Shown here one piece after another: positions 1 to 64,000 of a stretch of DNA of 64,000 nt. The stretch is taken from sequence record NC_047754.1; one strand, given 5' to 3'. This DNA is from Escherichia phage phiAPCEc03. Under the pieces are notes generated by a model. The model had not been told where the DNA came from. It ran no database searches and saw nothing but the letters and a program-made list of their open reading frames with translations. A program made the position numbers and the translations under genes. Numbering within the stretch: position 1 is the first letter of the stretch; each line of letters opens with the position of its first letter.

Positions 1-461
1 CTGGCTTTTCTAAGTTCTTTTTCAGCCTGCTCAAGAGTTTTAAAAGTTCCTATGGTAATTCTATTACCATTTACACGTAGTTTTGCTTCGAACTTTCCCT
101 CCCCGCGTTTATATACTCCCTTAACCCCTGTAGACTCATTCTTCCATCCCGAAGAGTTTTTTCCATTCTCTGCATTTGTTGCTTTACGTAAGTTATTCCA
201 CCTATTGTTGAAGGGGTCTTGATCTTTGTGATCAATGAGAAATTCACCTGGGTCTTCTCCTGTCATGTATAGATACGCTACCCGATGGGCCTTATATAAC
301 CCATTATTACCCATTGATAGGGATATTCCTGAACTATTTCTACTACCTGCTGGTTTACCTTTACGACTCCCTGAATTCCAAGTAAATATACCTGCCTCTG
401 GATCATAGTCATATTTTTTCTTATATTCTTCTAATGATAGAAGAGGTTTATGATTTGCCAT
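1..461 (-). CDS. HNH-AP2 homing endonuclease, partial (start codon at 461, C-terminus runs off window edge)
   Basis: Hand translation of minus strand from ATG at 461 gives MANHKPLLSLEEYKKKYDYDPEAGIFTWNSG...YKAHRVAYLYMTGEDPGEFLIDHKDQDPFNNRWNNLRKATNAENGKN...GVKGVYKRGEGKFEAKLRVNGNRITIGTFKTLEQAEKELRKA with no stop to position 1; HNH motif plus AP2-like C-terminal domain; paralogous to ORFs at 40340, 47672, 60851. Absent from ORF track because it is truncated. Confidence 0.6.
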   Translation of the reverse strand, partial: MANHKPLLSLEEYKKKYDYDPEAGIFTWNSGSRKGKPAGSRNSSGISLSMGNNGLYKAHRVAYLYMTGEDPGEFLIDHKDQDPFNNRWNNLRKATNAENGKNSSGWKNESTGVKGVYKRGEGKFEAKLRVNGNRITIGTFKTLEQAEKELRKA

Positions 462-666
462 TTATCTTGAATCTCCTCCGAGAACTTCTTGAGCCATCAT
501 TCCACTCCCGCTCAAACTCCGCACGTTTCTCTTCAAACTTCCGCTCCCTTTCCGCAATCTCCCGCGATACTTCCGCAATATATTTACGATGGCTGTCGAT
601 AGCCGCAGTCATTCCGAAAATTCCCGCAAGTATCCCGATAATAAAAGCAATTATAATACTAAACAT
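448..666 (-). CDS. small membrane protein (N-terminal transmembrane helix, charged C-terminus)
   Basis: 72 aa ORF; hydrophobic N-terminus FSIIIAFIIGILAGIFGMTAAI followed by K/E/R-rich tail; function unknown. Confidence 0.4.
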   Translation of the reverse strand: MFSIIIAFIIGILAGIFGMTAAIDSHRKYIAEVSREIAERERKFEEKRAEFEREWNDGSRSSRRRFKINGKS

Positions 667-853
667 CTAATTCCCTCTCAATTTGCAGAATACGGGTACT
701 ATCACAACGTTGCAGTTCTACTAATTTTTCTATAGCAAATTGTTGCTGCTTTACCTGGGCCTCTAGAGTTTTTAGGCGAACATACGCGTTATAAGAAACA
801 ATGAAAGTTGCCCAGACTAGTATTACTATTAGTGTAGCTACTACTTCCATCAT
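659..853 (-). CDS. small membrane protein (TM helix plus coiled-coil-like tail)
   Basis: 64 aa ORF; MMEVVATLIVILVWATFIVSY hydrophobic segment; start overlaps stop of upstream small ORF (ATGA-type coupling). Confidence 0.4.
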   Translation of the reverse strand: MMEVVATLIVILVWATFIVSYNAYVRLKTLEAQVKQQQFAIEKLVELQRCDSTRILQIERELDV

Positions 854-957
854 TTACGTTTCTCCAGTAATAAAATTTCAACTCTAGCCAAGTGATTATC
901 TAAAATACATTGTCCGATAATAACAACCCCTAGTAATGCAATAATTACCCATTCCAT
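850..957 (-). CDS. very small membrane protein (35 aa)
   Basis: Hand translation MEWVIIALLGVVIIGQCILDNHLARVEILLLEKRK; overlapping stop/start with neighbours; below ORF-track size cutoff. Confidence 0.3.
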   Translation of the reverse strand: MEWVIIALLGVVIIGQCILDNHLARVEILLLEKRK

Positions 958-1085
958 TAAATCCACCCCGCCATAGCTGCTAACCAAAAACCTACGAAAA
1001 TAAAGAATAGGATAGTTCCGAACCCAAAACTATTTATCCAACTCTCATACACCTCTCCGCGTCTATTCTTTCTTTTGTTTGACAT
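957..1085 (-). CDS. very small membrane protein (42 aa)
   Basis: Hand translation MSNKRKNRRGEVYESWINSFGFGTILFFIFVGFWLAAMAGWI; basic N-terminus then hydrophobic helix; TAATG overlap with next ORF. Confidence 0.3.
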   Translation of the reverse strand: MSNKRKNRRGEVYESWINSFGFGTILFFIFVGFWLAAMAGWI

Positions 1086-1261
1086 ATCTTTCGTGCTCCC
1101 ATAAATGTGATATTTAAAATATTTTATAGTTTGTGTATAACCGACCGTGCTTGTGAACTCCTAGAAGGACTCCTATTTTTCTTACCTAGTGGTTTCTGCC
1201 AATATACCATCCAAGAAATAAAAAATTTAGTTTACTTGGATGTCTTTTTGTTTTATACTAA

Positions 1262-1528
1262 TTACAGGTAATTAGATTGCTCTAGTTTAAATTTACAATC
1301 ACCATATTTAAGGTCAAACTGACTGAGATCCCACCACCCAAATTTAGTACGGAGCTGTACTACTGGAAAGCGATCTCCCTTAATACGAACTTTTTGAACC
1401 TTGAGACCGTAATGTTCTTCTCCCGCACCACCAAAAGATTTTACAAATCCCGTACAAAATGGTTTGGGAGCAGGTGCACAACCAGATAACATAACTACGG
1501 CAACTAGTGCAATTACAAACTTTTTCAT
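1262..1528 (-). CDS. llp: Llp-like lipoprotein (receptor-blocking superinfection-exclusion lipoprotein)
   Basis: 88 aa; signal peptide MKKFVIALVAVVMLSGC with lipobox LSG-C; divergent from the receptor-binding protein gene as in T5 llp/oad; own sigma70-like promoter. Confidence 0.75.
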   Translation of the reverse strand: MKKFVIALVAVVMLSGCAPAPKPFCTGFVKSFGGAGEEHYGLKVQKVRIKGDRFPVVQLRTKFGWWDLSQFDLKYGDCKFKLEQSNYL

Positions 1529-1559
1529 ATTTATCTCTCCATTTCTAATTTATGAATCT

Positions 1560-1588
1560 ATTATAGCAAAATAGAGGGATGAAAGCAA
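1560..1588 (-). promoter_or_regulatory. sigma70-type promoter for llp (-35 TTGCTT, 17 nt spacer, -10 TATAAT)
   Basis: Minus-strand reading: TTGCTT-tcatccctctattttgc-TATAAT then GGAGAG Shine-Dalgarno before the llp ATG. Confidence 0.6.
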
Positions 1589-1613
1589 ATACATTTTTAT
1601 AATAGGAGATTAT

Positions 1614-3371
1614 ATGGGTTTTTTCGCTGGAAAGTATAGCGATGGTAAGACCGTACTATCTTTAAATACTGAATCTGGGGGTGACATTAATCGTCACTAT
1701 AGTCCAAATAATAATAGTATTTTTCATAGTGATATGCCATTTGTCCTAGTTGATGGTACTTACGAGGCTGGGTTAGGTGATGCCGGAAATGGGTTTTTCG
1801 TATGTCAGATGCCTCCTGATATAGTAAATATTAAATCTAATGATCCTGGTAGAGTTATACTAACTGCTATTGAAATTAACGGCACTCACAGAGCTTTTCT
1901 TAATGGTACTCAGAGTAAGGTTGGTCAAACTATAGTTGCCACTCAAGCTGATCCCTTTAGATCTTTTGCTAGTGTTTCTCAAACTAGTGGATTTGCATTT
2001 GGTAATAGTCTAGCATCTGGAACTTATAATTATAATTCATCGATAGGGCACGAAGAATCTATCTCTAGGAGTGGCACAGGGGGTACTACATTACATAGTA
2101 CCTACCATGGGATAGTTAGGCCCGGTGCGGGAGCTCCTGTAGGTGTTACTGTTGCAGAAGCTTTTGCACAATTAGGGTTTCCTACTAACAGTAGCACAGT
2201 ACCTGTAGATGGGAATAACCCGTACTATTGGGATCCTGGATGGATGTCGCCTCTAGGAGCAGCACATAGAGGGCATGATTGGTTTTATGTTTGCAATTCT
2301 AATATACGTGGGTACGGTGGGGTTAGGCAAGGGCTCCCAGGTAATGTAAATACTATGTACCACGACGGCGGGAACAGATTTGTTTGTAGGGGATCTACTA
2401 CTAATCTAGCTAACCAGTCGGGTGACTCTACAATACTACAGGATTGGTATAATATAACTCCTACTAAGGTTATTTGGTATGTTCTTAACTTAAGGTACTC
2501 AAATGGCGGTATGAGTATTTCCGGCAATCCCTTTACTGGTTCTGATATTCTTATATCTCCTTCTAATTTCATAATTAAAGGGGTAAGTCTCCCGAATACT
2601 GGATATAAATTTATAAATCAGAATGCTTTTGGTAACCTAGGTTACCGTCCTGATATGGAGTATATAGGGAATAACGCAGCGTATACTGGGGTTTTTGGGG
2701 ATACCACGGCAAGGTGTGAACTTGTAGGGTCTAGTAATGGAGGATTATGGTCTCCTGTAGACTATGGTGGAGCTAAATCACAGATTAGCATTTATAGGTT
2801 CGGAGTAGGTAAACAGTGGTATGTAAACTCTAACGATAATACTATTGGTAACGAGCATGGAGTTGTTTGGGGACCATCAGCAGTTCCACTGCGACTTTTT
2901 GGTGGAAATGTAGGTAGTTCTTATATGGGAGATGATATTACTCCTAGCTACCCAGGAACGGGTGATAGATACGTTGGTTTATCAACTATTGGGCTAGGTA
3001 TACCAGGCGGAAATGCTACAGTAATTCTTACTACTGAAGTTATATCAGGTAATCTTAATTGTGCGGGTGTTCCAGCTAATACATGGAATAACGGTGTGTT
3101 TCAAGTGCAAGGAAGAAGAGCATATAGCTATAGCGGCGGGGATGCAATATTCCACCAGATTTTAACGCTACCTGTGGGCTATCTAGTACCTTTTCATACT
3201 ACATCTGCTTTTAGATATACACCTAACAATGCTCTAAGTAGAAACAGTTTTATATATACAGTTAAAAATCTAGGAAATGGAAATGTGGAGTTAGGGGTAG
3301 TTATGCACGTGAGTTTGGGTAGTGCAGTTTTCCTACCTAGATTAAGAGTAACAGTTCAACGCCTTACCTAA
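1614..3371 (+). CDS. receptor-binding tail protein (T5 pb5/Oad-like)
   Basis: 585 aa; N-terminus [24 protein letters not shown] and C-terminus RVTVQRLT resemble my recollection of T5 pb5; Gly/Asn-rich; SD AGGAG; adjacent divergent llp. Confidence 0.7.
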
Positions 3372-3381
3372 AGGAGGAAAT

Positions 3382-3864
3382 ATGGCAAATGATGTATTAG
3401 TACCAGATCTTATGTCCCCTGAAGGGATGGATGTGATTGAAGCTTATTTACAGTGCGGCAGCGATGTGCCTTCTGCCGCACGTAGTCTTGGAATGTCCGA
3501 AATTGCTTTCCGAGATATTATGAATCGTAGTGAAGTTAAGAACTACTTAAATGATATTTTTATGGAAAGTGGATTCCGTAACAGGGATCGTTTGTTTGGT
3601 GTTCTAGATGAAGTTATTAAACGTAAACTAGAGGAACTGGAAGAAACTGGCATGGGTTCTGACCAGGATATTATGGATATTCTCTGGAAAGCACACAAGA
3701 TGAAGATGGAAGAGATGAAAATGATGGTAGAGTTAGAAAAAGCTAAAGCTGCCGTTCGAGCTCCTGCTAATCAGACCAATATCCAGAATAACATTATTGC
3801 TGGAGCTGGGGATCAAAACTACATGGACTTAATTACTTCCCTGGCTACTGGAGGTAAGAAATAA
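3382..3864 (+). CDS. putative terminase small subunit
   Basis: 160 aa ORF immediately upstream of and abutting large terminase (stop/start overlap); helix-turn-helix-like N-terminal region; SD AGGAGG. Confidence 0.5.
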
Positions 3865-5180
3865 TGGAAGTATCAAGACCCTACGTTAACACAGTAGATG
3901 TTATTGATTTCGGAATAGACAAACGTTTCTTTCGTTTACCTGTTTCAGGAATACTAGCACAAGAAGGTATTACACCTAATGGTCCTCAAATAGCGATTAT
4001 CAATGCGCTAGAAGACCCTAGACATCGTTTTGTAACGGCGTGTGTATCGCGCCGTGTGGGCAAGTCCTTTATAGCATATACACTTGGATTCCTAAAATTG
4101 CTGGAACCCAATGTGAAGGTACTAGTAGTTGCTCCTAACTACTCACTGGCCAACATCGGATGGTCTCAGATTCGTGGTCTTATTAAGAAGTATGGCCTAC
4201 AAACTGAACGTGAGAACGCTAAAGATAAAGAGATTGAGTTAGCTAATGGTTCTCTGTTTAAACTAGCTTCCGCGGCTCAGGCTGACTCCGCAGTTGGACG
4301 TTCATATGATTTTATCATTTTCGATGAGGCGGCAATTTCCGATGTGGGTGGTGATGCCTTTAGGGTTCAGTTACGTCCTACTCTAGATAAACCTAATTCT
4401 AAAGCTCTATTTATTTCCACCCCTCGTGGAGGTAACTGGTTTAAAGAGTTTTACGCCTATGGATTTGATGATACGTTACCTAACTGGGTGTCTATTCATG
4501 GTACATACCGTGATAACCCTCGTGCTGACCTGAATGACATTGAGGAAGCACGTCGTACAGTTAGTAAAAACTACTTCCGCCAGGAATACGAGGCCGACTT
4601 CTCTGTATTCGAAGGCCAGATCTTTGATACCTTTAATGCTATCGATCATGTTAAAGACCTCAAAGGTATGCGTCACTTCTTTAAAGATGATGAAGCATTC
4701 GAAACATTGCTTGGTATTGACGTTGGTTATCGTGATCCTACAGCAGTTCTTACTATTAAGTACCACTATGATACAGATACCTACTATGTATTAGAAGAGT
4801 ACCAGCAGGCAGAGAAAACTACAGCGCAACATGCTGCGTATATTCAGCACTGTATAGATCGTTATAACGTAGATCGTATCTTCGTTGACTCCGCGGCTGC
4901 CCAGTTCCGTCAGGACTTAGCTTATGAACATGAAATTGCATCAGCTCCAGCTAAAAAATCTGTCCTAGACGGTCTAGCATGCTTGCAAGCGCTATTCCAG
5001 CAAGGCAAGATTATTGTAGATGCTTCATGTTCCTCATTAATCCATGCGTTGCAGAACTATAAATGGGACTTCCAAGAAGGTGAAGAAAAATTATCACGTG
5101 AAAAACCACGTCATGATGCTAACTCTCACCTCTGTGATGCGCTGCGCTATGGAATTTACTCTATTTCCCGTGGTAAATAA
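3864..5180 (+). CDS. terminase large subunit
   Basis: 438 aa, same length as T5 large terminase; ATPase N-terminal region and nuclease C-terminal region; position before portal. Confidence 0.85.
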   Translation: MEVSRPYVNTVDVIDFGIDKRFFRLPVSGILAQEGITPNGPQIAIINALEDPRHRFVTACVSRRVGKSFIAYTLGFLKLLEPNVKVLVVAPNYSLANIGWSQIRGLIKKYGLQTERENAKDKEIELANGSLFKLASAAQADSAVGRSYDFIIFDEAAISDVGGDAFRVQLRPTLDKPNSKALFISTPRGGNWFKEFYAYGFDDTLPNWVSIHGTYRDNPRADLNDIEEARRTVSKNYFRQEYEADFSVFEGQIFDTFNAIDHVKDLKGMRHFFKDDEAFETLLGIDVGYRDPTAVLTIKYHYDTDTYYVLEEYQQAEKTTAQHAAYIQHCIDRYNVDRIFVDSAAAQFRQDLAYEHEIASAPAKKSVLDGLACLQALFQQGKIIVDASCSSLIHALQNYKWDFQEGEEKLSREKPRHDANSHLCDALRYGIYSISRGK

Positions 5181-5294
5181 ATAAATATAGGAAGGGATAC
5201 TACTCAGTTGGTATCCCATTCCTGCATTTTAAAATCCCCTTTACAAATTCGATACGATTATGTATACTATATTCATACAGTTGAGGAGAACACT

Positions 5295-5732
5295 ATGGCA
5301 AGCAATATAAAATATAAACGCGATGCTATATCCCTTATGAGAGACGGAATAAAAAGTCAATATAAAAAAGACTCTCAATGTGCTATCTGCGGTTGTGCTG
5401 AAGAATTAGAGCTTCATCATTACCATACGGTGTCTCTACTAGTTAAAAAATTTGCTAAAGAACTCCAATTGGATTTCACTGACGAAGAAACAGTCCTTTC
5501 AAATAGGACGGCATTCTATGATCGATATAGGCATGAGCTAGTAGAAGACACTGTTACCCTTTGTGTACACCATCACCAATTATTACATAAGGTTTACACA
5601 AAAGAACCTCCTTTATTTTCTGCTAATAAGCAAAAAGTGTGGGTTCAAAAGCAGAAAGACAAATTACAGAATCCTCAAGAAAAGACACAAGTCAAGACTG
5701 AAACAAAATCAGGATTCGCAAGGTTCTTATAA
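5295..5732 (+). CDS. HNH endonuclease (Cys/His-box type)
   Basis: CAICGCAEELELHHYH ... CVHHHQLLH metal-binding pattern; ATG at 5295 preceded by GAGGAG SD (ORF track's upstream start at 5208 is unlikely); sits between terminase and portal. Confidence 0.6.
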   Translation: MASNIKYKRDAISLMRDGIKSQYKKDSQCAICGCAEELELHHYHTVSLLVKKFAKELQLDFTDEETVLSNRTAFYDRYRHELVEDTVTLCVHHHQLLHKVYTKEPPLFSANKQKVWVQKQKDKLQNPQEKTQVKTETKSGFARFL

Positions 5733-6949
5733 TGGGTTTTAAAAGCTGGATTACTGAAAAGCTAAATCCGGGTCAACGTATTATAAGAGACATGGAACCA
5801 GTTAGTCATCGCACTAACCGTAAGCCTTTTACCACTGGACAAGCCTACAGTAAAATTGAGATTCTCAATAGAACTGCTAATATGGTTATAGATAGTGCGG
5901 CGGAGTGTTCTTATACTGTCGGAGATAAATATAATATTGTCACGTATGCCAATGGTATCAAGACAAAGACTCTAGACACTCTCTTAAATGTACGACCTAA
6001 TCCATTCATGGATATAAGCACATTCCGTAGACTTGTAGTCACTGACCTACTTTTTGAAGGTTGTGCATACATCTATTGGGATGGCACAGCACTTTACCAT
6101 GTCCCTGCTGCACTAATGCAAGTAGAGGCAGATGCCAATAAGTTTATCAAAAAATTTATATTTAATAATCAGATAGACTATCGCGTAGATGAGATTATCT
6201 TTATAAAGGATAACAGTTACATGCGCGGCACAAATTCTCAAATTTCTGGACAATCTCGTGTTGCTACTGTTATTGATTCTCTTGAGAAGCGTTCTAAGAT
6301 GCTTAACTTTAAAGAGAAATTCCTCGATAACGGAACCGTGATTGGTCTTATTCTTGAGACGGATGAAATCCTGAACAAGAAATTGCGTGAGCGTAAACAA
6401 GAAGAATTACAACTAGATTATAATCCTAGTACTGGTCAGTCCTCTGTCCTGATTCTAGATGGTGGTATGAAAGCTAAACCGTACTCCCAAATATCCTCTT
6501 TTAAAGATCTAGACTTTAAGGAAGACATTGAAGGATTTAATAAATCTATCTGTCTAGCCTTTGGTGTTCCGCAAGTACTGATTGATGGTGGTAATAATGC
6601 GAACATTCGACCAAACATCGAATTGTTCTACTATATGACTATCATCCCTATGCTGAACAAACTGACTAGTTCTCTTACTTTCTTTTTTGGTTATAAGATT
6701 ACTCCTAATACTAAGGAAGTAGCTGCATTAACACCAGATAAAGAATCTGAGGCTAAACATTTAACCTCATTGGTTAATAATGGTATTATAACTGGTAACG
6801 AAGCTCGTTTAGAGCTGAACCTTGAACCTTTAGATGATGAGCAGATGAATAAGATTCGTATTCCTGCTAACGTTGCTGGTTCTGCAACAGGCGTATCTGG
6901 TCAAGAAGGTGGTAGACCTCAAGGTTCCACCGAGGGAGATAAAGAATGA
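5732..6949 (+). CDS. portal protein
   Basis: 405 aa; position after terminase and before protease/capsid; size close to T5 portal pb7. Confidence 0.8.
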   Translation: MGFKSWITEKLNPGQRIIRDMEPVSHRTNRKPFTTGQAYSKIEILNRTANMVIDSAAECSYTVGDKYNIVTYANGIKTKTLDTLLNVRPNPFMDISTFRRLVVTDLLFEGCAYIYWDGTALYHVPAALMQVEADANKFIKKFIFNNQIDYRVDEIIFIKDNSYMRGTNSQISGQSRVATVIDSLEKRSKMLNFKEKFLDNGTVIGLILETDEILNKKLRERKQEELQLDYNPSTGQSSVLILDGGMKAKPYSQISSFKDLDFKEDIEGFNKSICLAFGVPQVLIDGGNNANIRPNIELFYYMTIIPMLNKLTSSLTFFFGYKITPNTKEVAALTPDKESEAKHLTSLVNNGIITGNEARLELNLEPLDDEQMNKIRIPANVAGSATGVSGQEGGRPQGSTEGDKE

Positions 6950-7431
6950 TTGATTATAGTGGTCTAAAGACCATTTTTGGTGAAAAACTGCCAGAATCTC
7001 ATATCTTCTTTGCTACGGTTGCTGCGCATAAATATGTTCCTAGCTACGCTTTTCTGCGTAGAGAACTAGGACTTTCATCTGCGCATACTAACCGTAAAGT
7101 ATGGAAGAAATTTGTAGAGACCTATGGTAAAGCAGTTCCTCCTGCTCCACCATTAACTCTTTCTAAGGATTTAACTGCTAGCATGTCCGTTGAAGAGGGA
7201 GCAGCGTTAACCCTTTCTGTTACTGCAACCGGTGGTATTGGTCCATATACTTATGCATGGACTAAAGATGGTTCTCCTATTCATGGTGCTTCAGGAGCTA
7301 CCTATACTAAGCCTGCAGCAGCTACAAAGTATTCTGGAGCCTATAAAGTAACTGTAACAGATAGTAAGCAAGTAAGCAAGGACTCTGCTACATGTGCTGT
7401 GACAGTTAATCCTACTGTTCCTGGAGGCTAA
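6946..7431 (+). CDS. capsid decoration protein with C-terminal Ig-like domain (T5 pb10-like)
   Basis: 161 aa; C-terminal segment SVEEGAALTLSVTATGGIGPYTYAWTKDGSPIHGASGATYTKPAAATKYSGAYKVTVTD is an Ig-like (Big/I-set type) fold signature; synteny portal-decoration-protease. Confidence 0.6.
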   Translation: MIDYSGLKTIFGEKLPESHIFFATVAAHKYVPSYAFLRRELGLSSAHTNRKVWKKFVETYGKAVPPAPPLTLSKDLTASMSVEEGAALTLSVTATGGIGPYTYAWTKDGSPIHGASGATYTKPAAATKYSGAYKVTVTDSKQVSKDSATCAVTVNPTVPGG

Positions 7432-7434
7432 TAA

Positions 7435-8067
7435 ATGACACAAGCTGCTATTGACTATAACAAGTTAAAATCAGCACACGTTCATTTAGATGCCTATATT
7501 AAATCTATTGATAGCGAATCCAAAGAGGGCGTTGTAAAAATCCGTGGATTCGCTAATACAATTAGTAAAGATCGCGCTGGTGATGTAATTCCTGCTTCTG
7601 CGTGGAAAACATCTAATGCACTTACTAACTATATGAAAAACCCGATTATTCTTTTCGGACACGATCATCGTCGTCCAATCGGTAAGTGTATTGATCTTAA
7701 CCCTACTGAAATGGGTCTCGAAATCGAATGCGAGATCTATGAAAGTTCTGACCCGGCTATCTTTTCACTAATTAAAAACGGTGTACTGAAAACTTTTAGT
7801 ATCGGATTCCGCTGCCTAGATGCAGAGTGGGATGAAGCTACTGATATATTTATTATTAAAGATTTAGAACTATACGAAGTTTCGGTAGTTTCTGTACCTT
7901 GTAATCAGGACTCAACGTTCAATCTCGCTAAGAGCATGAATGGTCATGATTATACTGAATGGCGTAAATCTTTTACTGCAATAAGTTCTAAAGCTGTCCC
8001 AGCTCAAGAACGTAATCTTTCTGAACTAGAAAAACTTGCGATAGCTTTAGGCTACGTTAAAGAATAA
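7435..8067 (+). CDS. prohead maturation protease
   Basis: 210 aa (same as T5 pb11); directly upstream of major capsid protein. Confidence 0.7.
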   Translation: MTQAAIDYNKLKSAHVHLDAYIKSIDSESKEGVVKIRGFANTISKDRAGDVIPASAWKTSNALTNYMKNPIILFGHDHRRPIGKCIDLNPTEMGLEIECEIYESSDPAIFSLIKNGVLKTFSIGFRCLDAEWDEATDIFIIKDLELYEVSVVSVPCNQDSTFNLAKSMNGHDYTEWRKSFTAISSKAVPAQERNLSELEKLAIALGYVKE

Positions 8068-8084
8068 CGGAGAATTATTTAAAA

Positions 8085-9458
8085 ATGACTATTGATATTA
8101 ATAAGCTGAAAGAAGAACTTGGTCTGGGTGATCTGGCTAAATCTCTGGAAGGTCTGACCGCTGCTCAGAAAGCTCAGGAAGCTGAACGTATGCGTAAAGA
8201 GCAGGAAGAAAAAGAACTGGCTCGTATGAATGACCTGGTTTCTAAAGCTGTTGGTGAAGACCGTAAGCGTCTGGAAGAGGCTCTGGATCTGGTTAAGTCT
8301 CTGGATGAGAAATCTAAGAAGAGCGCAGAACTGTTTGCACAAACTGTAGAAAAACAACAGGAAACTATTGTTGGTCTTCAGGACGAAATTAAATCTCTGC
8401 TAACAGCTCGTGAAGGTCGTTCCTTTGTTGGTGATAGTGTTGCTAAAGCACTGTACGGTACTCAGGAAAACTTTGAAGACGAAGTAGAAAAACTGGTTCT
8501 GTTGTCTTATGTAATGGAAAAAGGTGTATTCGAAACCGAACACGGTCAAAAACACCTGAAAGCAGTGAATCAGTCCTATTCTGTAGAAGTTTCTAGTGAA
8601 AGCTATGAAACTATTTTCTCCCAGCGTATTATCCGTGACCTGCAGAAAGAGCTGGTAGTTGGCGCACTGTTCGAAGAACTGCCGATGTCTAGTAAAATTC
8701 TTACTATGTTGGTTGAGCCAGACGCTGGTAAAGCTACTTGGGTTGCTGCTTCTACTTATGGTACTGATGCAACTACTGGTAATGAAGTTAAAGGTGCTCT
8801 TAAAGAAATCCACTTCAGTACTTACAAACTGGCTGCTAAGTCCTTCATTACTGATGAAACTGAAGAAGATGCAATCTTCTCTCTGCTGCCTCTGCTGCGT
8901 AAACGCCTGATTGAAGCACACGCTGTTTCTATCGAAGAAGCGTTTATGACTGGTGATGGTTCTGGTAAGCCGAAAGGCCTGTTGACTCTTGCTAGAGAAG
9001 ATGATGCTAAAGTTGCTACTGAAGCTAAAGCTGATGGTACTGTTCTGGTAACTGCTAAAACTATCTCTAAACTGCGTCGTAAACTGGGTCGTCATGGTCT
9101 GAAACTGAGCAAACTGGTACTTATCGTATCTATGGATGCTTACTACGATCTTCTGGAAGATGAAGAATGGCAGGATGTTGCACAGGTTGGTAACGATGCT
9201 GTTAAACTGCAAGGTCAGGTTGGTCGTATTTACGGTCTGCCGGTTGTAGTTTCTGAGTACTTCCCAGCTAAAGCTGCTTCCGCAGAGTTCGCAGTTATTG
9301 TTTATAAAGATAACTTCGTAATGCCGCGTCAGCGTGCTGTTACTGTTGAGCGTGAGCGCCAAGCTGGTAAACAGCGTGACGCATACTACGTTACCCAGCG
9401 TGTTAACCTGCAACGTTACTTTGCAAATGGCGTTGTATCTGGTACTTACGATGCTTAA
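8085..9458 (+). CDS. major capsid protein precursor (HK97 fold with N-terminal delta/scaffold domain)
   Basis: 457 aa; N-terminal ~150 aa coiled-coil rich in E/K/L (delta domain); strong high-expression codon bias (CTG, CGT, GGT, AAA); followed by strong terminator. Confidence 0.9.
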   Translation: MTIDINKLKEELGLGDLAKSLEGLTAAQKAQEAERMRKEQEEKELARMNDLVSKAVGEDRKRLEEALDLVKSLDEKSKKSAELFAQTVEKQQETIVGLQDEIKSLLTAREGRSFVGDSVAKALYGTQENFEDEVEKLVLLSYVMEKGVFETEHGQKHLKAVNQSYSVEVSSESYETIFSQRIIRDLQKELVVGALFEELPMSSKILTMLVEPDAGKATWVAASTYGTDATTGNEVKGALKEIHFSTYKLAAKSFITDETEEDAIFSLLPLLRKRLIEAHAVSIEEAFMTGDGSGKPKGLLTLAREDDAKVATEAKADGTVLVTAKTISKLRRKLGRHGLKLSKLVLIVSMDAYYDLLEDEEWQDVAQVGNDAVKLQGQVGRIYGLPVVVSEYFPAKAASAEFAVIVYKDNFVMPRQRAVTVERERQAGKQRDAYYVTQRVNLQRYFANGVVSGTYDA

Positions 9459-9477
9459 TACAGGCTTTTCAGCCGAT

Positions 9478-9505
9478 AAGGAGAGCTTCGGCTCTCCTTT
9501 TTTAT
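9478..9505 (+). terminator. intrinsic terminator after capsid gene
   Basis: Hairpin GGAGAGC-TTCG-GCTCTCC followed by TTTTTTATT. Confidence 0.7.
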
Positions 9506-9517
9506 TGGGAAAAATAA

Positions 9518-10030
9518 ATGCAAATAATCACAGCTGAAGATTATAGATTATATGGCGGGTTAAAACGACCTGAACTAGAATCTGGAGTAGAGATGATGAT
9601 TACTGCTGCCAATGCGCTGATTACTAGCCTTTTAGGTATGGATGATGCTGATGCGGTAGACCAGTTAATCAATACAAAACCTACTCGTAAAAAATACTTT
9701 TTAAGTTCTCCCTCAGCTACTTCAGTAACCAAAATGACTATTAATGATAAGGAGATAGATCCCGAACAGTATAAGTTGTACTCTGATGGGGTTATACTTC
9801 TTAAATTTAATCCTCCGGAAGGTTATATGGATGTAGAGTACACACAAGGTGGATTTAATCCAATACCTGAGGATCTCAAACTTGCAGCATGTATGCTAGT
9901 AGATCATTGGCATAAACAGGATTACCGTCAAGCTAAAACAATTGGTGGAGAAACAGTTACTTTTAATAATACTAAGTCTGGTATTCCAGAGCATATTCGT
10001 ACTATTATTGAAGTTTACAGGAGAGTATAA
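9518..10030 (+). CDS. putative head completion / head-tail adaptor protein
   Basis: 170 aa; position immediately after capsid gene in T5-like order. Confidence 0.5.
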   Translation: MQIITAEDYRLYGGLKRPELESGVEMMITAANALITSLLGMDDADAVDQLINTKPTRKKYFLSSPSATSVTKMTINDKEIDPEQYKLYSDGVILLKFNPPEGYMDVEYTQGGFNPIPEDLKLAACMLVDHWHKQDYRQAKTIGGETVTFNNTKSGIPEHIRTIIEVYRRV

Positions 10031-10797
10031 TGTCTCTTTCTGATTTAGCTACACAAATTATTAAGGAGCAACTAGATACTGTCGGACGTTCCGAGAACAA
10101 TAAAAATACTGTTGTATACTCTGTTGAAACAGGATTAAAAGATCCTACTAGGGACGGTACTGTTGCTCAAGTATCTTTTAAGTTTTCAAAACCTGTATCA
10201 CAAGATCTTCTTAATATTAGAACCGCTTCTATATTAAAAGCTGTATCCTCTAGTTTAGATCTTTCTGGAGATTTAGGTGCTCTAGAGAACTTAATACAAG
10301 CAACCGCTGGTAAAAAATCCTCAGTAGGTAAAAAACGTTCTACTGGTAGAGTGCAGGTAAATTTTGGGGATCCTAGAGACGTAGAAGATGGATATTCTGG
10401 TGCAGTAACAGGTGCTTCAGGACGTTTTGTATCAAATAGCAATATGAAGGTTATTCTGGAGTTGGTTGCTAAAGAATACTTAATAAAGGATATGAAAAAA
10501 GCAGGAGCGCCATTAAAATTTAGAACTGGTCGCTTTGCAAACTCTTTAAAAATTAAAGATGTTATGCTTAGAGACGCAGAGACTAGTAAAGGTGCCCCAG
10601 AACTAAACGTAACATATAACTATATGACTCGTCCATATTCTGTATTCAACCCCGCAGTATCTACATACAGAAGATTATCTCTACGACCTTATCCTGGCGC
10701 TAGAAACCCACAAAAACTTATTGGTGAGGCTATAGCAAAAGCTGCAAGAGACCTGATTCACTCCAGATATAAAATTAAGGTTAATCAAGGAACCTAA
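10030..10797 (+). CDS. putative neck / head-tail connector protein
   Basis: 255 aa; synteny between head completion and tail terminator genes. Confidence 0.45.
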   Translation: MSLSDLATQIIKEQLDTVGRSENNKNTVVYSVETGLKDPTRDGTVAQVSFKFSKPVSQDLLNIRTASILKAVSSSLDLSGDLGALENLIQATAGKKSSVGKKRSTGRVQVNFGDPRDVEDGYSGAVTGASGRFVSNSNMKVILELVAKEYLIKDMKKAGAPLKFRTGRFANSLKIKDVMLRDAETSKGAPELNVTYNYMTRPYSVFNPAVSTYRRLSLRPYPGARNPQKLIGEAIAKAARDLIHSRYKIKVNQGT

Positions 10798-10800
10798 TAA

Positions 10801-11286
10801 ATGGACCATAGAACAAGTATTGCACAAGCTATGGTTGACCGAATCTCTAAACAAATGGATGGTTCTCAACCTGACGAATATTTTAATAACCTATACGGAA
10901 ACGTTTCTCGTCAAACTTATAAATTTGAGGAAATACGAGAGTTTCCTTATGTGGCAGTTCATATCGGAACTGAAACTGGGCAGTATCTTCCTTCGGGCCA
11001 ACAGTGGATGTTTTTAGAACTTCCAATCCTGGTGTACGATAAAGAGAAAACAGACATTCAAGAGCAACTTGAAAAACTCGTAGCGGATATAAAAACCGTT
11101 ATTGACACAGGTGGAAATTTAGAATATACTGTTAGTAAACCTAATGGATCGACCTTCCCATGTGAGGCAACTGATATGATCATTACATCAGTTAGTACAG
11201 ATGAGGGTCTACTGGCCCCATATGGTTTAGCAGAAATAAATGTAACAGTGAGGTATCAGCCTCCACGTAGGTCACTTCGCAGATAA
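10801..11286 (+). CDS. putative tail terminator / tail completion protein (T5 p142-like)
   Basis: 161 aa, immediately upstream of tail tube gene. Confidence 0.5.
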   Translation: MDHRTSIAQAMVDRISKQMDGSQPDEYFNNLYGNVSRQTYKFEEIREFPYVAVHIGTETGQYLPSGQQWMFLELPILVYDKEKTDIQEQLEKLVADIKTVIDTGGNLEYTVSKPNGSTFPCEATDMIITSVSTDEGLLAPYGLAEINVTVRYQPPRRSLRR

Positions 11287-11312
11287 GTTACAGATTAGGA
11301 GAAAATAATTAA

Positions 11313-12707
11313 ATGTCTTTACAACTATTACGTAATACTCGAATCTTCGTGTCTACGGTTAAGACCGGTCACAATAAGACCAACACGCAAGAGATTCTAG
11401 TTCAGGATGATATTTCTTGGGGTCAGGACAGTAACTCAACAGATATTACTGTTAATGAAGCTGGTCCGCGTCCAACTCGTGGTTCTAAACGTTTTAATGA
11501 CTCTTTAAACGCAGCTGAGTGGAGTTTCTCTACTTATATCCTGCCGTATAAAGATAAAAATACTAACAAACAAATTGTTCCTGACTATATGTTATGGCAT
11601 GCACTTTCTAGTGGTAAAGCCCTTAACCTGGAAGGTGATACAGGGGCACACAATAACGAAGCTAACTTTATGGTTAACTTCAAAGATAACTCCTATCATG
11701 AGTTAGCAATGTTACATATTTATATTCTGACTGATAAAGCATGGAGTTATATCGATTCCTGTCAGATTAATCAGGCAGAAGTTAACGTTGATATCGAAGA
11801 TATTGGCCGTGTAACTTGGTCTGGTAATGGTAATCAGCTTATTCCTCTGGATAAGCAACCATTTGACCCAGATAAATTAGGTATTGATGATGAAACTTAT
11901 ATGACTATCCAGAGTTCTTATATTAAGAACAAACTTACTATCCTGAAAATTAAGGATATGGATTCTGGTAAAGCATATGATATTCCTATTACTGGTGGTA
12001 CTTTCACTATTAATAACAACATCACGTACCTAACCCCGAATATTATGTCCCGTGTAAATATTCCGATCGGTTCATTTACTGGTGCATTTGAACTAACTGG
12101 TTCATTAACTGCTTATCTGAATGATAAATTTCTTGGTTCTATGGAGCTGTACAAAGATCTTATCAAAACTCTGAAGGTAGTTAACCGCTTCGAAATTGCT
12201 CTAGTACTTGGTGGTGAATACAAGGAAGAACGTCCTGCGGCTATTCTGGTAGCTAAACAAGCACACGTTAATATTCCTACTATTGAAACTGATGATGTAC
12301 TTGGTACTTCAGTAGAGTTTAAAGCTATTCCATCTGATCTGGATGCTGGTGATGAAGGTTACTTAGGCTTCTCTAGTAAATATACCAAAACAACTATTAA
12401 TAACTTGATTGTTAATGGTGATGGTGCTACTAATGCTGTAACCGCAATTACTGTTAAATCTGCTGGTGATGCTACTACAGTAAACAACTCGGCTACTCTT
12501 CAAATGAGTGTTGAAGTTACTCCTTCTCCCGCAAAGAATAAGGAAGTTACTTGGGCTATCACTGCCGGTGATGCAGCTACTATCAGTGCAACCGGACTGT
12601 TGACAGCAGATGCTAGTAAAACTGGTGCAGTTACTGTGAAAGCTACTGCTAAAGATGGTTCTGGAGTTAAAGGTACTAAACAGATTACTGTAACAGCAGG
12701 TGGCTAA
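11313..12707 (+). CDS. major tail tube protein with C-terminal Ig-like domain (T5 pb6-like)
   Basis: 464 aa (same as T5 pb6); C-terminal ~90 aa Ig-like (Big_2-type) segment VTAITVKSAGDATTVNNSATLQMSVEVTPSPAKNKEVTWAI...; high-expression codon usage. Confidence 0.8.
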   Translation: MSLQLLRNTRIFVSTVKTGHNKTNTQEILVQDDISWGQDSNSTDITVNEAGPRPTRGSKRFNDSLNAAEWSFSTYILPYKDKNTNKQIVPDYMLWHALSSGKALNLEGDTGAHNNEANFMVNFKDNSYHELAMLHIYILTDKAWSYIDSCQINQAEVNVDIEDIGRVTWSGNGNQLIPLDKQPFDPDKLGIDDETYMTIQSSYIKNKLTILKIKDMDSGKAYDIPITGGTFTINNNITYLTPNIMSRVNIPIGSFTGAFELTGSLTAYLNDKFLGSMELYKDLIKTLKVVNRFEIALVLGGEYKEERPAAILVAKQAHVNIPTIETDDVLGTSVEFKAIPSDLDAGDEGYLGFSSKYTKTTINNLIVNGDGATNAVTAITVKSAGDATTVNNSATLQMSVEVTPSPAKNKEVTWAITAGDAATISATGLLTADASKTGAVTVKATAKDGSGVKGTKQITVTAGG

Positions 12708-12711
12708 TTAA

Positions 12712-13611
12712 ATGTACTACTCTCTAATGAGAGAGTCAAAAGTTATAGTTGAGTATGATGGTAGGGCATTTCATTTTGATGCCCTATCAAACTATGATAT
12801 ACAGACTTCCTACGAGGAATTCAAGACTCTTCGTAGGACTGTTCATCGTAGAACTAACTATGCAGACTCTATTATAAATGCTCAAACTCCCTCTTCTATC
12901 TCTCTAGCAGTAAATTTCAGCAATACTCTTACTGAGGCTAACTTCTTTGAATGGTTAGGTTTTGATAGAAAAGGTAATACTTTCTTACTCCCACTATATA
13001 GTAATAATATTGAACCTATTATGTTCAATATCTATATAGTAAACAAAGATAATAACTGTGTATATTTTGAAAACTGCTATGTATCTACAGTAGATTTTTC
13101 TTTAGATAAGAATATACCAATTCTTAATGTTGGTATTGAGTCTGGGAAATTCTCAGAAGTATCTACCTATAGAGAAGCCGCTTCTATTATACAGGGTGAA
13201 GTAATGTCTTACAGCCCAGTAATAGCTTCTACTAATGGCAGCATCTTACCCGGTCTTATTTCTGCCTCTTTATCTTTCCAACAGCAGTGCTCCTGGAGAG
13301 AGGATAAGAGTGTTTTTGATATAAATAAAATTTATAATAATAAAAGAGCCTATGTAACTGAAATGAATGCTTCGGCAACCCTTTCTCTGTATTACTTAAA
13401 ACGTTTTGCAGGAGATATGGTTTATAATATAGAACCGGAGATAGATGTACCTTTAACGATAAGAAATAATAATATTTCTATAGATTTTCCTTCAGCACGT
13501 ATTACAAAACGCCTAGATTTCTCAGATGTGTATAGAGTTGAGTGGGATATTATACCTACTGCCTCCTCAGACCCAGTGAGAATAGATTTCTTTGGAGAAA
13601 TTAAAAAATGA
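12712..13611 (+). CDS. tail collar/minor tail protein (T5 p140-like)
   Basis: 299 aa; position between tail tube and chaperone genes. Confidence 0.45.
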   Translation: MYYSLMRESKVIVEYDGRAFHFDALSNYDIQTSYEEFKTLRRTVHRRTNYADSIINAQTPSSISLAVNFSNTLTEANFFEWLGFDRKGNTFLLPLYSNNIEPIMFNIYIVNKDNNCVYFENCYVSTVDFSLDKNIPILNVGIESGKFSEVSTYREAASIIQGEVMSYSPVIASTNGSILPGLISASLSFQQQCSWREDKSVFDINKIYNNKRAYVTEMNASATLSLYYLKRFAGDMVYNIEPEIDVPLTIRNNNISIDFPSARITKRLDFSDVYRVEWDIIPTASSDPVRIDFFGEIKK

Positions 13612-14012
13612 TTAATTTAAAAGATATTACTCTTGATACTCGTACTATTACTCTTTCCTACCCAGGTATGCCGAACTTTAAACTAGAACTTAACTATATG
13701 TCTCGTGCTACCTCTAAACGTGTTATTTCTTCTGCTAAACGCGATGAATGGGTTAACGGTACTTTGGTTCAGGTACAGGATGATGATAAGTTCATTGAAG
13801 CCTTCGTTGATGCTGCGATTAAAGGTTGGACTGGTTTGACTGTTGGTGACGTTGAAAAACTGATGCTGATTGAAACAGATGCTGATCCTGAGACTGAAGT
13901 TCCTTTTAGTCGCGATAATGCTGTAATGCTTATGCAGAACTCTTCTGCGTTTGATTCCTGGATCAACCAGACAGTGTTCCACTTAGACACTTTTCGTAGC
14001 TCAAAAGCGTAA
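13608..14012 (+). CDS. putative tail assembly chaperone
   Basis: 134 aa acidic protein directly upstream of tape measure gene; canonical chaperone position. Confidence 0.5.
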   Translation: MINLKDITLDTRTITLSYPGMPNFKLELNYMSRATSKRVISSAKRDEWVNGTLVQVQDDDKFIEAFVDAAIKGWTGLTVGDVEKLMLIETDADPETEVPFSRDNAVMLMQNSSAFDSWINQTVFHLDTFRSSKA

Positions 14013-14073
14013 AGAGTTACTAGATGCTGTTGCTGATTTTGCAGACAAATGTATTAAAAGCTCAGCATCTAAA

Positions 14074-14442
14074 ATGACTAAACAACAATATTTAATACTT
14101 TGCGAGTCAATGGGTATAGAGCCTGATCCTAAGGCTATGCCCGTTGAACTTGAGGATTTTCCACCTATTGTAGCTATTAGTATGAATATTTATAATAGTC
14201 TAGTTGACTGTTTCATACCTGGTGACTTCCCTATCTTTATAGGTAAAGACAAAGCTGCTTTAGGTGTTTTATTTGATATTTATGGGATTACTGATCCTAT
14301 AGAAAAAGAATTTGTTCTACACATTATCAATATATTTGATGCTAAAGCTGTAGACGCTGCACGTAAACGTGCTGAGAAGCATAAGCCGCAAAACGGTAGA
14401 ATACCTAACGTTAAGCCGCACGCCAGATCTCGAGCACGGTAA
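14074..14442 (+). CDS. putative tail assembly chaperone, second component (possible frameshift extension)
   Basis: 122 aa; reading frame (+1 relative to upstream ORF) is open back to 13987, overlapping the upstream ORF end by 26 nt. Confidence 0.4.
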   Translation: MTKQQYLILCESMGIEPDPKAMPVELEDFPPIVAISMNIYNSLVDCFIPGDFPIFIGKDKAALGVLFDIYGITDPIEKEFVLHIINIFDAKAVDAARKRAEKHKPQNGRIPNVKPHARSRAR

Positions 14443-14467
14443 AAGTTTCCTCCAATGGGCGTTCCAC

Positions 14468-14500
14468 GATGAGGCTTGGCTCTGGGTGATTTGCCCAGAG
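14468..14500 (+). terminator. intrinsic terminator before tape measure gene
   Basis: Hairpin GGCTCTGGG-tgatttg-CCCAGAGCC followed by TTTTTTATT. Confidence 0.7.
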
Positions 14501-14525
14501 CCTTTTTTATTGGGAAAAATAAAAT

Positions 14526-17500
14526 ATGACTGATAAGCTAATACGAGAATTACTAATAGACGTTAAACAGAAGGGGGCAACCCGTACTGCAAAGTCTATT
14601 GAAAACGTATCTGATGCATTAGAAAATGCTGCTGCTGCTTCCGAACTGACAAATGAACAGTTAGGTAAAATGCCCAAAACTCTATATTCCATTGAGAGGG
14701 CAGCAGATAGAGCAGCGAAAAGTCTTACTAAAATGCAAGCTAGCAGAGGTATGCTTAGTATTACTAAATCTATTAATGATATAGGAGCTAAGTTAGATGA
14801 TCTCGCTATTACAATGATTGAAGTAGCAGATAAATTAGAAGTCGGATTTGATGGAGTTTCTAGATCTGTTAAAACAATGGGCAATGATGTTGCAGCTGCA
14901 ACAGAGAAGGTTCAAGATAGGTTATATGATACTAATAGGGCTTTAGGAGGTACGGCTAAAGGCTTTAATGATACTACTGGTGCTGCTGGTAGAGCTTCTA
15001 GAGCTATTGGTAATACTTCTGGTTCAGCACGTGGTGCAACTCGTGATTTTGCAGCAATGGCTAAAATTGGTGGTAGTTTACCTATTATGTACGCAGCTCT
15101 TGCTTCCAATATCTTCGTTCTGCAATCCGCGTTCGAACAACTTAAACTAGGTGATCAGTTAAATCGTCTAGAAAAATTTGGTGTTATAGTAGGTACTCAG
15201 ACTGGTACTCCTGTTCAGTCTCTTGCTAGATCACTACAAGAAGCTGCCGGGTATGCTATCTCCTTTGAAGAAGCAATGAGACAAGCATCCTCAGCGTCCG
15301 CTTATGGCTTTGATGCCGAACAACTTAATAAATTTGGTTTAGTAGCTCGTCGTGCTGCTGCTGTTCTTGGTGTTGATATGACTGATGCACTTAACCGTGT
15401 AATTAGGGGCGTATCTAAACAAGAAATCGAACTTCTGGATGAACTTGGTGTCACCATCCGTCTTAATGACGCATACGCTGATTATGTTAAACAGTTAAAT
15501 GCTGCAAACACAGGTATAACATATAATGTTAATAGTCTTACCACTTTCCAGAAACAACAAGCATACGCTAACGCGGTAATTGCTGAATCTACTAAGCGGT
15601 TTGGCTACCTAGATGAAGTACTACGTGCAACTCCATGGGAGCAATTTGCTGCTAATGCAGATGCTGCACTAAGAAAAATACAACAAGCTGCTGCTAAGTA
15701 TTTAGGGCCAGTAATTGATGCTATCAACACAGTATTTTATACATCTCAGGCTTCTATATCTGCTGAGGCAGCTAGAGCTCAAGAAAAAACTAATAGACAG
15801 ATAGACCCTACCAACGTTGGTGCTGTTGCTTTAAGTTTAGCTGCTTCTGAAGAAGGCTATAATAAAGCTCTAGATATGTATAAGGAATCTCTTGATAAGC
15901 GTAATAAGCTAAAATCTGAGTTCGATAAACGAATGGAACAAGCAGATTTCTATACAAAACTAGCTATACGTCAAGTTGGTGAAGGTATTCCTGTTGGTCT
16001 TGCAGCAGCAGGTGCTTCGGAGGCCAATAAGCAATTTGTAGCAGAAACTGCAGCTATGGGTTTACAAGTAACTAGACTTGGTAAAGAAGTAGAGGATTCT
16101 ACTGAAAACCTCAATGCTTGGAAATCAGCGTATCAAGCTGCTGGAGCTGCTGCTGCAAAAGCTAACCCCGAGTTTCAGAAGCAAATTAATCTACAGAGAG
16201 ATACTACTGATCCTGATGCTGTATACGATTTTAACTCTACTGTATTAAAAGGACTAACTGAGCAGCAGAAAGCGTACAATCAGACTAAGAAAACTGCTAG
16301 TGACTTAGCTAATGATATACAGAACGTTGCTCAGAATACAGATACTGCTGCTAAAACTAGTACTACGTTAGCAGATGCTATAAAAAACATAGAATCTCTA
16401 TCTCTAGGTACGGGTAAAAGTGCAGATGAGTATGTTAAAAATCTTAATTTAGGCTATAATACGTTATCTGAGATGAAAACTGCTTCTCAGGCCTTGTCCG
16501 AGTATGTTAAACTAACTGGTAATGAAACTAAAAATCAGTTAGCAGTTCAACAGAAAATAGCCGATGTGTATAATCAAACTAAGGATAAGGAAAAGGCTCA
16601 GGAAGCTGGTAGACGTTTAGAGTTGCAACAGTTAGAAGAGCAAGAAGCTGCTTTACGCCGTGTTCTTCAAACAAACCAGGGAAATAAAGCTGTTGAGAAA
16701 GAAATTGAAAAAATTCAGCTGGAGAAACTTAAACTTACCAATCAGGGTATGGAGGCCCAGAAGAAGATTAAGGATTATACAGATAAAATCCTGGGTGTAG
16801 ATCGTGAGATAGCTCTTCTGAATGACCGCACTATGACTACTACTCAATATAGATTAGCTCAGCTAAAACTAGAACTAACTATAGAGAAAGAGAAGTACGA
16901 ATGGTATACAAAACAAGCGGACAAACAGAAAGAGGCAGAACAGTCTAGACGTGCTCAAGCACAAATAAGCAGAGAAATATGGGAAGCGGAGAAACAGGCA
17001 ACTGCCTCACATGTATCAGCTCTCATGGATGCGCTAGAGGTCAGCCAAACGCAGAGGAATGTTACTGGTCAATCTCAAATTCTTACTGAAAGATTATCCA
17101 TTCTGCAGCAACAGCTGGAGCTGTCTAAGGGCAATACTGAGGAAGAAATTAAATATCGTAATGAGATTTATAAAACTTCGGCGGCCTTAGAGCAGCTTAG
17201 AAAACAGAGAGATATCCAGATGCAGCAACAGGTGGGATCTTCTGTAGGTGCTGTATATACTCCTACAACTGGACTATCTGGGGAGGATAAAGATTTTGCT
17301 GATATGCAAAATAGAATGGCTTCTTATGATCAGGCAATCTCTAAACTATCTGAATTAAATTCTGAAGCAACCGCTGTGGCTCAAAGTATGGGTAACTTAA
17401 CTAACGCTATGATTCAGTTCTCTCAGGGATCCCTAGATACTACCTCCTTGATTGCTTCTGGCATGCAAACTGTATCTTCTATGATTCAGTATAGTACTAG

Positions 17501-18206
17501 TCAACAGGTTAGTGCAATTGATCAGGCTATTGCAGCAGAACAGAAACGTGATGGTAAATCAGAAGCATCTAAAGCTAAGTTGAAGAAGTTGGAAGCTGAA
17601 AAGCTGAAGATTCAACAAGACGCAGCTAAGAAGCAGATTATCATCCAAACTGCAGTAGCTGTAATGCAAGCGGCAACAGCTGTACCATACCCGTTCTCTA
17701 TTCCTTTAATGGTTGCGGCAGGTTTAGCGGGTGCATTGGCGTTAGCACAAGCATCTTCTGCATCTGGTATGTCAAGTATTGCTGATTCTGGGGCGGATAC
17801 AACTAGTTACTTAACCTTAGGAGAGCGTCAGAAGAATATAGATGTGTCCATGTCTGCTAATGCAGGTGAACTATCTTATATTCGTGGCGATCAAGGTATA
17901 GGTAGTGCCAACTCTTTCGTTCCTCGTGCTGAGGGTGGTAATATGTATCCAGGGGTTAGCTATCAAATGGGTGAGCATGGTACAGAAGTAGTTACCCCTA
18001 TGGTTCCTATGAAAGCTACACCTAATGATGAGCTAAAAACCTCGTCTAACTCAACTTCAGGAAGACCTATCATCCTGAATATTAGTGCTATGGATGCTGC
18101 AAGTTTTAGAGAGTTTGCTTCTAGTAATAGTGGTGCTCTAAGAGACGCGGTAGAATTAGCTCTGAATGAGAACGGTGCTAGTCTGAAAACATTAGGAAAT
18201 TCTTAA
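14526..18206 (+). CDS. tape measure protein (T5 pb2-like)
   Basis: 1226 aa, largely alpha-helical/coiled-coil (A/Q/E/K rich); hydrophobic stretch near C-terminus (AVAVMQAATAVPYPFSIPLMVAAGLAGALALA); position before distal tail protein. Confidence 0.9.
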   Translation: MTDKLIRELLIDVKQKGATRTAKSIENVSDALENAAAASELTNEQLGKMPKTLYSIERAADRAAKSLTKMQASRGMLSITKSINDIGAKLDDLAITMIEVADKLEVGFDGVSRSVKTMGNDVAAATEKVQDRLYDTNRALGGTAKGFNDTTGAAGRASRAIGNTSGSARGATRDFAAMAKIGGSLPIMYAALASNIFVLQSAFEQLKLGDQLNRLEKFGVIVGTQTGTPVQSLARSLQEAAGYAISFEEAMRQASSASAYGFDAEQLNKFGLVARRAAAVLGVDMTDALNRVIRGVSKQEIELLDELGVTIRLNDAYADYVKQLNAANTGITYNVNSLTTFQKQQAYANAVIAESTKRFGYLDEVLRATPWEQFAANADAALRKIQQAAAKYLGPVIDAINTVFYTSQASISAEAARAQEKTNRQIDPTNVGAVALSLAASEEGYNKALDMYKESLDKRNKLKSEFDKRMEQADFYTKLAIRQVGEGIPVGLAAAGASEANKQFVAETAAMGLQVTRLGKEVEDSTENLNAWKSAYQAAGAAAAKANPEFQKQINLQRDTTDPDAVYDFNSTVLKGLTEQQKAYNQTKKTASDLANDIQNVAQNTDTAAKTSTTLADAIKNIESLSLGTGKSADEYVKNLNLGYNTLSEMKTASQALSEYVKLTGNETKNQLAVQQKIADVYNQTKDKEKAQEAGRRLELQQLEEQEAALRRVLQTNQGNKAVEKEIEKIQLEKLKLTNQGMEAQKKIKDYTDKILGVDREIALLNDRTMTTTQYRLAQLKLELTIEKEKYEWYTKQADKQKEAEQSRRAQAQISREIWEAEKQATASHVSALMDALEVSQTQRNVTGQSQILTERLSILQQQLELSKGNTEEEIKYRNEIYKTSAALEQLRKQRDIQMQQQVGSSVGAVYTPTTGLSGEDKDFADMQNRMASYDQAISKLSELNSEATAVAQSMGNLTNAMIQFSQGSLDTTSLIASGMQTVSSMIQYSTSQQVSAIDQAIAAEQKRDGKSEASKAKLKKLEAEKLKIQQDAAKKQIIIQTAVAVMQAATAVPYPFSIPLMVAAGLAGALALAQASSASGMSSIADSGADTTSYLTLGERQKNIDVSMSANAGELSYIRGDQGIGSANSFVPRAEGGNMYPGVSYQMGEHGTEVVTPMVPMKATPNDELKTSSNSTSGRPIILNISAMDAASFREFASSNSGALRDAVELALNENGASLKTLGNS

Positions 18207-18210
18207 AACT

Positions 18211-18240
18211 GGAGGAGGACTTTGAGTCCTCCTTTTCTTT
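18211..18240 (+). terminator. intrinsic terminator after tape measure gene
   Basis: Hairpin GGAGGAC-tttga-GTCCTCC followed by TTTTCTTT. Confidence 0.65.
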
Positions 18241-18259
18241 ATGGAAAAATAAAAATTTC

Positions 18260-18288
18260 TTGATAAAATTTTCTAATACTATTATAAT
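18260..18288 (+). promoter_or_regulatory. sigma70-like promoter upstream of baseplate genes (-35 TTGATA, 17 nt, -10 TATAAT)
   Basis: TTGATA-aaattttctaatactat-TATAAT about 30 nt upstream of the 18316 start; SD AAGAGGAG. Confidence 0.5.
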
Positions 18289-18315
18289 AATTGTATCTAA
18301 GAGGAGAAATTAACT

Positions 18316-18930
18316 ATGAGATTACCAGACCCATACACGAATCCAGAACTTTCAGGATTAGGATTCGAAAGTGTTAACCTGATTGATAATGACCCAGTAA
18401 TTCGTGATGAGTTACCAAATGGTAAAGTTAACGAAGTTAAGGTATCTGCTCAATACTGGGGTATAAATATTTCTTATCCAGAATTATTTCCAGATGAATA
18501 TAATGTTCTAGATGCTTTTATTCTAGAATACAAAAGGACTGGTAGTTATATAGATGTTATATTACCCCAATACGAAGCTTTTAGAGTTAGAGGTAATACT
18601 AACTTAGTAAATATACCAGCAGGACAAAAAGGTTCCAATATTACTATGGATACAAAAGGTGTTCTTACCGGTATCCCTAAACCAGGTGATTTATTTAAAT
18701 TATCCAATCACCCAAAAGTTTATAAAATAACATCATTTAATAGATCTGGTAATTCATGGTCTATTAACGTATACCCTGATTTATTTGTAACGACTACTGG
18801 AGCTGAAAAACCAGTATTTAATGGGATACTGTTTAGAACAAAACTCATGAATGGTGATGCTTTCGGATCTACATTAAATAATAACGGAACGTATTCCGGC
18901 ATCTCATTAAATTTACGGGAAAGTTTATGA
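18316..18930 (+). CDS. distal tail protein (T5 pb9-like)
   Basis: 204 aa (same as T5 pb9); directly after tape measure gene. Confidence 0.65.
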   Translation: MRLPDPYTNPELSGLGFESVNLIDNDPVIRDELPNGKVNEVKVSAQYWGINISYPELFPDEYNVLDAFILEYKRTGSYIDVILPQYEAFRVRGNTNLVNIPAGQKGSNITMDTKGVLTGIPKPGDLFKLSNHPKVYKITSFNRSGNSWSINVYPDLFVTTTGAEKPVFNGILFRTKLMNGDAFGSTLNNNGTYSGISLNLRESL

Positions 18931-21776
18931 AAAAAATACTAGATAGTGCTAGAAACTACTTAAAAAATAATAGCAGAATAAAAACTGCTAGTCTAATTTC
19001 CCTAGAATTACCTGGCTCTACTGGTACTAGTACTGCTTTTATTTATTTAACTGATTATTTTAGAGATGTACTATATAATGGTATTTTGTACCAGGCCGGT
19101 AAGGTTAAGTCCATTAGCACACATAAACAAAATAGAGATTTATCTATTGGCAGTCTATCTTTTACTATTACAGGTACAGCGCAGGATGAAGTACTAAAAC
19201 TAGTGCAAAATGGTGTATCCTTCTTAGATAGAACCGTATCAATTCATCAAGCAATTATTACTGAAGATGGTTCTATTCTACCAGTAGACCCCGATACAAA
19301 TGGTCCTTTACTATATTTTAGAGGGAGGATTACTGGAGGGGGTATTAAAGATAACATTAGTACCTCTGGAGTAGGAACCTCTACAATTACCTGGAATTGT
19401 TCTAACCAATTCTATGACTTTGATAGAGTTAATGGTAGATATACTGATGACGCTTCCCATAGGGGGCTTGAAGTTGTAGCTGGACAGTTAGTACCATCTA
19501 ATGGTGCTAAAAGACCAGAGTATCAAGAAGACTACGGCTTCTTCCACTCTAATAAAAGTATCTCTATCCTAGCAAAATATCAGGTTCAAGAAGAAAGATA
19601 CAAGCTAAAATCAAAGAAAAAATTATTTGGTTTATCTAGAAGCTACAGCCTTAAAAAATACTATGAAACTGTCACTAAGGAAGTGGATATAGATTTTAAC
19701 CTTGCTGCTAAATACATACCGGTGGTTTATGGAGTTCAAAAAATTCCTGGAATACCCATTTTTGCTGATACAGAACTACACAATCCCAACATAGTTTATG
19801 TCGTATACGCCTTTGCTGAGGGGGAGATTGATGGTTTTCTTGATTTCTCCTTTGGTGATAACCCTATGATCTGCGTAGATGCTAATGACAGCTCCGCTAG
19901 AACCTGCTTTGGTACTAAAAAAATAGCAGGAGATACAATGCAGAGGATAGCATCTGGAACCTCTTCTAGTAGTCCATCCGTCCATGGTCAAGAGTATAAG
20001 TATAATGATGGAAATGGTGACATAAGGATTTGGACTTATCACGGAAAATCTGATCAAACAGCCTCTGAAGTACTAGTAGATATAGCTAAAGAACGTGGAT
20101 TCTACCTTCAGAATATGAATGGCAATGGGCCGGAGTACTGGGATGCTAGATATAAGCTACTAGATACTGCATACGCAGTGGTGCGCTTCACTATTAATGA
20201 AAATAGGACTGAGATTCCAGAAGTTAGTGCTGAAATTCAAGGTAAAAAAGTAAAAGTCTATCATTCTGATGGTAGAGTAACTGCTAATAGTACTAGTTTA
20301 AATGGTATTTGGCAAACACTTGATTACTTAACCTCTGATAGATATGGCGCTAATATTACCATTGATCAGTTCCCCCTTCAGCAATTAATACAGGAAGCAT
20401 CTATTTTAGATATTATAGATGAATCCTATCAGGTATCTTGGCAGCCATATTGGAGATACGTTGGGTGGACTGATCCACTAGCAGAAAATAGACAAATAGT
20501 ACAAATGAATACTATTCTGGATACATCTGAATCAGTATTTAAAAATGTGCAAGGTTTGTTAGAGTCCTATGGTGGGGCTATTAACAATTTATCTGGCCAG
20601 TATAGGGTTACTGTAGAAAAATACTCTAATACTCCCTTAGAGATTAATTTTCTAGATACTTACGGTGATTTGGAGCTATCAGATACTACTGGTAGAAATA
20701 AATTCAACTCAGTTCAAGCATCTATCGTAGATCCCGCCCTTAGCTGGAAAACTAATTCTATTACATTCTATAATTCCAAGTATAAGGAACAGGACAAGAA
20801 CCTAGATAAAAAATTACAACTATCTTTTGCTAATATTACTAACTACTATACTGCAAGAAGTTTTGCGGATAGAGAACTTAAGAAATCCAGATACTCAAGA
20901 ACACTTTCTTTCTCATTACCATACCAGTTCATAGGGATTGAACCCAATGATGCTATTGCATTCACGTATGACCGTTACGGGTGGAACAGAAAGTATTTCC
21001 TAGTTGATGAGGTTGAAAACTCTAGAGAGGGTAAGATAAATGTTACCTTACAGGAGTATGGAGAGGATGTATTCATCAACTCTGAGCAGGTTGATAATAG
21101 CGGTAATGATATTCCTGATATTAGTAACAATGTCCTTCCTCCTAGAGACTTTAAATATACTCCTACTCCTGGCGGTTTAGTAGGCTCTATAGGTAAAAAT
21201 GGTGAGTTATCCTGGCTTCCGAGTCTAACCAATAATGTAGTTTACTACTCTATTGTGCACTCAGGCCATGCCGAACCTTACATAATACAACAGTTAGAGA
21301 CCAATCCTAACGAACGTATGATCCAAGAAATAATTGGGGAACCAGCAGGTCTGGCTATATTTGAGATAAGGGCAGTAGATATTAATGGTAGAAGAAGTTC
21401 CCCGGTGACTCTGTCTATAGAACTTAACTCTGCTAAAAACCTTAGTGTAGTATCTAATTTTAGGGTAACTAATACGGCCTCTGGGGATGTAACTGAGTTT
21501 GTCGGCCCAGATGTAAAACTAGCTTGGGATAGGATACCGGAAGAAGATATAATAGAGAGTATATTTTATACCCTTGAAATACACGATTCACAAAATAGGA
21601 TGTTAAGAAGTGTACGTATTGAAAATCAGTATACTTATGACTATTTATTAACGTATAATAAGGCAGATTTTGCTCTCCAGAACAGCGGTGCTCTAGGTAT
21701 AAATAGAAAATTGTATTTTCGTATTAGGGCTGAGGGGAATGATGGAGAACAGTCTGTGGAGTGGGCATCCATTTAA
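18927..21776 (+). CDS. baseplate hub protein (T5 pb3-like)
   Basis: 949 aa (same as T5 pb3); canonical position after distal tail protein. Confidence 0.75.
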   Translation: MKKILDSARNYLKNNSRIKTASLISLELPGSTGTSTAFIYLTDYFRDVLYNGILYQAGKVKSISTHKQNRDLSIGSLSFTITGTAQDEVLKLVQNGVSFLDRTVSIHQAIITEDGSILPVDPDTNGPLLYFRGRITGGGIKDNISTSGVGTSTITWNCSNQFYDFDRVNGRYTDDASHRGLEVVAGQLVPSNGAKRPEYQEDYGFFHSNKSISILAKYQVQEERYKLKSKKKLFGLSRSYSLKKYYETVTKEVDIDFNLAAKYIPVVYGVQKIPGIPIFADTELHNPNIVYVVYAFAEGEIDGFLDFSFGDNPMICVDANDSSARTCFGTKKIAGDTMQRIASGTSSSSPSVHGQEYKYNDGNGDIRIWTYHGKSDQTASEVLVDIAKERGFYLQNMNGNGPEYWDARYKLLDTAYAVVRFTINENRTEIPEVSAEIQGKKVKVYHSDGRVTANSTSLNGIWQTLDYLTSDRYGANITIDQFPLQQLIQEASILDIIDESYQVSWQPYWRYVGWTDPLAENRQIVQMNTILDTSESVFKNVQGLLESYGGAINNLSGQYRVTVEKYSNTPLEINFLDTYGDLELSDTTGRNKFNSVQASIVDPALSWKTNSITFYNSKYKEQDKNLDKKLQLSFANITNYYTARSFADRELKKSRYSRTLSFSLPYQFIGIEPNDAIAFTYDRYGWNRKYFLVDEVENSREGKINVTLQEYGEDVFINSEQVDNSGNDIPDISNNVLPPRDFKYTPTPGGLVGSIGKNGELSWLPSLTNNVVYYSIVHSGHAEPYIIQQLETNPNERMIQEIIGEPAGLAIFEIRAVDINGRRSSPVTLSIELNSAKNLSVVSNFRVTNTASGDVTEFVGPDVKLAWDRIPEEDIIESIFYTLEIHDSQNRMLRSVRIENQYTYDYLLTYNKADFALQNSGALGINRKLYFRIRAEGNDGEQSVEWASI

Positions 21777-23833
21777 TGATTTCAAATAATGCACCAGCCA
21801 AAATGGTCTTAAATAGTATAATGACTGGATATACTTTGGCTTATGTCCAGCACTCCATTTATACTGATTATGATGTTATTGGTAGATCTTTTTGGTTAAA
21901 AATAGGAGAAAGTATAGATAGACGTGATTACACCGGTATAGATACTTTCTTCGTAATGATTAATAATCTAACCCCCTCTACCTCCTATGAGATTCAGGGG
22001 GCTTTCTATGACTCAATTATTGACTCAGAGTTACTGGAAGCTAAGATTGGTATCAACCTCTCTAATGAAACTAATTTTAGAACAAAGGAAAAGCCAATAA
22101 TTGTTGCAGCAAGATCTGAATCAGAACCCGTCGACGTTGGTGTTGGTGCTCCAATAGTTGTTGTAGAGACTGCTGGTGAAGCTAGTTACTGCACTATTGA
22201 ATTAAAAAGTACTGCATCAGAAGACAGTGAATGGGTTAAGTATTATATAGGTGCGCTGGGACCTACTATCAAATTTGGTGGTGTTCCTGTTGGAGACTAT
22301 AAGATCAGAATATCTGGTCAAGTTACGATGCCAGATGGTGTTACAGTTGACTCATCTGGCTATTATGAATATCCTAGCGTTTTCACTGTAGCTTATAATT
22401 TCGTACCACCTACTGCACCTACTAACATTGCCTTTAAAACTGCACGAATCGCAGACGGTAAGGAACGATATGATGTTAGAATAGAATGGGACTGGGAACG
22501 TGGTGCTGGTGCTAATGTCCGTGAATTTCTGGTTACTTATATAAACTCTGAAGAATACGCTAAGACTGGTTGGGCTAAAGCTCAAAAGATAAACGTTGGG
22601 GCTGCTAGAGCTGCAACAATTATATCATTCCCATGGAAAGTTGAGCATACTTTTAAGGTATCATCAATTGCCTGGGGACCAAATAAGCAAGATATAACAG
22701 AATCAGCTCCTGTAACATTTATATTGAATGAAGATACTCCTCTAGACAACAGCTTTGTCAATGAGACGGGTATTGATGTTAATTATGCCTTTATTAAGGG
22801 CAGCATGAAAGATGGAGAAATCTGGAGACAGACATTCTTAATCGATGCAGCTACTGGTGCTATTAACATTGGTCTGCTAGATGAAGAAGGAAAAGCACCT
22901 ATTTCTTTTGACCCTATAAACCGTGTTGTTAACGTTGATGGTAAAGTAATTACTAGAGATATTAATGCTGCGAACTTTATCATGACTAACTTATCTGGTA
23001 AGGATAACCCAGCAATTTACACTCAAGGTAAATCTTGGGGGGATAATAACTCCGGTATTTGGATGGGTATGGATAATACCTCTGCCAAAGCTAAGTTAGA
23101 CATTGGTAATGCCACACAGTGGATTCGTTATGATGGTGATGTGCTACGTATTTCTAGTGGAGTAGTTATTGGAACTCCTAATGGCGATGTAGATCTTGGT
23201 ACTGGTATGCAAGGTAAGCAAACAGTATTTGTTTATAAGTTAGCAACATCTCTACCTGCTAAACCACTAGAACAAGATTATCCGCCTCCTGGTTGGTCAA
23301 AAACTCCACCTAACCGTACAGATATGACACAAAATATCTATGCCACTACAGGTACACTTGATCCCGTTACTAACAAACTTCTTGAAGGTACTAGCTGGTC
23401 TGATGTAGTTCAGTGGAGTGGTACTGAGGGTACTATAGGACATGATGGACAACGTGGTCCTGGGATGTACTCCTTAGGTATTCCTGGTCTTGGAGGCTGG
23501 GATGATGGACAAGCTAATGCCTTCTTCCAGAATAACTTTGGTAGTCCTCCTGTTAGATATGATGTATTAACCGAATTTAATAGTAATGCTCCACAATCAG
23601 CATTTACCAGACAATGGAATGGATCTGGGTGGGTGAACCCTGCAATGGTTCTTCATGGGAACATGATTGTTAATGGAACAGTGACGGCAGATAAAATTGT
23701 AGCAGGAAATGCTTTCTTGTCTCAAATTGGTGTTAATATCATTTATGATAGAAATGCTGCGTTATCCTGGAATCCTGAGGCATACTACAAGATGAAGATA
23801 GACCTAAATAGTGGGTATATCCATATAAGGTAA
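21761..23833 (+). CDS. central straight fibre / tail tip protein (T5 pb4-like)
   Basis: 690 aa; 16 nt overlap with hub gene; size close to T5 pb4. Confidence 0.65.
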   Translation: MGIHLMISNNAPAKMVLNSIMTGYTLAYVQHSIYTDYDVIGRSFWLKIGESIDRRDYTGIDTFFVMINNLTPSTSYEIQGAFYDSIIDSELLEAKIGINLSNETNFRTKEKPIIVAARSESEPVDVGVGAPIVVVETAGEASYCTIELKSTASEDSEWVKYYIGALGPTIKFGGVPVGDYKIRISGQVTMPDGVTVDSSGYYEYPSVFTVAYNFVPPTAPTNIAFKTARIADGKERYDVRIEWDWERGAGANVREFLVTYINSEEYAKTGWAKAQKINVGAARAATIISFPWKVEHTFKVSSIAWGPNKQDITESAPVTFILNEDTPLDNSFVNETGIDVNYAFIKGSMKDGEIWRQTFLIDAATGAINIGLLDEEGKAPISFDPINRVVNVDGKVITRDINAANFIMTNLSGKDNPAIYTQGKSWGDNNSGIWMGMDNTSAKAKLDIGNATQWIRYDGDVLRISSGVVIGTPNGDVDLGTGMQGKQTVFVYKLATSLPAKPLEQDYPPPGWSKTPPNRTDMTQNIYATTGTLDPVTNKLLEGTSWSDVVQWSGTEGTIGHDGQRGPGMYSLGIPGLGGWDDGQANAFFQNNFGSPPVRYDVLTEFNSNAPQSAFTRQWNGSGWVNPAMVLHGNMIVNGTVTADKIVAGNAFLSQIGVNIIYDRNAALSWNPEAYYKMKIDLNSGYIHIR

Positions 23834-23839
23834 TAAATA

Positions 23840-24262
23840 ATGAGTACTGAAAATAGAGTTATAGACTTAGTAATAGATGAGAAAGTACCTTATGGTCTAA
23901 TGATGCAATTCTTAGATGTTGATGATAGTACTTATCCCCCTACAAACACCCCTGTTAACTTAACAGGGTATTCTCTAAAGGGTACTATAAAGAATAGCCT
24001 TGATGAGAATGCGGAAACTTTGGCATCTTTTACTACTAAAATTATTGATGCTGCTCAAGGTGCTATAGCTATAAGTTTACCTGTAGAGGCGGTAGATAAT
24101 ATTGGTGAAAAAGCCACCAAAGAGAGAGATAAGTATAACCCTCGCCAACGTTTTGCAGGATACTATGATATAATTATGACACGAGATGTCATAGGATCAG
24201 CTATTAGCTCTTTTCGTATAATGGAGGGTAAAGTATTTATCAGTGATGGGGTAACTAGATAA
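23840..24262 (+). CDS. putative collar protein (T5 p132-like)
   Basis: 140 aa; immediately upstream of lateral tail fibre gene. Confidence 0.45.
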
Positions 24263-26709
24263 TGGCAATAACTACTAAGATTATTGTACAACAAATATTA
24301 AATATTGATGATACTAAAGCTACTGCTAGTAAATTTCCTAGATACACAGTAACTCTTGGAAACTCTATTAGCTCTATTACTGCTATAGAGTTAGTATCCT
24401 CTATAGAGGCCGCTGCTAAATCTGCTGCGGCTGCAAAAGATTCTGAAATAGCTGCTAAAACCTCAGAACTTAATGCTAAGAACTCTGAACAGGAAGCTGC
24501 TATTTCTGCTGGAGCTTCAGAAGCTTCTGCTAATCAGTCTGCTACCTCTGCTACTCAGTCCGCAGCGTCAGCCAATAAGTCTGCAGAATCCGCTGCCGCA
24601 GCTAAAATATCCGAGACTAATGCGAAGACTAGTGAAACTAATGCGAAGACTAGTGAAACTAACGCGAAGACTAGTGAAACTAATGCTGACGCATCAGCTG
24701 CTGCTGCAAAAATTAGTGAGACTAATGCAAAGGCAAGTGAGACTAATGCAGCTCAATCAGCTGCTGATGCAAAACTTAGCGAGGGTAACGCAAAGGTCAG
24801 TGAGACTAATGCAGCTCAATCAGCAGCTGATTCTAGCGGTTTTAGGAATGAGGCGGAAATATTTTCTGGGCAAGCTGCTGCATCGGCATCTGCGGCAAAA
24901 ATCTCTGAAACCAATGCAAAAACCTCGGAAACAAAAGCTAAGGCTAGTGAAACTAATGCTGCGGGATCTGCAACTTCTGCTAGCCAATCTGTAGCTACTA
25001 TTCAAGGACTTAAATCAGATGTCGAACAGTTAAAATCTGATACCCAGGACATTAAAAATAGTGCTATAACAGAGACAACAGCTTTAAAAGCGGATGTCGA
25101 ACAGTTAAAATCTGATACCCAGGCCATTAAAAATAGCGCTATAACAGAGACAACAGCTTTAAAAGCGGATGTTGAGCAACTAAAAACAGATACACAAGGT
25201 ATTAAGGATAGCGCGGTATCTGAGACAACAACTTTAAAAGATCAAGCTGCTGCTTCTGCTGCACAAGCAGGTAATAGTGCTGTTGAGGCCGGGCAACAAG
25301 CTAGCAATGCTGCTGGTAGTGCAAATAGCTCTAAAGTAGAAGCAGACCGTGCAAAGGCAGAAGCAGACCGTGCGGAAGTTGCAGCTAATAGGGATCCTGA
25401 TCTTCAACCATTCCCTGACGTATGGATTCCATTTAATGACTCGCTTGATATGCTCGCAGGTTATTCACCCGGCTATAAGAAAATAACAGTTGGTGAAGAT
25501 GTTATTACAATGCCTTCTGATAAGGTTGTTAGTTTCACGCGTGCGTCAAATGCAACATACATAAATAAGCATGGTGAATTTTGTATTGCTAATATCGATG
25601 AACCCAGATTTGAAAAGCAAGGACTCTTGATTGAAGGCCAGAGGACAAATCACATTACTTTCAGTAATGACCCCGCTTCACTAAATACAGATAAGCACCG
25701 TAGTGATGTTACTTATAATGTTGATAAGTATGGTTTTGCATATGCAACGGCTACAGCTAACGAAAATTCACATGGTGAGTACCCTTCATTATTTTATTGT
25801 AAAACCGTGAATGCAATCAACTGTCAGCAAAATGAATATGTTTCTTTATCTATACGAGTAAAGGCAAACTCGGATATCTATATCACCCCACAATTTTATT
25901 TAGTAGGTAAGGATGGAGGTCTTATTCTCGGTGCTAGATCTTTCATAAGTTGCGAAACCGGCGAAGTTTCTTCTGTAGTAGAAGGGAGGGGGACTATAGC
26001 ACATAGAATATATAGAGAAGACAACGGATGGTTGAAAGTTGAAGCTATGTGTAAATTTGTAGAACGTGGAGGTAGTTCTATTGGATCTGTAAATTATTGT
26101 CGGAATAATGATCAACCTTCGCAAGTTGGGGATACAATATCATTTTGTACTCCGCAATTTGAAAAGGGTTTTTGTGCATCCTCCTTCATTATTACGGGAA
26201 GCACTCCTGCAACAAGGGCTCTGGATTATGTTACTATACCTGCAAGAAATAATTTCTCAGGGACGAATATTTCATTCCTTGCTGAGGTAAGTATCAACTG
26301 GAATAGCTTTCAATTAGATAATATATACCCAATGATAGTGGATAACAACCACTACTTCGTAAGAGGAAAAGCATTTGTTGCGGAATTTGACAGAACCTCC
26401 GTTACACCTTACACGTATGTGGTAACTGAGGATGGATCAACTATTCTGTCCAGAGGTTATTCATTTGAAAAACAATTTTCTCCACATGTATTTGGTTTTA
26501 TTCTCAGTGGCGATGTAGAGGTCACCTCGTTTGTTAATGGTAATAGTGGTGAGACCTCACACGGTTCTACCTGGAAAGGAACGGACTCGGACGCACTAGT
26601 AGAAATAGGCGGTAGACTTTCAGATTCAACTAAATTGTATGGTCATATTCGTAACCTTAGAATATGGAATAGAGTATTAACAGATAGTCAAATGCGGGAG
26701 AAAGTTTAA
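24262..26709 (+). CDS. lateral tail fibre protein A (repeat-rich shaft, C-terminal LamG/concanavalin-like lectin-type domain)
   Basis: 815 aa; N-terminal half made of SETNAK and 25-aa DVEQLKSDTQxIKNSAITETTALKA repeats; C-terminal domain ends ...LYGHIRNLRIWNRVLTDSQMREKV, resembling the characteristic C-terminal strand of LamG-type domains. Confidence 0.7.
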   Translation: MAITTKIIVQQILNIDDTKATASKFPRYTVTLGNSISSITAIELVSSIEAAAKSAAAAKDSEIAAKTSELNAKNSEQEAAISAGASEASANQSATSATQSAASANKSAESAAAAKISETNAKTSETNAKTSETNAKTSETNADASAAAAKISETNAKASETNAAQSAADAKLSEGNAKVSETNAAQSAADSSGFRNEAEIFSGQAAASASAAKISETNAKTSETKAKASETNAAGSATSASQSVATIQGLKSDVEQLKSDTQDIKNSAITETTALKADVEQLKSDTQAIKNSAITETTALKADVEQLKTDTQGIKDSAVSETTTLKDQAAASAAQAGNSAVEAGQQASNAAGSANSSKVEADRAKAEADRAEVAANRDPDLQPFPDVWIPFNDSLDMLAGYSPGYKKITVGEDVITMPSDKVVSFTRASNATYINKHGEFCIANIDEPRFEKQGLLIEGQRTNHITFSNDPASLNTDKHRSDVTYNVDKYGFAYATATANENSHGEYPSLFYCKTVNAINCQQNEYVSLSIRVKANSDIYITPQFYLVGKDGGLILGARSFISCETGEVSSVVEGRGTIAHRIYREDNGWLKVEAMCKFVERGGSSIGSVNYCRNNDQPSQVGDTISFCTPQFEKGFCASSFIITGSTPATRALDYVTIPARNNFSGTNISFLAEVSINWNSFQLDNIYPMIVDNNHYFVRGKAFVAEFDRTSVTPYTYVVTEDGSTILSRGYSFEKQFSPHVFGFILSGDVEVTSFVNGNSGETSHGSTWKGTDSDALVEIGGRLSDSTKLYGHIRNLRIWNRVLTDSQMREKV
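24616..24678 (+). repeat. 21 bp tandem repeat x3 inside fibre gene
   Basis: actaatgcgaagactagtgaa repeated three times (third copy one mismatch), encoding TNAKTSE units. Confidence 0.8.
25018..25242 (+). repeat. 75 bp tandem repeat x3 inside fibre gene
   Basis: Unit starting gatgtcgaacagttaaaatctgatacccagg recurs at 25018, 25093, 25168 with increasing divergence. Confidence 0.8.
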
Positions 26710-26973
26710 GTGAAAGATATTAATTTACAATTCAAGGATGAAAAACATTATCTGGATGTTGTCGTTGATAGTGGGTGGCTTAAGACAAACTACGGTAACG
26801 TGTTTATAGATGAAATTGGTTTTATCCCTGTGGTAGACGACCCTAAAAGTAAAACCCCTGCTATTATTGGTAAAGAAGGTTATTACATAAATATAAGGGT
26901 AGGAGATAATATAGACTTGTCAGACATCGAACAATTCATTATTAAGAATCCCGATGTACGCAAATGGGCATAA
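26710..26973 (+). CDS. hypothetical small protein between the two fibre genes (GTG start)
   Basis: 87 aa ORF starting at GTG directly after the fibre A stop; no recognisable motif. Confidence 0.3.
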   Translation: MKDINLQFKDEKHYLDVVVDSGWLKTNYGNVFIDEIGFIPVVDDPKSKTPAIIGKEGYYINIRVGDNIDLSDIEQFIIKNPDVRKWA

Positions 26974-26983
26974 GAGGTGATCA

Positions 26984-28726
26984 ATGACTACTTATACTAA
27001 TATCCCCCAGGATATTACAAAACTTAAAGACGAAAAGATGGATAAAAACAACAATTTATCCGATCTTGCAGACCGTGCAGCAGCATGGTTAAATGTGCGT
27101 CCTATTGGGTCCACCCCTCTTGCGGGGGATCCTGTTGGGGACTATGATGCCGCAACTAAACGTTGGGTAGAGAATAAGATTAACACCGGTACAGTCGGTC
27201 CCACTATGAATGGTGTTATGAATTACGGTGTTGGTGATTTCCACCTTCGAGATAGTCGTGCGTATATCCAGCCGTACGAGGTGGTTTCTGATGGTCAGCT
27301 TCTTAACAGGGCTGACTGGCCGGAGCTTTGGGCATACGCTCAAAGGGTTGGTGTTATAGAGGATTCGGTATGGTTAGCTTATAAATTCCAGCGTGGAAAA
27401 TACTCTAATGGTGACGGAGCAACAACTTTTCGTGTTCCAGATAAGAATGGGGTGCAGGAGGGATCAATACGTGCTCTTTATGGCCGTGGAGATGGCGGGA
27501 ATAGTGGTGCAAATGGGCAACTGTTCGAATCCGCTGCGCCTAATATTACAGGCTTTTTCACCACATATTCCGCTCAAACTTACGGCCAGGTATTAGGTAT
27601 GACAGGTGGTTCTTTTACCACAAGTAATAAAATATTTCCGGAAGGAAAAGGAGACGGTATACCCCCAGGCACAGCGCCGCTCGCTGGGCGTTATAATACC
27701 TGCGACTTCAATGCCTCAATGTCAAGTCCGATTTACGGGGCATCAACTGATGAGATTCTTACACGAAACTTTGTCGGCGTGTGGGTAATACGGGCGTCCG
27801 GTGGTTTCGTTGCGGCAAATACATCATGGAGTGTAATAAACGCTGATGCTGCCAAACCTCCTACTGGTACAGTTGTAAGGGGTGGTAGTGTGAAGTCAGA
27901 ATACAAGATTGGCACAACTACTACGCATCAAGCATATCTGCAATCTTACGGAAAGATTGATGGATTGACGTCTGAACAAGGTGCAGTTATATCAAACGGG
28001 GTTCAAGAGTGGTCATTTAATCAAGCTGGGACTTTGTACTTCCCAAGCGCAGAAACTCAAATTGGCACGCTAAGGTCTGATGGCGCGCTACAGGTTAACG
28101 CATACGTACGAGCAAAAGACTTCGTTGCACAGCCATTAAACTCTGTTGGAGTTGCCGCTATAGAAAGAAACGCCATCAGAATGATTAACTACGCGAATGT
28201 GTCAGAAGGGTATTATGTAAACACTATAAGCGGCGATTGGTACGATGGAAGCTGGATATTTGGTGGTATTCGCTCCGGTAATAGGTTGTTAGATAGGGTA
28301 CAGCTTAATGTCTATAACGGAATCGGAGGAGCTGCATCTTATATTTTTGGGACGGATGGTATAGCAAAAGGTCAAGAATGGAGAAACTTATCCGACAAAC
28401 GCATTAAAAGTAATATTGAGCGTATAAACGATCCACTATCTAAGATGCGAAACATTAAAGGGGTTAAATGGGTACTAGAAACAAACGGCTCAGTTGGGTA
28501 TGGATTTATTGCTCAGGATGTAGAGAAAGACTTTCCTGAAGCAGTATCTGAAACTCAGTCATCACCTGTTACTCTGCGCGACGGTTCGACGTTGGATAAC
28601 ATAAAATCTGTTAATATGCCAGGTGTAGCAGCTGCACTGCACCACGAGGCGATACTTGCTTTGATGGAAAAGGTGGAGAACCTAGAAGCAGAATTAGCTG
28701 CATTAAAAGAAGCGAATGGTTCCTAA
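26984..28726 (+). CDS. lateral tail fibre protein B (phage tail-collar-type N-terminal domain, C-terminal intramolecular chaperone/peptidase S74 domain)
   Basis: 580 aa; N-terminal region has collar-domain pattern (GQLLNRADWPELWAYAQ...GDGATTFRVPDKNG); C-terminal ~120 aa (LSDKRIKSNIERINDP...GVKWVLETNGSVGYGFIAQDVEKDFPEAV...LEAELAALKEANGS) matches auto-cleaving chaperone domains of fibres and tailspikes; SD AGAGGTG. Confidence 0.7.
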   Translation: MTTYTNIPQDITKLKDEKMDKNNNLSDLADRAAAWLNVRPIGSTPLAGDPVGDYDAATKRWVENKINTGTVGPTMNGVMNYGVGDFHLRDSRAYIQPYEVVSDGQLLNRADWPELWAYAQRVGVIEDSVWLAYKFQRGKYSNGDGATTFRVPDKNGVQEGSIRALYGRGDGGNSGANGQLFESAAPNITGFFTTYSAQTYGQVLGMTGGSFTTSNKIFPEGKGDGIPPGTAPLAGRYNTCDFNASMSSPIYGASTDEILTRNFVGVWVIRASGGFVAANTSWSVINADAAKPPTGTVVRGGSVKSEYKIGTTTTHQAYLQSYGKIDGLTSEQGAVISNGVQEWSFNQAGTLYFPSAETQIGTLRSDGALQVNAYVRAKDFVAQPLNSVGVAAIERNAIRMINYANVSEGYYVNTISGDWYDGSWIFGGIRSGNRLLDRVQLNVYNGIGGAASYIFGTDGIAKGQEWRNLSDKRIKSNIERINDPLSKMRNIKGVKWVLETNGSVGYGFIAQDVEKDFPEAVSETQSSPVTLRDGSTLDNIKSVNMPGVAAALHHEAILALMEKVENLEAELAALKEANGS

Positions 28727-28813
28727 CAAATTTGAGCAAGAATTAATCGAACTGAAAAACTTGTGAACCAGCTCAATAATCCAGATAGATAATTATATAC
28801 GCATAGTAAAAAG

Positions 28814-28844
28814 AAACCCCAGTGGACAAAATCCGCTGGGGTTT
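28814..28844. terminator. bidirectional intrinsic terminator at late/early module boundary
   Basis: Hairpin AAACCCCAG-tggacaaaatccg-CTGGGGTTT flanked by A-run and T-run; lies between convergent gene blocks. Confidence 0.7.
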
Positions 28845-28849
28845 TTATA

Positions 28850-29059
28850 TTACTTGCTTCTACAACCTTCTATAATACCAAGATTATAGATAGTTAATAG
28901 TATTTTTAAATGCTCATTATCAGTATTAGTACAAAATTCTACAAAACCTTCAGGATCCCAGAAAGTAACATTACCTTCTTTATCTGTTTTTAGCACAAAC
29001 GTTTCTGGTTTAGTAGTTTTAATCTGATAAGCTGACATACTAGTATCAATACCTACCAT
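28850..29059 (-). CDS. hypothetical protein
   Basis: ORF track gives 28850..29113 (87 aa) overlapping dUTPase; internal Met at 29059 (MVGIDTS...) avoids overlap. Confidence 0.35.
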   Translation of the reverse strand: MVGIDTSMSAYQIKTTKPETFVLKTDKEGNVTFWDPEGFVEFCTNTDNEHLKILLTIYNLGIIEGCRSK

Positions 29060-29075
29060 ATTAGGATCACTAAAA

Positions 29076-29522
29076 TTATTTGCTTCCTGAGCTTCCAAAC
29101 CCGCCTTCCCCACGATCAGTTTCCCCTAGTTCATCAACAATTTCAAAATTATGTGTTGAGTAGTGTGGTACTACTACCAACTGGCAAAGTCTTTCAAAAT
29201 TTTCCAGAGTTTGAATTTCAGAACCGTAGTTATAAAGGTTCATCTTAATAGTTCCACGATAGTCTGAGTCGATCACTCCTGCGGTATTTGCGATCATCAG
29301 ATGACGCTTACCTAAAGAGCTGCGAGGAACTACCAAACCGAACCAACCTCGCGGAATTTCCACCGCGACACCGGTGTCAATCATTAGGGATTTGCCTGGT
29401 GCAATAGCGCGTAAATCTGCAGCAGGGTTAGTACCAAAGAATGCTCGCAGGTCCATACCTGCGGCATCTTTGGAACCAATCTTAGGCATACAATCTGGAT
29501 GAGTTAATTTAATTTTAATCAT
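29076..29522 (-). CDS. dut: dUTP diphosphatase (dUTPase)
   Basis: 148 aa; conserved dUTPase motifs AGMDLRA, GVIDSDYRG and C-terminal RGEGGFGSSG. Confidence 0.85.
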   Translation of the reverse strand: MIKIKLTHPDCMPKIGSKDAAGMDLRAFFGTNPAADLRAIAPGKSLMIDTGVAVEIPRGWFGLVVPRSSLGKRHLMIANTAGVIDSDYRGTIKMNLYNYGSEIQTLENFERLCQLVVVPHYSTHNFEIVDELGETDRGEGGFGSSGSK

Positions 29523-30394
29523 TGTTCTGCAATCTCCAAAATATCTTTTGTAAACTTATCTAATACATCTTGACCTACAGCAGCAATAGCATCCACACAG
29601 TAGGTAGGTAAATCAACCAGAATTAGGTTTCGATAAAGCAATTCTTCCGAAGCGTTTAAATTCTGTATATATTTCTGTTTTCCAGGTAGTGGAAGCTGAT
29701 CAATAATATCCAGAACATTACCAAATTCACGAATAATGTTATATCCTCGTTTCGCTCCAATACCTTCAACGCCACGGATATTATCCCCTAAATCACCCAT
29801 AATTGCTTTCAGAGAGATAAACTGCTCTACATCGTCAACATTATGGTGCTCATACATATCACGAAGATGATATTCACGACGTGTTGTGAAAGAGAAGCGA
29901 GAAACTTTATCAGTTAATAAAGTATCCCAGTCACCGTCAGTAGAAATCAACCAAACGTGGTCATATAGATGCCCGATGAGCTTAACAATATAAGCTGCCA
30001 TATCATCTGCTTCTACACCACGAATAGTGAAAGTTGGAAATGTAGTTTCGCATAACTCGAAAGCATCTCTCAGATATTCGAAGAATTGTTCATCTAATGC
30101 TTTCTCCTCTTCCGTACGCTGTGAGTATTTCTCATCTCGATTCCCTTTATACTCGGGGAGATGCTCTAAGCGGAATGCAGACTTCCCTTTATCTCCTAAA
30201 ACTATTGTAGTTCTAGCGGAATAAGATTTTGCTAGAGACTGAATAGTGGAAACATAACTTGAGGCAAAGGGTTTTTTACTGTTATTATGTTTGAAGCGAA
30301 AGCCTAAGTTAGTTCCATCGACAATCATTAGGTTACGACGGGAAGCCATTTCAGCTTCCTCTTCTTCAATAAATTTTCCCCAGGATTTACTCAT
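29519..30394 (-). CDS. flap endonuclease / 5'-3' exonuclease (T5 D15-like)
   Basis: 291 aa (same as T5 D15 exonuclease); acidic residue clusters typical of FEN/5'-nuclease family; synteny with dUTPase and SbcCD-like genes. Confidence 0.8.
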   Translation of the reverse strand: MSKSWGKFIEEEEAEMASRRNLMIVDGTNLGFRFKHNNSKKPFASSYVSTIQSLAKSYSARTTIVLGDKGKSAFRLEHLPEYKGNRDEKYSQRTEEEKALDEQFFEYLRDAFELCETTFPTFTIRGVEADDMAAYIVKLIGHLYDHVWLISTDGDWDTLLTDKVSRFSFTTRREYHLRDMYEHHNVDDVEQFISLKAIMGDLGDNIRGVEGIGAKRGYNIIREFGNVLDIIDQLPLPGKQKYIQNLNASEELLYRNLILVDLPTYCVDAIAAVGQDVLDKFTKDILEIAEQ

Positions 30395-30876
30395 TATTTA
30401 ATTAAGTCCTCAACAGATGCATGATGTAGCCACGGCTCAAATAAACCAATTACGATTTCCATGTCTTTCTTATTTAACACCATATGGGTACGACTCATTA
30501 AGTTGTCAACCATCGGGTCTGAGCTATCCAAAGCTATTAACCACTGTCCTCTGTCTTTTTTGAATATTAATGCAGGTTTGGAGTTCATCTGCTCACCTTC
30601 ACGTGAGCACTGCTGCCACCACTTCTCTAGAGTGGATTCACCAACATTAAATAAATTACTTGATATATTATCATCTTTATACCACTTAACTTCGAAGCAG
30701 TATTTACTAATGTGTCCGCTTTGTGGTGGAAGGTAGATGTCACCTTTCAGTCCGTGGCTCTGGCCAAAAGCACCAGAGCCAGGAACACGTTCCCACTCAA
30801 GACCTGTACGCTCACGTAGAATATCTCTTACCTGATATTCACCACGTTTACCTTTCTCTCTACTATCTACAGCCAT
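30394..30876 (-). CDS. putative PD-(D/E)xK nuclease / Holliday-junction-resolvase-like protein
   Basis: 160 aa; N-terminal GKRGEYQVRDILRERTGLEWERVPGSGAFG...KGDIY resembles Hjc-type resolvase core; placed between FEN and SbcC-like genes. Confidence 0.4.
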   Translation of the reverse strand: MAVDSREKGKRGEYQVRDILRERTGLEWERVPGSGAFGQSHGLKGDIYLPPQSGHISKYCFEVKWYKDDNISSNLFNVGESTLEKWWQQCSREGEQMNSKPALIFKKDRGQWLIALDSSDPMVDNLMSRTHMVLNKKDMEIVIGLFEPWLHHASVEDLIK

Positions 30877-30879
30877 GTT

Positions 30880-32718
30880 TTATTCTAAGTAGGAAAATCC
30901 TTCTGCATCTTTTTTGACAGTAATCTTATGAGCTAATGGATGCGTATGCCCATGAGAAACAATGATAGAATTTAGACTTTCTTCCCCATTTAATAGTTCA
31001 ACGAGAGTATCAAGTCCTTTCGTATCAATAAAGCTAATTACTTCATCAAGGAATAGAAGATTAATATTAACTTTACTAATAGATGTTAACAGCATCCGAA
31101 TAGCTAACAGGGTTGCTAGATTAATTCGACTTTGCTGACCAGTAGAGCAGTTCTCCATACTGGTACGATTTCCATCATTGAAGATTACTACTTGTAATTT
31201 TGTTTCATCAAGTTCAAATCCAAGTGCGAATTTACCTCCAGTCATAATAGAAAGGTATTTATTAATTAATTCTTCGAATACTTTCACACTATGCTCTAGT
31301 TTATATCCTACTAGATTCTTCAATGCAGCAATCAGAATATCGAGATCAGCAACAGCTTCAGATACTCCATCCAGTTTGGAAGTAATCTCAGTCATTTCTG
31401 CTTCTGCTTTCTCAATCTGTTCTAACTTTGCTTTATATTTTGCATTGGCTAATTCGACATTTGCATTATGCTCTTTGGCAATTGCAACCTTAGAGCGGCC
31501 ATCAGCGATTTCCTGTTCTAATTGTCGGATTTGCACCTGTAGGATTTGCACATTGAGTTCTTCAAAAGAAGCATCACTCATTGAATTTTTGAACTCGTCT
31601 CTAGCTACCACTGCTTTATCCAAAGCATCCTTTGCTTTAGTATACGCAACGTACTCAAGTTGTTCTTTCTTCAACTGTTCTAGCTTAGCTTCAAGAGATT
31701 GCTTCTCTTTGAACAGAGGATCATATTCTATTCTAGCCATATCCATTGCTTTTTGAGCAGCAGTTGTATCCAGATGAGTACCACAAGTAGGGCATTCAGT
31801 ATTTGAAGCCTCTTGCTTAAACTTCTGATAACGTTTCTTAACTTCGCTCGCACGTGAGGTCACAATCGTTAGGTCACGCGTAACACTCGAGATCTCTTCA
31901 TTTTGGTCGGTGGGCGCGGGCAGATTTTTGAAAGGTTCGAAAGATTGTTCGGCAACTTGTACAGCTTTGTCCAAATTACGCAACTTAGTAATATTAGCCT
32001 CTTGAGACTTGGCTAATGCCGCCTTAATTTTCGATTCAGTAAGTTCTTGTGCTAATGGCTCTTCATCAAACTCCGGTACTTCTACAGGTTCCTGTAAACT
32101 CCCGAGATTATCTTTACTATTTAGAATCTTCGTAATTACAGCCATTTGGCCCTGCAGATTACTTAATGTAGCTGCCACTTCTTTACGATCAGCTTTGATA
32201 GTCTCAGACATTTCTTTGTATTGTTCTTGATTGAATAAGTTAACAAGAAAAGCCTTACGTGTTGCATCTGTTGCTTTTAGAAAATCTAGGTTGGAACCCA
32301 CTGATTGATAAATCAGTTTGGTGAATGTTTGAAAGTCACCACCCATAATCTCTTCAATCATCTTGTATGTTTGGGTTGCCGTGTGTCCACTAATATCTTC
32401 CCCGTTCTTAATCAACGTTACTTTAGCAGTTGACTTGACAACTTTATGCAGCTCATACTCATCATCGTCTTTTGAAAAGTAAGCGTGCATATCATATTCT
32501 TTCTTGGGGGCATTCCAAGAGAACAATGCATCCTTCTTGATACCTCGAGAGTTCTTGTTATAAAACAATTCCTCGATAACCGTAGCGATGGTGGATTTCC
32601 CTAGCCCATTGCCACCAATTAGTTGAGTAACTGGATTCTTATCGAAATGAATTACGATGTCCTTACCGTAAGACATAACGTTACTAAATTTTAGTGTCTT
32701 AATTGTAATCTTTGACAT
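30880..32718 (-). CDS. SbcC/Rad50-like recombination ATPase (T5 D13-like)
   Basis: Walker A GGNGLGKST near N-terminus, long coiled coil with CPTCG zinc-hook-like motif, C-terminal LLFLDEV D-loop; ATG at 32718 preferred over upstream GTG used by ORF track (32799). Confidence 0.8.
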   Translation of the reverse strand: MSKITIKTLKFSNVMSYGKDIVIHFDKNPVTQLIGGNGLGKSTIATVIEELFYNKNSRGIKKDALFSWNAPKKEYDMHAYFSKDDDEYELHKVVKSTAKVTLIKNGEDISGHTATQTYKMIEEIMGGDFQTFTKLIYQSVGSNLDFLKATDATRKAFLVNLFNQEQYKEMSETIKADRKEVAATLSNLQGQMAVITKILNSKDNLGSLQEPVEVPEFDEEPLAQELTESKIKAALAKSQEANITKLRNLDKAVQVAEQSFEPFKNLPAPTDQNEEISSVTRDLTIVTSRASEVKKRYQKFKQEASNTECPTCGTHLDTTAAQKAMDMARIEYDPLFKEKQSLEAKLEQLKKEQLEYVAYTKAKDALDKAVVARDEFKNSMSDASFEELNVQILQVQIRQLEQEIADGRSKVAIAKEHNANVELANAKYKAKLEQIEKAEAEMTEITSKLDGVSEAVADLDILIAALKNLVGYKLEHSVKVFEELINKYLSIMTGGKFALGFELDETKLQVVIFNDGNRTSMENCSTGQQSRINLATLLAIRMLLTSISKVNINLLFLDEVISFIDTKGLDTLVELLNGEESLNSIIVSHGHTHPLAHKITVKKDAEGFSYLE

Positions 32719-33676
32719 ATTTCGCAGCTCTAGCCAAGATTCTATCAATGTCGCCTTGAGATAGCTTCTCGACTTCACGGAAGTAAAGTTCAAGTTCACC
32801 TAACATATCAAGATCGACAAGATTTAACTTAGCATCTTTAGTAACTCGATGGTTAATCTTCTTATCTAATAAATCAGAGTCTTTGATAGACTTTAATTGA
32901 ACAACGTCACCAGTAACTTCGTAGACTACACGATCATAATCACTAGGTTCCATCTCTTCACCAGCTCCGATTGTTTTACGAATCAGTTGTGGTAAATCAC
33001 CTAGTTCAATCCATTCTACTTTTAATGTGTCGGTATCAATGATAAAGCAACCATTTGTACCTTTTGTGCGTTCTCTATGGAACGATGTGGTTAATGGAGA
33101 CCCTGGGTAGAGAAGTCTAGTAGATCCAATAGTCTGGCTATTAGTATAAGAATGTAAATCGCCAGCAATTACAGTATCATAACAGTTGTACTTAGTTAGA
33201 TCAATTTCTGGTTTTACATGTGGAGGGATTTCACCACGAACATGCGTGAAACATAGTTTTGATTCAGCAGGTTTCCACTTGGGTTTATGAATCTCATCAT
33301 AGGGGACAATATCAAATTCTGGGGAACGATATGGTTTGGTAATTACTTCCCACTTCCCACTAGTTACTTTATTAATAACTCCCGCATAATGGTATAGACA
33401 TGAAATGGTTTTAGTTAACATTTCATGATTTCCAGTAAAGATTTTGCCTGGATGGTCAAGTCTTGACATAAACTGTTCAAGCAGTTCTATTTCTTCTGAT
33501 GACGGGTCGGCAACATCAAGTATATCACCGCCAGCAATATGAAGATCACAGTTATGATTATGGAATATATCATTTAACCGTTCTCCTAGCATCAGGAAGC
33601 GACGCTTCTGCCATTCCTTTGGAACTTTATCCTGTCCTAGTTTGATATGATGATCAGCACTAAATAATATTCTCAT
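32699..33676 (-). CDS. SbcD/Mre11-like nuclease (T5 D12-like)
   Basis: 325 aa; calcineurin-like phosphoesterase motifs (SADHH, GGDILD, GNHE); directly upstream of SbcC-like gene. Confidence 0.8.
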   Translation of the reverse strand: MRILFSADHHIKLGQDKVPKEWQKRRFLMLGERLNDIFHNHNCDLHIAGGDILDVADPSSEEIELLEQFMSRLDHPGKIFTGNHEMLTKTISCLYHYAGVINKVTSGKWEVITKPYRSPEFDIVPYDEIHKPKWKPAESKLCFTHVRGEIPPHVKPEIDLTKYNCYDTVIAGDLHSYTNSQTIGSTRLLYPGSPLTTSFHRERTKGTNGCFIIDTDTLKVEWIELGDLPQLIRKTIGAGEEMEPSDYDRVVYEVTGDVVQLKSIKDSDLLDKKINHRVTKDAKLNLVDLDMLGELELYFREVEKLSQGDIDRILARAAKYVKDYN

Positions 33677-33712
33677 TGGTTAAAAAGAAAGGGGCCGAAG
33701 CCCCTCTATTTA
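33677..33712 (-). terminator. intrinsic terminator after SSB-like gene
   Basis: Minus-strand hairpin AGGGGC-TTCG-GCCCCT followed by TTCTTTTT. Confidence 0.65.
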
Positions 33713-34486
33713 TTAGTCATCCAGATCGCTTGCAGCTTCGTGGTCAATACCTTTCTGGGAACCAGCATTGCTGTTACCAGATTTGGCATCATCATCTTTA
33801 TTCTCACGACCTTCCATGAAGGCTTGAATTGCTTCTTTCTGCTCTTCATAGGTAGGAACCGGATAGGTTTGTTCCAGAGAAGGAACTTTTTCGAACTTAA
33901 TGATGTCGCCATCTTCGTCACACATAGCTTCACCAATCAGATCTACATCCGCAGCATATTGCTTAGATTCTGCACTGTTAGGATCTTGCAGCTTAATCTG
34001 GAACTGCATAGCAGCAATCTGCTGTACATCATACTCAGTATCGAAACCTTTGCCTTTTTTCTCGATAGAAATATCAATATCAAACGGAGTTGCCAGATTC
34101 AACTGCTTCATGATAGACTGGATGCCTTTCAGAATAGTAGCTTTGACTTCCATTACTTTCAGTTTGTTATCGGAACGGTCGATAACAAAAGCGATATAGT
34201 TTTTCTTCGGTTTCAGCGGAACACGATTGCCATCTTTATCCAGCTCTTTCTCAAAGAAGCCCATCTCATGAACCGGGTCAGCTTTACCACGAACAAAGCT
34301 CTCTTTGTCGCGGTTAAAACGGAGACATTCGAAAGGAGCTACGCTACCCTCTTTATTAGTCAGCCAATAGACATAACGTGGAAGAACACCAGAAACGATA
34401 CGAACACGGGTGATACCGTTGTTGAACTTCAGGAATTCGATTTTATCGTTAGAACCGCCAGTAGTTTCGCCCCAAGACTTAGCCAT
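33713..34486 (-). CDS. putative single-stranded DNA-binding protein (acidic C-terminal tail)
   Basis: 257 aa; strong high-expression codon bias; C-terminus ...DHEAASDLDD acidic tail typical of SSBs; flanked by its own terminator. Confidence 0.45.
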   Translation of the reverse strand: MAKSWGETTGGSNDKIEFLKFNNGITRVRIVSGVLPRYVYWLTNKEGSVAPFECLRFNRDKESFVRGKADPVHEMGFFEKELDKDGNRVPLKPKKNYIAFVIDRSDNKLKVMEVKATILKGIQSIMKQLNLATPFDIDISIEKKGKGFDTEYDVQQIAAMQFQIKLQDPNSAESKQYAADVDLIGEAMCDEDGDIIKFEKVPSLEQTYPVPTYEEQKEAIQAFMEGRENKDDDAKSGNSNAGSQKGIDHEAASDLDD

Positions 34487-34763
34487 ATTTTATTTCCTCT
34501 TTAAAGATTAATTTCGATTTGTTAATTGCGATTAGTGGGTTAGTGTCGATTACTAAACGTGGTATCCATACTGGAACATATTGTATGTCCAAACTAGGAT
34601 CGTTTGTAAACTTGTATTCGGCATAATTTCGTAGACTTAAAATTCCTAGATATTCTGCCAGTTGTCTATTAGACAATTTATTTGGATTATCAACTATTGT
34701 TGATTCGTTCAAAATGAATGAGGAACCGACCAATAATTGGTGAGCATCAGGCTCTGTAAGCAT
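34479..34763 (-). CDS. hypothetical protein
   Basis: 94 aa ORF downstream of tandem early promoters. Confidence 0.4.
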   Translation of the reverse strand: MLTEPDAHQLLVGSSFILNESTIVDNPNKLSNRQLAEYLGILSLRNYAEYKFTNDPSLDIQYVPVWIPRLVIDTNPLIAINKSKLIFKEEIKYG

Positions 34764-34870
34764 TCTTTTGAATAGCTTAATAATTAGGTCGGAATTTCCT
34801 CTAGCTAGTAAGTATAGCTTTTCATAATCGAAGAATTTAATTTTTGTTTTCTCCTCGAATTTATGTATAT

Positions 34871-34900
34871 ATTATACTAGATTTCGAGAGAATTTAGCAA
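34871..34900 (-). promoter_or_regulatory. sigma70 promoter (-35 TTGCTA, 18 nt, -10 TATAAT)
   Basis: Minus strand TTGCTA-aattctctcgaaatctag-TATAAT-ATATACATAAATTCGAGGAG. Confidence 0.55.
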
Positions 34901-34971
34901 CTAAAAGTTTTATTTTTCTGCTTCGGACTTTCTTATCAACCCGAAACTTTCTCTCTCAAATTTATGTATAT

Positions 34972-35000
34972 ATTATACATCATTTATGAGCTGTTGCCAA
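34972..35000 (-). promoter_or_regulatory. sigma70 promoter (-35 TTGGCA, 17 nt, -10 TATAAT), tandem with previous
   Basis: Minus strand TTGGCA-acagctcataaatgatg-TATAAT-ATATACATAAATTTGAGAG; -35 lies in 3' end of helicase gene. Confidence 0.5.
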
Positions 35001-36336
35001 ATGCAATTTTAGCTAATTGAACTGCTTTCTCCGGAGTCATAGTAATAGTTTTCCACCCGTTGTTACGATATACTGTCATACGTCCAGAAGCCTGTCTTAG
35101 CCCAGTGCCACCTTTCATAATTAGATCTACAACGATTGGGTCGAGTTTACCCTCGACAATACGTTGAACACGGCCTGCAAGCTGTTCAATTAGAGATTCA
35201 TTATTAATGAGGCTTCCCATTATTAAACAAGACAGCTCGTTAAGTGAAATACCTTCAGAGAAGATGCTTTGAGCTGCTGCAAGCACACACGGCCCGCCTT
35301 TTGCTATATCTTCCTGAATTTTTAATCGGTCATCTAAGTGGGTTGCTCCTATAATTTCATAGGTTGTAACACCACGCTGTGTAAGAGCTTCTAGTATTGT
35401 TTGTATTAACTCTGTTCTATCACTTACAATGAGTACTTTATGTCCCATATTCGCATATAAATGTGCTAGGTTTATAATAGTCTCTCGGTATTCAGGATGG
35501 TTATACACATCGTTAGCACGTAATGCCCACGGTACGTTTTGGTTTCCTGATAGCTCAACAGGCACGGAATACCTATGTATTGTAGGAGCAACAGTATTAT
35601 TAACCGGCGGGCTAAATATCTTATATCCAAAGAAATCTTTGAACATAAATTGTAAACCATCTTTTCGTTTTAATGTACCGGATAGTCCAATTTTATAGCG
35701 AGCACATGATATTTCTAGGAAATTAGTGAAAGTTGTAGCTACACAATGGTGAACTTCATCAACTATAACAGTACCGAATACTTTAGAAAGATTATTCGCA
35801 TGTTTATTCACTGTTTGAATATTACTGACTACAATTGGTGGATCAATATTGTATTTCCCAGAACCTATAATGCCCGGTTCAAACCCAAACCATTTACGAA
35901 CTTCTGCCGCCCACATTTCACGAATGGATGTATTCGTACAGATTACCAAAGTTTTCTGGCCAAATTTATATGCAAGTGCAAGGGCTAGGATAGTTTTACC
36001 AAACCCAGGCTTACCATTAATAATACAGGTATCATCGCACTCTTCATATATTGGAAGCTGATCTTCTTCACGCAGTTTAAACGACGGTTTTGGTATATCT
36101 ACCGGAGCTAATGTGCGTTTATCAACTAATTCGTATTTTATTCCTTTAGCATCTAGTAAGTCCAGACGCGTAATAGGAATCCACTTAATCTCTTTGGCAA
36201 CAACACCACTATTCTTATACATAATAGGGTATTTACTAGTCATTGTCTCTATGTGATAAGTGGTTTGCTTACTACAATAGTCCCAAAGTTCATCATCGGG
36301 CTTGAAATAGGCTTTATTAGATATAACAACCTTCAT
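34984..36336 (-). CDS. SF2 DEAH-type DNA helicase (T5 D10-like)
   Basis: 450 aa; Walker A GKPGFGKT, Walker B VIVDEVHH. Confidence 0.8.
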   Translation of the reverse strand: MKVVISNKAYFKPDDELWDYCSKQTTYHIETMTSKYPIMYKNSGVVAKEIKWIPITRLDLLDAKGIKYELVDKRTLAPVDIPKPSFKLREEDQLPIYEECDDTCIINGKPGFGKTILALALAYKFGQKTLVICTNTSIREMWAAEVRKWFGFEPGIIGSGKYNIDPPIVVSNIQTVNKHANNLSKVFGTVIVDEVHHCVATTFTNFLEISCARYKIGLSGTLKRKDGLQFMFKDFFGYKIFSPPVNNTVAPTIHRYSVPVELSGNQNVPWALRANDVYNHPEYRETIINLAHLYANMGHKVLIVSDRTELIQTILEALTQRGVTTYEIIGATHLDDRLKIQEDIAKGGPCVLAAAQSIFSEGISLNELSCLIMGSLINNESLIEQLAGRVQRIVEGKLDPIVVDLIMKGGTGLRQASGRMTVYRNNGWKTITMTPEKAVQLAKIAFGNSS

Positions 36337-36830
36337 AATTTTATTCTAAGTCTAGGAATTTCAGGCTCCTCTTGATGGACTTGATAAATAACAGGGCTAT
36401 TATTTACCAGAATATAGCTTATATAAGCTGGAACGTAGGATAATACAAATGGATAAGGGACTTTAGCCACATAGCATTGGTATTTTCCATTATAAATTCT
36501 AGCTGAATGCAAAACTTTAGAGGTGACAACATCATAGAACGTAGTTTTCTTCCAATTAATAAGATTTCCATCAGAATCTATAAATTGGTTACGCTTTGAC
36601 CCAACTAATTGAGACAACATTGATATTCTACCCCTAATAGGATAGAGCTTGTATGGTAATTCTTTCCGTTTCTCAAATAGAATAAGCCTACGTTGAGAAA
36701 ACGTGCCAGGCAACTTCCTGTTATCTAGCACATATTTATTATATCTTGTTGTAATTACGGAATAATCACCTTCTTGCTCAATTGATACAAACGCCCGTAA
36801 TGCATAGACGGGCAATTTGAAATTAAGCAC
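36333..36830 (-). CDS. hypothetical protein
   Basis: 165 aa ORF between DNA polymerase and helicase genes, overlapping both by a few nt. Confidence 0.45.
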   Translation of the reverse strand: MLNFKLPVYALRAFVSIEQEGDYSVITTRYNKYVLDNRKLPGTFSQRRLILFEKRKELPYKLYPIRGRISMLSQLVGSKRNQFIDSDGNLINWKKTTFYDVVTSKVLHSARIYNGKYQCYVAKVPYPFVLSYVPAYISYILVNNSPVIYQVHQEEPEIPRLRIKL

Positions 36831-39390
36831 CGAGAATCCTTTTCACGTTATCCAGATCTTTACATACAGCAATAAACTTATCATCCTTGTACTTGCTGTG
36901 GTCTGGATGCTCTTTATCCATTGCTGCTAATTTCTTATACTCGAAATCTGCATCAAGTAATACACCCTTGACATAACGAGTATATTCATCATCATCAATA
37001 CAAGCGATTGATGGGTGCTGTTTCTTCATCTTACCACAAGAATAGTCACGAGAACCTCCAGCTTCAGAATCTGAATCAATACCAATCGGACAGCCAGGAA
37101 TACTGATACCACGGTCTTTCTGAATATTACGAATCAGGATTTCATTGTATTGGTCGATCAAATCCTCACGAACAATAGCAACTACGGAATCGTGAACCAG
37201 CATAACAATCTTCATCTCTTGTTCTAGGCCAAGAGAAATGATCTCATTATCTGCATCTACAGCACCTAAAAGGAGACTATCAGAAGAAGCAGACTGAATG
37301 ATTGCATTAAATCCAGAACGAATTTCTTCACCCTGAACGCCACGGTCTTCGGAATGGATATTATGCAGACGACGTTTACGACCAAAGTGACTATAGATAA
37401 ATCCATGATTCTTGATCTGATCGTGGCACTTATCAATCCAACGCTTAAGCTGTGGGAACTGACTGAAGTAAGTTTCGATATAGTCCTTCGCATCTGCAAC
37501 AGTACATTCAACAAACGGTTCGCCTGTTTTAGCAGATTGTTCCAGAAGAGCTTCGTTAACAGAATGCGCTACTTTAGCCGGGCCAGAGCCGTATAGAATA
37601 CCGAAGGTAATTGCCTTAGCGGCCTGACGCAGCGCTGGGAATAGCTTTTTAACATCACGGGGTTCGCATTGCAGCTTAAACACCATGTGTGCGATGTTAG
37701 AGTGGAAGTCAGGGTATTTATCAGGTTCATTTCTCATGTTGATAAATACTTGTTGCATATTTCTATCACCAGATAGAACAGCAGCATAATAAACTTCCGC
37801 AGTTGTTAAGTCCCATGCGATTACACGGTATCCCGGCGGTGCAACTACACAACCCTTAATGATAGATTCATCACGAGGTAACTGTTGCAGGTTCAGTTTA
37901 CCAGAAGAACTCAGACGACCAGAAGTAGTCATATGTTCGTGGAAACCTGTACGAATGCAACCATCTGCATCAATACTCAGAAGAATCTTCTCAACATAAG
38001 TAGAGATCAGCTTAGTCAGCTTACGAATCTCTAGAAGAGTTTTAGCAATCGGATGTTGGGTTGCCAACTCATTCAGAGCTTCTGCATCCGTAGAATCTGC
38101 ACCAGTATCTGTTAATTTACCAGTTGGAGTCAAACCAACATAATCGAACAGAAGAACACGAAGTTGCTTAACAGAGTTCGGGTTAAATGCTTCATTCTGA
38201 TCTTGTTCTAGCTGTTTAACTTCTGGATAAGTATACAGTTTCTCACGGGCTTTATTCAGGTTATGAGTTAACTGATACTGAGCTTCTTTCAAACGATCAA
38301 TAGAGATAGGTACTCCACGATCCTCAACACGTTGCAAGAATACGCAACCAGGCATCAAAACATCATAGTACAGACTGCAAAGTTTTTCATTCTTCTCAAT
38401 TTTTGGTAAGAAGAAGTTGTGCAAACGTATGGTGGCATCTGTATCTTTCGCAGCATATGGCCACATAATATCAAACGGAATTAAATCATAGGTGAAATCT
38501 TCTTTCTTGATTTTATGTGCTTTGCAGTAATCATCTTTGAACTTATCTAGTTCGAAGTCATAGTCACCCATATCGGTATACTTCATTGCTAGAGATTTCA
38601 AGCCATGAGTACCACGACGTTCATCTAGAACATAGTGCTGCAACATGGTATCATGGAGCCTGCGTTCTTTATGTGCTTTATCAAAAGTAAGTCCCAGATG
38701 GTACTTATAAAAGTGCATATCAAACTTCAAGTTGTGAAAAACAATAGTGTGGTTTTCACTATCCAGAATTTTCTGGAGATAATATACTGCAACTTCTGTG
38801 AGACAATCAGAATCGATATATACACCCTGATATTCTTGGTGAGATATAGAAACACCAAGCAGATAACCATCTCTACAGTATAGTGCTGAGGTTTCGGAGT
38901 CGAATGCGACAGGTCCGATAACCATATTATACACCATCTTGATATATTCTTCTGCCTCATCAGGGTCAGTAATAGGACGGTAATCACCAGCTTTTGCAAT
39001 CTTCTCACGACCATTGATAATATCGTGGATATTCTCTACTGTTGCATCAAAAACTGGTTTCATCTCAGGTTTAAAGTGTAACTGGGCTGGGCTGATACTC
39101 GCAATCCAGTTAGCATATCCATTATACTCTACACGTTTACCGGTATAATCACCAATACCTTTCTTACCTGCAAAGTACAGAAAAGGTTCGGCACCTACCA
39201 GTATAACAAAATCATAATCATTCGGGTCAAATGGGTTTTCCGGAGTCCCGATAGTAATATGCTTTTTGAGCAAACGACCGGATAACTTCTCGTTACACAT
39301 ATGGAATACATCAACTTCCTCGCCGTATAGCTGGAAATGTTTATCATAACGAGTGTTATTTAGGGCTTTATCAACTACTGCGATTTTCAA
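36823..39390 (-). CDS. DNA polymerase, family A with 3'-5' exonuclease domain
   Basis: 855 aa (same as T5 DNA polymerase); exonuclease motif AFDSETS; polymerase motifs incl. KAITFGILYGSG and LVHDS. Confidence 0.9.
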   Translation of the reverse strand: MKIAVVDKALNNTRYDKHFQLYGEEVDVFHMCNEKLSGRLLKKHITIGTPENPFDPNDYDFVILVGAEPFLYFAGKKGIGDYTGKRVEYNGYANWIASISPAQLHFKPEMKPVFDATVENIHDIINGREKIAKAGDYRPITDPDEAEEYIKMVYNMVIGPVAFDSETSALYCRDGYLLGVSISHQEYQGVYIDSDCLTEVAVYYLQKILDSENHTIVFHNLKFDMHFYKYHLGLTFDKAHKERRLHDTMLQHYVLDERRGTHGLKSLAMKYTDMGDYDFELDKFKDDYCKAHKIKKEDFTYDLIPFDIMWPYAAKDTDATIRLHNFFLPKIEKNEKLCSLYYDVLMPGCVFLQRVEDRGVPISIDRLKEAQYQLTHNLNKAREKLYTYPEVKQLEQDQNEAFNPNSVKQLRVLLFDYVGLTPTGKLTDTGADSTDAEALNELATQHPIAKTLLEIRKLTKLISTYVEKILLSIDADGCIRTGFHEHMTTSGRLSSSGKLNLQQLPRDESIIKGCVVAPPGYRVIAWDLTTAEVYYAAVLSGDRNMQQVFINMRNEPDKYPDFHSNIAHMVFKLQCEPRDVKKLFPALRQAAKAITFGILYGSGPAKVAHSVNEALLEQSAKTGEPFVECTVADAKDYIETYFSQFPQLKRWIDKCHDQIKNHGFIYSHFGRKRRLHNIHSEDRGVQGEEIRSGFNAIIQSASSDSLLLGAVDADNEIISLGLEQEMKIVMLVHDSVVAIVREDLIDQYNEILIRNIQKDRGISIPGCPIGIDSDSEAGGSRDYSCGKMKKQHPSIACIDDDEYTRYVKGVLLDADFEYKKLAAMDKEHPDHSKYKDDKFIAVCKDLDNVKRILGA

Positions 39391-39451
39391 ATTTAATCTC
39401 CTCTTGGTAAGTAAGTATAACTTCAGTGTTTCTTCTCTAACTTACCAATAT

Positions 39452-39481
39452 ATTATACCAAATCTTTAAGCGATTCAGCAA
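39452..39481 (-). promoter_or_regulatory. sigma70 promoter for DNA polymerase gene (-35 TTGCTG, 18 nt, -10 TATAAT)
   Basis: -10 overlaps primase stop codon; conserved downstream ATATATTGG... Confidence 0.5.
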
Positions 39482-40343
39482 CTAAAATTTCAATACGTTT
39501 TGCTAACATATCAATCTCTTCTTTATTTAAGTCACCAGGGTCTTTACCTTCAGGCAGAAGAAAGTTAGCAACTACAGGTGTTAAACGCGTTTTTGTACGA
39601 ATTAGCTTGGCCAATGCTTGTGCAGCTTTATTACCAGAAGCATCATTATCTAGTAAGATAACAACAACTTTTACACCGGCAATAATATAAGGACTGAACT
39701 TATCTGCAATGTTATCTGAAGTAAACTGATGTGTACCAAAGCAGCAGGAAGCATAGTCTATACCATTATCCTCTAGATTCAGCATATCAAAGATACCTTC
39801 AACTAGAATAAGAACTGGAGTATTATATCGTACAGGAAAAATTGGTGGTGAAACTTGTTTTGGTTTTACTAAGTATTTAGGAGGGGCAGAACTGTTTATA
39901 GAACGACCCAAAAATAGGATATTGCGTCCAACAGCATCTGTGATTGGGAATACAATTCTGCCTTCCCAGTCTGCTTGGTGTTGGAAAGCAAAATATTTCT
40001 TCAAGGTCTTAGAACTTATGCCTCGGAAATCACCTTCGAAAAGGTAAGCAGATTCAGGAATTGCAAGATTCGTTGATCCATTCCTAATCTCTGAAATCTT
40101 TTTACGTACTTGCGATAGCCTTGGGGACTGTCGGTACTGAGTCTCATTAAAATAATGGTAAATGCTCGGTATACCTTTACCGAATCCACAACTCAAGCAG
40201 TGCATAATACCTGTTTCAGGGTCAATACGCAAACTTGGGTGTTTATCGTCATGATCTGGATTGAGACAACATATAAGAATATCCCCGCCTGTATCCTTGT
40301 ACTCAATTCCTTTTAGATCAAGTAACTCTGTTATTCTACTCAT
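39453..40343 (-). CDS. DNA primase (DnaG-like: zinc finger plus TOPRIM)
   Basis: 296 aa; CHC2-type zinc finger CCLNPDHDDKHPSLRIDPETGIMHCLSCG; TOPRIM-like LVEGIFD...ILLDNDASG. Confidence 0.8.
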   Translation of the reverse strand: MSRITELLDLKGIEYKDTGGDILICCLNPDHDDKHPSLRIDPETGIMHCLSCGFGKGIPSIYHYFNETQYRQSPRLSQVRKKISEIRNGSTNLAIPESAYLFEGDFRGISSKTLKKYFAFQHQADWEGRIVFPITDAVGRNILFLGRSINSSAPPKYLVKPKQVSPPIFPVRYNTPVLILVEGIFDMLNLEDNGIDYASCCFGTHQFTSDNIADKFSPYIIAGVKVVVILLDNDASGNKAAQALAKLIRTKTRLTPVVANFLLPEGKDPGDLNKEEIDMLAKRIEILVAESLKDLV

Positions 40344-40873
40344 GAATTTAACTCCTCCAGTGAAGGATAATTAGATGTATCAAAAATTTCTATAACAGCA
40401 CGTTCTCCATGTAACTTAGTCCTTAATATATTTGCTGAATTTACAGCTAGCTCTAGCTCTTCATACTTAAATCTGCCACCATTTTTAAGAGTGCTATTAG
40501 AGTCTCTTACTTGAACTCTCCATCTTTGTTTTTCTATATCCCAAGCAACTCCCAAATATCCAGACTTACTACATGCGGTTTTATTTCTACTATTTTCCTG
40601 GGCTGTGGCGTCTCTTAGATTACACCATCGGTTATCAAAGGGTATTCTATTTACATGGTCTACTTTTTCAGGTAACGTGTTTTCCATAAATAGGAAGGCC
40701 ATACGATGGGCTTTATAATCACTACCATCTATACCGATAATTATATAACCGTTTGAATCCTTTCTAGTTACTATACTCCCGGCTTTCTGGTTGCCTCTAG
40801 ATACTTTTCTAATAAACTCCCCAGTCTCTGGGGAGTAGTCAAACAGTTCTTTTAGTCGTTCCTGTGTTATCAT
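40340..40873 (-). CDS. HNH-AP2 homing endonuclease
   Basis: 177 aa; HNH core VDHVNRIPFDNRWCNLRDATAQEN, AP2-like YLGVAWDIEKQRWRVQV; N-terminus MITQERLKELFDYSPETGEF nearly identical in pattern to the 60851 ORF. Confidence 0.75.
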   Translation of the reverse strand: MITQERLKELFDYSPETGEFIRKVSRGNQKAGSIVTRKDSNGYIIIGIDGSDYKAHRMAFLFMENTLPEKVDHVNRIPFDNRWCNLRDATAQENSRNKTACSKSGYLGVAWDIEKQRWRVQVRDSNSTLKNGGRFKYEELELAVNSANILRTKLHGERAVIEIFDTSNYPSLEELNS

Positions 40874-42393
40874 ATATCGCTGGCCTGTTCACCTGTTGAA
40901 TTTTCAGCTTTGTCTTTCTTAGCACGTTTAGATTGAGCTGGCTTATCCTTCTCAATAGGGATAACGAACTCAGCTTCCATTTGAGATATATCTTCCATTG
41001 CTAGGTTGGTAGTGTTATCCATCCGCAGGGTTTCCCAGTTCATTTTAGGCATAAACTTCACGCTATCAGAAGAACGAGTCTTAACGAAGTCAAACATAAT
41101 AGCACCTTGACCATTATCAGCTTTTGCAGCATTAAGATTAGCAGCCATGTCTGCGGAATCAAGAATCCCCTTTGACATACGTGTTCTACCATCTTGATCA
41201 ATCTGGTAAGGAGCTACACCAGCCACGTTATGTTTCTGGCAGATAGATTTGAAAGACGAGCTAACAACCATCTGTTCTTTCCAGTCATACATATCAATGG
41301 TTTTAGAGTCTGGAAGTCGGGTTTGGTTAATATAGTCCAGTAAAGCTACTGTAACTTTATCCCCATATCTAGCAACTAATTTATTTAATTCTACGTCAAC
41401 TGTTGTAATAGACAGCTCAGGATCATAAACAATAATCATAGGAGTATGTAGCTCATATCCTTCTATTAGCTTACTTTCCATATCGTAGAAATCACTCATC
41501 TTAGCCATTGTGTACTGTTTAACGAAATTGTCGAAAAGCTCTTCACCACCGTTAAACATCCTAGCTCTAGTTCTGGCTAATCTCAACAGAGCTGCACCTT
41601 CTAGAGTATTATTACGCATTGCTAGTGCTGATACACCAGCTAGCATAGCTAGATTACGTCTAAATACTTCATGTTCTTTCATCTCAATTGAGAAGTATGG
41701 AGCAATATCTCCATTCAAATATTGCTGAACCTGTATGTTTGAACAGATAATGGATTTACCAGTACCACGCCAACCACCAAGCAGTAACGTTTCTGTGCGA
41801 GCTAAACCAATTTGAGCGTCGAACTCATTACAAATACCAAGAGCGATTAAGTTCAGTTTGGTATCTTCTTCTCTCTGGAAAATACGCATGTTATCTGCGT
41901 TGAATACTTTTCCAGTATTCGTTACTTTCTCTTCTAATTTTAAGTGAAGGGAGGCAACTCGGTTAAGAATTTCTCCCTGATCCAGCATTGTTAAATCTTG
42001 AAGCACGTCTGTTTCTAGAAGCTTCAGGAATAAATCCTGTGTATACTCGGCCTCTAGGACTTCAAGTGCCTGTTCCATGCTAACTTCTGGAATTTGAGTG
42101 TTAGCTAAGACGACTAGAGCTTGAGAAAGGCGGGCGTTCCTATTAGCTTCAAGCATAAGTGCGTCAATGGACGGCATTGTGTTATATTTTTTATAATAAT
42201 TCTGGACGGCTTGGTAAATTGAGGAGAAAGCGTCATTAAAATGATCTTTATGCAGTTTTGAGAATGTTTCCAATGCTATTTGCTTCTGTTCGGAAGCTAG
42301 AAGCATCTTCAACACTACAGCTTGCACGTTAAACAAGGTCATTCTCCTTTGCACGCTTTCGTGCCTTCTAAATGCAAAAAGGGGAAGGAGCAT
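40870..42393 (-). CDS. DnaB-like replicative DNA helicase
   Basis: 507 aa; RecA-like C-terminal domain with Walker A GGWRGTGKS; adjacent to primase. Confidence 0.65.
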   Translation of the reverse strand: MLLPLFAFRRHESVQRRMTLFNVQAVVLKMLLASEQKQIALETFSKLHKDHFNDAFSSIYQAVQNYYKKYNTMPSIDALMLEANRNARLSQALVVLANTQIPEVSMEQALEVLEAEYTQDLFLKLLETDVLQDLTMLDQGEILNRVASLHLKLEEKVTNTGKVFNADNMRIFQREEDTKLNLIALGICNEFDAQIGLARTETLLLGGWRGTGKSIICSNIQVQQYLNGDIAPYFSIEMKEHEVFRRNLAMLAGVSALAMRNNTLEGAALLRLARTRARMFNGGEELFDNFVKQYTMAKMSDFYDMESKLIEGYELHTPMIIVYDPELSITTVDVELNKLVARYGDKVTVALLDYINQTRLPDSKTIDMYDWKEQMVVSSSFKSICQKHNVAGVAPYQIDQDGRTRMSKGILDSADMAANLNAAKADNGQGAIMFDFVKTRSSDSVKFMPKMNWETLRMDNTTNLAMEDISQMEAEFVIPIEKDKPAQSKRAKKDKAENSTGEQASDI

Positions 42394-42424
42394 AGCCCCC
42401 TCCCCTTAGGTTTAATTTACCAGA
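42394..42424 (-). terminator. intrinsic terminator
   Basis: Minus-strand hairpin AAGGGGAGGG-ggctatgct-CCTTCCCCTT followed by TTTGCATTT. Confidence 0.55.
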
Positions 42425-43192
42425 TTATTCAGCAGCCGCAGCTTTTGCATCCAGTTTAGCACGCTTAGCGGCACCATCATAGTCCTTAGCAACCAGACCA
42501 CGACGAGACAGCATAGATTTAACACCGCGCTCAGATTTACCAGTTTTCTCAGCGATCTCAGCAACAGTCATGTTAACCAGATCCAGACCTTCTAACAGAT
42601 CTTCACGAGTTTTAGCACTTGAGGTTTCCTGTACCGGCATAGCAGCGATACGACCTTCACGAAGCAGGCTCAGAGCTTTACCACGGATCTGCTTAATATT
42701 GCGACCGAAGTGAGCAGCGATAGCTTCAATAGTAGCACCAGCAACAACCTGATTAACAAAATCAGTTTCTTCATCCGGAGTGAAGGAACGAACAGCAGCA
42801 GCTTTTTCGGTTGGCTTAACAGAAGCGGTCATTTCCAGACTCAGGATCTTACCCTGTACCTGTTTAGCACCGAACTGACCACCAGCTACAGCAGCAGCGA
42901 TTTCAGCATAGGTATACTGACCAGCATGAGCGTTCAGGAAATCAACCAGTTCAGCTTCCTGCTCAGGAGTCCATGGGGATTTCTGTACTTCGTTGGCTTT
43001 CTGTACTTCAAAACCTTCTTTACGCAGTTTAGAACCAACAGAGCGGGCAGTAACATCTTTGCCAGTTTCAGCAGCCAGTTCAGCAGCGATAGCAGCTACT
43101 TGTTCTTGAGAGATTACAGAAACACCCAGAGCAGTGGCTTTTGCTTTCAGAGACTCGGTTACACCTTCTACGTTCCAGTTCAGTTTAGACAT
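42425..43192 (-). CDS. abundant DNA-binding protein with three HTH-like repeats (possibly T5 D5-like)
   Basis: 255 aa; three similar segments (YTYAEIAAAVAGGQFGAKQVQGKILSL / ATIEAIAAHFGRNIKQIRGKALSL / MTVAEIAEKTGKSERGVKSMLSRRGL); high-expression codon usage; Ala-rich. Confidence 0.45.
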   Translation of the reverse strand: MSKLNWNVEGVTESLKAKATALGVSVISQEQVAAIAAELAAETGKDVTARSVGSKLRKEGFEVQKANEVQKSPWTPEQEAELVDFLNAHAGQYTYAEIAAAVAGGQFGAKQVQGKILSLEMTASVKPTEKAAAVRSFTPDEETDFVNQVVAGATIEAIAAHFGRNIKQIRGKALSLLREGRIAAMPVQETSSAKTREDLLEGLDLVNMTVAEIAEKTGKSERGVKSMLSRRGLVAKDYDGAAKRAKLDAKAAAAE

Positions 43193-43958
43193 TATTATTT
43201 TTCTCCAATAGTTCTTTAATCGACAGGATTTCTATCCCATTCGTTTCGGCTTTCTTATAAGATGAGGAAGAACGTTTTGATTCATCCTCACAGATCAGGT
43301 ATTTGACATCTTTGGTAACGGATTTCTTAACCGTATATCCTAGACCTTCTAAATAGTTTGTTGCATCCGTTCTATTTGCAAAGTCTTGCAAAGATCCGGT
43401 AATACATACCGCGATTCCATTTGGCTGGGCAACTAAATCATCAGTAACGACGGTTTTAGCTTTAGCACCAGTTGAGAATTTCCACGGTAATTCGATAACA
43501 TCCTTGCCTTGTGGGGAATTTAGCCAGGCTTTATAGTTTTCTCCAGCCTTGCCGTCAGCCTTCACATCGTGGAAGCTAGTGCAATTTTGGGATAATTTCT
43601 TTGCTGCAACCTCTCCGATTAGAGGGATTCCTAAAGAACCGAGAACTGAACCAAAGTCAATGTCTCCGCGAACTTTAGTATTTAATTCGCTAATTAACTT
43701 AGCGGCAACCTTGCTACCCACGGCTCTAACCAAATCTTCTTCGGTTAGGTAAAATAGTTCTGAAATCTTCGTCAGCTCCAGCTTCTCAATAGTTTTTGGA
43801 CCAAAGCCCTTTAACTTAATTTTTGTACAGAAGTTCTCAATTAACTTACTTGATTGCGCTGGACAGTTGGACTTATTCCGACAGAATAATTGTCCGTTGA
43901 CAAGATCTAGCTTAGAACCACAAGAGGGACATTGTGTTGGAATTTCGATTTTCATCAA
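43185..43958 (-). CDS. ligB: NAD-dependent DNA ligase, C-terminal subunit (Zn finger, HhH, BRCT-like)
   Basis: 257 aa; CPSCGSKLDLVNGQLFCRNKSNC zinc finger near N-terminus, helix-hairpin-helix-like segments; separate ORF from adenylation domain. Confidence 0.7.
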   Translation of the reverse strand: MMKIEIPTQCPSCGSKLDLVNGQLFCRNKSNCPAQSSKLIENFCTKIKLKGFGPKTIEKLELTKISELFYLTEEDLVRAVGSKVAAKLISELNTKVRGDIDFGSVLGSLGIPLIGEVAAKKLSQNCTSFHDVKADGKAGENYKAWLNSPQGKDVIELPWKFSTGAKAKTVVTDDLVAQPNGIAVCITGSLQDFANRTDATNYLEGLGYTVKKSVTKDVKYLICEDESKRSSSSYKKAETNGIEILSIKELLEKNNNV

Positions 43959-43985
43959 AGTTCTTCCTTATCAATTTATATAAAT

Positions 43986-44014
43986 ATTATAGCAAGTATT
44001 TAAGCATTTAGCAA
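43986..44014 (-). promoter_or_regulatory. sigma70 promoter between the ligase halves (-35 TTGCTA, 17 nt, -10 TATAAT)
   Basis: Minus strand TTGCTA-aatgcttaaatacttgc-TATAAT-ATTTATATAAATTGAT. Confidence 0.6.
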
Positions 44015-44157
44015 CTACAATTTTAACTAACTTTGCTTACCCTCGCCATAACTTTCTATCCCTCAACTGAATGATAATAGTATATACCTAAGCGGCGAAA
44101 ATGTCAATAACCACTTTATAATTCCGATATGGTAGATGGGTAGCAAAGGGTTATGTA

Positions 44158-45129
44158 TTAATCGTATACTCGCTCTACTATACACGGGATTACACCACCA
44201 GCACGAATTACTCGAATCTGGCAACCGATCTCTAGATCAAGAGAGTTAATATAATCAACGTTATTAAGAGTCGCCTTAACAATTGTAGCATCATCAATAA
44301 TTACCGGTTCGAAATAACCAACTGGAGTTACTTTACCAGAGGCCCCTACCTGCCATTCAACTTTAGTAAGAGTTGTAATCTCGCCTTCTTCATCCTCTTT
44401 AATAGCGAAGGCTCCACGAGGGAATTTATTAGTCCAGCCCTCTCGGAAGAATTTGTTGTTATCATTAATACGAACAACTTTACCGTCCGTCGGAATCCAT
44501 TTAAAGAAGGAACGCACATTAACAACTGTTAAGAAGTTCTCATTCTCTAGCCAAAGCATATCTTTTAAATATGCTTCTGTAATACCTACAGATTCAGCAG
44601 AACACTGGATACCGTATGCGACGAAGATTAAACCACCTTCCCCTATACGTTGTACGAAATCATCGCTATCTTTGAGGTTAATAGCACCAGAGGCAAAGTT
44701 ACGTTTATTTTCTACTTCTTTTGTAATTAGAACTTCACCAGTGATTTGAGTAGGTACTTTTTGGGAAATCTTTTGAGGGATGTTCAGCAATCTTACGTTG
44801 CTTGTGACATCATTCCCTAGAATACCATTACCACGAGTTAGTGCTTGAACAAATTCGCCATTAATATATAACAGAGAAATCGCACAACCATCTAACTTAT
44901 CAGTTTCTACCTGACCTAACGGGTTGAACGGAGGTTTATCTCCACGATTATAATAAACTTTCTGTAAAGAATACATACGATACAGATGTGGAATATCACC
45001 CTTAGGCCCGATCTCTTCTTCTAATGGAAATCTTTTAATCAGACGATCATATTCTTCGTCAGAGATTAAAGACATACCTTGATAATATGCTTCTTGACAG
45101 CGTTTAATAAAGTCTTTTACATTAGTCAT
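44158..45129 (-). CDS. ligA: NAD-dependent DNA ligase, N-terminal adenylation subunit
   Basis: 323 aa; adenylation motif KLDGCAISLLY (KxDG) and OB-fold region; stops 199 nt before the Zn-finger subunit. Confidence 0.75.
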   Translation of the reverse strand: MTNVKDFIKRCQEAYYQGMSLISDEEYDRLIKRFPLEEEIGPKGDIPHLYRMYSLQKVYYNRGDKPPFNPLGQVETDKLDGCAISLLYINGEFVQALTRGNGILGNDVTSNVRLLNIPQKISQKVPTQITGEVLITKEVENKRNFASGAINLKDSDDFVQRIGEGGLIFVAYGIQCSAESVGITEAYLKDMLWLENENFLTVVNVRSFFKWIPTDGKVVRINDNNKFFREGWTNKFPRGAFAIKEDEEGEITTLTKVEWQVGASGKVTPVGYFEPVIIDDATIVKATLNNVDYINSLDLEIGCQIRVIRAGGVIPCIVERVYD

Positions 45130-45160
45130 TTATTTATATCTCTCATCAATTTATATAAAT

Positions 45161-45189
45161 ATTATATAATAAAACTGAGTTGAAAGCAA
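45161..45189 (-). promoter_or_regulatory. sigma70 promoter for ligA (-35 TTGCTT, 17 nt, -10 TATAAT)
   Basis: Minus strand TTGCTT-tcaactcagttttatta-TATAAT-ATTTATATAAATTGATGAGAG. Confidence 0.6.
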
Positions 45190-45202
45190 ATACATTTATA
45201 AA

Positions 45203-45233
45203 GAAAAAGCCAAGAACTAGGCATTCTTGGCTT
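45203..45233 (-). terminator. intrinsic terminator
   Basis: Hairpin GCCAAGAA-tgcctag-TTCTTGGC followed by TTTTTC on minus strand. Confidence 0.6.
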
Positions 45234-45525
45234 TGAGTTCTTCAGCTCGTTTCTGTACTTCATGTAAAACCTCAGATTCGCTAAGAATCTGTGTAAACGC
45301 ATAGAAAAGCTGTGATGTTGTTTCTAGGGTGTAAGGAAAAGAGAAGCCAGATTTCGTTGGAAACCATTCATCATTAATATCAAGAAGCCAGTAACGAATA
45401 CCCATGTATAGATTCCCACGAAATTCAGATACTGTTAATCTTACTTGTTCTCCCTCCTTCTCCCAAAGTATGATGGACTGGTCATCAACGTGTCCTTCAT
45501 AGTTTTGATTTACCTGTTCGCTCAT
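45217..45525 (-). CDS. hypothetical protein
   Basis: 102 aa ORF with upstream SD; no recognised motif. Confidence 0.45.
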   Translation of the reverse strand: MSEQVNQNYEGHVDDQSIILWEKEGEQVRLTVSEFRGNLYMGIRYWLLDINDEWFPTKSGFSFPYTLETTSQLFYAFTQILSESEVLHEVQKRAEELKAKNA

Positions 45526-45575
45526 TTACATATTCCAAATACACAAAAAGCCCCATATAGGGGCTAATTGGTTTC

Positions 45576-45872
45576 TTATCGGCCTACTGGAGAAGCACGA
45601 TCTAACTCTGATTGGAGGCTAGTCACACGACGGACTTTCTCGACAGGAATAAAACGGAAGCTATCATTAGTACGAGAGAAGACAAGGATCTCATCATCTT
45701 TCGCTTTACGAATACGTTCACGTTTAATACGCTCAGCTAGATATTTATCTTGGGCTGGATCAAATTCCATTGTACCCTGAAGGTACGTGGTTCCTTTCTG
45801 ACGAAGTTTCTCGTAATGAAGATAAAACTCACCAAATTTTTCACATTGTGCGATAATTTCAGCTTTGGTCAT
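45576..45872 (-). CDS. hypothetical protein
   Basis: 98 aa ORF; followed by hairpin AGCCCC-tatat-GGGGCT-TTTT. Confidence 0.45.
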   Translation of the reverse strand: MTKAEIIAQCEKFGEFYLHYEKLRQKGTTYLQGTMEFDPAQDKYLAERIKRERIRKAKDDEILVFSRTNDSFRFIPVEKVRRVTSLQSELDRASPVGR

Positions 45873-45908
45873 AACTGTGTTCCTTTTGTTGGTGGATTTA
45901 TCTAAAAA

Positions 45909-46319
45909 TTACTTAGTGATAGCTCGGATTGCTTCTGCCAGATGAGCAGCCGCTTTACCGGTCAGTTTGTCGATAATTGCATCATCCAGAAAATCTGGTG
46001 CTAGGCCAGCATCAGAGAATGCTGAACGAAGGTCGGCGTGAGCTTGGGCTTTGGAGGTACGAGAACCACCGGAAGCTTTTTCTCCAGTAGATGCGCTAGA
46101 TTTAGAAGCAGAGCCAGCAGCTTTCTTGATATACAAACCTGCTTTAGTCAGCTTCATACGAAAACCGTTCGGAGTTACACCATTTTCCTGGGCAATTTCG
46201 CTAACAATTTCCATGCTAACACCCGGACGTTCATCCTCTGGGAATTGCTCCATACGAGCAACGTATTCGGAAGACATTTTTTCGAACAGTTCATCAGTCC
46301 ACTGAGTTGGAGTAGTCAT
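45909..46319 (-). CDS. hypothetical protein (Ser/Ala-rich low-complexity centre)
   Basis: 136 aa ORF downstream of promoter at 46377. Confidence 0.45.
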   Translation of the reverse strand: MTTPTQWTDELFEKMSSEYVARMEQFPEDERPGVSMEIVSEIAQENGVTPNGFRMKLTKAGLYIKKAAGSASKSSASTGEKASGGSRTSKAQAHADLRSAFSDAGLAPDFLDDAIIDKLTGKAAAHLAEAIRAITK

Positions 46320-46376
46320 ATTTTATATTTCCTTAATTAAGAATTAAACAGAATAGTTCTTTCAAACTATGAGAAT

Positions 46377-46405
46377 ATTATATCAAGAATTATAAGATTA
46401 AGCAA
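46377..46405 (-). promoter_or_regulatory. sigma70 promoter (-35 TTGCTT, 17 nt, -10 TATAAT)
   Basis: Minus strand TTGCTT-aatcttataattcttga-TATAAT-ATTCTCATAG. Confidence 0.6.
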
Positions 46406-46425
46406 CTGAAATTTTTCTGTAATTG

Positions 46426-46713
46426 CTACACATCTAGCTCAACGATCTCCCAATCATCCGCCAGAGCTTCTTCTAGGGTTAGGGAGGTGGTTTTCCATGT
46501 TGCGTCTTTTATATCGAACTTGGTATACCCATCTTCATTGGGCCACCAGGTAAACTCGACAATATCATTATTATCAACATCTACTTTTATAATAGTAGAG
46601 TAATAAGTACGAGCATCCCAGTTACCCCAGCTATCTCGCTGGAGATATTTTACATCTCCATCTTTGAGCAAATCTGTTAGTTTACTCACGGCGTTTTCCT
46701 TTTTCTTTATCAA
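46426..46713 (-). CDS. hypothetical protein
   Basis: 95 aa acidic ORF. Confidence 0.4.
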   Translation of the reverse strand: MIKKKENAVSKLTDLLKDGDVKYLQRDSWGNWDARTYYSTIIKVDVDNNDIVEFTWWPNEDGYTKFDIKDATWKTTSLTLEEALADDWEIVELDV

Positions 46714-47386
46714 GTTTCAGGGCAGCCTTAACAGCTTCGTTAATCAACGTAATAATTTCTTCACGAGTCCATTTATACCCCAGAGACTTTACGTCTACCC
46801 CTAACTTTTCCAGATGTTTAACAGAAGCCAGCTCGTAATTCATATAATGAACGTTCTGTTGTTTGCCTTCTGATAGAAGCCATACACGGTAGCAACCAAC
46901 AGGATTATCCATTGCTTTTTTGATTTCACCGATACACTGGTATCCAGGAACCCAAACAAGCTCACCAACTGCAAATTCTTCTGCTACAGCATCATCAGGA
47001 ATAATCGGAGGATTCAATGGATCTACAATATCATTCAAACGAAGTAGAGCACCGTAGCGTTCCAGAACAGATTTAACCATTGCTACAGAGCGATAATTAC
47101 GATCGGCAATTTCTTCAAAAGAATCACCAGATAAATACTGCTCAATAACGTTGGCTAACTCGATGCCTTCAATAAGTGTGCCACGTTTCTTTTTCTTCAT
47201 TTCGGCAACTTGAATCTGGCGGTCTTGCCATTCTTCAATCATCCTTTCCATAGTTGGGTTGGATGATACGCCGAGCATTTCACATGCTGCTTTCTTAGTA
47301 CCACCGTTCTCCAGATGCTCTATAACTTTTTTAAAGACTTCATCCGGGATTTCATGGATATGTTTCTTTCTGCGAGAACCAGCCAT
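46682..47386 (-). CDS. putative HTH DNA-binding regulator
   Basis: 234 aa; N-terminal helix-turn-helix-like segment TKKAACEMLGVSSNPTMERMIEEW; basic termini. Confidence 0.45.
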   Translation of the reverse strand: MAGSRRKKHIHEIPDEVFKKVIEHLENGGTKKAACEMLGVSSNPTMERMIEEWQDRQIQVAEMKKKKRGTLIEGIELANVIEQYLSGDSFEEIADRNYRSVAMVKSVLERYGALLRLNDIVDPLNPPIIPDDAVAEEFAVGELVWVPGYQCIGEIKKAMDNPVGCYRVWLLSEGKQQNVHYMNYELASVKHLEKLGVDVKSLGYKWTREEIITLINEAVKAALKLDKEKGKRRE

Positions 47387-47417
47387 ATTTAAACTCCTCT
47401 CTCAAATTTATGAATCT

Positions 47418-47446
47418 ATTATACAGAAAAATTTTCCTGAAAGCAA
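47418..47446 (-). promoter_or_regulatory. sigma70 promoter (-35 TTGCTT, 17 nt, -10 TATAAT)
   Basis: Minus strand TTGCTT-tcaggaaaatttttctg-TATAAT-AGATTCATAAATTTGAGAGAGGAG then ATG at 47386. Confidence 0.6.
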
Positions 47447-47454
47447 ATAAATTT

Positions 47455-47796
47455 TTACGATTCCTTGAGCAAAGAAGAAAGTTCAGCATATACTTTATCT
47501 AACTCAAACCCTATGCGAAGAGATACGTTAGTCCTCCGTTGTTTAAGTAACCACTCGGATATGTTAGGGATGCCAGCTAATCTATGTGGTACCACCCTAC
47601 ATAGCTTTTCCGAAGTATCATAAACAGGAACTTTACGTTCTTTTACTGGAAACTTCCTTGTTTCCCATTTTTTATTCTTCACTGTCATATCTCTCCGAGG
47701 GATTAAATTCACCAAACAGCTCTTTAACTCCCCTAAGGTATAGCTGATGGGCTTCTTCCGGGGTATCTCGTCTACCAAAAATATGTTGCTTTCCAT
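47455..47796 (-). CDS. hypothetical protein (true start possibly internal Met near 47690)
   Basis: 113 aa ORF overlapping 3' end of upstream HNH gene by 125 nt; basic. Confidence 0.3.
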   Translation of the reverse strand: MESNIFLVDEIPRKKPISYTLGELKSCLVNLIPRRDMTVKNKKWETRKFPVKERKVPVYDTSEKLCRVVPHRLAGIPNISEWLLKQRRTNVSLRIGFELDKVYAELSSLLKES

Positions 47797-48202
47797 CGCA
47801 GTAAGCGTAGGCCATATACCTATTACCTCGTTTTACAACTCCAGTGAATCCGGTAGAATTAGTAGAACACTTCTTATTCTTTCCATTTTCGGAATAGGTA
47901 GCCTTACGTAAATTATCCCACAAGTTGTTTAAACTATCACCGTCTTTATGGTCAATAGTTTTATCTCCAGGATCTTCACCTGTCTTTATAAACCAGATTA
48001 TTCTATGGGCTAAGTAAGCTGTCCGCTCCCCATTTATCATAAACTCTAGCTGTCTCCCAGTTTTCATTTTGGAGCCCGCTACTTTTCCCTTCCTTGGGCC
48101 AGATAACCAAATTAAGTCCCCAGTACTTTCGTCATATCTAAGCTTTTCTAGGATAAATGCCATAGGAGGCATTGGTTTATGCATCTTCATTAGTTGCTCC
48201 AA
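47672..48202 (-). CDS. HNH-AP2 homing endonuclease
   Basis: 176 aa; HNH core IDHKDGDSLNNLWDNLRKATYSENGKN, AP2-like TGFTGVVKRGNRYMAYAYCDGKQHIFGRRDTPEEAHQLY. Confidence 0.75.
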   Translation of the reverse strand: MEQLMKMHKPMPPMAFILEKLRYDESTGDLIWLSGPRKGKVAGSKMKTGRQLEFMINGERTAYLAHRIIWFIKTGEDPGDKTIDHKDGDSLNNLWDNLRKATYSENGKNKKCSTNSTGFTGVVKRGNRYMAYAYCDGKQHIFGRRDTPEEAHQLYLRGVKELFGEFNPSERYDSEE

Positions 48203-50963
48203 GTTCGGACAGTACTTCTTCTGCCATAGCCTTCTCTTCCTCTGTCATGAATTTGAAAGGAATTGGCATACACTCGATTTTACAATAGGTTCTGTACCAG
48301 TCTACGATATTTTCAGTGTTCATATCCTTACCAATACCCATCATACCAAGATACATTCTAGCATATTTTGGGTTAGCACTCTGACCTGTTTTAAGGAAGA
48401 AATCTTTCTTCTTACCTTTCAGAGCTTCTATGAATGGTTTGATAGTAACATTTGAACACTTCTTAATATCTTCCCAGAACATCTCGTGCATCTTATGGAA
48501 GAATGCAGCTCGATCATTAGGTTTATCTTTGATATATTGTTCAACATGCTCAACTGTTACATCTTTAATAGACTCAAGATGATAGTAGCGAACAAGAAGT
48601 AGTTTAGCTTCGTACGCATCTGCATGGCGTGGAGCACAATAATCAGGAGTTGAATATAAAATAGCTTTGATTCGCTCTTCCGTATACTCTTTTCCTGCAC
48701 CTTCGATAGTTCCCCAGCTTTCACTGAAAATATCAATAGTTGCACCCTGATCAAGCAAGTAATAACGTAAAGTACTAGTATAGTTCCTAGACTCCAGCTC
48801 CCTACGACGTGCGTATAATTGCTGTGCTAACTCCAGCCAACCTTCATCAATGTTATATTGTTCAGAACCTGCGGAGAATCCACTCGTAGATTTATCAATG
48901 AAATAATAAATGTTCTGAGCGCCACGGTCGCGCCTGATTGCTTGGAAACGCATGTTTGGCGCTTGGTTACTAGTTCTAGTAATAACGAATACGTTATCAA
49001 AGTAGTTAAAGTCAACTCCACTCGTTACGGATGGACTACATAATAAGCAATCAATTTGTTGATCAATTAGCTCATTAGTTGTGTAATCCAGAATACGTCT
49101 AATATCCACATCAGACGTAGAGTTTGAGTGGATTTCCTTAACTAACGCACCCGTATTACGACGCAACGCCATGCCCTTCTCATTCAGTTCATCTGGTCCA
49201 CAGTCAGATACTAGGATAGATTTCTCACCCATCTCTAGAGATGTCTGAAGTGCAACCCAAATACTGGATTCATCAGGAAACTCATAAGCATGAGCTTTTG
49301 ACAGCATTCTACGGTGATGATTATAAAATGCAACCGGTTTATCAAACTCAATCAAGGAACCATATGCTTCAATTGTTTCTGCACTAATATCACCATCAGA
49401 TAATATAATGATTTTTGCAGTTGCAAGAATGTCCCGAAGAACCTGAATACATTCACGACGTTGTTTAACAACCGGGGCGAATAATAGGTCATTCATTACA
49501 GCGTCACATTCATCGATAAAGATTGCATCAATTTGACCAATAAAACTCTTGAACTTATGCAAAGAGTGAATAGTTGTGGACATACGGTCAATAGCACCAC
49601 GCTTAAAATTGAGCATATCTACAGACTTATCATATTGTCCTGCACTAAATTTCTTGGCATTTGAAGATACCAGTGCTCTAGTATTGGTAATTGCTAAGAA
49701 ATTACCTTTAATAACTCCTGAGTCTAACCAACGCACAACCGCCGTGGTTTTACCTGTACCTAGACTTGCTTTTACAAAAGTCATATAACCTTCTGGTGGC
49801 ACAGTATTTAATTTCAAGAAGTTATCAGTTTCTAGAGAATTAGTTTCTAGCTTTTTAAGTGGAATACCTTTTAAAACATCTGGTATATCACGTTTAGAAT
49901 TATTAACAAACGCTTTCAGAGCCTGCTTACGACCGTTGTTAAAATAATCTTGAATATTACGACTATTATCTTTAGTTGCAATATACTCAGATAAAGCTGG
50001 GCGGATCTCCTTCTCTAGCCAACCAAAATCTACACCATCCTCTAGTGCTCGGTGATAGAGTTTAGGAATAATACGTAGATATACACCATCCTCAGCTTCT
50101 TCTAACTCGCTGATGGTTTCTTCTACTTTATCAGAGGCAGCCTTTTTACCTTTAATTTGATCGAGTAAGGAGTAGAACTCCTCTTTAAACTCTCCTCTAG
50201 TTGTTTCATAGTCAACTAGATTATTGGGTAAATTTACTTTTGAGCCTTTAACAAATACCAGACGTGAAGCACCCTCCGCTTTAAACGGATCTACTATACC
50301 ATCAGTAAATAAAGGATCTGCAAAGTAATGGAGCTGTACGGAAGAGTAATAAGCTAAGTCGGCAATATCAAAGCCATACTTTTGTCTACTACTTTCGTTG
50401 ATAGATGTAAATAAGAACTTGATTTGACCCTGAGTTACTTTAACATTAGATTCTAGTATTAAGTGCATTCGGATACCTGGTTTTAGCCCAGCCGAAGACG
50501 ATGCATGAGCAATAAACCCTGCATCAAGAGGAAACATGTCCTCACTAATACTATTTAACATTCTAATAATATGTCGAGCCATGCCAACAAGATCAAACTT
50601 GTTACAACCACCTGTATCTACAATACCATCCACGTCCATTGCAATTATATGACTTGGGTTAGATACATTAAAGTTGCCCTTCTTACGTCGCACATTATTT
50701 TTAGGTGCAAGACATCGACCTCGTACCGCAACGATATGAGGGTCAGACGTTAAACGTCTCATAAGAGGAAGCATTTCTACTAGGGTTTGAGGATCAACTT
50801 CATCAATTACATCAAACTTGAAGGGCATTGAAGCTGGTTTACCTTCAGGATGCTTTGAGGAAAATCTTTTAGCAAAAAGATAGTCTTCTGCTTTAACTTC
50901 TCGCCAATTGCCTGTGGCTAAATCGCGATGAAATCCTGCATGACCTTGTAGGATTGAGAACAC
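48177..50963 (-). CDS. large P-loop ATPase / helicase-like protein (possible replication-origin-binding protein)
   Basis: Walker A SLGTGKTTAV and Walker B IFIDECDAV; ORF track start (51041) is a TTG; GTG at 50963 with AGGAG SD 7 nt upstream is preferred; first ATG is further downstream. Confidence 0.6.
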   Translation of the reverse strand: MFSILQGHAGFHRDLATGNWREVKAEDYLFAKRFSSKHPEGKPASMPFKFDVIDEVDPQTLVEMLPLMRRLTSDPHIVAVRGRCLAPKNNVRRKKGNFNVSNPSHIIAMDVDGIVDTGGCNKFDLVGMARHIIRMLNSISEDMFPLDAGFIAHASSSAGLKPGIRMHLILESNVKVTQGQIKFLFTSINESSRQKYGFDIADLAYYSSVQLHYFADPLFTDGIVDPFKAEGASRLVFVKGSKVNLPNNLVDYETTRGEFKEEFYSLLDQIKGKKAASDKVEETISELEEAEDGVYLRIIPKLYHRALEDGVDFGWLEKEIRPALSEYIATKDNSRNIQDYFNNGRKQALKAFVNNSKRDIPDVLKGIPLKKLETNSLETDNFLKLNTVPPEGYMTFVKASLGTGKTTAVVRWLDSGVIKGNFLAITNTRALVSSNAKKFSAGQYDKSVDMLNFKRGAIDRMSTTIHSLHKFKSFIGQIDAIFIDECDAVMNDLLFAPVVKQRRECIQVLRDILATAKIIILSDGDISAETIEAYGSLIEFDKPVAFYNHHRRMLSKAHAYEFPDESSIWVALQTSLEMGEKSILVSDCGPDELNEKGMALRRNTGALVKEIHSNSTSDVDIRRILDYTTNELIDQQIDCLLCSPSVTSGVDFNYFDNVFVITRTSNQAPNMRFQAIRRDRGAQNIYYFIDKSTSGFSAGSEQYNIDEGWLELAQQLYARRRELESRNYTSTLRYYLLDQGATIDIFSESWGTIEGAGKEYTEERIKAILYSTPDYCAPRHADAYEAKLLLVRYYHLESIKDVTVEHVEQYIKDKPNDRAAFFHKMHEMFWEDIKKCSNVTIKPFIEALKGKKKDFFLKTGQSANPKYARMYLGMMGIGKDMNTENIVDWYRTYCKIECMPIPFKFMTEEEKAMAEEVLSELGATNEDA

Positions 50964-51462
50964 AACAATACTCCTGTGTTGGAAATGAAATAAGTTTTCT
51001 TTAGGACTATTCAGAAAGAATAGAACAACTGTTACTGTCAATTTCTCAACAAATTAATTGCAAATACTGAAGTGGGGTGGCAACTTCCACTTTCACGCTG
51101 CGCTGCTGCTTTGCTATACCGCACAAATCCTTGAGGATGGCCGCTAAGCCAGATTTGCTCACCTAATGCTTCATATACTAGCTCATACTAGATGCAATAT
51201 AACTTACAGAATCACGTCTCGGAGTTTTTCACTCCTCCCGTCTCACTTCACAACCACCTCTGTCTAGGTTGCTTCGAGGCCTTACCAGGGTTCCTACGGG
51301 ACGCAGATCGCTAAGTATTCTATTAACTATTTGTTTAAAAACTAACACGTAACAGTTAAAACAACCCTTAATGGGGCAGCCTAACTGTTCCGTATCGCGG
51401 ATTGTAAACAAGAAAAATTAGCAAAATCAATTTTTACTAATGTCTCTCAATTCAATATAAAT

Positions 51463-51491
51463 ATTATATCAAGATTTTGGGCATCCTGCAA
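51463..51491 (-). promoter_or_regulatory. sigma70 promoter (-35 TTGCAG, 17 nt, -10 TATAAT) firing into a ~500 nt leader
   Basis: Minus strand TTGCAG-gatgcccaaaatcttga-TATAAT-ATTTATATTGAATTGAG. Confidence 0.5.
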
Positions 51492-51582
51492 GTAAAATTT
51501 TCCGGATGGTGCTATCATTGGTCTTGAGTACGGATAAAACCGAGCCAAAATGACTCGGTAATCAGAGTTCAGCTAATAAAAA

Positions 51583-51975
51583 TCATTCATCATTTAGGCC
51601 TGGAACATAAATCCCAACACGATTTAATTGTTCTTTAGCTTCTGCGAGAATATCTGGAGTGTACTCCCAAATATCATCTTCCACCTGTAAAAGATGGGGC
51701 GAACAACCATCATCCGGCACACGACATATGGCCAAACCACGTGGATGGAATATAGAGAAGTTTAGGGCAACAATTAAACCCATAGCGGATAATTCATTCC
51801 AGTCCAATTCCCATTCCCCCGCGTAGCCGGATAGGAAAACACCAACACAGGGATCATCTATTTGCTGCTCCGGAAAAGTGAAGGAGGCTTGTCTTACCCC
51901 CAACCAACGTTGTAGCAGCTTCTCCGCACGTTTCACCAAACTAGGATCAATCTGACGCCAATATACTTGTTCCAT
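51583..51975 (-). CDS. hypothetical protein, tandem paralog B
   Basis: 130 aa; aligns with neighbour at 51985 (PCVGVFL..W.EL..MGLIVALNF..F.P......YVPGL versus PCIGLIV..WKELDEMGLVFALNYKLFMP....YMIPGL). Confidence 0.5.
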   Translation of the reverse strand: MEQVYWRQIDPSLVKRAEKLLQRWLGVRQASFTFPEQQIDDPCVGVFLSGYAGEWELDWNELSAMGLIVALNFSIFHPRGLAICRVPDDGCSPHLLQVEDDIWEYTPDILAEAKEQLNRVGIYVPGLNDE

Positions 51976-51984
51976 TATGCCCTC

Positions 51985-52413
51985 TTAAGCAGTTAAACCT
52001 GGGATCATATACCCGAAACGTCGAAGTTTCTGAATCCCCTCATCTACTTCTTCCGGTGAGTAAGACCAACCATAACGTTCATTAACCTGAAAACCAGGAG
52101 ATTCACTAGTTTTATAGTTAACAACGAGGCGATGCTTAGCAGGCATAAACAGCTTATAGTTTAACGCAAAAACTAAGCCCATTTCATCTAACTCTTTCCA
52201 GCCGACAATCTCTTCAAGACCCTCCTCTACCTGAACAATTAAACCAATACAGGGGGCCTCATCAATATCATCTTTAAAAGCAAAGGAGATTTCGTTATTC
52301 TCACACCATATTTTCAAAGAGTTAATAGCCTCATTATACAGGCTAGCTGGGAGAGTACGCCAAAAGTTAACCAAAATTGGGTTAGCTTCTTTAGAGAATA
52401 CATTATTGAACAT
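51985..52413 (-). CDS. hypothetical protein, tandem paralog A
   Basis: 142 aa; see paralog B. Confidence 0.5.
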   Translation of the reverse strand: MFNNVFSKEANPILVNFWRTLPASLYNEAINSLKIWCENNEISFAFKDDIDEAPCIGLIVQVEEGLEEIVGWKELDEMGLVFALNYKLFMPAKHRLVVNYKTSESPGFQVNERYGWSYSPEEVDEGIQKLRRFGYMIPGLTA

Positions 52414-52415
52414 AT

Positions 52416-52955
52416 TTACACCTTAAATTGTTGCAAGGATTTACACATTTCAAGATCTGGGCTAAATTCTAGCATATAGCTAACAGCTTTTAAATCTTGA
52501 AGATTTATCCCAGTCCTACCGTTGACTATAACCGTTGGATACTGATACATCATAGCACCCGCATCATCAAGCACACACCAATGTTTGAGCTTATGCTTTT
52601 CAACGAAGCGAAGAACAGAATTACCCCTAGATAATCCACCACCAGTAAAATCCGTTGTACCAAGAAAACGATCGATAAGACCTAATCCGGTCATAATCTG
52701 AACGTTCTCCATCTCATTTCTGACAGAAAACCAAGATGATACTCCGACAATCATTATCGGAGAAGGACGAATAAAGTCCTGAAAAGCCTTGAGAAGCGGT
52801 TTGAAAACCCAGTCACTTCCAAAGAAAATCTTTTCATCATCAGGTGCATGATGGTGGGAGATGCTCGAATTGAGCACCCCATCAATGTCTAGAAAAATAA
52901 TTGGAGTATTACTTATTTCCACCAGTAGCATCCCACGTCCAGACTTTAACTTCAT
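52416..52955 (-). CDS. HAD-superfamily phosphatase-like protein
   Basis: 179 aa; motif I FLDIDGVL near N-terminus; downstream VLDDAG-type acidic motif. Confidence 0.6.
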   Translation of the reverse strand: MKLKSGRGMLLVEISNTPIIFLDIDGVLNSSISHHHAPDDEKIFFGSDWVFKPLLKAFQDFIRPSPIMIVGVSSWFSVRNEMENVQIMTGLGLIDRFLGTTDFTGGGLSRGNSVLRFVEKHKLKHWCVLDDAGAMMYQYPTVIVNGRTGINLQDLKAVSYMLEFSPDLEMCKSLQQFKV

Positions 52956-53094
52956 CAGTAAAAGGAACCGGAACCTTCAATTCACCCTTACCCCACATAA
53001 CAGACAGGAACAGAGAATAAATGGTAATCATACCAATTAGGTTGACAAACCATACTAGACCTTTCCAGATACCCTTAAAAATCTTCTTTATCAT
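52909..53094 (-). CDS. small membrane protein
   Basis: 61 aa; hydrophobic helix LVWFVNLIGMITIYSLFLSVMW; start overlaps stop of upstream small ORF (ATGA). Confidence 0.4.
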   Translation of the reverse strand: MIKKIFKGIWKGLVWFVNLIGMITIYSLFLSVMWGKGELKVPVPFTDEVKVWTWDATGGNK

Positions 53095-53261
53095 TCGTTC
53101 TCCTCTAGGAACGTATCATACTCAACCGTATCAACATATATGACACCATAGTCATCGGATTTATAGTCCATTTCCCACAGCTCACAGCGATAGCACCAAC
53201 TACCATCCGCCCATACAAATATATCATCGGGATGTGTATACACAGATTTAACTATGGACAT
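53091..53261 (-). CDS. small hypothetical protein (56 aa), paralog of 53252..53437
   Basis: Hand translation MSIVKSVYTHPDDIFVWADGSWCYRCELWEMDYKSDDYGVIYVDTVEYDTFLEENE; shares D-IF-x-GSWCYR motif with neighbour; below ORF-track cutoff. Confidence 0.35.
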   Translation of the reverse strand: MSIVKSVYTHPDDIFVWADGSWCYRCELWEMDYKSDDYGVIYVDTVEYDTFLEENE

Positions 53262-53437
53262 ATCTGTTTCCCCTCATCTCCAGAGGATAACCATATGTTC
53301 TCTGTAGTATAGATAATTTTATATGTGTTGCCCAACCTTTCTTTAACATTAGGAAATCTATAGGCAAACCTATAACACCACGTGCCAGACTCAGTTATAA
53401 AAATATCCCATTCATTATTTCTTGCTTCCCGACACAT
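53252..53437 (-). CDS. small hypothetical protein
   Basis: 61 aa; EWDIFITESGTWCYRF motif shared with 53091..53261. Confidence 0.35.
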   Translation of the reverse strand: MCREARNNEWDIFITESGTWCYRFAYRFPNVKERLGNTYKIIYTTENIWLSSGDEGKQICP

Positions 53438-54233
53438 AAGGTCTACCCTCTAAATGAGCTTCTACACGAGCAATAAAATCAGGATCACTGAAAGCATCTA
53501 CCGCACCTTTACTCCAGTAAGGGATACCGCGTTCTTCCAGCTGGTACATCTCACTACGAGTCATACCTTGATAGCCCGGTTCCGCCGCTAGGGCACTATC
53601 ATAGTAGTTAACAACCATTAGCTTGGCAGCAGTCAAATTAAGAACAGGAAATAATTCCCAGTAGAAGTTAATTACTTGGTTAGAGCAACCAATCACAACG
53701 ATCATATCTTGACTGGTAATACCATCAAAAACATTGTACATTTCTGCGTATGCAGGAGCATGCTCTCCAAAGAAGATTACATTAGGTTTAACCCATTTAT
53801 AATCATCTGGATCAATAGAATTATATCCTACATCAATAATCCGTTTATTACTACTACTGTAGCTATCCGCTACAACAACCTCTTTTAAGTATCCATGAAT
53901 GTGCAGAATGTCACTATGTGGAACTCCAGCACGCTCAATAAGGTCATCAACGTTGGTAGTCAAGTTTACTATTTGACCGGGATATTGTTTATACCATTCG
54001 CCAATACGCAAATGCGCAAGATTGGGTTCAACAGTTTTTAGCTCTTCACGACGCTTGTTGTAAAACATATGGGTTTTATGATAAAAATTACCACGAAAGG
54101 CATGAATATTACATACTTCTTCTAGATCATAATCATCCCACAGTGCTTTACCACTAGCAGTATCAGTACGGAAGGCTCGTACACCACTTTCAACACTCAA
54201 ACCTGCACCGCTAATAATAATTAATCTACGCAT
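53415..54233 (-). CDS. Sir2-family (sirtuin-like) NAD-dependent protein, zinc-ribbon-less
   Basis: 272 aa; sirtuin signature motifs GAGLSVESGVRAFR (cf. GAGISxxSGIPxFR), TTNVDDL (cf. TQNID), HIHG catalytic His, NVIFFGE, VIGCS; no CxxC...CxxC zinc module between HG and FFGE. Confidence 0.7.
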   Translation of the reverse strand: MRRLIIISGAGLSVESGVRAFRTDTASGKALWDDYDLEEVCNIHAFRGNFYHKTHMFYNKRREELKTVEPNLAHLRIGEWYKQYPGQIVNLTTNVDDLIERAGVPHSDILHIHGYLKEVVVADSYSSSNKRIIDVGYNSIDPDDYKWVKPNVIFFGEHAPAYAEMYNVFDGITSQDMIVVIGCSNQVINFYWELFPVLNLTAAKLMVVNYYDSALAAEPGYQGMTRSEMYQLEERGIPYWSKGAVDAFSDPDFIARVEAHLEGRPYVSGSKK

Positions 54234-54447
54234 TTTTCACCTGTTCTCTGAAGTTTTGCCCAATACTGCCTAATAGCTCAGCTAATTCTTTATTGCCTTT
54301 CTCCATTAAGGTATTAGCAATAACTTCTAGCATAGTAGCGCAGGATTCAACACCATCCTTATAGCCAGTTTCCCAGTGCTGCATTAATGCATTTTCCAAA
54401 GCGGCGTTTAACCCCTTATCTGGTAGCATCGGCTTCGAGAATGCCAT
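54226..54447 (-). CDS. hypothetical protein
   Basis: 73 aa ORF. Confidence 0.35.
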   Translation of the reverse strand: MAFSKPMLPDKGLNAALENALMQHWETGYKDGVESCATMLEVIANTLMEKGNKELAELLGSIGQNFREQVKNA

Positions 54448-54619
54448 ACAGTTTCTCCTCTAGTTCCATAACACGATTTTCATAAGAGGCACGCAACTTT
54501 TCAATTGCCAGCGCACGCACTGTAACCTCATTAGAATTAATAGCTAATTGGGCCAGATCTTCTGTTTCCATACGTCCGTTGTAAATTAAGCGATATTTAA
54601 GATGTTTTACGTTTTTCAT
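54416..54619 (-). CDS. hypothetical protein
   Basis: 67 aa ORF. Confidence 0.35.
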   Translation of the reverse strand: MKNVKHLKYRLIYNGRMETEDLAQLAINSNEVTVRALAIEKLRASYENRVMELEEKLYGILEADATR

Positions 54620-54990
54620 ACTTTTAGCTCCGCTCCAATATCCTCATAGAAGTAATCGTAGTAAACCTGCTTAATATGATGTTTAATAACAGAAGAGAAA
54701 TCCTCTGTGCCGTTAGAGGTAACATTAAATACTTGTAAGTGGTTCCAATATACAAATTCTAGAGTCTCTTTTAAGTCTTCAGGTTCTTCATATATAGGAT
54801 TATAGACAGTAATATCTAATTCTTGCTCTACGAAGTCACCTAGTAATGTAGGATATCCAATACCTCCTAGCAATGAGTAATCACCTGTAGCAGCAAAAAT
54901 AGCTTCCTGAATAGTATCTACTCCTAAGTGATAATGTCCTAACTTAGATACAACAATAAATGGTTTTAGGTCCATATACCCTCCTCTCAA
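54616..54990 (-). CDS. hypothetical protein
   Basis: 124 aa acidic ORF with SD GAGAGGAGGG and upstream promoter. Confidence 0.45.
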   Translation of the reverse strand: MRGGYMDLKPFIVVSKLGHYHLGVDTIQEAIFAATGDYSLLGGIGYPTLLGDFVEQELDITVYNPIYEEPEDLKETLEFVYWNHLQVFNVTSNGTEDFSSVIKHHIKQVYYDYFYEDIGAELKV

Positions 54991-55002
54991 ATTTATAAAT
55001 CA

Positions 55003-55031
55003 ATTATACATAAGTTTTAGCTCGAAAGCAA
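55003..55031 (-). promoter_or_regulatory. sigma70 promoter (-35 TTGCTT, 17 nt, -10 TATAAT)
   Basis: Minus strand TTGCTT-tcgagctaaaacttatg-TATAAT-TGATTTATAAATTTGAGAGGAGGG then ATG at 54990. Confidence 0.6.
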
Positions 55032-55066
55032 ATAAAATAAAAGCCAGGTCGACTAGCAACCCGGCT
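55032..55066 (-). terminator. intrinsic terminator after nrdD
   Basis: Minus-strand hairpin AGCCGGG-ttgctagtcga-CCTGGCT followed by TTTTATTTTATTT. Confidence 0.6.
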
Positions 55067-55073
55067 GATTAGC

Positions 55074-56948
55074 TTATTTAGCTCGAATATCCTGATGCTT
55101 CACTCTGCCCATCACCTCGTGCTGTTTGCCGGGGTTAAATGGACGAGCACCCGGATTTCCAAGATACCCACAAACTCTACGAGTTACTTCAAGAGTTTCG
55201 GGGTCATGATTACCACAGATAGGGCACTTAAATCCATCTTCGGATGCTATTGTTTCACCTAAGAATCCACATTTACCACAAGAATCCACTGGAGTATTAA
55301 TACCGAAGTAATGAACCTTACTAGCAGCATAATTAATAACCCATTCCAGTGCATCTGGGAATCGTTTCATATCCGGTAGTTCTACATAGGAAATGCACCC
55401 ACCAGAAGCAATCGGAGTAAAGTTAGATTCATAATCAAATTTTACGTTAGGAGCAACTTTACGTTCCACATCAAGGTGATGAGAGTTAGTGTAGTATCCT
55501 TTGGACAGAATATCTTCATGCTCCGAGAAATATTCACGGTCTAGACGACAAAAACGGTCACATAGGGATTCTGATGGTGTAGCATACAGGCTATAACCTA
55601 ACTTAGTTTCTTCCTTCTTCTGATCGACTCTATCCCGCATGTACTGCAATACACGCTGAACAAACTTGATGCAGGTCTCGGACATTGTGTCTACATCTTT
55701 GCCAAACATGAACTGTAGCATTTCATGGCAACCAATATACCCTAGAGATACAGAAGCACGGTTATAGAAGTGATCGAATACATATTCATCAGGCTCCAAG
55801 CGCAGTCCAAAGGCTCCTGACATATAGAGGATGGGCGCAGCTTTAGCTTGAATGTATTTTAAGCGATCAACTCTCCACTCCAATGCTTTTAACGCTGTAT
55901 CCACACGTAGCTCAAGCAAATCAAAGAATAGATCAATATTTCCTTCAGCTTCGATAGCAATTCTAGGCAAGTTTACAGAAACAACACCTAAGTTATTACG
56001 ACCGGCAGTTTCACCATCTTCTGTAGCAGCTAGGAATGAACGGCAGCCCATAGAAACTTTATAGTCGCCAGTAACTTCCACAACCTTGTCATAGCTGATA
56101 TAATCTGGATACATACGTTCAGACGTACATTTCATAGCTAACTTCTTGATGTCATAATTAACATCTCCTGGTTTCATGTTAACGCCATCACGAAGCACAA
56201 ATACTAGTTTCGGGAAGATAGCTGTACGTTTATTGATACCTAAACCATCCATACGTACTTTTAGTATTGCTTTCTGTACTAGACGTGCCTCCCAAGAAGT
56301 TCCTAGACCAAAACCAAAGGTAATAAATGGACTCTGACCATTAGAGTTGAACATGGTATTGATTTCATATTCTAAACCCTGACAAGCGTCATAGACTTCT
56401 TTCTCAGTCATCTCCGTAGCCATTACGGATGCTTTGGCTTCATCCTTAGTCCAACGTTTTGCAAACGCATGATTTTTGTCATAGGATTTACGAACATAAG
56501 GGGCTAATACTTCATCAAGGCGGTCTACAGAAGTACCACCATACTGATGGGAGCTAACTTGAGTGATAATCTGAGCAGTAATAGCCGCCGCAGTAGTGAT
56601 AGAGTTTGGAGTGCTAATTTCAGCATTACCAACCTTCATACCATTCTTCAACATATCTTCCAGAGCTACCAGACAACAGTTAGTCATGCCTAATGCAGCA
56701 TAATCAGCATCATGGAAATGAATATCCCCAATCATATGAGCATTTCGAATCTGAATTGGCATTTCTTCTAGAATCAGATACTTACTCAATTCACCTGCAA
56801 GCATATCCCTTTGTGTAGGGAAACGTTCTGAGGGTTTATTGGCATTATTAAACAGCAGCTCTTCATCTGCTGACCCTTCGATAATCTCTTTGCAGTTTCT
56901 AATTAACGCCTGCATTTCTTTATACTTTAGTTCTTCATTGCGATTCAT
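55074..56948 (-). CDS. nrdD: anaerobic ribonucleoside-triphosphate reductase (class III, NrdD)
   Basis: 624 aa; C-terminal CPICGNHD zinc ribbon and glycyl-radical motif RVCGYLG; SD GAAGGAGAG. Confidence 0.85.
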   Translation of the reverse strand: MNRNEELKYKEMQALIRNCKEIIEGSADEELLFNNANKPSERFPTQRDMLAGELSKYLILEEMPIQIRNAHMIGDIHFHDADYAALGMTNCCLVALEDMLKNGMKVGNAEISTPNSITTAAAITAQIITQVSSHQYGGTSVDRLDEVLAPYVRKSYDKNHAFAKRWTKDEAKASVMATEMTEKEVYDACQGLEYEINTMFNSNGQSPFITFGFGLGTSWEARLVQKAILKVRMDGLGINKRTAIFPKLVFVLRDGVNMKPGDVNYDIKKLAMKCTSERMYPDYISYDKVVEVTGDYKVSMGCRSFLAATEDGETAGRNNLGVVSVNLPRIAIEAEGNIDLFFDLLELRVDTALKALEWRVDRLKYIQAKAAPILYMSGAFGLRLEPDEYVFDHFYNRASVSLGYIGCHEMLQFMFGKDVDTMSETCIKFVQRVLQYMRDRVDQKKEETKLGYSLYATPSESLCDRFCRLDREYFSEHEDILSKGYYTNSHHLDVERKVAPNVKFDYESNFTPIASGGCISYVELPDMKRFPDALEWVINYAASKVHYFGINTPVDSCGKCGFLGETIASEDGFKCPICGNHDPETLEVTRRVCGYLGNPGARPFNPGKQHEVMGRVKHQDIRAK

Positions 56949-56977
56949 TATACTCTCCTTCTCTAACTAAGACTACT

Positions 56978-57006
56978 ATTATAACTCATTCGAGGGCGGA
57001 TGTCAA
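56978..57006 (-). promoter_or_regulatory. sigma70 promoter for nrdD (-35 TTGACA, 17 nt, -10 TATAAT)
   Basis: Perfect consensus hexamers on minus strand with 17 nt spacer. Confidence 0.65.
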
Positions 57007-57057
57007 CAATATTTTACTATAAAGTTCTGTAACATGATCTGAGTCAAAAAATTTTAT

Positions 57058-57086
57058 TTGCCAATCTCTATTAAAAATTGTATAAT
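57058..57086 (+). promoter_or_regulatory. sigma70 promoter (-35 TTGCCA, 17 nt, TG-extended -10 TATAAT)
   Basis: TTGCCA-atctctattaaaaattg-TATAAT on + strand, about 215 nt upstream of phoH. Confidence 0.5.
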
Positions 57087-57198
57087 CACGCACTCGTGTA
57101 CGCGATATAAAATGATTATCTAGTATCACACATCTCACGTTAAAAGCAAGCAAATTTTTTATTTAAATGCAATATCATAGGCTTATTTAAAATTGTAG

Positions 57199-57227
57199 TT
57201 GCTTTTTACTGTATATATTGGTATAAT
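57199..57227 (+). promoter_or_regulatory. sigma70 promoter for phoH operon (-35 TTGCTT, 17 nt, -10 TATAAT)
   Basis: TTGCTT-tttactgtatatattgg-TATAAT, AT-rich upstream region. Confidence 0.6.
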
Positions 57228-57300
57228 ATATTTGTAAGTTGATAAACAAGATCTTTTTGTTGATCCTCTGTTAGCGAAGTACACTATAGGAGTGTTATTT

Positions 57301-58053
57301 ATGGGAAAAGCACGTCAAAAAAGAGAGAACCGCAATGGTTCAAGAAAGCGTGGCAACAAATATGAGAACAACGTAATTCAGGCTGATTTTTCTAATGATT
57401 ACGCTAATCCAGTTGCTAAATCCCTAGTAGGTAAAAACCGCGAGCAAAAATCATATATCAATATGATCAAGAACAACACAGTGACCGTGGGTATCGGTGA
57501 GCCGGGTACTGGTAAAACCTTTATTCCGTCCGTTCTTGCAGCTCAGGAACTCGTAGACATTCACTCAGATATTGAGCAAGTGATTCTCGTACGTCCTAAT
57601 GAACCTCTAGGTAAGTCTCTTGGTATGCTTCCTGGTGATCTAGCGGAAAAGCTAGAGCCTTGGTTGGAGCCAATAGCTGATGGTATGAAATGGGCCATCG
57701 GCGATCATGCATATAAAGGATATGTCGAACGTCAGAAAATTAAATTTTTGGCTGTCGAACATGCTCGTGGCAGAACTTTCAACAACTCCTATGTAATTGT
57801 CGATGAAGCTCAGAATATTTCCGTTGAGGCAATGATTTGTCTCCTAACTCGTGTAGGACAAGACTGCCGTTTAATTATCTGCGGAGATATAGCTCAGAAA
57901 GACATTAAAGGTGACTCAGGTCTAGCACTCCTTATGGAAGTCTATGAAAAATACGAAAATGCCCCATTCTCAATGATCGAATTGGTTGATAACGTTCGTT
58001 CTGTTGAGTCTAAAGCATTCTATGATATTTTTAAAGACATGGGGAAGGTGTAA
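57301..58053 (+). CDS. phoH: PhoH-like ATPase
   Basis: Walker A GEPGTGKT, Walker B VIVDEAQN; ATG at 57301 with TAGGAG SD preferred over GTG at 57292 used by ORF track. Confidence 0.85.
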   Translation: MGKARQKRENRNGSRKRGNKYENNVIQADFSNDYANPVAKSLVGKNREQKSYINMIKNNTVTVGIGEPGTGKTFIPSVLAAQELVDIHSDIEQVILVRPNEPLGKSLGMLPGDLAEKLEPWLEPIADGMKWAIGDHAYKGYVERQKIKFLAVEHARGRTFNNSYVIVDEAQNISVEAMICLLTRVGQDCRLIICGDIAQKDIKGDSGLALLMEVYEKYENAPFSMIELVDNVRSVESKAFYDIFKDMGKV

Positions 58054-58054
58054 T

Positions 58055-58276
58055 ATGGGAAACGTCGTTCATCTGAGCCGTAAAACTAAAATACATCGTA
58101 CCTCACTGAGTGCTGCTAATATGATTACACGTAAAGAAGGGGAAGAAAGTCCTAAGACAACCCTAGCGTGGAAAATTGTAACCTCAAATCCAAATAAACC
58201 ATTCAATTATAACGAGCTGAGCACCTCTATAGATATTCTATTAAAAGAAGTAGCTAGAGCTAAAGTAATTGAATAA
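58055..58276 (+). CDS. hypothetical small protein
   Basis: ATG at 58055 directly after phoH stop (TAATATG); ORF track's longer version (57986) overlaps phoH; 73 aa. Confidence 0.4.
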   Translation: MGNVVHLSRKTKIHRTSLSAANMITRKEGEESPKTTLAWKIVTSNPNKPFNYNELSTSIDILLKEVARAKVIE

Positions 58277-58304
58277 GCTAAAAAGCTAGACTGGTAGTAT
58301 ACAG

Positions 58305-58336
58305 GGCCTGGGTATGAAAATACTCGGGCCTTTTCT
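58305..58336 (+). terminator. intrinsic terminator
   Basis: Hairpin GGCCTGGGTAT-gaaa-ATACTCGGGCC (with G-U pairs) followed by TTTTCT. Confidence 0.5.
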
Positions 58337-58351
58337 ATCAGAAAATTTTAT

Positions 58352-58380
58352 TTGCCTAATGACCAATAATAATGTAGAAT
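58352..58380 (+). promoter_or_regulatory. sigma70 promoter for nrdA (-35 TTGCCT, 17 nt, -10 TAGAAT)
   Basis: TTGCCT-aatgaccaataataatg-TAGAAT. Confidence 0.5.
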
Positions 58381-58418
58381 ATTCCTTAAATCCTGATAAC
58401 TATAAAAAGGAAAGCCAA

Positions 58419-60749
58419 ATGAGCCATCGCATTGAAAAAGTAATTAAACGTGACGGTACTGTAGAAGACTTTGCTCCTGAAAAACTCAATGGTTGGGCAG
58501 AGTATGGTTGCAAAACAGTTGATGTAAGTTGGTCAGCCATTACTATGGCTGCTCAAAAAACTCTGCCTAAAGGGGTTGTAGATTCCGACACTCTGATGGA
58601 TGCATTAATTAAAGCTGCTGAAAGTCTTATTAAAGATAATCCAGCATACGATGTGCCAGCAAAGGAATTACGTCTTGCGCAAATGCGTAAGCGCCTTTAT
58701 GACTCTTTCGAACCACCTTCTCTACGCTTCTTCCATGATCATATGGTTAGTGTAGGTGCATGGGAAGACATGAGTGCATGGATTACCGATGAGCAGTTTG
58801 AGGCTTTGAATCAGGTTATTGACCATGATCGTGACCGTCTTTTCACTAGTGGAGGACTGAAACAATTCTTTGATAAGTATTCTCGCCGTAATATAGCAAC
58901 TGGAGAAATTTACGAAACTCCGCAATTCGCCTATATGGGTATGGCAATGGCGATGTTATCTCAACCTAACTGGACAATTCTAGATGCAATCGACCTCTAC
59001 AATGCAATGTCGCTCCACAAAATCAACGTTCCTACGCCGCCATTGGTTGGCTTGCGCTCTAGTGATCGTGGATTTGCTAGTTGTTGCCTCGTTGATTCCA
59101 CTGACACATTGGATTCAATCGACACGGCCGAACACATCGTCTTCAAAATGGTTGCAGCCAGAGCGGGAATCGGGTATCATCTTGAAAGCCGATCAATTGC
59201 TGATCCGGTGCGAAATGGGGCATTCCCGCATTCCGGAAAACTGCCATATTATCGACACATTGACCGCTCAGTAAAGGCCAATACTCAGCAAACTCGTGGT
59301 GGTTCTGCTACAGTGTCTTATCCATACTTTGATCCTGAGATCATTCAATTGATGCAGGTTAAGCAACAACGTGCTACAGATGAGAATAAAATCGATAAGA
59401 TGGATTATTCTCTGAGCTTCAACAATCTTTTACTAAAACGTTATCTGAAAAATGAAGATATTACGCTAATGTCATACTTCTATGCTCCAGAAGTTCATGA
59501 AGCGTTTTATAGTGATGACGAGGCTAAATTTGAAGAAATCTATGTGGCAGCGGAGAAACGTGTGGCATCTCTTACAAAGATCGACCACGAAGGAAAAACA
59601 GTTCCAGCAGCTCCTAAAGTCTCTGCAAAAGAAATCCTAGATACTTGGCTACGTATCCGCATGGAAACAGGACGTATGTATGCACACCACATTGCAGAAT
59701 CTAATCGTCATGGTAACTTCCTTGACCAGATTCGTATGACTAACCTTTGTGTTGAAATTACTCAACCTACACGTCCATTCCATCACATTACAGAACTGTA
59801 TAAGACAAAAGAGCAGCTTGATCAAATGAAGCCGGAGGATATTGGTGAAGTATCTCTGTGTAACTTAGGGGGTGTTGTACTTGGACGCATGGAATCTCTG
59901 GCTGAGTGGGAAAAAACTTGCTACATCCTTCTGAAATTCGTTGATACAATTATCGAAATTCAGGATTATCCGTTCCCAACTATGGAATATACGGCTAAGA
60001 AACGTCGTAATGTTGGTATTGGCCTAATGAACGCAGCAGGTGCAATGGCCGCAGAAGGTCTGGCTTATGAAGGTATTGAAGCCCGTAACTGGATTCACCG
60101 TGAGGCTGAAAAACTGTCCTACTTCCTGCATAAAGCCTCTGTACGCCTAGCTAAAGAACAGGGTGCATGTGAGTGGTTCGATCGTACTAAACCATCTAAA
60201 GGAATTCTGGTAATCGACACGTACAAGAAAACTGTTGATGAACTGGTATCCGTAGGTCTAGAAATGGATTGGGAGTCTCTACGTGCAGATATTTTGAAAT
60301 ATGGTATGCGTAACTCTGTTCTGACTGCTCAGATGCCGGGAGAAAGTTCTTCTGTTCTGTTAGGTGTTACTAACTCTATCGAACCACCACGTAAGATTGT
60401 ATCTATCAAGGGTAGTGCAGTGAATAAAGTAATTGCAATTGCTCCAGGTGCAACCGATTGGGAAACGTTAATGAGCTATAAACTGGCTTATGATGTAGAT
60501 CGTATCGAGTGGATCAAATGGGTAGCAACTATGCAGAAATTCTTCAGTCAGTCTATCAGTACGAATATGTACTATGACTACACCAAGTTTGAGAATGAAA
60601 TCATTCCTGGCCCAGTAGTAGTTCGTGATTTCATGACTGCTGTTAAGTATGGGTGGAAAACTTGGTATTATGCTAACTTCAACACTGCAAATGGTGGAGG
60701 TGCTGGAGAAGAAGCAGCCGGTTGTGCATCCGGTGGTTGTACTATTTAA
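58419..60749 (+). CDS. nrdA: ribonucleoside-diphosphate reductase large subunit (class Ia NrdA)
   Basis: ATP-cone start MSHRIEKVIKRDGTVEDF at ATG 58419 with SD AAAGGAAAG (ORF track start 58314 is upstream and unlikely); C-terminal tail Cys pair ...GCASGGCTI. Confidence 0.85.
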   Translation: MSHRIEKVIKRDGTVEDFAPEKLNGWAEYGCKTVDVSWSAITMAAQKTLPKGVVDSDTLMDALIKAAESLIKDNPAYDVPAKELRLAQMRKRLYDSFEPPSLRFFHDHMVSVGAWEDMSAWITDEQFEALNQVIDHDRDRLFTSGGLKQFFDKYSRRNIATGEIYETPQFAYMGMAMAMLSQPNWTILDAIDLYNAMSLHKINVPTPPLVGLRSSDRGFASCCLVDSTDTLDSIDTAEHIVFKMVAARAGIGYHLESRSIADPVRNGAFPHSGKLPYYRHIDRSVKANTQQTRGGSATVSYPYFDPEIIQLMQVKQQRATDENKIDKMDYSLSFNNLLLKRYLKNEDITLMSYFYAPEVHEAFYSDDEAKFEEIYVAAEKRVASLTKIDHEGKTVPAAPKVSAKEILDTWLRIRMETGRMYAHHIAESNRHGNFLDQIRMTNLCVEITQPTRPFHHITELYKTKEQLDQMKPEDIGEVSLCNLGGVVLGRMESLAEWEKTCYILLKFVDTIIEIQDYPFPTMEYTAKKRRNVGIGLMNAAGAMAAEGLAYEGIEARNWIHREAEKLSYFLHKASVRLAKEQGACEWFDRTKPSKGILVIDTYKKTVDELVSVGLEMDWESLRADILKYGMRNSVLTAQMPGESSSVLLGVTNSIEPPRKIVSIKGSAVNKVIAIAPGATDWETLMSYKLAYDVDRIEWIKWVATMQKFFSQSISTNMYYDYTKFENEIIPGPVVVRDFMTAVKYGWKTWYYANFNTANGGGAGEEAAGCASGGCTI

Positions 60750-60756
60750 TAAAAAC

Positions 60757-60790
60757 AAGGAGATCTTCGGGTCTCCTTTTTCTTTGAAAT
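60757..60790 (+). terminator. intrinsic terminator after nrdA
   Basis: Hairpin AAGGAGATC-TTCG-GGTCTCCTT followed by TTTCTTT. Confidence 0.65.
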
Positions 60791-60795
60791 TTTAC

Positions 60796-60824
60796 TTGCT
60801 AATCGCTATCAGATTTGCTATAAT
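60796..60824 (+). promoter_or_regulatory. sigma70 promoter (-35 TTGCTA, 17 nt, -10 TATAAT)
   Basis: TTGCTA-atcgctatcagatttgc-TATAAT directly upstream of the inserted HNH gene. Confidence 0.6.
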
Positions 60825-60850
60825 ATCTCCATTAGTTAAGGAGATTAGTT

Positions 60851-61366
60851 TTGATAACACAAGATGAATTAAAAAGGATTCTGGAGTATAATCCAGATGA
60901 AGGAACATTTACTTGGTTAAATAACCAAGAAGTACACAATAAAGTAAGAGGACTACCTGCTGGTTGTTTAAAACCACACTCAGTAGACCCTAACCGAAAA
61001 GACTTAGTGATACAAATCAAGGGTAAGAAGTACCCTGCACAAAATATTGCTTTCCTGTACATGACAGGAAACTTACCTAAAGTTATGGTTGACCATATAG
61101 ATGGAGATTCACTAAACTATAAGTGGACTAACCTAAGAGAAGCAGACTGGCAGTTAAATAGTCAAAATAGAAAAACCAGTAAAAACAATATATTGGGTAC
61201 TAAGAATATTCGGAAGAAAGGGTCTGGATTTCAAGTTAGAAAATCTATTAACGGAAAAGAATACGTGAAAACTCTTCCAACTCTAGAAGAGGCAATAGAG
61301 TATCGAGATTCTTTAATCCTCTCTATAACCAAAGATCCAACACTACTTAGAAACACAGATAAATAG
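60851..61366 (+). CDS. HNH-AP2 homing endonuclease inserted between nrdA and nrdB
   Basis: 171 aa; HNH core VDHIDGDSLNYKWTNLREADWQLNSQN, AP2-like SGFQVRKSINGKEYVKTLPTLEEAIEYRD; N-terminus MITQDELKRILEYNPDEGTF parallels the 40340 ORF. Confidence 0.75.
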   Translation: MITQDELKRILEYNPDEGTFTWLNNQEVHNKVRGLPAGCLKPHSVDPNRKDLVIQIKGKKYPAQNIAFLYMTGNLPKVMVDHIDGDSLNYKWTNLREADWQLNSQNRKTSKNNILGTKNIRKKGSGFQVRKSINGKEYVKTLPTLEEAIEYRDSLILSITKDPTLLRNTDK

Positions 61367-61374
61367 GAGAACTA

Positions 61375-62520
61375 ATGACAACTTTACTTAACTTAAACTG
61401 GGATCATACCAATAAAGATCTATTTCTCGGTGATTCTCTTGGTATTGCAGATTATGTACGAGTAGCCCATCCAGAGCTGGAAAGGCTGGCGTTATTAGCT
61501 CGCTCTCAATTTTGGACTGAAACTGAAATCAGTCTGGAAGCAGATAAGAAACAATGGCCCAACCTCCCACGTGAAATTCAGGAAATTACACTCCTGAACT
61601 TAGCATGGCAGACCCAAACAGATTCTTTCATTAGTCGCGCACCTGAAGCAGCTATTATGCCGCTTGTAAGCCGCCCTGAACTGGAAGGAATGCTAAAACA
61701 GTGGAGCTACTTCGAAGACCTGCATAGCCGTGCGTATAGCAACATTATCCGTAATGTGCTGACTGATCCGGCAGAATTTATTGATTCTGTAACTAAAAAC
61801 CAAGAAGCATTTGCACGTATCGCAGATTCTGTTGAACTGTTTGATGAACTGTACCAGTTAGGTCAGTATTTCATTGCAGTACGTGATCATCGTGGTGACA
61901 ATACATATCCAGAAACTGAGTTCCCTGAAGTTAAGCGTGAAACTCAGGCTAAACTGTTAGATGCTTATTTTGCAATCTACGGTCTGGAAGCAATGCAGTT
62001 CTACGCATCCTTTGCATGTACCTTTGCGTTAGCAGAGAACGATATTCTGCAAGGTATTGCTAAAAATCTGCAATTGATTGCTAAAGATGAAGCCCTACAT
62101 ACTCAGATGTCTAAAACAATCATCCAGATTATGTTCCAGCAGTTTGACAAAGATCTGGTAGATGAAGCAGTGGCTAAAGCACCAGCACAGCTCCTGAAAA
62201 CTCTGAAAACTGAAATTGAATGGGGTCATTTCATTTTCAAAGGTCGTAGTCTGATTGGCTTGAATGCAGAACTTCTAGAAGAATATCTGTACTTTGTGGG
62301 GCGCAATGCATTTATGCACATCGGTGTAGAATGGCCAAGTAATCTGCCGGTAATCACCAAAAACCCTATTCCGTGGATCATGAACTGGTTGGATACTACT
62401 TCTCTACAGCCTGCTCCGCAAGAAATCCAGATTGGTGCAGCTTACCGTGTAGGTCAGGTAACTGAGACCTCTACTGATACTCTGAAAGATCTGGGTAATG
62501 AATTTGGAGATTTCTTATGA
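61375..62520 (+). CDS. nrdB: ribonucleoside-diphosphate reductase small subunit (class Ia NrdB)
   Basis: 381 aa; ferritin-like di-iron protein with EALH-type ligand motifs; adjacent to nrdA. Confidence 0.8.
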   Translation: MTTLLNLNWDHTNKDLFLGDSLGIADYVRVAHPELERLALLARSQFWTETEISLEADKKQWPNLPREIQEITLLNLAWQTQTDSFISRAPEAAIMPLVSRPELEGMLKQWSYFEDLHSRAYSNIIRNVLTDPAEFIDSVTKNQEAFARIADSVELFDELYQLGQYFIAVRDHRGDNTYPETEFPEVKRETQAKLLDAYFAIYGLEAMQFYASFACTFALAENDILQGIAKNLQLIAKDEALHTQMSKTIIQIMFQQFDKDLVDEAVAKAPAQLLKTLKTEIEWGHFIFKGRSLIGLNAELLEEYLYFVGRNAFMHIGVEWPSNLPVITKNPIPWIMNWLDTTSLQPAPQEIQIGAAYRVGQVTETSTDTLKDLGNEFGDFL

Positions 62521-63050
62521 TTACAGCAATATATGCAGTTGGGCCGAATGGGGAGTTCGGCCTCCGCGGTAAACTTCCATGGGGTTCCTTCAAAGAAGAA
62601 CTAGATGCTTTCTATTCTCAACTGGACGTGTTGAATCCAGATAACATCATCATTGGTGCTGGTACTTATTTAGCTCTTCCATACGCCGTTAGGGAACGTA
62701 TGATTGGAGCTTCTGATCTATTTATTCGTGCTGATCGTCCACTGCCAGACGATATTACACATGATATTTACACCCCAATTTCTAAGATTGGGGATACATT
62801 GCCCACGTTCTTAAAAGATCAACAGACAGTGGTTTTAGGTGGCGCAACATTACTGTACGAAATGTATATTCATGGTCATATTGAAAGTGCTTTCGTATCC
62901 ACAATCTTTAGTAATCAAAAACTAGAGGCAGATGTACATCTGGATAATACGATTCTAGATTACAACTATGAATCTACTCGTTTAGTTTACGCAACTGGCG
63001 CAAACAGTGATAACAGCCTGCGATTTGTACAGGAATTGGTTACTTATTAA
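62517..63050 (+). CDS. frd: dihydrofolate reductase
   Basis: 177 aa; N-terminal DHFR pattern ITAIYAVGPNGEFGLRGKLPW; translationally coupled to nrdB and thyA. Confidence 0.8.
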   Translation: MITAIYAVGPNGEFGLRGKLPWGSFKEELDAFYSQLDVLNPDNIIIGAGTYLALPYAVRERMIGASDLFIRADRPLPDDITHDIYTPISKIGDTLPTFLKDQQTVVLGGATLLYEMYIHGHIESAFVSTIFSNQKLEADVHLDNTILDYNYESTRLVYATGANSDNSLRFVQELVTY

Positions 63051-63889
63051 TGCAACAATACTTAAAAATTTTGACAGATGTAATTTTACTAGGTGAACCC
63101 CGTAATGACCGTACAGGAACAGGCACAGTTTCAATTTTTGATTCCTATGCTAAGTTCGATCTACGTGAGGGATTCCCTGCCGTAACCACTAAACGTCTAG
63201 CTTGGAAATCGGTAGTTGGAGAACTCTTATGGTTCCTATCTGGGTCTACAAATCTCCATGATCTGCGTATATTCACATTTGGGCGTGACGAAGGACAGTG
63301 GACTATCTGGACCCCAAATTATGAAGACCAAGCTATAAGCATGGGTTATGCCAATGGTAATCTAGGACCAGTATATGGTAAACAATGGCGCAACTTTGGC
63401 GGACGAGATCAGATTTTAGAACTCATTGAGGGACTCAAGAATAATCCACATGGTCGTAGACACCTAGTATCTGCATGGAACGTTGCTGAACTGGATAAGA
63501 TGGCACTACCACCATGTCATTATGGTTTTCAGTGTTACGTAAGTAATGATGGATACTTAGATCTTAAATGGACACAACGTTCTGTAGACTGTTTTCTAGG
63601 CCTACCTTTCAATATTGCTAGTTATGCTTTATTAACGCACATATTAGCAAAACTGACAGGATTAAAACCTCGTTATCTTATCTTTAGTGGCGGTGATACT
63701 CATATCTATAATGACCACATGGAACAGGTAGAAGAACAGGTAAAACGTAAACCTCGTCCTCTACCGACTCTAGTAATGCCAGAATTTGTAGATTTTTACG
63801 ACTTACTAGAAAATAATACGGCAGCTTGGTCATTCCATTTAGAGGGGTACGATCCTCATCCAGCTCTTAAAGCTAAAATGTCCTCTTAA
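63050..63889 (+). CDS. thyA: thymidylate synthase
   Basis: 279 aa; active-site region LPPCHYGFQCYV and conserved N-terminal folate-binding region. Confidence 0.85.
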   Translation: MQQYLKILTDVILLGEPRNDRTGTGTVSIFDSYAKFDLREGFPAVTTKRLAWKSVVGELLWFLSGSTNLHDLRIFTFGRDEGQWTIWTPNYEDQAISMGYANGNLGPVYGKQWRNFGGRDQILELIEGLKNNPHGRRHLVSAWNVAELDKMALPPCHYGFQCYVSNDGYLDLKWTQRSVDCFLGLPFNIASYALLTHILAKLTGLKPRYLIFSGGDTHIYNDHMEQVEEQVKRKPRPLPTLVMPEFVDFYDLLENNTAAWSFHLEGYDPHPALKAKMSS

Positions 63890-63893
63890 CTTA

Positions 63894-63920
63894 AATAGCC
63901 CTTCGGGGCTATTATATTTA
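63894..63920 (+). terminator. intrinsic terminator after thyA
   Basis: Hairpin AATAGCCC-TTCG-GGGCTATT followed by ATATTTAAATTT. Confidence 0.6.
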
Positions 63921-63982
63921 AATTTCATTTGCTTATTTAGTGAAATTTAAATATAATATATTTTATAAATTGGAGGTATACA

Positions 63983-64000
63983 ATGATTTCAGCCAAAGAA
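63983..64000 (+). CDS. start of next gene (5' partial, only 6 codons in window)
   Basis: ATG at 63983 preceded by TGGAGGT SD. Confidence 0.3.

Follow-up and report, generated by a model that had tools for sequence, protein, structure and literature searches.

Why does a T5-like phage encode its DNA ligase in two pieces? The window analysed here, 64,000 nucleotides of Escherichia phage phiAPCEc03 (NC_047754.1), belongs to a T5-like phage (Tequintavirus) and carries the two halves of an NAD+-dependent DNA ligase as adjacent genes (Table 1). The surrounding gene order, D2-like, D3, T5.115, ligA, ligB, D5 and DnaB-like helicase, is that of the T5 replication module. The ligase region shares 98.7% identity with Salmonella phage SA001, and a search matched it to 440 phage records, mostly from Tequintavirus and allied T5-like phages. 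Coverage of the region is 80% or more in 429 of these 440 records, and the two-gene arrangement is kept throughout the records and loci inspected (>100 loci, ~440 genomes), which excludes sequencing error as the cause of the split. Among annotated subunits of Tequintavirus and Epseptimavirus, many share 95-99% protein identity with those of phiAPCEc03, and the subunits of Providencia phage PR1 share 54-55%. The split ligase is the already known LigA/LigB two-gene NAD-dependent DNA ligase of T5-like phages, and it is ordinary for the family. In GenBank its halves are annotated as subunits A and B of the ligase in T5 and ~440 phages, the arrangement has been annotated since 2005 and is published for T5, and the name "split NAD+-dependent ligase" appears in the literature of 2005-2006. 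With that long annotation, and with an orthologue solved as a heterodimer on nicked DNA, the locus has little discovery value as such.

Which parts of the enzyme does each gene encode? Subunit A matches the Pfam families DNA_ligase_aden (PF01653, E 2.5e-23) and, following it, DNA_ligase_OB (PF03120, E 3.8e-22, residues 252-321), and its C-terminus, ...IPCIVERVYD*, lies just past the OB fold. The KxDG motif is at K78, and K78-L-D-G81 is invariant in the alignment of subunit A homologues, as are Y15, Y16 and D24 within residues 14-28 (AYYQGMSLISDEEYD). This domain Ia stretch aligns with PR1 chain A from residue 4, and we take it to be the equivalent of the YH...D..YD NAD+-contact pattern in domain Ia of E. 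coli LigA. The ligB ORF as mechanically called spans 43185..43958 and begins with a TTG at 43958; the true start is likely the ATG three nucleotides downstream, judging from the sequence, and PR1 chain B begins at the equivalent Met. The 199 bp originally reported between the ORFs is accordingly correct when counted from the TTG and becomes 202 nt from the likely ATG. From that ATG the N-terminus of subunit B reads MKIEIPTQCPSC, and a Cys4 zinc finger, HhH and BRCT domains are all found in it: the zinc-finger cysteines C9, C12, C25 and C31 are invariant among homologues, on two of which PF03119 is precomputed; BRCT is matched by PF00533 (E 8.7e-8); and the HhH match is weak, falling under the Pfam cutoff (24.5 bits vs 27). 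An AlphaFold model of subunit B (pLDDT 82) has structural matches in 9hu3_B (E 4e-25) and 2owo_A (E 6.5e-7).

Table 1. Features of the split ligase locus and its spacer (positions in the 64,000-nucleotide window)
Feature	Position	Strand	Basis
ligA promoter, TTGCTT-17-TATAAT, T5 consensus	45161..45189	-	sequence
ligA half, subunit A, 323 aa; domain Ia, adenylation (NTase), OB	44158..45129	-	ORF list, Pfam
Intercistronic spacer, 202 nt, ligA stop to ligB ATG	43956..44157	-	sequence
Predicted promoter P1, TTGACA-17-TATACT, 11/12 consensus match, sigma-70	44079..44107	-	consensus scan and conservation
Predicted promoter P2, TTGCTA-17-TGcTATAAT, TG before -10, T5 early-promoter type	43986..44014	-	consensus scan, AKFV33 annotation, conservation
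Shine-Dalgarno AGGAAG, 7 nt 5' of ligB ATG	43963..43968	-	read from sequence
ligB half, subunit B, 256 aa from likely ATG at 43955; Cys4 Zn finger, HhH, BRCT	43185..43955	-	ORF list, Pfam
ligB stop/D5 start overlap, 8 nt, ATGTCTAA	43185..43192	-	sequence

Taken together, the two subunits contain the six modules of the one-chain E. coli LigA (PDB 2OWO) in the same order: Ia, NTase, OB, Zn, HhH and BRCT. Unlike LigA, the phage chain is broken between OB and Zn, it is more compact (323+256 = 579 aa vs 671 aa) and identity is only ~24-28%. ORFs, Pfam domains and a separate Shine-Dalgarno sequence and ATG all bear out the original prediction that the ligase is divided between OB and zinc finger into two separately translated genes. 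All 101 split loci examined share one break point, in the OB-Zn linker, and its position is constant in every relative examined, down to ~40% identity. Across the 101 loci subunit A ends 0-15 aa past the OB domain, and subunit B starts 7-14 residues before the first zinc cysteine at most junctions with a placeable ATG. Stand-alone A-only proteins form at least 54 clusters at 50% identity, and 120 of the 120 top B matches are stand-alone proteins.

Do the two products make one enzyme? Very probably, the product of the two ORFs is the NAD+-dependent DNA ligase that T5-like phages (Demerecviridae) make as a heterodimer. PDB entry 9HU3, released in 2026, is titled 'PR1 phage heterodimeric DNA ligase in complex with 21-mer nicked DNA'. 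Chains A and B of 9HU3/9I5I show 100% identity to the ligA and ligB of Providencia phage PR1, and the two ORFs of the window match them at E 5e-103 and 6e-80. The evidence for the PR1 heterodimer consists of the entry title and the chain sequences; a literature search on 9HU3 and on the PR1 ligase returned no usable paper. At the gene level, phiAPCEc03 has the T5-type arrangement: orthologues of the PR1 and the T5 subunits, encoded by two genes whose break falls in the OB-Zn linker. T5 LigA/LigB (T5 genome, Wang et al. 2005) and PR1 (9HU3/9I5I) have the same two ORFs, break point, neighbourhood and spacer promoters, and the differences are minor, some relatives having small ORFs ahead of ligA or a homing endonuclease after it. 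Nothing of substance separates the ligase described here from these systems; it is another member. Gene anatomy, PR1 orthology, purifying selection and conservation of break point and promoters were observed directly, and by analogy with the PR1 orthologue, 54-55% identical, the subunits of this phage would bind each other and seal nicks. Assembly from two polypeptides, as first proposed for this locus, is in this way supported through PR1.

We propose that an ancestral one-piece T5-type ligase broke within the short OB-Zn linker, so that no sequence would have been lost. Early transcription by host sigma-70, begun at the ligA promoter, may continue into ligB, and two tandem spacer promoters would add transcription of ligB and the translationally coupled D5. 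The subunits would be translated separately and then assemble non-covalently around the nick, with subunit A (Ia-NTase-OB), which carries the catalytic lysine, reacting with NAD+ and subunit B (Zn-HhH-BRCT) providing the DNA-clamping domains that form the C-terminal part of one-chain LigA. The T5-type ligase is a clean natural example of an enzyme tolerating a chain break at a domain linker.

Could the halves instead have parted in function, with subunit A a minimal ligase that works by itself and subunit B, together with D5, mainly a BRCT/HhH DNA-binding or recruitment factor? Such a division would suit the two dedicated, highly conserved promoters of ligB, its translational coupling to D5 and not to ligA, and the Vibrio phages, in which up to three genes lie between the halves. 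We nevertheless regard it as improbable. The truncated Ia-NTase-OB fragment of the NAD+-dependent ligase LigN self-adenylates but does not ligate (PMC1684257), A and B are found together, on one strand and in unchanged order, wherever a locus is long enough to hold both, and the title of the PR1 entry places the heterodimer on nicked DNA. Much harder still to credit is a decayed, non-functional ligase gene in a phage that depends on host LigA: two fragments are by default read as a broken gene, and the hosts of T5-like phages do have LigA, but both halves are under strong purifying selection (codon-position diversity 0.158 at position 3 vs 0.014 at position 2 for ligA, and 0.090 vs 0.010 for ligB), the catalytic and zinc-binding residues are invariant in relatives down to ~47-51% identity, all of the >100 loci and ~440 genomes keep the arrangement, and the PR1 orthologue is in the PDB, crystallised as an enzyme-DNA complex.

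Equally remote is the idea that the halves end up in one polypeptide after all, through stop-codon read-through, frameshifting, bypass, intron splicing or split-intein trans-splicing. Translational bypassing and group I introns occur in phages, and the halves lie side by side on one strand, in the order of the domains. Against this, subunit A stops after the OB domain, the spacer holds ~5 stop codons in each of the three frames, the ligB frame differs from that of ligA, and ligB has its own Shine-Dalgarno sequence and ATG. The gap between the halves ranges from 52 nt to 1374 nt in relatives, sometimes with whole genes inside; its variable length and frame, together with the stops, rule out read-through or frameshifting. 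An Rfam search of the spacer at E<=10 gave no intron or RNA family, returning chance-level miRNA and snRNA matches only, and the predicted RNA fold is no better than shuffles (z-score -0.74), so neither an intron nor another RNA element is indicated. A split intein is rejected by comparison with fused relatives: the subunits end and begin exactly at the linker, without intein-sized extra sequence and with no extra residues on either side of the break. The spacer thus shows no group I intron, split intein or recoding site, and the solved PR1 enzyme is two chains. A single fused protein or an intact gene hidden by sequencing error, either of which would have spoken against the original prediction, is excluded by the stops and the 429 of 440 records.

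What, then, is the spacer? It is a tandem promoter region, and a mobile-element scar is not supported. Tequintaviruses show almost no variation in it (pi 0.012 overall and 0.0046 over the promoter-bearing 142 nt), and the tandem promoter region varies less than second codon positions. The promoter consensus scan by itself gave no excess over chance (5 sites vs 6.3 expected in a 2.4 kb region). P1, the stronger sigma-70 match of the two, is kept in Klebsiella, L036 and Providencia T5-like phages; P2 is annotated in phage AKFV33 and kept across genera; and both persist in genera where identity to the ligase proteins of this phage is only 52-72%. It was P2 that had been predicted in the spacer from the outset, with independent expression of ligB as one option; that ligB has a promoter of its own is supported by the cross-genus conservation and the AKFV33 annotation. 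A 22-nt module, TATAATATTTATATAAATTGAT, is identical at the ligA promoter (45145..45166) and P2 (43970..43991). Published maps of T5 transcription starts, and mentions of the P2 sequence, were sought in the literature without usable result.

Since the ligB stop overlaps the D5 start, ligB and D5 form one unit downstream of P1 and P2, and we infer that the spacer promoters mainly serve this ligB-D5 operon. No terminator-like site was found between the halves in this phage, so transcription from the ligA promoter can reach ligB and probably reads through into it. For PR1, both a promoter and a terminator are annotated in GenBank inside the stretch spanning the two ligase genes, so read-through may not hold for all of these phages. 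Some Tequintaviruses have insertions of 180-270 bp; these were considered as changes to the spacer and set aside, since they are positioned upstream of ligA and outside the spacer.

In some relatives the junction is a site occupied by mobile nuclease genes. Salmonella phage SP3 and Klebsiella phage AmPh_EK80 carry divergent GIY-YIG homing endonuclease genes exactly at the ligA stop codon (GIY-YIG 26 bits; PHROG homing endonuclease 7.6e-13), the SP3 type being rare (3 records). In several environmental contigs the gap holds a T5orf172 gene, of the GIY-YIG superfamily, and in Vibrio phages it holds other cargo. Aligning genomes with and without the endonuclease revealed a clean insertion, with the whole promoter spacer retained beside it. 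In the Klebsiella phages spacer homology restarts ~0-10 nt past the endonuclease, and in SP3 the endonuclease ORF extends ~8 codons into spacer sequence. The 3' end of SP3 ligA includes a diverged stretch of ~220 nt, which looks like a co-conversion tract. The spacer of phiAPCEc03 contains no ORF and no endonuclease-derived sequence. The footprint idea, in which a lost mobile element left the spacer behind, is therefore not supported: the endonuclease inserts cleanly at the ligA stop and leaves the spacer intact.

Did an endonuclease nonetheless make the split long ago? The GIY-YIG genes at the ligA stop, the ~220-nt tract of SP3 and the T5orf172 and Vibrio gap cargo are hints in this direction. 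We tentatively raise the idea, on balance a doubtful one, that the junction is a live homing site and that the family-wide split began as an old insertion of a free-standing GIY-YIG endonuclease into the OB-Zn linker of a one-piece T5-type ligase, a form that survives in uncultured T5-like phages, the endonuclease being later lost from most lineages and the tandem promoter recruited to the gap. Because the endonuclease adjoins an independently conserved promoter spacer, its role as the cause of the split is not demonstrable. T4-like phages offer a parallel in their "genes in pieces", such as nrdA of Aeh1, split by mobE, and T4 gp39/gp60 with mobA; for gene 43A/43B, a seg endonuclease is present in Aeromonas phage 25 and untranslated intercistronic sequence in 44RR (PMC2988022). 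In both cases an essential enzyme of DNA metabolism is divided, at a boundary between domains, into two reassembling polypeptides; at the split, some members have a free-standing homing endonuclease and others untranslated spacer only. The T4-like splits, however, are sporadic, whereas that of the T5-type ligase is ancient and family-wide, and the junction endonuclease is rare in T5-like phages (the three SP3-type records).

One-piece ligases in uncultured relatives, the junction endonucleases and a spacer more conserved than coding sequence could aid studies of how split replication enzymes originate and are co-expressed. The unsplit forms are compact ligases of 552-586 aa, found in T5-like synteny on four independent metagenomic contigs from uncultured phages. 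An IMG/VR locus search with one fused protein, P0034, returned no loci, and a locus search with P0072 returned split relatives or distant classical ligases only. In a neighbor-joining tree of concatenated A and B sequences, the fused forms branch early and are interleaved with split forms, at bootstrap values of 32-66%.

The split NAD-dependent ligase of this window is the LigA/LigB heterodimer already known from T5-like phages and is not new; ligA and ligB are named as subunits in a paper on the T5 helicase (PMC3632103). The modestly new part is comparative, namely fused relatives, endonucleases at the junction and an ultra-conserved tandem promoter. The original prediction of a ligase divided between two ORFs 199 bp apart holds, both ORFs being in place with fitting Pfam domains. 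In subunit A, encoded by ligA, Pfam recognises the adenylation domain of NAD ligases at E 2.5e-23 and their OB domain at E 3.8e-22; the KxDG motif lies at K78. Subunit B, encoded by ligB, matches BRCT (E 8.7e-8) and, weakly, HhH, and its Zn-finger cysteines C9, C12, C25 and C31 are invariant in 26 homologues. The ATG preceded by AGGAAG is most likely the start of the second ORF, giving a 256-aa protein with the N-terminus MKIEIPTQCPSC; the gap between the genes is 199 nt to the TTG or 202 nt to the ATG. The ligase region is 98.7% identical to that of Salmonella phage vB_SalS_SA001 and has matches in 440 phage records, of which nearly all belong to Salmonella and Escherichia phages and 429 cover at least 80% of the region. 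The split as an assembly error was excluded.

Coordinates of features at the ligase locus of the window and at related loci
Feature	Source	Coordinates	Strand	Remark
ligA ORF, 323 aa	window	44158..45129	minus	
Second ORF (ligB), 257 aa counted from TTG	window	43185..43958	minus	
AGGAAG	window	43963..43968	minus	7 nt upstream of ATG at 43955
P1, TTGACA-17-TATACT	window	44107..44079	minus (gene strand)	spacer promoter
P2, TTGCTA-17-TATAAT with upstream TG	window	44014..43986	minus (gene strand)	spacer promoter
22-nt module, ligA promoter	window	45145..45166	minus	
22-nt module, ligB promoter	window	43970..43991	minus	
Conserved stretch between P1 and P2	window	44030..44075	minus	
Terminator-like hairpin	window	45206..45234	minus	12-bp stem and T-run
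Extra small ORF	L002	2531..2803		corresponds to window ~45130..45145
Extra small ORF	L003	2523..2711		corresponds to window ~45130..45145
219-aa ORF between halves	Klebsiella phage AmPh_EK80 (L005)	1956..2615		GIY-YIG, 25.7 bits
218-aa ORF between halves	Salmonella phage SP3 (L027, MG387042)	6750..7606		GIY-YIG, 26.0 bits
Two small genes in gap	L053	3451..4103		environmental T5-like contig
Two small genes in gap	L079	2045..2748		environmental T5-like contig
Two small genes in gap	L085	6918..7561		environmental T5-like contig
Fused ligase loci	L114-L119			metagenomic contigs: JGI 3300051786, 3300034073, 3300035670; Logan ERR15116721; ENA ERZ925380

Do the halves act as one enzyme? When the two halves were concatenated and searched against PDB sequences, 9HU3 and 9I5I were retrieved; their chain A, a 339-aa 'DNA ligase (NAD(+))', matches ligA residues 4-323 (E 5e-103), and their chain B, a 248-aa 'DNA ligase subunit B', matches ligB (E 6e-80). 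These chains are 100% identical to the ligase gene products of the T5-like Providencia phage vB_PreS_PR1 and 54-55% identical to the window's proteins; modelled with AlphaFold (mean pLDDT 82), subunit B also has 9hu3_B as its best structural match. The title of 9HU3, released 2026-01-14, reads 'PR1 phage heterodimeric DNA ligase in complex with 21-mer nicked DNA containing phage nick sequence'. In another NAD+ ligase, the Ia-NTase-OB fragment without Zn-HhH-BRCT self-adenylates but cannot ligate (PMC1684257). Because the PR1 orthologue is heterodimeric on nicked DNA and the fragment biochemistry agrees, we infer by orthology that the phiAPCEc03 subunits work as a heterodimer, and the predicted assembly of the enzyme from two polypeptides is thereby upheld. 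Subunit A would perform the nucleotidyl-transfer chemistry, and subunit B would complete the clamp around the nick.

Could a single ligase chain be made after all, by read-through, frameshifting, an intron or an intein? Against this, the spacer holds about 5 stops in each frame, ligB lies in a different frame from ligA, and the gap in relatives varies from 52 nt to 1374 nt, sometimes with whole genes inside. The suggestion of an intron remnant found no backing: Rfam returned no intron or credible RNA family in the spacer, and its RNA fold is no better than shuffles (z -0.74). The junction in unsplit relatives reads ...IIPKIVSIISKGQEDIIIPTSCPCCGS, whereas split forms end ...IPCIVERVYD* and restart at the subunit B N-terminus, which places the break inside the short OB-Zn linker. 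An intein was rejected, there being no intein-sized extra sequence at the junction compared with unsplit relatives. A pseudogene is excluded by selection, as diversity among 27 Tequintavirus sequences is far higher at codon position 3 than at position 2 (0.158 versus 0.014 in ligA; 0.090 versus 0.010 in ligB).

How old and how widespread is the split? We compared 86 loci from GenBank and IMG/VR, to which 22 were then added. In all relatives of 99% to ~40% identity, among them phages of Klebsiella, Providencia and Vibrio as well as dozens of environmental contigs, subunit A ends 0-15 residues past the OB fold, and subunit B is encoded separately, downstream on the same strand; it starts 7-14 residues ahead of the first Zn cysteine at most junctions with a placeable upstream ATG. 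The order D2-like, D3, T5.115, ligA, ligB, D5, helicase is kept wherever a contig shows the flanks. Among 1.84 billion representative proteins scanned, A-only proteins (304-339 aa) formed at least 54 clusters; the best 120 subunit B matches are all stand-alone and ~250 aa, except two shorter partial sequences. Phage ligases outside the T5-like split family are one-piece and only ~25% identical. The same scan also found ~14 compact fused ligases that are 552-586 aa long and share 36-46% identity with subunit A. Four were traced to contigs of different samples, giving six loci with a ligase gene of 552-576 aa. Here the single gene lies in T5-like synteny, with D3-like and D2-like genes upstream and D5-like and DnaB-like helicase genes downstream; beyond the helicase, L114-L117 have primase, and L115 and L117 also PolA. 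In a neighbor-joining tree of concatenated halves, fused forms are early and interleaved with split subclades, at bootstrap values of only 32-66%. The near-identical break position favours one split rather than several. L114 further carries NAMPT-like and PRPP-synthetase genes (NAD salvage), a few kb away from its NAD-dependent ligase.

The spacer had further been suggested as a possible footprint of a lost mobile element. Mobile genes do occupy the gap in relatives: the ORFs of AmPh_EK80 and SP3 exceed the GIY-YIG cutoff of 22.6 bits, and the former also matches PHROG homing-endonuclease families (7.6e-13). Their starts (MNNSGIY and MNSGIY) overlap the last codons of ligA, the two proteins are barely alignable, and the SP3 element is carried by only 3 phage records. 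In SP3, the final ~220 nt of ligA are 70-77% identical and the remainder 92-100%, as a co-conversion tract would be expected to look. Among the environmental gap genes, one in L079 encodes a T5orf172 (GIY-YIG-superfamily) domain and has a nearly identical counterpart in L085; the L053 counterpart has no Pfam match, and its neighbour encodes a DUF6552 protein. The Vibrio phage gap holds a DprA-like gene and one or two more small ORFs. These cases mark the ligA-ligB junction as a site where mobile nuclease genes have repeatedly landed, a situation like that of gene 43A/43B in Aeromonas phages 25 and 44RR (PMC2988022). The footprint reading fails, however: insertion is exactly at the ligA stop codon, and in carriers the full spacer with P1 and P2 continues unchanged beside the endonuclease, so the window's 199-nt spacer was rejected as an endonuclease remnant.

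What, then, is in the spacer? A promoter scan alone performs at chance level for the ligase region. P1 and P2 are invariant columns in an alignment reaching Providencia phages, and the record of the T5-like relative AKFV33 has one promoter annotated in the spacer and a second before ligA, citing the T5 consensus of Wang et al. 2005; the near-consensus promoter originally proposed corresponds to P2. Within Tequintavirus, second codon positions are more variable than the spacer, whose diversity is 0.012 overall and 0.0046 over its last 142 nt, where 7 columns vary. From what is known of T5 promoters, two of this type would, together with the sequence upstream and the initially transcribed region of each, take up nearly all of the 142-nt stretch. 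Because the end of ligB and the beginning of D5 overlap by 8 nt, P1 and P2 would drive a ligB-D5 unit, and since no terminator-like site was found between ligA and ligB, ligA transcripts probably read through into ligB. The gap is only 52-90 nt in environmental relatives; thus, the promoter-bearing spacer belongs to the enterobacterial branch and not to the split as such.

An identical 22-nt module, TATAATATTTATATAAATTGAT, occurs in the ligA and ligB promoters, spanning the -10 hexamer and initially transcribed region and including the 12-bp palindrome ATTTATATAAAT. Nowhere else in the 64-kb window does it occur, even with 3 mismatches allowed; both copies are found again in other Tequintaviruses, and the module could co-regulate the subunits. 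Between P1 and P2, Tequintavirus and Klebsiella phages share the conserved stretch ATTATCATTCAGTTGAGGGATAGAAAGTTATGGCGAG, which holds GAGG followed by an 8-codon mini-ORF (MARVSKVS). As the peptide is not kept in other genera, the stretch is probably promoter or leader sequence. The hairpin just upstream of the ligA promoter closes the T5.115-like gene and is an annotated terminator in AKFV33. In some Tequintaviruses (SP1a, Kenya-K38 and others), an additional small ORF, 90 or 62 aa long, separates the ligA promoter from ligA and accounts for the 180-270 bp length differences among BLAST matches. Two public sequences also bear wrong labels: a ligB orthologue (P0190) sits on a 115-kb contig filed as Brucella melitensis, probably phage sequence in a bacterial assembly, and the truncated ligB of Salmonella phage STWB21 (P0216) is misnamed 'tail completion protein'.

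Follow-up and report, generated by a model that had tools for sequence, protein, structure and literature searches.

Identification of the gene at 42425..43192

Which protein is encoded by the open reading frame at positions 42425..43192, minus strand, of the DNA analyzed here, and in what way does the protein act on DNA? The analyzed stretch, referred to as the window, comprises 64,000 nucleotides of Escherichia phage phiAPCEc03 (NC_047754.1). The frame starts with an ATG and contains 255 codons followed by a TAA stop codon. The initial annotation, made from the sequence alone, ascribed the frame to an abundant DNA-binding protein, and suggested that the protein might be of the D5 type of phage T5. 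This suggestion is correct, as the window protein is the orthologue of T5.118, the D5 protein of phage T5 (YP_006946), with which it shares 254 of 255 residues at equal length. The sole amino-acid change is at residue 25, which is serine in the window protein and aspartate in that of T5. The D5 nucleotide sequence is 96.6% identical to that of T5, and the combination of 24 synonymous differences with one changed codon indicates strong purifying selection on D5. The D5 DNA of Salmonella phage GSP044 is 99.0% identical to that of the window. On sequence grounds, the source of the window is a close relative of T5 and not T5 itself.

The protein matches the PHROG 323 family "transcriptional regulator, D5-like" over residues 1–253 with an E-value of 1.4e-71. 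A megablast search with the D5 nucleotide sequence matched 516 phage records, and a tblastn search with the protein found the gene in 901 phage records, which include phages of Salmonella, Escherichia, Klebsiella, Vibrio, Proteus, and Aeromonas. Among the matches listed, the D5-bearing genomes are approximately 91–128 kb long, apart from one 44-kb record, and the five D5-bearing records for which a taxonomy or description was seen all belong to Demerecviridae or are T5-like. Many of the matched phage records carry the annotation "D5 protein" or "transcription factor D5". An exhaustive profile search with the D5 family retrieved 500 representative clusters at E <= 1e-3, including 75 at E <= 1e-30, and most of these clusters contain proteins of 240–255 amino acids. 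A search of NCBIfam yielded no family for D5 or for the phage DNA-binding protein D3. In the family alignment of D5, residues M1 and W6 are invariant and K3 is nearly so, and this conservation of the N-terminus shows that the start codon is assigned correctly.

The frame is the D5 gene of a Tequintavirus close to T5, and no test that was run contradicts this identity. The gene itself is already known and belongs to textbook T5 biology; it adds no new entity. Plus-strand open reading frames overlap the gene, for example a Ser-rich frame of 169 amino acids at 42710..43219. They run opposite to D5 without independent support, and we interpret them as antisense shadows of the D5 frame, which is rich in GCT.

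Predicted structure of D5

The structure of D5 was predicted by AlphaFold2 using an alignment of 31 D5 family sequences. The model has a mean pLDDT of 92.7 and a pTM of only 0.49; the relative placement of its modules is therefore undefined, though each module is confidently folded. As shown by the prediction, D5 is composed of four small helix-turn-helix (HTH) modules with conserved linkers, and a C-terminal helix. Each predicted module is a helical bundle containing an HTH and a conserved third helix, which is the recognition helix. All modules are encoded on the minus strand of the window.

Module 1 (43019..43162, residues 11–58) is a three-helix HTH formed by helices 11–22, 29–43, and 49–58 in the model. 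Its third helix has the sequence TARSVGSKLRK, and residues R50, K55, L56, and R57 are invariant. Pfam gives weak matches of module 1 to HTH_33 and Tc3-type domains, which are under the cut-off. Module 2 (42839..42967, residues 76–118) is a three-helix HTH that resembles Myb and homeodomain folds, with helices 76–88, 95–101, and 109–118 and the third helix AKQVQGKILS, in which Q113, G114, K115, and L117 are invariant. It matches Myb_DNA-binding of Pfam, under the cut-off. Module 3 (42659..42778, residues 139–178), also a three-helix HTH, is built from helices 139–150, 155–162, and 166–178. Its third helix is IKQIRGKALSLLR, with G171 and K172 invariant. Residues 151–184 match HTH_23 with an E-value of 1.4e-4, under the cut-off, and HTH_23 is found in 21 of the 31 family members at E <= 0.01. 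A separate model of residues 71–190 reproduced modules 2 and 3 with a pLDDT of 90.8.

Module 4 (42476..42607, residues 196–239) is a divergent HTH resembling region 4 of sigma-70. The model contains helices 210–217 and 221–231, and strands at residues 234 and 239, which form a short β-hairpin after the recognition helix. Residues G223, L228, R230, and R231 are invariant. Residues 204–230 match the Pfam domain Sigma70_r4_2 with 28.8 bits against a cut-off of 25.7, and the domain is detected in 27 of the 31 family members at the same E-value threshold as used for HTH_23. It is the only Pfam match among the D5 modules that exceeds its curated cut-off. The modules are followed by an Ala/Lys-rich C-terminal helix (42431..42475, minus strand, residues 240–254 in the model), in which G240 is invariant and K246 nearly invariant.

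The four third helices have a common conserved signature, [R/Q]-G-K/S...L-S, represented by RSVGSKLRK, VQGKILSL, IRGKALSL, and ERGVKSMLSRR in modules 1 to 4. The third helices, 44 residues in total, contain 14 of the 27 invariant columns of the family alignment (Fisher p = 1e-5), and 25 of the 56 columns that are invariant or nearly invariant (p = 2e-8). Conserved motifs are present in the linkers as well, namely VQKA, VKPTEK..R, and MPxQ.

Internal repeats of D5

The initial annotation described three similar HTH-like segments of approximately 25 residues and proposed their alignment as a check. The HTH repeats are real, whereas the count differs, since the AlphaFold2 model contains four modules. 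In the single sequence, modules 2 and 3 align with a score of 54 and a z-value of 8.1, with no equivalent among 1000 shuffles, and constitute the only significant pair. The other pairs are weak, with z-values of 2.6–3.0 for the combinations of modules 1 and 4, 2 and 4, and 3 and 4. Comparisons of profiles by hhalign gave E-values of 9e-9 for modules 2 and 3, 9e-5 for modules 3 and 4, 1.6e-4 for modules 1 and 4, and 3e-3 for modules 1 and 3.

A hidden Markov model built from modules 2 and 3 detects module 1 in 10 of the 31 family members (i-E <= 0.1), all of them shorter relatives, with scores reaching 19 bits, compared with at most 7.8 for shuffled sequences. The same model did not find module 1 in the window protein, in which there is an insertion at module 1, and it never clearly found module 4 in the 31 family members. 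Therefore, sequence comparison by itself does not demonstrate that D5 contains four copies of one repeat. The protein has two clear copies (modules 2 and 3), one weaker relative (module 1), and one divergent HTH (module 4).

Composition, codon usage, and abundance of D5

D5 has a mass of 27.1 kDa and a pI of 6.8. Alanine accounts for 44 of its 255 residues (17.3%), in agreement with the earlier description of the protein as Ala-rich; the alanine content of the other window frames listed with a high codon adaptation index (CAI) is 4–10%, with the exception of D3 (15%). The protein contains 34 lysine and arginine residues and 34 aspartate and glutamate residues. In being near-neutral, D5 is unlike most DNA-coating proteins, which counts against a model in which it coats DNA.

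The CAI of D5 is 0.71, the highest among the 56 open reading frames of at least 100 amino acids in the window (median 0.26, standard deviation 0.12), as calculated with the weights of Sharp & Li 1987. The next ranks are occupied by the major head protein (0.66), the single-stranded DNA-binding protein (SSB) D11 (0.57), and the DNA-binding protein D3 (0.56). These neighbors in the ranking are expected to be proteins wanted in stoichiometric amounts. D5 uses GCT for 37 of 44 alanines, CTG for 17 of 19 leucines, GGT for 18 of 19 glycines, and CGT or CGC for all 12 arginines. The effective number of codons (Nc), a measure that needs no reference table, is 30.7 for D5, compared with 55.3 for the co-transcribed ligB, which has a CAI of just 0.245, and 49.1 for the D6 gene. 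The same contrast is present in Vibrio phage Chester, with Nc values of 30.4 for D5, 54.0 for ligB, and 45.3 for the helicase gene. The extreme codon bias of D5 is thus shown to be conserved across the family. The high-expression codon usage proposed previously is confirmed by the CAI and independently by the Nc. In the T5-like Yersinia phage phiR2-01, the D5 homologue Gp110 was detected by mass spectrometry of particle preparations with spectral counts above 100 (PMC8624392); together with the codon bias, this supports the proposed high expression of the protein.

Transcription unit and terminator

The gene order ligB, D5, DnaB-like helicase, primase, polymerase is common to the window and T5 (Markadamsvirinae), Vibrio phage Chester (Ermolyevavirinae), and Proteus phage PM135 (Novosibvirus). 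The ligB gene (43185..43958, minus strand) encodes subunit B of the NAD-dependent DNA ligase, a protein of 257 amino acids, as assigned by PHROG 3498 (E 1e-135) and the T5 annotation. It lies upstream of D5 in one transcription unit, and its end overlaps the D5 ATG by eight nucleotides. A Shine-Dalgarno sequence, GGAG (43203..43206, minus strand), read directly from the DNA, precedes the ATG by ten nucleotides. The gene downstream of D5 encodes the DnaB-like helicase D6 (PHROG 19).

Two minus-strand sequences that match sigma-70 promoters are located upstream of ligB, as determined by a promoter scan and the T5 annotation. The promoter at 43986..44014 corresponds to T5 P-K28a and is composed of TTGCTA, a 17-nucleotide spacer, and TG-TATAAT, whereas that at 44079..44107 corresponds to T5 P-K28b, with TTGACA, 17 nucleotides, and TATACT. 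Over the aligned stretch, neither differs from the T5 early promoter annotated under that name. A scan of the minus strand between the ligB start and D5 found no promoter-like site, and D5 is therefore taken to be transcribed behind ligB, as the second of two genes in one unit.

The unit ends with an intrinsic terminator at 42369..42407 on the minus strand, just before the helicase gene. The terminator hairpin (42407..42379) begins 18 nucleotides past the D5 TAA and has a 13-bp stem with eight G-C pairs and a UAU loop, followed by a T run. In a scan of 5.5 kb, it ranked first among the terminator-like sites. The folding energy of the 96-nucleotide terminator region is -33.9 kcal/mol (z = -3.2), and none of 200 shuffled sequences folds as well. 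The intergenic region between D5 and D6, which contains the terminator, is 100% identical to that of T5. In phage PM135, the D5 of which is 55% identical to that of the window, the gene is followed by an equivalent hairpin, also of 13 bp but built from other stem bases. In phage Chester (D5 48% identical), the gene is followed by a hairpin with G-U pairs and then a T run. The dedicated terminator recognized in the initial annotation is thereby verified.

Reported functions of D5 and the triggering of a retron

The annotation of D5 in the T5 RefSeq record describes a DNA-binding protein that is needed for DNA replication and late transcription and has a role in the shutoff of expression. In the literature, D5 is a protein that binds double-stranded DNA and on which T5 depends for its early-to-late switch, the shut-off of early genes included. 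Whether the protein binds DNA in vitro, the point on which the initial annotation had staked its reading, was in effect answered in 1979 for T5 D5 by McCorquodale et al. (J Virol 29:322), according to the citation of that work in PMC12630848.

According to a 2026 preprint, the type IX retron-Kva2 is triggered by T5 D5 (PMC13405049). The phage that escaped the retron carried the changes G53D, W74*, V149I, and G232D in D5. In the same study, D5 alone was mildly toxic to uninfected E. coli, mass photometry showed D5 to be a 26-kDa monomer, and D5 remodelled the retron complex in a concentration-dependent manner. An AlphaFold3 prediction reported there has an HTH of D5 bound to the stem-loop of the retron msdDNA (PMC13405049). 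A paper on DRT4 concerns T5 ORF55 and not D5, and the "putative DNA-binding protein" in the supplement of PMC13250531 is given no name there.

Residues G53, W74, and G232 belong to columns with a conservation of 90% or more in the 31-sequence D5 alignment. The escaper change G53D is located in module 1, and G232D in module 4. Given the near-identity of the two proteins, the ability to bind double-stranded DNA can be safely transferred from T5 D5 to the window protein, which is predicted to have it. Rice and colleagues are said to have found in 1979, in J Biol Chem, that purified D5 binds duplex DNA cooperatively and without marked sequence specificity.

Proposed coating of phage DNA by D5

We consider it highly probable that the locus is best explained overall as the D5 gene encoding a four-HTH protein, for which we propose stoichiometric coating of DNA. 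By analogy, the third helix of each D5 module would insert into a major groove of DNA. The conserved linkers would follow the DNA between grooves, so that one D5 monomer would cover several consecutive grooves. Many D5 copies would coat the phage DNA stoichiometrically, rather than working at a few operators. The coat would lower initiation from the early sigma-70 promoters, which are very strong, and would create a template state required for replication and late transcription. The terminator after D5 would raise the output of D5 far above that of the helicase and primase, which would rely on read-through.

Another possibility follows from the initial annotation, in which D5 was put forward as a candidate binder of the conserved promoter cassette: D5 might recognize this early-promoter cassette in a sequence-specific manner and directly repress the early promoters. 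The four HTH modules and their conserved recognition helices would suit such a repressor, and the annotated role of D5 in the shut-off of early expression is in keeping with it. T5 early promoters share an A-rich -45 region, TTGCTA, TATAATAT, and CATAAATT, and an ATATT discriminator common to them sets them apart from late promoters (PMC7472727). The same paper describes the mechanism of the temporal switch in T5 as unknown. Nevertheless, a codon bias above that of the major head protein and SSB is characteristic of a stoichiometric-type protein. The elements of the cassette are those that RNA polymerase itself uses, and the biochemistry of 1979 is reported to speak for non-specific, cooperative binding to duplexes. 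Furthermore, the toxicity of D5 in uninfected E. coli, which lacks T5 promoters, and the predicted binding to msdDNA (PMC13405049) argue that the binding is not confined to T5 promoters. The indirect evidence leans against a specificity of D5 for the early-promoter cassette, and we regard direct repression of the cassette as unlikely.

D5 could also act mainly on RNA polymerase, as a sigma-like factor or one mimicking sigma region 4, and thereby switch the host enzyme to the late promoters; late transcription requires D5. The score of Sigma70_r4_2 on module 4 above its gathering cut-off and the occurrence of sigma-A chains from initiation complexes among the best Foldseek rows point in this direction. 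However, the Sigma70_r4_2 match is limited to a 27-residue HTH core, and the Foldseek E-values, at least 0.02, are not significant. Pfam gave no match to Sigma70_r2 even at E <= 1, and region 3 matched only under the cut-off. Because sigma region 2 is absent according to Pfam, D5 is ruled out as a sigma factor. Moreover, the T5 proteins reported to co-purify with RNA polymerase have masses of 60, 11, 90, and 15 kDa, and not 27–29 kDa (PMC7472727), and T5 genes of every class depend on the sigma-70 holoenzyme for their transcription, as stated in that paper. We therefore find a sigma-like function very improbable. Alternatively, D5 might be mainly a replisome accessory, such as a loader or an origin or fork partner of the DnaB-like helicase, with the transcription phenotypes arising secondarily from a failure of replication. 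The position of D5 directly upstream of the helicase, primase, and polymerase genes in three Demerecviridae lineages fits this role, as does the requirement of D5 for DNA replication. However, Pfam and NCBIfam identify no ATPase or known loader domain in D5, the abundance of D5 is far above the needs of a loader, and the terminator separates D5 from the helicase gene. A role confined mainly to the replisome thus appears quite unlikely.

Returning to the coating of DNA by D5, we speculate that D5 could be a phage "chromatin" protein of a new architecture, a beads-on-a-string array of four HTH modules, the conserved linkers and C-terminal helix of which would let monomers polymerise along phage DNA. 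The early-to-late switch would be set by the coat and not by a dedicated sigma factor or activator. In some relatives, as in phiR2-01, the protein may remain bound to DNA and so reach particle preparations, and retron-type defences would have evolved to sense D5 for being an abundant DNA-coating fold. This extended picture is tentative, and we hold it to be rather doubtful as a whole. The four-module map, the third-helix signature, and the framing of the unit by promoters and terminator are practical guides for mutagenesis and footprinting, rather than discoveries. The residual value of the analysis lies in the mechanism of the early-to-late switch and in the module map.

Comparison of D5 with known DNA-binding proteins

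A search of PDB sequences with the D5 family profile found no D5 structure, and its marginal match was a designed engrailed homeodomain (E 0.0035). Foldseek searches of the PDB with the full model and the model of modules 2 and 3 returned nothing at E < 1e-3, the E-values being at least 0.02. Since no solved structure matches below this threshold, the mode of DNA contact of D5 is proposed by analogy only. HTH proteins on DNA occupy all the top rows of the Foldseek search: sigma-A, TraR, RcsB, DosR, EutK-C, SETMAR/mariner, Tc3, POU, and Pax6. Among predicted viral structures, D5 proteins from other phages match best, and uncharacterised proteins with multiple HTHs come next. A few metagenomic proteins of 500–700 amino acids contain six to eight separate stretches that match the D5 profile, and have Pfam matches to Myb, HTH_7, and HTH_23. 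D5 is a tandem array of four units that falls among the widespread tri-helical HTH proteins, and no close relative of it has a solved structure.

In its construction from small three-helix units on linkers, D5 resembles tandem or bipartite HTH arrays such as the Pax paired domain, the N-terminal part of Tc3/mariner transposases, and Myb R2R3. D5 has weak Pfam matches to HTHs of the array type, namely Myb_DNA-binding, HTH_23, HTH_32, and HTH_Tnp_Tc3_2, and the Foldseek rows include array-type HTHs of the entries 6pax, 1u78, 3hos, and 7s03, none of them significant. In contrast to the Pax, Tc3, and Myb arrays, D5 has four modules, lacks a catalytic domain, and shows the expression traits of an abundant protein and not those of a site-specific factor. 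Module 4 is similar to sigma-70 region 4 and the HTH of the LuxR-FixJ type, as indicated by its match to Sigma70_r4_2 and by TraR, RcsB, DosR, and sigma-A in the Foldseek rows. Unlike sigma-70 and LuxR-FixJ proteins, D5 matches only the HTH core, and is without other sigma regions, a receiver domain, or a ligand domain.

Searches of Pfam, NCBIfam, and the PDB with D5 matched none of HU/IHF, H-NS, and Fis, and the likeness of D5 to classical nucleoid-associated proteins is functional only, if there is any. Protein p6 of phage phi29 showed no sequence relationship to D5 in any search that was run. With a mass of approximately 12 kDa, p6 is unrelated to D5 in size and fold, and is not an HTH array. 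It is an abundant early histone-like protein that binds duplex DNA along the phi29 genome and serves replication and the early-to-late switch. By this analogy of function, p6 may be considered the nearest counterpart of D5.

Start codon of the D6 helicase gene

The gene for the DnaB-like helicase D6 lies downstream of D5 and has two candidate starts (alternative start region, 42342-42393 (-) in the window). The start assigned in the T5 RefSeq record (T5.119) corresponds to that of the longest D6 ORF in the window, an ATG that falls within the loop of the terminator hairpin of D5. In Proteus phage PM135, the annotated start of the helicase, MYNVQAI, lies past the hairpin of that phage, and it aligns with MTLFNVQAV, encoded from the ATG at 42342 in the window. 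The ATG at 42342 is preceded by an AAGGAG motif. Codons 1-17 of the annotated D6 are probably not translated.

A second, small hairpin, GCACG-AAAG-CGTGC (42352-42366 (-)), is positioned between the D5 terminator and the Shine-Dalgarno sequence of D6, upstream of the probable ribosome-binding site. PM135 contains a weaker counterpart in the same position. The hairpin could serve in the processing or translation of read-through transcripts.

Codon adaptation and the ORF antisense to D5

Codon bias in this AT-rich phage follows the proteins for which a high demand is expected. Among the 56 ORFs of at least 100 residues, for which the median E. coli-type CAI is 0.26, the highest values below that of D5 belong to the major head protein (8085-9458 (+); 0.66), the single-stranded DNA-binding protein SSB D11 (33713-34486 (-); 0.57), and D3 (0.56). 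A serine-rich ORF of 169 residues opposite D5 (42710-43219 (+)) was rejected as a gene. Since the antisense of GCT is AGC, the ORF is a shadow of the GCT-rich D5 frame.

Proteins matching D5 within and beyond T5-like phages

The D3 gene (45909-46319 (-)) encodes a 136-residue protein with 15% alanine, assigned to PHROG 1725, 'DNA binding protein'. Module 1 of D5 matches residues 23-68 of D3 (hhalign E-value 1.5e-4, probability 51%), and, judged by this profile alignment, D3 may be a paralogous HTH module. A phage that escaped retron-Kva2, a type IX retron triggered by T5 D5, was mutated in D3 as well (PMC13405049, preprint).

Three metagenomic proteins of 500-700 residues (P0252, P0261, and P0265) each contain six to eight separate stretches matching the D5 profile, and their Pfam matches are Myb, HTH_7, and HTH_23. 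Therefore, long poly-HTH arrays related to the modules of D5 occur beyond T5-like phages.

D5 has no known status as a virion component of T5. The D5 homolog of the T5-like Yersinia phage phiR2-01 was counted among the 'major' particle-associated proteins (PMC8624392), and its presence there could reflect either carry-over with DNA or genuine packaging.

Follow-up and report, generated by a model that had tools for sequence, protein, structure and literature searches.

A predicted large structured RNA leader ahead of the D2 helicase gene in T5-like phages

The lambda N leader and the T7 R0.3-R1.3 sites are processed by RNase III, and this processing alters mRNA stability or translation. They are single hairpins of about 50-100 nt in early phage transcripts that are made by host RNA polymerase. 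The T4 gene 32 and gene 43 operators are cis-acting RNA structures in the 5' UTRs of replication proteins, which touch the ribosome binding site and comprise only tens of nucleotides. ColE1 RNA II, T4 ori(uvsY)/ori(34) and the T7 primary origin are marked by a strong promoter ~500 nt upstream, a structured or AT-rich transcript and replication functions, and RNA II in ColE1 relatives occurs in discrete sequence types with the structure preserved. The pRNA of the phi29 family is a free-standing structured phage RNA of about 120-170 nt, which is transcribed from an early promoter at the genome end and serves the packaging motor; its sequence is nearly unrecognisable between relatives, and its secondary structure is conserved. 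Finally, GOLLD, ROOL, HEARO, OLE and raiA are multi-helix RNAs of >300 nt, some of them phage-borne, which were defined by covariation and had no known function when discovered.

T5 has long served as a model phage; how it initiates replication and controls its early genes is poorly understood. To our knowledge, neither the T5 origin nor the regulation of the D2 helicase, the presumed initiator, has been described. Here, we compare the leader of the D2 gene with the systems above, using the window (the whole analysed stretch of 64,000 nt from Escherichia phage phiAPCEc03, NC_047754.1). As in the lambda and T7 transcripts, long helices would precede a gene; however, the D2 leader is predicted to form a ~40-bp helix round a conserved branched domain of 250 nt, in which one loop is invariant. 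It would share the cis position in the 5' UTR of a replication protein and the contact with the ribosome binding site with the T4 operators, but not their small size. It has a strong promoter and discrete sequence types like the ColE1 family, but no RNA I-type antisense promoter, and its predicted transcript runs into a protein gene. The turnover of sequence under a conserved fold resembles phi29 pRNA, although nothing connects the D2 element with packaging. Unlike GOLLD and the other large RNAs, it is tied to a single gene, whose 5' leader it forms, and holds far fewer invariant nucleotides.

Gene-free gap and predicted transcript

The gap at 50964..51582 (619 bp) is bounded by the stop codon of a DUF7415 paralog gene and the GTG start of D2 (Table 1), and a gene-free gap of 590-1590 nt is found ahead of obp/D2 in every Demerecviridae lineage examined. 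D2 has 928 amino acids and carries the Pfam domain Herpes_ori_bp (PF02399), and its biochemistry has been published (PMC3632103). Both flanking genes, the terminator, the promoter and the ribosome binding site lie on the minus strand, on which the predicted order within the gap is terminator, T5-type sigma-70 promoter and untranslated leader. A preliminary description from the sequence alone had called the interval gene-free and locally GC-rich, and both statements are borne out, with 45-48% GC at 51100-51399 versus about 32-41% in the flanks. The sequence features that it listed are likewise present where it placed them, but it missed the minus-strand orientation, the ~40-bp long-range helix and the conservation across genera. 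Homing endonuclease genes are inserted just upstream of the element in AKFV33, bobsandoy and YJin-2024a.

Table 1. Annotated and predicted features of the D2 leader region, in minus-strand order
Feature	Coordinates	Strand	Description	Basis
DUF7415 paralog gene	51583..51975	-	upstream neighbour of the gap	
Intrinsic terminator of DUF7415 gene	51534..51559	-	stem CCGAGUCA/UGGCUCGG (51558-51551 / 51547-51540), then UUUUAU	folding
T5-type early sigma-70 promoter	51463..51491	-	-35 TTGCAG (51491-51486), 17-nt spacer, extended -10 TGaTATAATA (hexamer 51468-51463)	sequence and conservation
P1, 5'-terminal hairpin	51410..51448	-	GAGAGACAUUAGUAAAA / UUUUGCUAAUUUUUCUU, 16-22 bp	minimum-energy folds
P2 hairpin	51375..51391	-	GGAACAGU-UAG-GCUGCC, AA bulge	RNAalifold helix 3
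Structured domain	51026..51358	-	333 nt, 13 helices, 102 base pairs	covariation and covariance model R1
Closing helix, 5' arm	51314..51358	-	pairs with 51026-51068	
H2, 5' strand	51301..51311	-	GCGAUCUGCGU, pairs with 51095-51103 (GCGCAGCGU); helix 5 in A5, helix 3 in A7	
Hairpin GGAGU-GAAAA-ACUCC	51221..51235	-	helix 8	2/5 pairs covary
UAGC domain	51123..51158	-	7-9-bp outer helix, 8-10-nt 3'-side internal loop, capped inner helix	
H3 hairpin	51070..51092	-	AAGUGG-...GUUGCCACC...-CCACUU	helix 13
Closing helix, 3' arm	51026..51068	-	helices 1-2	16 pairs with compensatory changes
3' hairpin	51007..51023	-	CUAUUC-UUUCU-GAAUAG; invariant stem, variable loop length	consistency only, no covariation
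D2 translation initiation region	50961..50975	-	SD AGGAG (50975-50971), spacer, GTG (50963-50961)	
D2 helicase gene (T5.108, 'replication origin binding protein')	48177..50963	-		annotations of related records

The promoter that the same description had noted is real, though on the minus strand; a homologous promoter is annotated in the T5 reference records and also in AKFV33 and S114. Its -35 element is preceded by the A/T tract AAAATTTTAC. Across alignment A1 the -10 element is invariant and the -35 element is conserved, and a strong promoter lies at the 5' edge of the gap in each enterobacterial lineage. A generic TTGACA scan misses this promoter, since its -35 element agrees with TTGACA at three of six positions. 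Transcription is predicted to start near 51456. Upstream, a terminator homologous to that of the DUF7415 gene is annotated in Lindwurm, T5 (NC_005859) and BF23. Terminator scans of the window phage and its relatives detected no terminator-like site between the 333-nt domain and D2; the RNA is therefore predicted to be a ~493-nt 5' leader of the D2 helicase mRNA. The ribosome binding site of D2 is annotated in Lindwurm. An additional promoter with a perfect match (12/12) lies 37 nt ahead of D2 in Proteus phage Stubb.

The gap could instead encode a small protein, such as the 60-residue product of the ORF at 51229..51411(-), which begins with TTG, or the products of the 38-aa and 33-aa ORFs; we give this hardly any credence. 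Pharokka-style annotations call three or four tiny ORFs here in some records, but the careful annotations of T5, Lindwurm, Stitch and BF23 leave the gap empty. The ORF at 51229..51411(-), the only sizeable one, has no Shine-Dalgarno sequence, as had been observed before, and none of the five small ORFs of the gap has a PHROG match. A conserved coding frame was sought in the homologous genomes and none was found; a 62-codon frame is shortened to 23 codons in the allele types B and C described below. Similarity extends over all six frames, a signature of conservation at the nucleotide level. The three or four 'hypothetical proteins' that many pipelines place in the gap are artefacts, which calls for caution among annotators.

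Conservation and predicted fold of the leader

About 40 related phages were compared. The leader is 501-509 nt long in 30 of 33 distinct sequences, but its parts differ strongly in conservation. The 5' block (51476-51376) is 100% identical to T5, the 3' block is 84% identical and the centre only 28-64%, versus mostly 76-98% in the neighbouring genes. The central ~280 nt are hypervariable and retain the predicted fold throughout: between phage types the helix sequences are almost wholly different, and the pairing, the helix lengths and the total length are preserved. Three unrelated-looking alleles of one fold (types A, B and C) occur in genomes that are otherwise 85-95% identical. The interior behaves like a cassette, with type A nearer to Pectobacterium phage DU_PP_V than to type B despite near-identical A and B genomes, and the centre is mosaic between phages. 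An optional insertion of ~97 nt lies 3' of P1 in SP3, L019 and phiR2-01, and a short GGTAA is invariant within Markadamsvirinae. The element is retained in at least four genera, as one copy per genome, in constant position and orientation directly upstream of D2. It offers a natural case of extreme sequence turnover under structural constraint, and the diversity of its alleles raises the question of diversifying selection, either by competition between phages or by host defences that target RNA.

The predicted fold includes the 333-nt domain, which spans 318-352 nt in all lineages and has about 10 helices besides the closing one. Its closing helix has 39 bp in the window phage, of which six are G·U, and 24-46 bp in 10 of 11 lineage representatives; across the lineages, G·U accounts for 63 of 393 closing-helix pairs. 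In the window phage the cognate duplex has a computed energy of -32.3 kcal/mol versus -9.8±2.7 for shuffled arms (z = -8.4), and the antisense-strand duplex reaches -18.9 kcal/mol. Across the lineages, cognate arms give -29 to -43 kcal/mol versus a non-cognate mean of -12.4 (z -5.9 to -8.7), and the sense helix is far more stable than the antisense helix in 7 of 8 lineages. The helix is rich in G·U and stable only on the D2-sense strand, and would therefore act at the RNA level; it is absent from the output of a genome-wide search for DNA inverted repeats. H2 lengthens the closing helix to a predicted rod of about 50 bp, and five of its nine pairs show independent compensatory changes (UGCG/CGCA, UGUG/CACA, UACA/UGUA).

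The smaller hairpins differ in how they are conserved. At the position of P1, a hairpin of ~20 bp with a different sequence is found in FZ41, My1, DU_PP_V, Stubb and PR1. P1 was also considered as the terminator stem of an attenuator, for which a GC-rich stem with a U-tract directly after it and an alternative antiterminator would be expected. Its stem is AT-rich with a U-run partly within it; the terminator scan does not call P1, and it is annotated as a terminator in Stitch. P2 belongs to the invariant 5' block; its variation is confined to the triloop, and its outer G-C pair becomes A-U in FZ41. The hairpin GGAGT-ttttc-ACTCC, which had been pointed out on the opposite strand, is present as one of the 13 covariation-supported helices, with the covariation drawn from the window phage, DU_PP_V and My1. 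H3 changes a U-A pair to G-C within type A, in SP3 (GUGG/CCAC to GGGG/CCCC).

The inner helix of the UAGC domain has the cap CU-UAGC-GG (51148-51141). This cap is the 8-mer CUUAGCGG, which is invariant in 11 lineage representatives, and both helices of the domain covary. We searched for this domain with a hand-written descriptor because MAFFT failed to align its 3' strand. Each phage locus yielded exactly one match to the descriptor, which invariably lay within the D2 leader and on its sense strand; 1.55 Mb of control sequence yielded none.

The tests for compensatory change that the preliminary description had proposed were run on several alignments. The covariation is drawn from about eight deep lineages, and the structure under test was itself used to fit or derive two of the alignments. 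Alignment A5 holds 19 compensatory pairs versus 12.2±1.3 in shuffles, A7 has 49 of 102 pairs changed on both sides versus 19.4±3.2 (shuffled) and 3-10 (slid controls), and the wider alignment A8 has 85 of 102 compensatory pairs versus 49±4. In A7, 92.3% of the cells are paired and covariation occurs in all 13 helices. The comparative evidence for the predicted structure is far beyond chance. Covariance model R1, built from type-A-like sequences, finds types B, C and Sugarlandvirus at full length at the expected coordinates, with E-values of 4e-17 for T5, 3e-21 for phiR2-01 and 2e-7 for Sugarlandvirus, and gives a single match (370 bits) in the 64-kb window. Even with filters off, R1 returns only hairpin noise for Proteus, Providencia, Vibrio and Aeromonas phages. 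Their elements resemble the others in architecture alone, with a long helix that spans a similar distance; Stubb, PR1 and TS3 additionally carry the CUUAGCGG motif. The folding energy of the single sequence is unexceptional, with z of -1.5 (sense) and about 0 (antisense) against other genome windows and -2.2 against shuffles. In stability, the domain does not stand out within this genome, so folding of a single sequence would have missed it.

None of the RNA families examined accounts for this structure. A covariance-model scan, which had also been suggested, found no Rfam 15 family at E<=1 in 50000-52500, and nine related loci gave two sub-threshold, terminator-like matches (28.7 bits, gathering score 100; 23.3 bits, gathering score 114). 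A tRNA/tmRNA scan found none, and literature searches returned no published description of the D2-leader element. Blocks resembling RNase P RNA (ACAGAA..GGCU and AGUCC) were considered. The P4 helix of RNase P RNA has a bulged U and pairs CR-I, the 5' block, with CR-V, the 3' block; here the blocks stand in reverse order and Rfam gives no match. The loop variants of phiR2-01 and TrudiGerster also break a P4-type pairing and are instead compatible with P2 as a local hairpin. A riboswitch was rejected on the 28-64% identity of the interior among close relatives, on the 8-mer as the only invariant part in the 11 UAGC-domain representatives and on the size of 333 nt. Rad, the T5 anti-retron factor, is a protein encoded in the tRNA region and is unrelated to the leader. 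A covariation-supported RNA of this size (about 490 nt with a 333-nt core and 102 base pairs) is uncommon, and as one outside Rfam the leader provides a new family for work on RNA structure.

Possible roles in cis and in trans

The proposal of a small RNA or a long regulatory 5' UTR is strongly supported by the conserved promoter, the missing conserved ORF, the strand-specific G·U-rich structure and the covariation. The interval is, as modelled, the template for a large structured RNA, and not a gene for a protein or a repeat element at the DNA level. Control of D2 expression in cis by this structured leader, possibly through RNase III, has in our judgement about an even chance of being correct. 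From its position, the leader would act on the stability of the D2 mRNA, on translation initiation or on both. RNase III takes a double-stranded helix of at least about 20 bp on the transcribed strand, and the predicted structure contains such helices; the ~50-bp rod and P1 would be likely substrates of the host enzyme. Processing, or a factor bound at the invariant CU-UAGC-GG hairpin, might then set the amount of D2 in early infection. T5 is genetically tractable, and the leader would provide a handle on D2 expression and replication control.

The second part of this cis reading concerns the initiation region. The 5' block may pair with the SD/GTG region: the consensus fold pairs the D2 initiation region with 51406-51392, and the SD, the spacer and GTG are predicted to be paired with the 5' block and with UCCU (51006-51003), a candidate anti-Shine-Dalgarno sequence directly after the 3' hairpin. 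The pairing with the 5' block shows no covariation because all of its columns are invariant; one pair is broken in phiR2-01, and the pairing is not robust when coding sequence is added. The computed unpaired probability from SD to start showed no consistent change across eight lineages when the RNA was cut in or behind the long helix.

The same helix could serve a different purpose. A nuclease (RNase III or another) would cut the ~40-bp helix and free the ~330-nt domain as a stable ncRNA acting in trans. The freed RNA might, for instance, bind a phage or host protein at CU-UAGC-GG and serve it as scaffold or cofactor, or it might be a decoy that counters a host defence; its hypervariable helices would then be type-specific determinants. 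The domain is self-contained, of nearly constant span and closed by a long helix, its interior acts as an exchangeable cassette, and the invariance of the 8-nt loop motif hints at a specific ligand. In Stubb, the perfect promoter downstream of the domain means that D2 can be produced independently of the leader; this speaks for a function that goes beyond control in cis. However, T5-like phages have neither a terminator nor a second promoter between the domain and D2, and the element always lies directly upstream of D2 in the same orientation. We consider release of the domain possible but somewhat unlikely.

Replication origin and genomic distribution

The preliminary description had also suggested a replication origin. 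In this model, which has parallels in T4 ori(uvsY)/ori(34), the T7 primary origin and ColE1 RNA II, transcription from the strong leader promoter across the AT-rich 5' part would open the DNA or leave an R-loop or primer, and the D2 helicase, encoded next to it, would load at this site. The element adjoins the only T5 protein with similarity to origin-binding proteins (PF02399; PMC3632103), D2 starts at nt 59,545 of 121,750 (48.9% of the T5 genome), and internal bidirectional origins have been reported by electron microscopy, as cited in PMC3632103 and PMC10055335. The first ~100 nt 3' of the promoter have about 31-32% GC, and the gap is conserved family-wide. Against this, the window phage, T5, Stubb and PR1 have no iterons or repeat arrays, with only two-copy direct repeats at chance level, and the conserved helices contain many G·U pairs, are specific to one strand and make poor inverted repeats as DNA. 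There is no promoter of the ColE1 RNA I type; the plus strand of 50500-52100 has no promoter-like site. No sequence has been assigned to the T5 origin by mapping (PMC3632103), and the strand bias of recombitrons points to T5 replication that is mainly unidirectional from one genome end (PMC10055335), which speaks against a dominant origin in the centre. On these points the origin reading is unsupported, and an origin or origin-associated primer RNA seems unlikely to us.

A related idea is that the 333-nt domain, cut from the leader, represents a new class of phage RNA cofactor that works with D2 or another replication protein. We regard this as a long shot. If true, the cofactor would act when T5 replication begins, for example by priming it or as a loading scaffold, with recognition through the CU-UAGC-GG hairpin, and the cassette-like helices would be incompatibility determinants between co-infecting T5-like phages, as RNA I/RNA II are for ColE1-type plasmids.

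Finally, we considered that the interval might be a non-functional spacer or derive from a mobile element, as MITE-like inverted repeats or a landing zone for homing endonucleases, and that its structure would be incidental. The endonuclease insertions mentioned above, the optional insertion after P1 and the mosaic centre would fit such a history. This reading is disfavoured and highly improbable in view of the compensatory changes in all 13 helices, the length constant within ±4 nt and the 5' block, which is more conserved than the neighbouring genes. A MITE or other mobile element was rejected on the missing DNA-level inverted-repeat call, the much weaker antisense duplex, the single fixed locus and the absence from bacterial genomes: the P2 block had no match when it was searched for in 185,579 genomes of bacteria and archaea. 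A metagenome scan with a 17-base pattern gave 120 loci, which are chance matches except for two genuine elements (L122 and L181).

Layout of the gap upstream of D2

The window phage belongs to the genus Tequintavirus and is T5-like. Together with its flanks (50900-51650), the interval is ~99% identical to chee24 and Lindwurm over the full length, and T5-like relatives match the surrounding 10-kb stretch at about 95-96% identity. The genes here lie on the minus strand, and the interval is the exact gap between a DUF7415 paralog and the helicase gene D2. Some GenBank records wrongly label the paralogs 'tail tube protein'. D2 owes its label "replication origin binding protein" to a match of its helicase core to Pfam Herpes_ori_bp; biochemical work characterised it as a bipolar SF2 helicase, and its part in initiation is proposed but unproven (PMC3632103). 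Upstream of the paralogs, a gene adjoining a Sir2-like gene encodes HAD_SAK_2 (PF18143), the HAD domain found in 'Swiss Army Knife' RNA repair proteins. Directly 3' of D2, an ORF overlaps the D2 3' end, and records of related phages place an HNH or homing endonuclease around this position.

Features of the gap and its neighbourhood, in window numbering
Feature	Coordinates	Strand	Remark
Sir2-like gene	53415..54233		
HAD_SAK_2 gene	52416..52955	-	
Tandem DUF7415 paralogs	51985..52413 and 51583..51975	-	PHROG 2502; upstream of gap
Gap	50964..51582		
Terminator of DUF7415 paralog gene	51559-51534	-	first in minus-strand order, before the promoter
Promoter	51463..51491	-	TTGCAG, 17 nt, TGaTATAATA; A/T tract upstream
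Predicted transcription start	near 51456	-	after the promoter
Leader	predicted start to GTG	-	~493 nt
P1, 5'-terminal hairpin	51410..51448		
P2, small hairpin	51375..51391		in conserved 5' block
R1 match, 333-nt domain	51026..51358	-	only match in the window
Closing helix	51314..51358 / 51026..51068		
H2	51301..51311 / 51095-51103		extends closing helix
GGAGT/ACTCC hairpin	51221..51235		helix 8 of A7 consensus
SD AGGAG	50975-50971	-	then GTG
D2 (T5.108)	48177..50963	-	928 aa; GTG at 50963, GGAG before it; downstream of gap
ORF 3' of D2	47672..48202	-	

The preliminary description had reported a promoter, the GGAGT/ACTCC hairpin, locally raised GC and no convincing ORF in this gap. The promoter and hairpin are present, computed GC content confirms the rise, and ORF, PHROG and conserved-frame checks agree that no gene is evident. 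The promoter fits the T5 early-promoter pattern given in the AKFV33 record; a generic promoter scan does not call it, as TTGCAG shares only three positions with TTGACA. In the T5 reference records, the only features annotated in the corresponding stretch before D2 are a promoter and a terminator, both at homologous positions; we found no terminator between the leader promoter and D2. A small protein encoded in the gap is poorly supported and barely conceivable: the small ORFs have no PHROG match, and the conserved frame in homologous genomes that would speak for a gene was looked for and not found. A tRNA or tmRNA is rejected by a negative scan, and Rfam 15 families give no match at the leader locus.

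Sequence turnover and conserved fold in T5-like leaders

As a query, the interval matches 539 phage records. We extracted 33 distinct leaders from T5-like genomes and measured their length from the -10 box to the GTG; it is 501-509 nt in 30 of them, and the other three have a ~97-100-nt insertion after the first hairpin. Compared with T5, identity is 100% over the first ~100 nt of the leader, 84% over the last ~50 nt and only 28-64% over the central ~280 nt; the adjoining genes are mostly at 76-98%. For the centre, at least three sequence types of equal length can be distinguished: type A (window phage, Lindwurm, SP3), type B (T5, BF23, EPS7, Stitch) and type C (phiR2-01). The insertion, bounded by a UUUUUCUU direct repeat, lies between P1 and the conserved 5' block (SP3, L019 and phiR2-01; ~969-1065 in extracted locus L013 and ~960-1055 in L008). 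It is found in type A and type C backgrounds and therefore looks like an optional or mobile module. A ~150-aa homing-endonuclease-like gene stands between the upstream paralog and the leader promoter in AKFV33, bobsandoy and YJin-2024a (L006 316-768, L010 460-768 and L211 440-892, local coordinates), with the leader intact in all three. Near the variable leader, D2 has a second variable spot, an internal patch at ~49700-49850 (-) with 58-64% nucleotide identity to T5, against mostly 70-100% in the rest of the gene.

Three alignments were used for pair counts. In A5, the 33 T5-like leaders, 99.5% of cells are paired and 19 of 74 pairs change on both sides; shuffles give 12.2±1.3 (0/500 reach 19) and slid controls 3-4. 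H2 shows three independent compensatory states in A5 (UGCG/CGCA, UGUG/CACA and UACA/UGUA). In A7, comprising the window phage, two other type A phages, DU_PP_V and My1, 92.3% of cells are paired, and the compensatory substitutions that the preliminary description had proposed to look for were found in 49 of 102 pairs, against 19.4±3.2 in shuffles (0/500 reach 49) and 3-10 in slid controls. All 13 helices of the A7 consensus show covariation. The covariance model R1 was built from A7 and recovers the element full-length at the expected coordinates in T5 (E=4e-17), EPS7, TrudiGerster, phiR2-01 (E=3e-21) and Sugarlandvirus (E=2e-7). A8 contains ten R1 matches (window, DU_PP_V, My1, four type B/C, two Sugarlandvirus and one spurious L088 fragment), with 88.8% of cells paired and 85 of 102 pairs changed on both sides, against 49±4 in shuffles and 22-26 in slid controls; A8 was fitted to R1, so these counts lean towards the tested structure. 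The three tests support the predicted fold. The single-sequence folding energy of the domain is ordinary by the standard of this genome; the case for RNA structure rests on comparison and not on thermodynamics.

Within the domain, the 8-mer CUUAGCGG is invariant. It caps a small unit of two helices that show covariation in their stems (GGCU/GGCC, AGCU/GGCU, GACU/GGUC, GCCU/GGGU). Searched with a simple descriptor of the unit, each phage locus yields a single match, which invariably lies on the sense strand within the D2 leader; 1.55 Mb of unrelated control DNA yields 0 matches.

Closing helix and spread beyond T5-like phages

The predicted closing helix has 24-46 bp and a span of 318-352 nt across types A, B and C, Pectobacterium phages DU_PP_V and My1, Proteus phage Stubb and Providencia phage PR1. 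A comparable candidate helix is present in Klebsiella Sugarlandvirus phages. From one lineage to another the arm sequences are unrelated, yet within each lineage they are always complementary: cognate arms pair at -29 to -43 kcal/mol, against a mean of -12.4 kcal/mol across lineages, with z-scores of -5.9 to -8.7 versus 500 shuffled arms. G·U pairs make up 63 of 393, and this richness makes the helix much weaker on the opposite strand in seven of eight lineages. The helix is missing from the results of an inverted-repeat search run at the DNA level over the whole window. Together, these two properties place the constraint on the D2-sense strand, as RNA.

A long gene-free gap precedes obp (D2) in every Demerecviridae lineage examined, for example 598 nt in Klebsiella phage FZ41, 590 nt in Pectobacterium phage My1, 712 nt in Vibrio phage Brizo, ~728 nt in Vibrio phage D153 and 1590 nt in Aeromonas phage TS3 (L045 19-1608). 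The TS3 gap holds three UUAGCGG motifs, one within a perfect 11-bp hairpin, which may mean that the element is repeated or enlarged there. The promoter, 5' hairpin, long helix and CUUAGCGG motif also occur in Stubb and PR1, but the R1 search did not detect the elements of these two phages. One Vibrio and one Aeromonas-like locus have long helices of similar span (326 and 339 nt), which are at most suggestive. A multi-copy element with DNA terminal inverted repeats is rejected by the single copy at a fixed locus; it is further disfavoured by the inverted-repeat search, which does not report the element, and by a search of 185,579 bacterial and archaeal genomes, none of which contained the conserved P2 block. 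Junk or a mobile remnant is poorly supported and very improbable.

Possible roles of the structured RNA

The interval very probably encodes a conserved structured RNA. As a large structured leader or ncRNA, it stands out by its size, its ~40-bp closing helix and its extreme sequence turnover under a fixed architecture. A literature search found no description of the leader structure; an earlier mention in subscription journals is possible. Of the small RNA, long 5' UTR or replication origin suggested previously, the promoter and sense-strand fold uphold a structured RNA, and an iteron-type origin is rejected by a negative repeat search in the window phage, T5, Stubb and PR1. An origin or origin-associated primer RNA is quite improbable: the gene context and a location near mid-genome (48.9% of T5) fit, but iterons are absent, the structure is strand-specific and G·U-rich, and the recombitron strand bias is read by its authors as mainly unidirectional replication from one end. 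The promoter scan found no antisense promoter of the ColE1 kind.

Given a promoter, the lack of a terminator ahead of D2 and a fold conserved on the sense strand, the RNA is most simply read as a structured 5' leader belonging to the D2 mRNA, which would control D2 expression in cis; we hold this explanation as a whole with about as much confidence as doubt. In the consensus fold, the SD, spacer and GTG pair with UCCU (51006-51003) and the invariant 5' block (51406-51392). Such pairing would account for the UCCU and 5' blocks being better conserved than the surrounding genes; these pairs are invariant and thus without covariation. The closing helix and H2 would form a ~50-bp rod and P1 ~20 bp, double-stranded RNA of the sort that host RNase III cleaves in other phage transcripts, such as the N leader of lambda and the early RNAs of T7. 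Modelled cuts do not consistently open the ribosome binding site.

An excised, trans-acting ncRNA is possible though unlikely. In its favour, the domain is self-contained and its interiors are exchanged cassette-like between distant phages. Moreover, Stubb (L076) has two perfect 12/12 sigma-70 consensus promoters (1705-1733 and 2435-2464), one at the structured RNA's 5' edge and the other directly upstream of D2, at 37 nt, with no terminator found between them.

Elsewhere in the window, the stablest composition-corrected predicted RNA folds lie at 12581-12920 (+) (z -3.7) and 34681-35020 (-) (z -3.2), and a perfect 18-nt AT-rich inverted repeat with a 13-nt spacer lies at 63910-63927 / 63941-63958.
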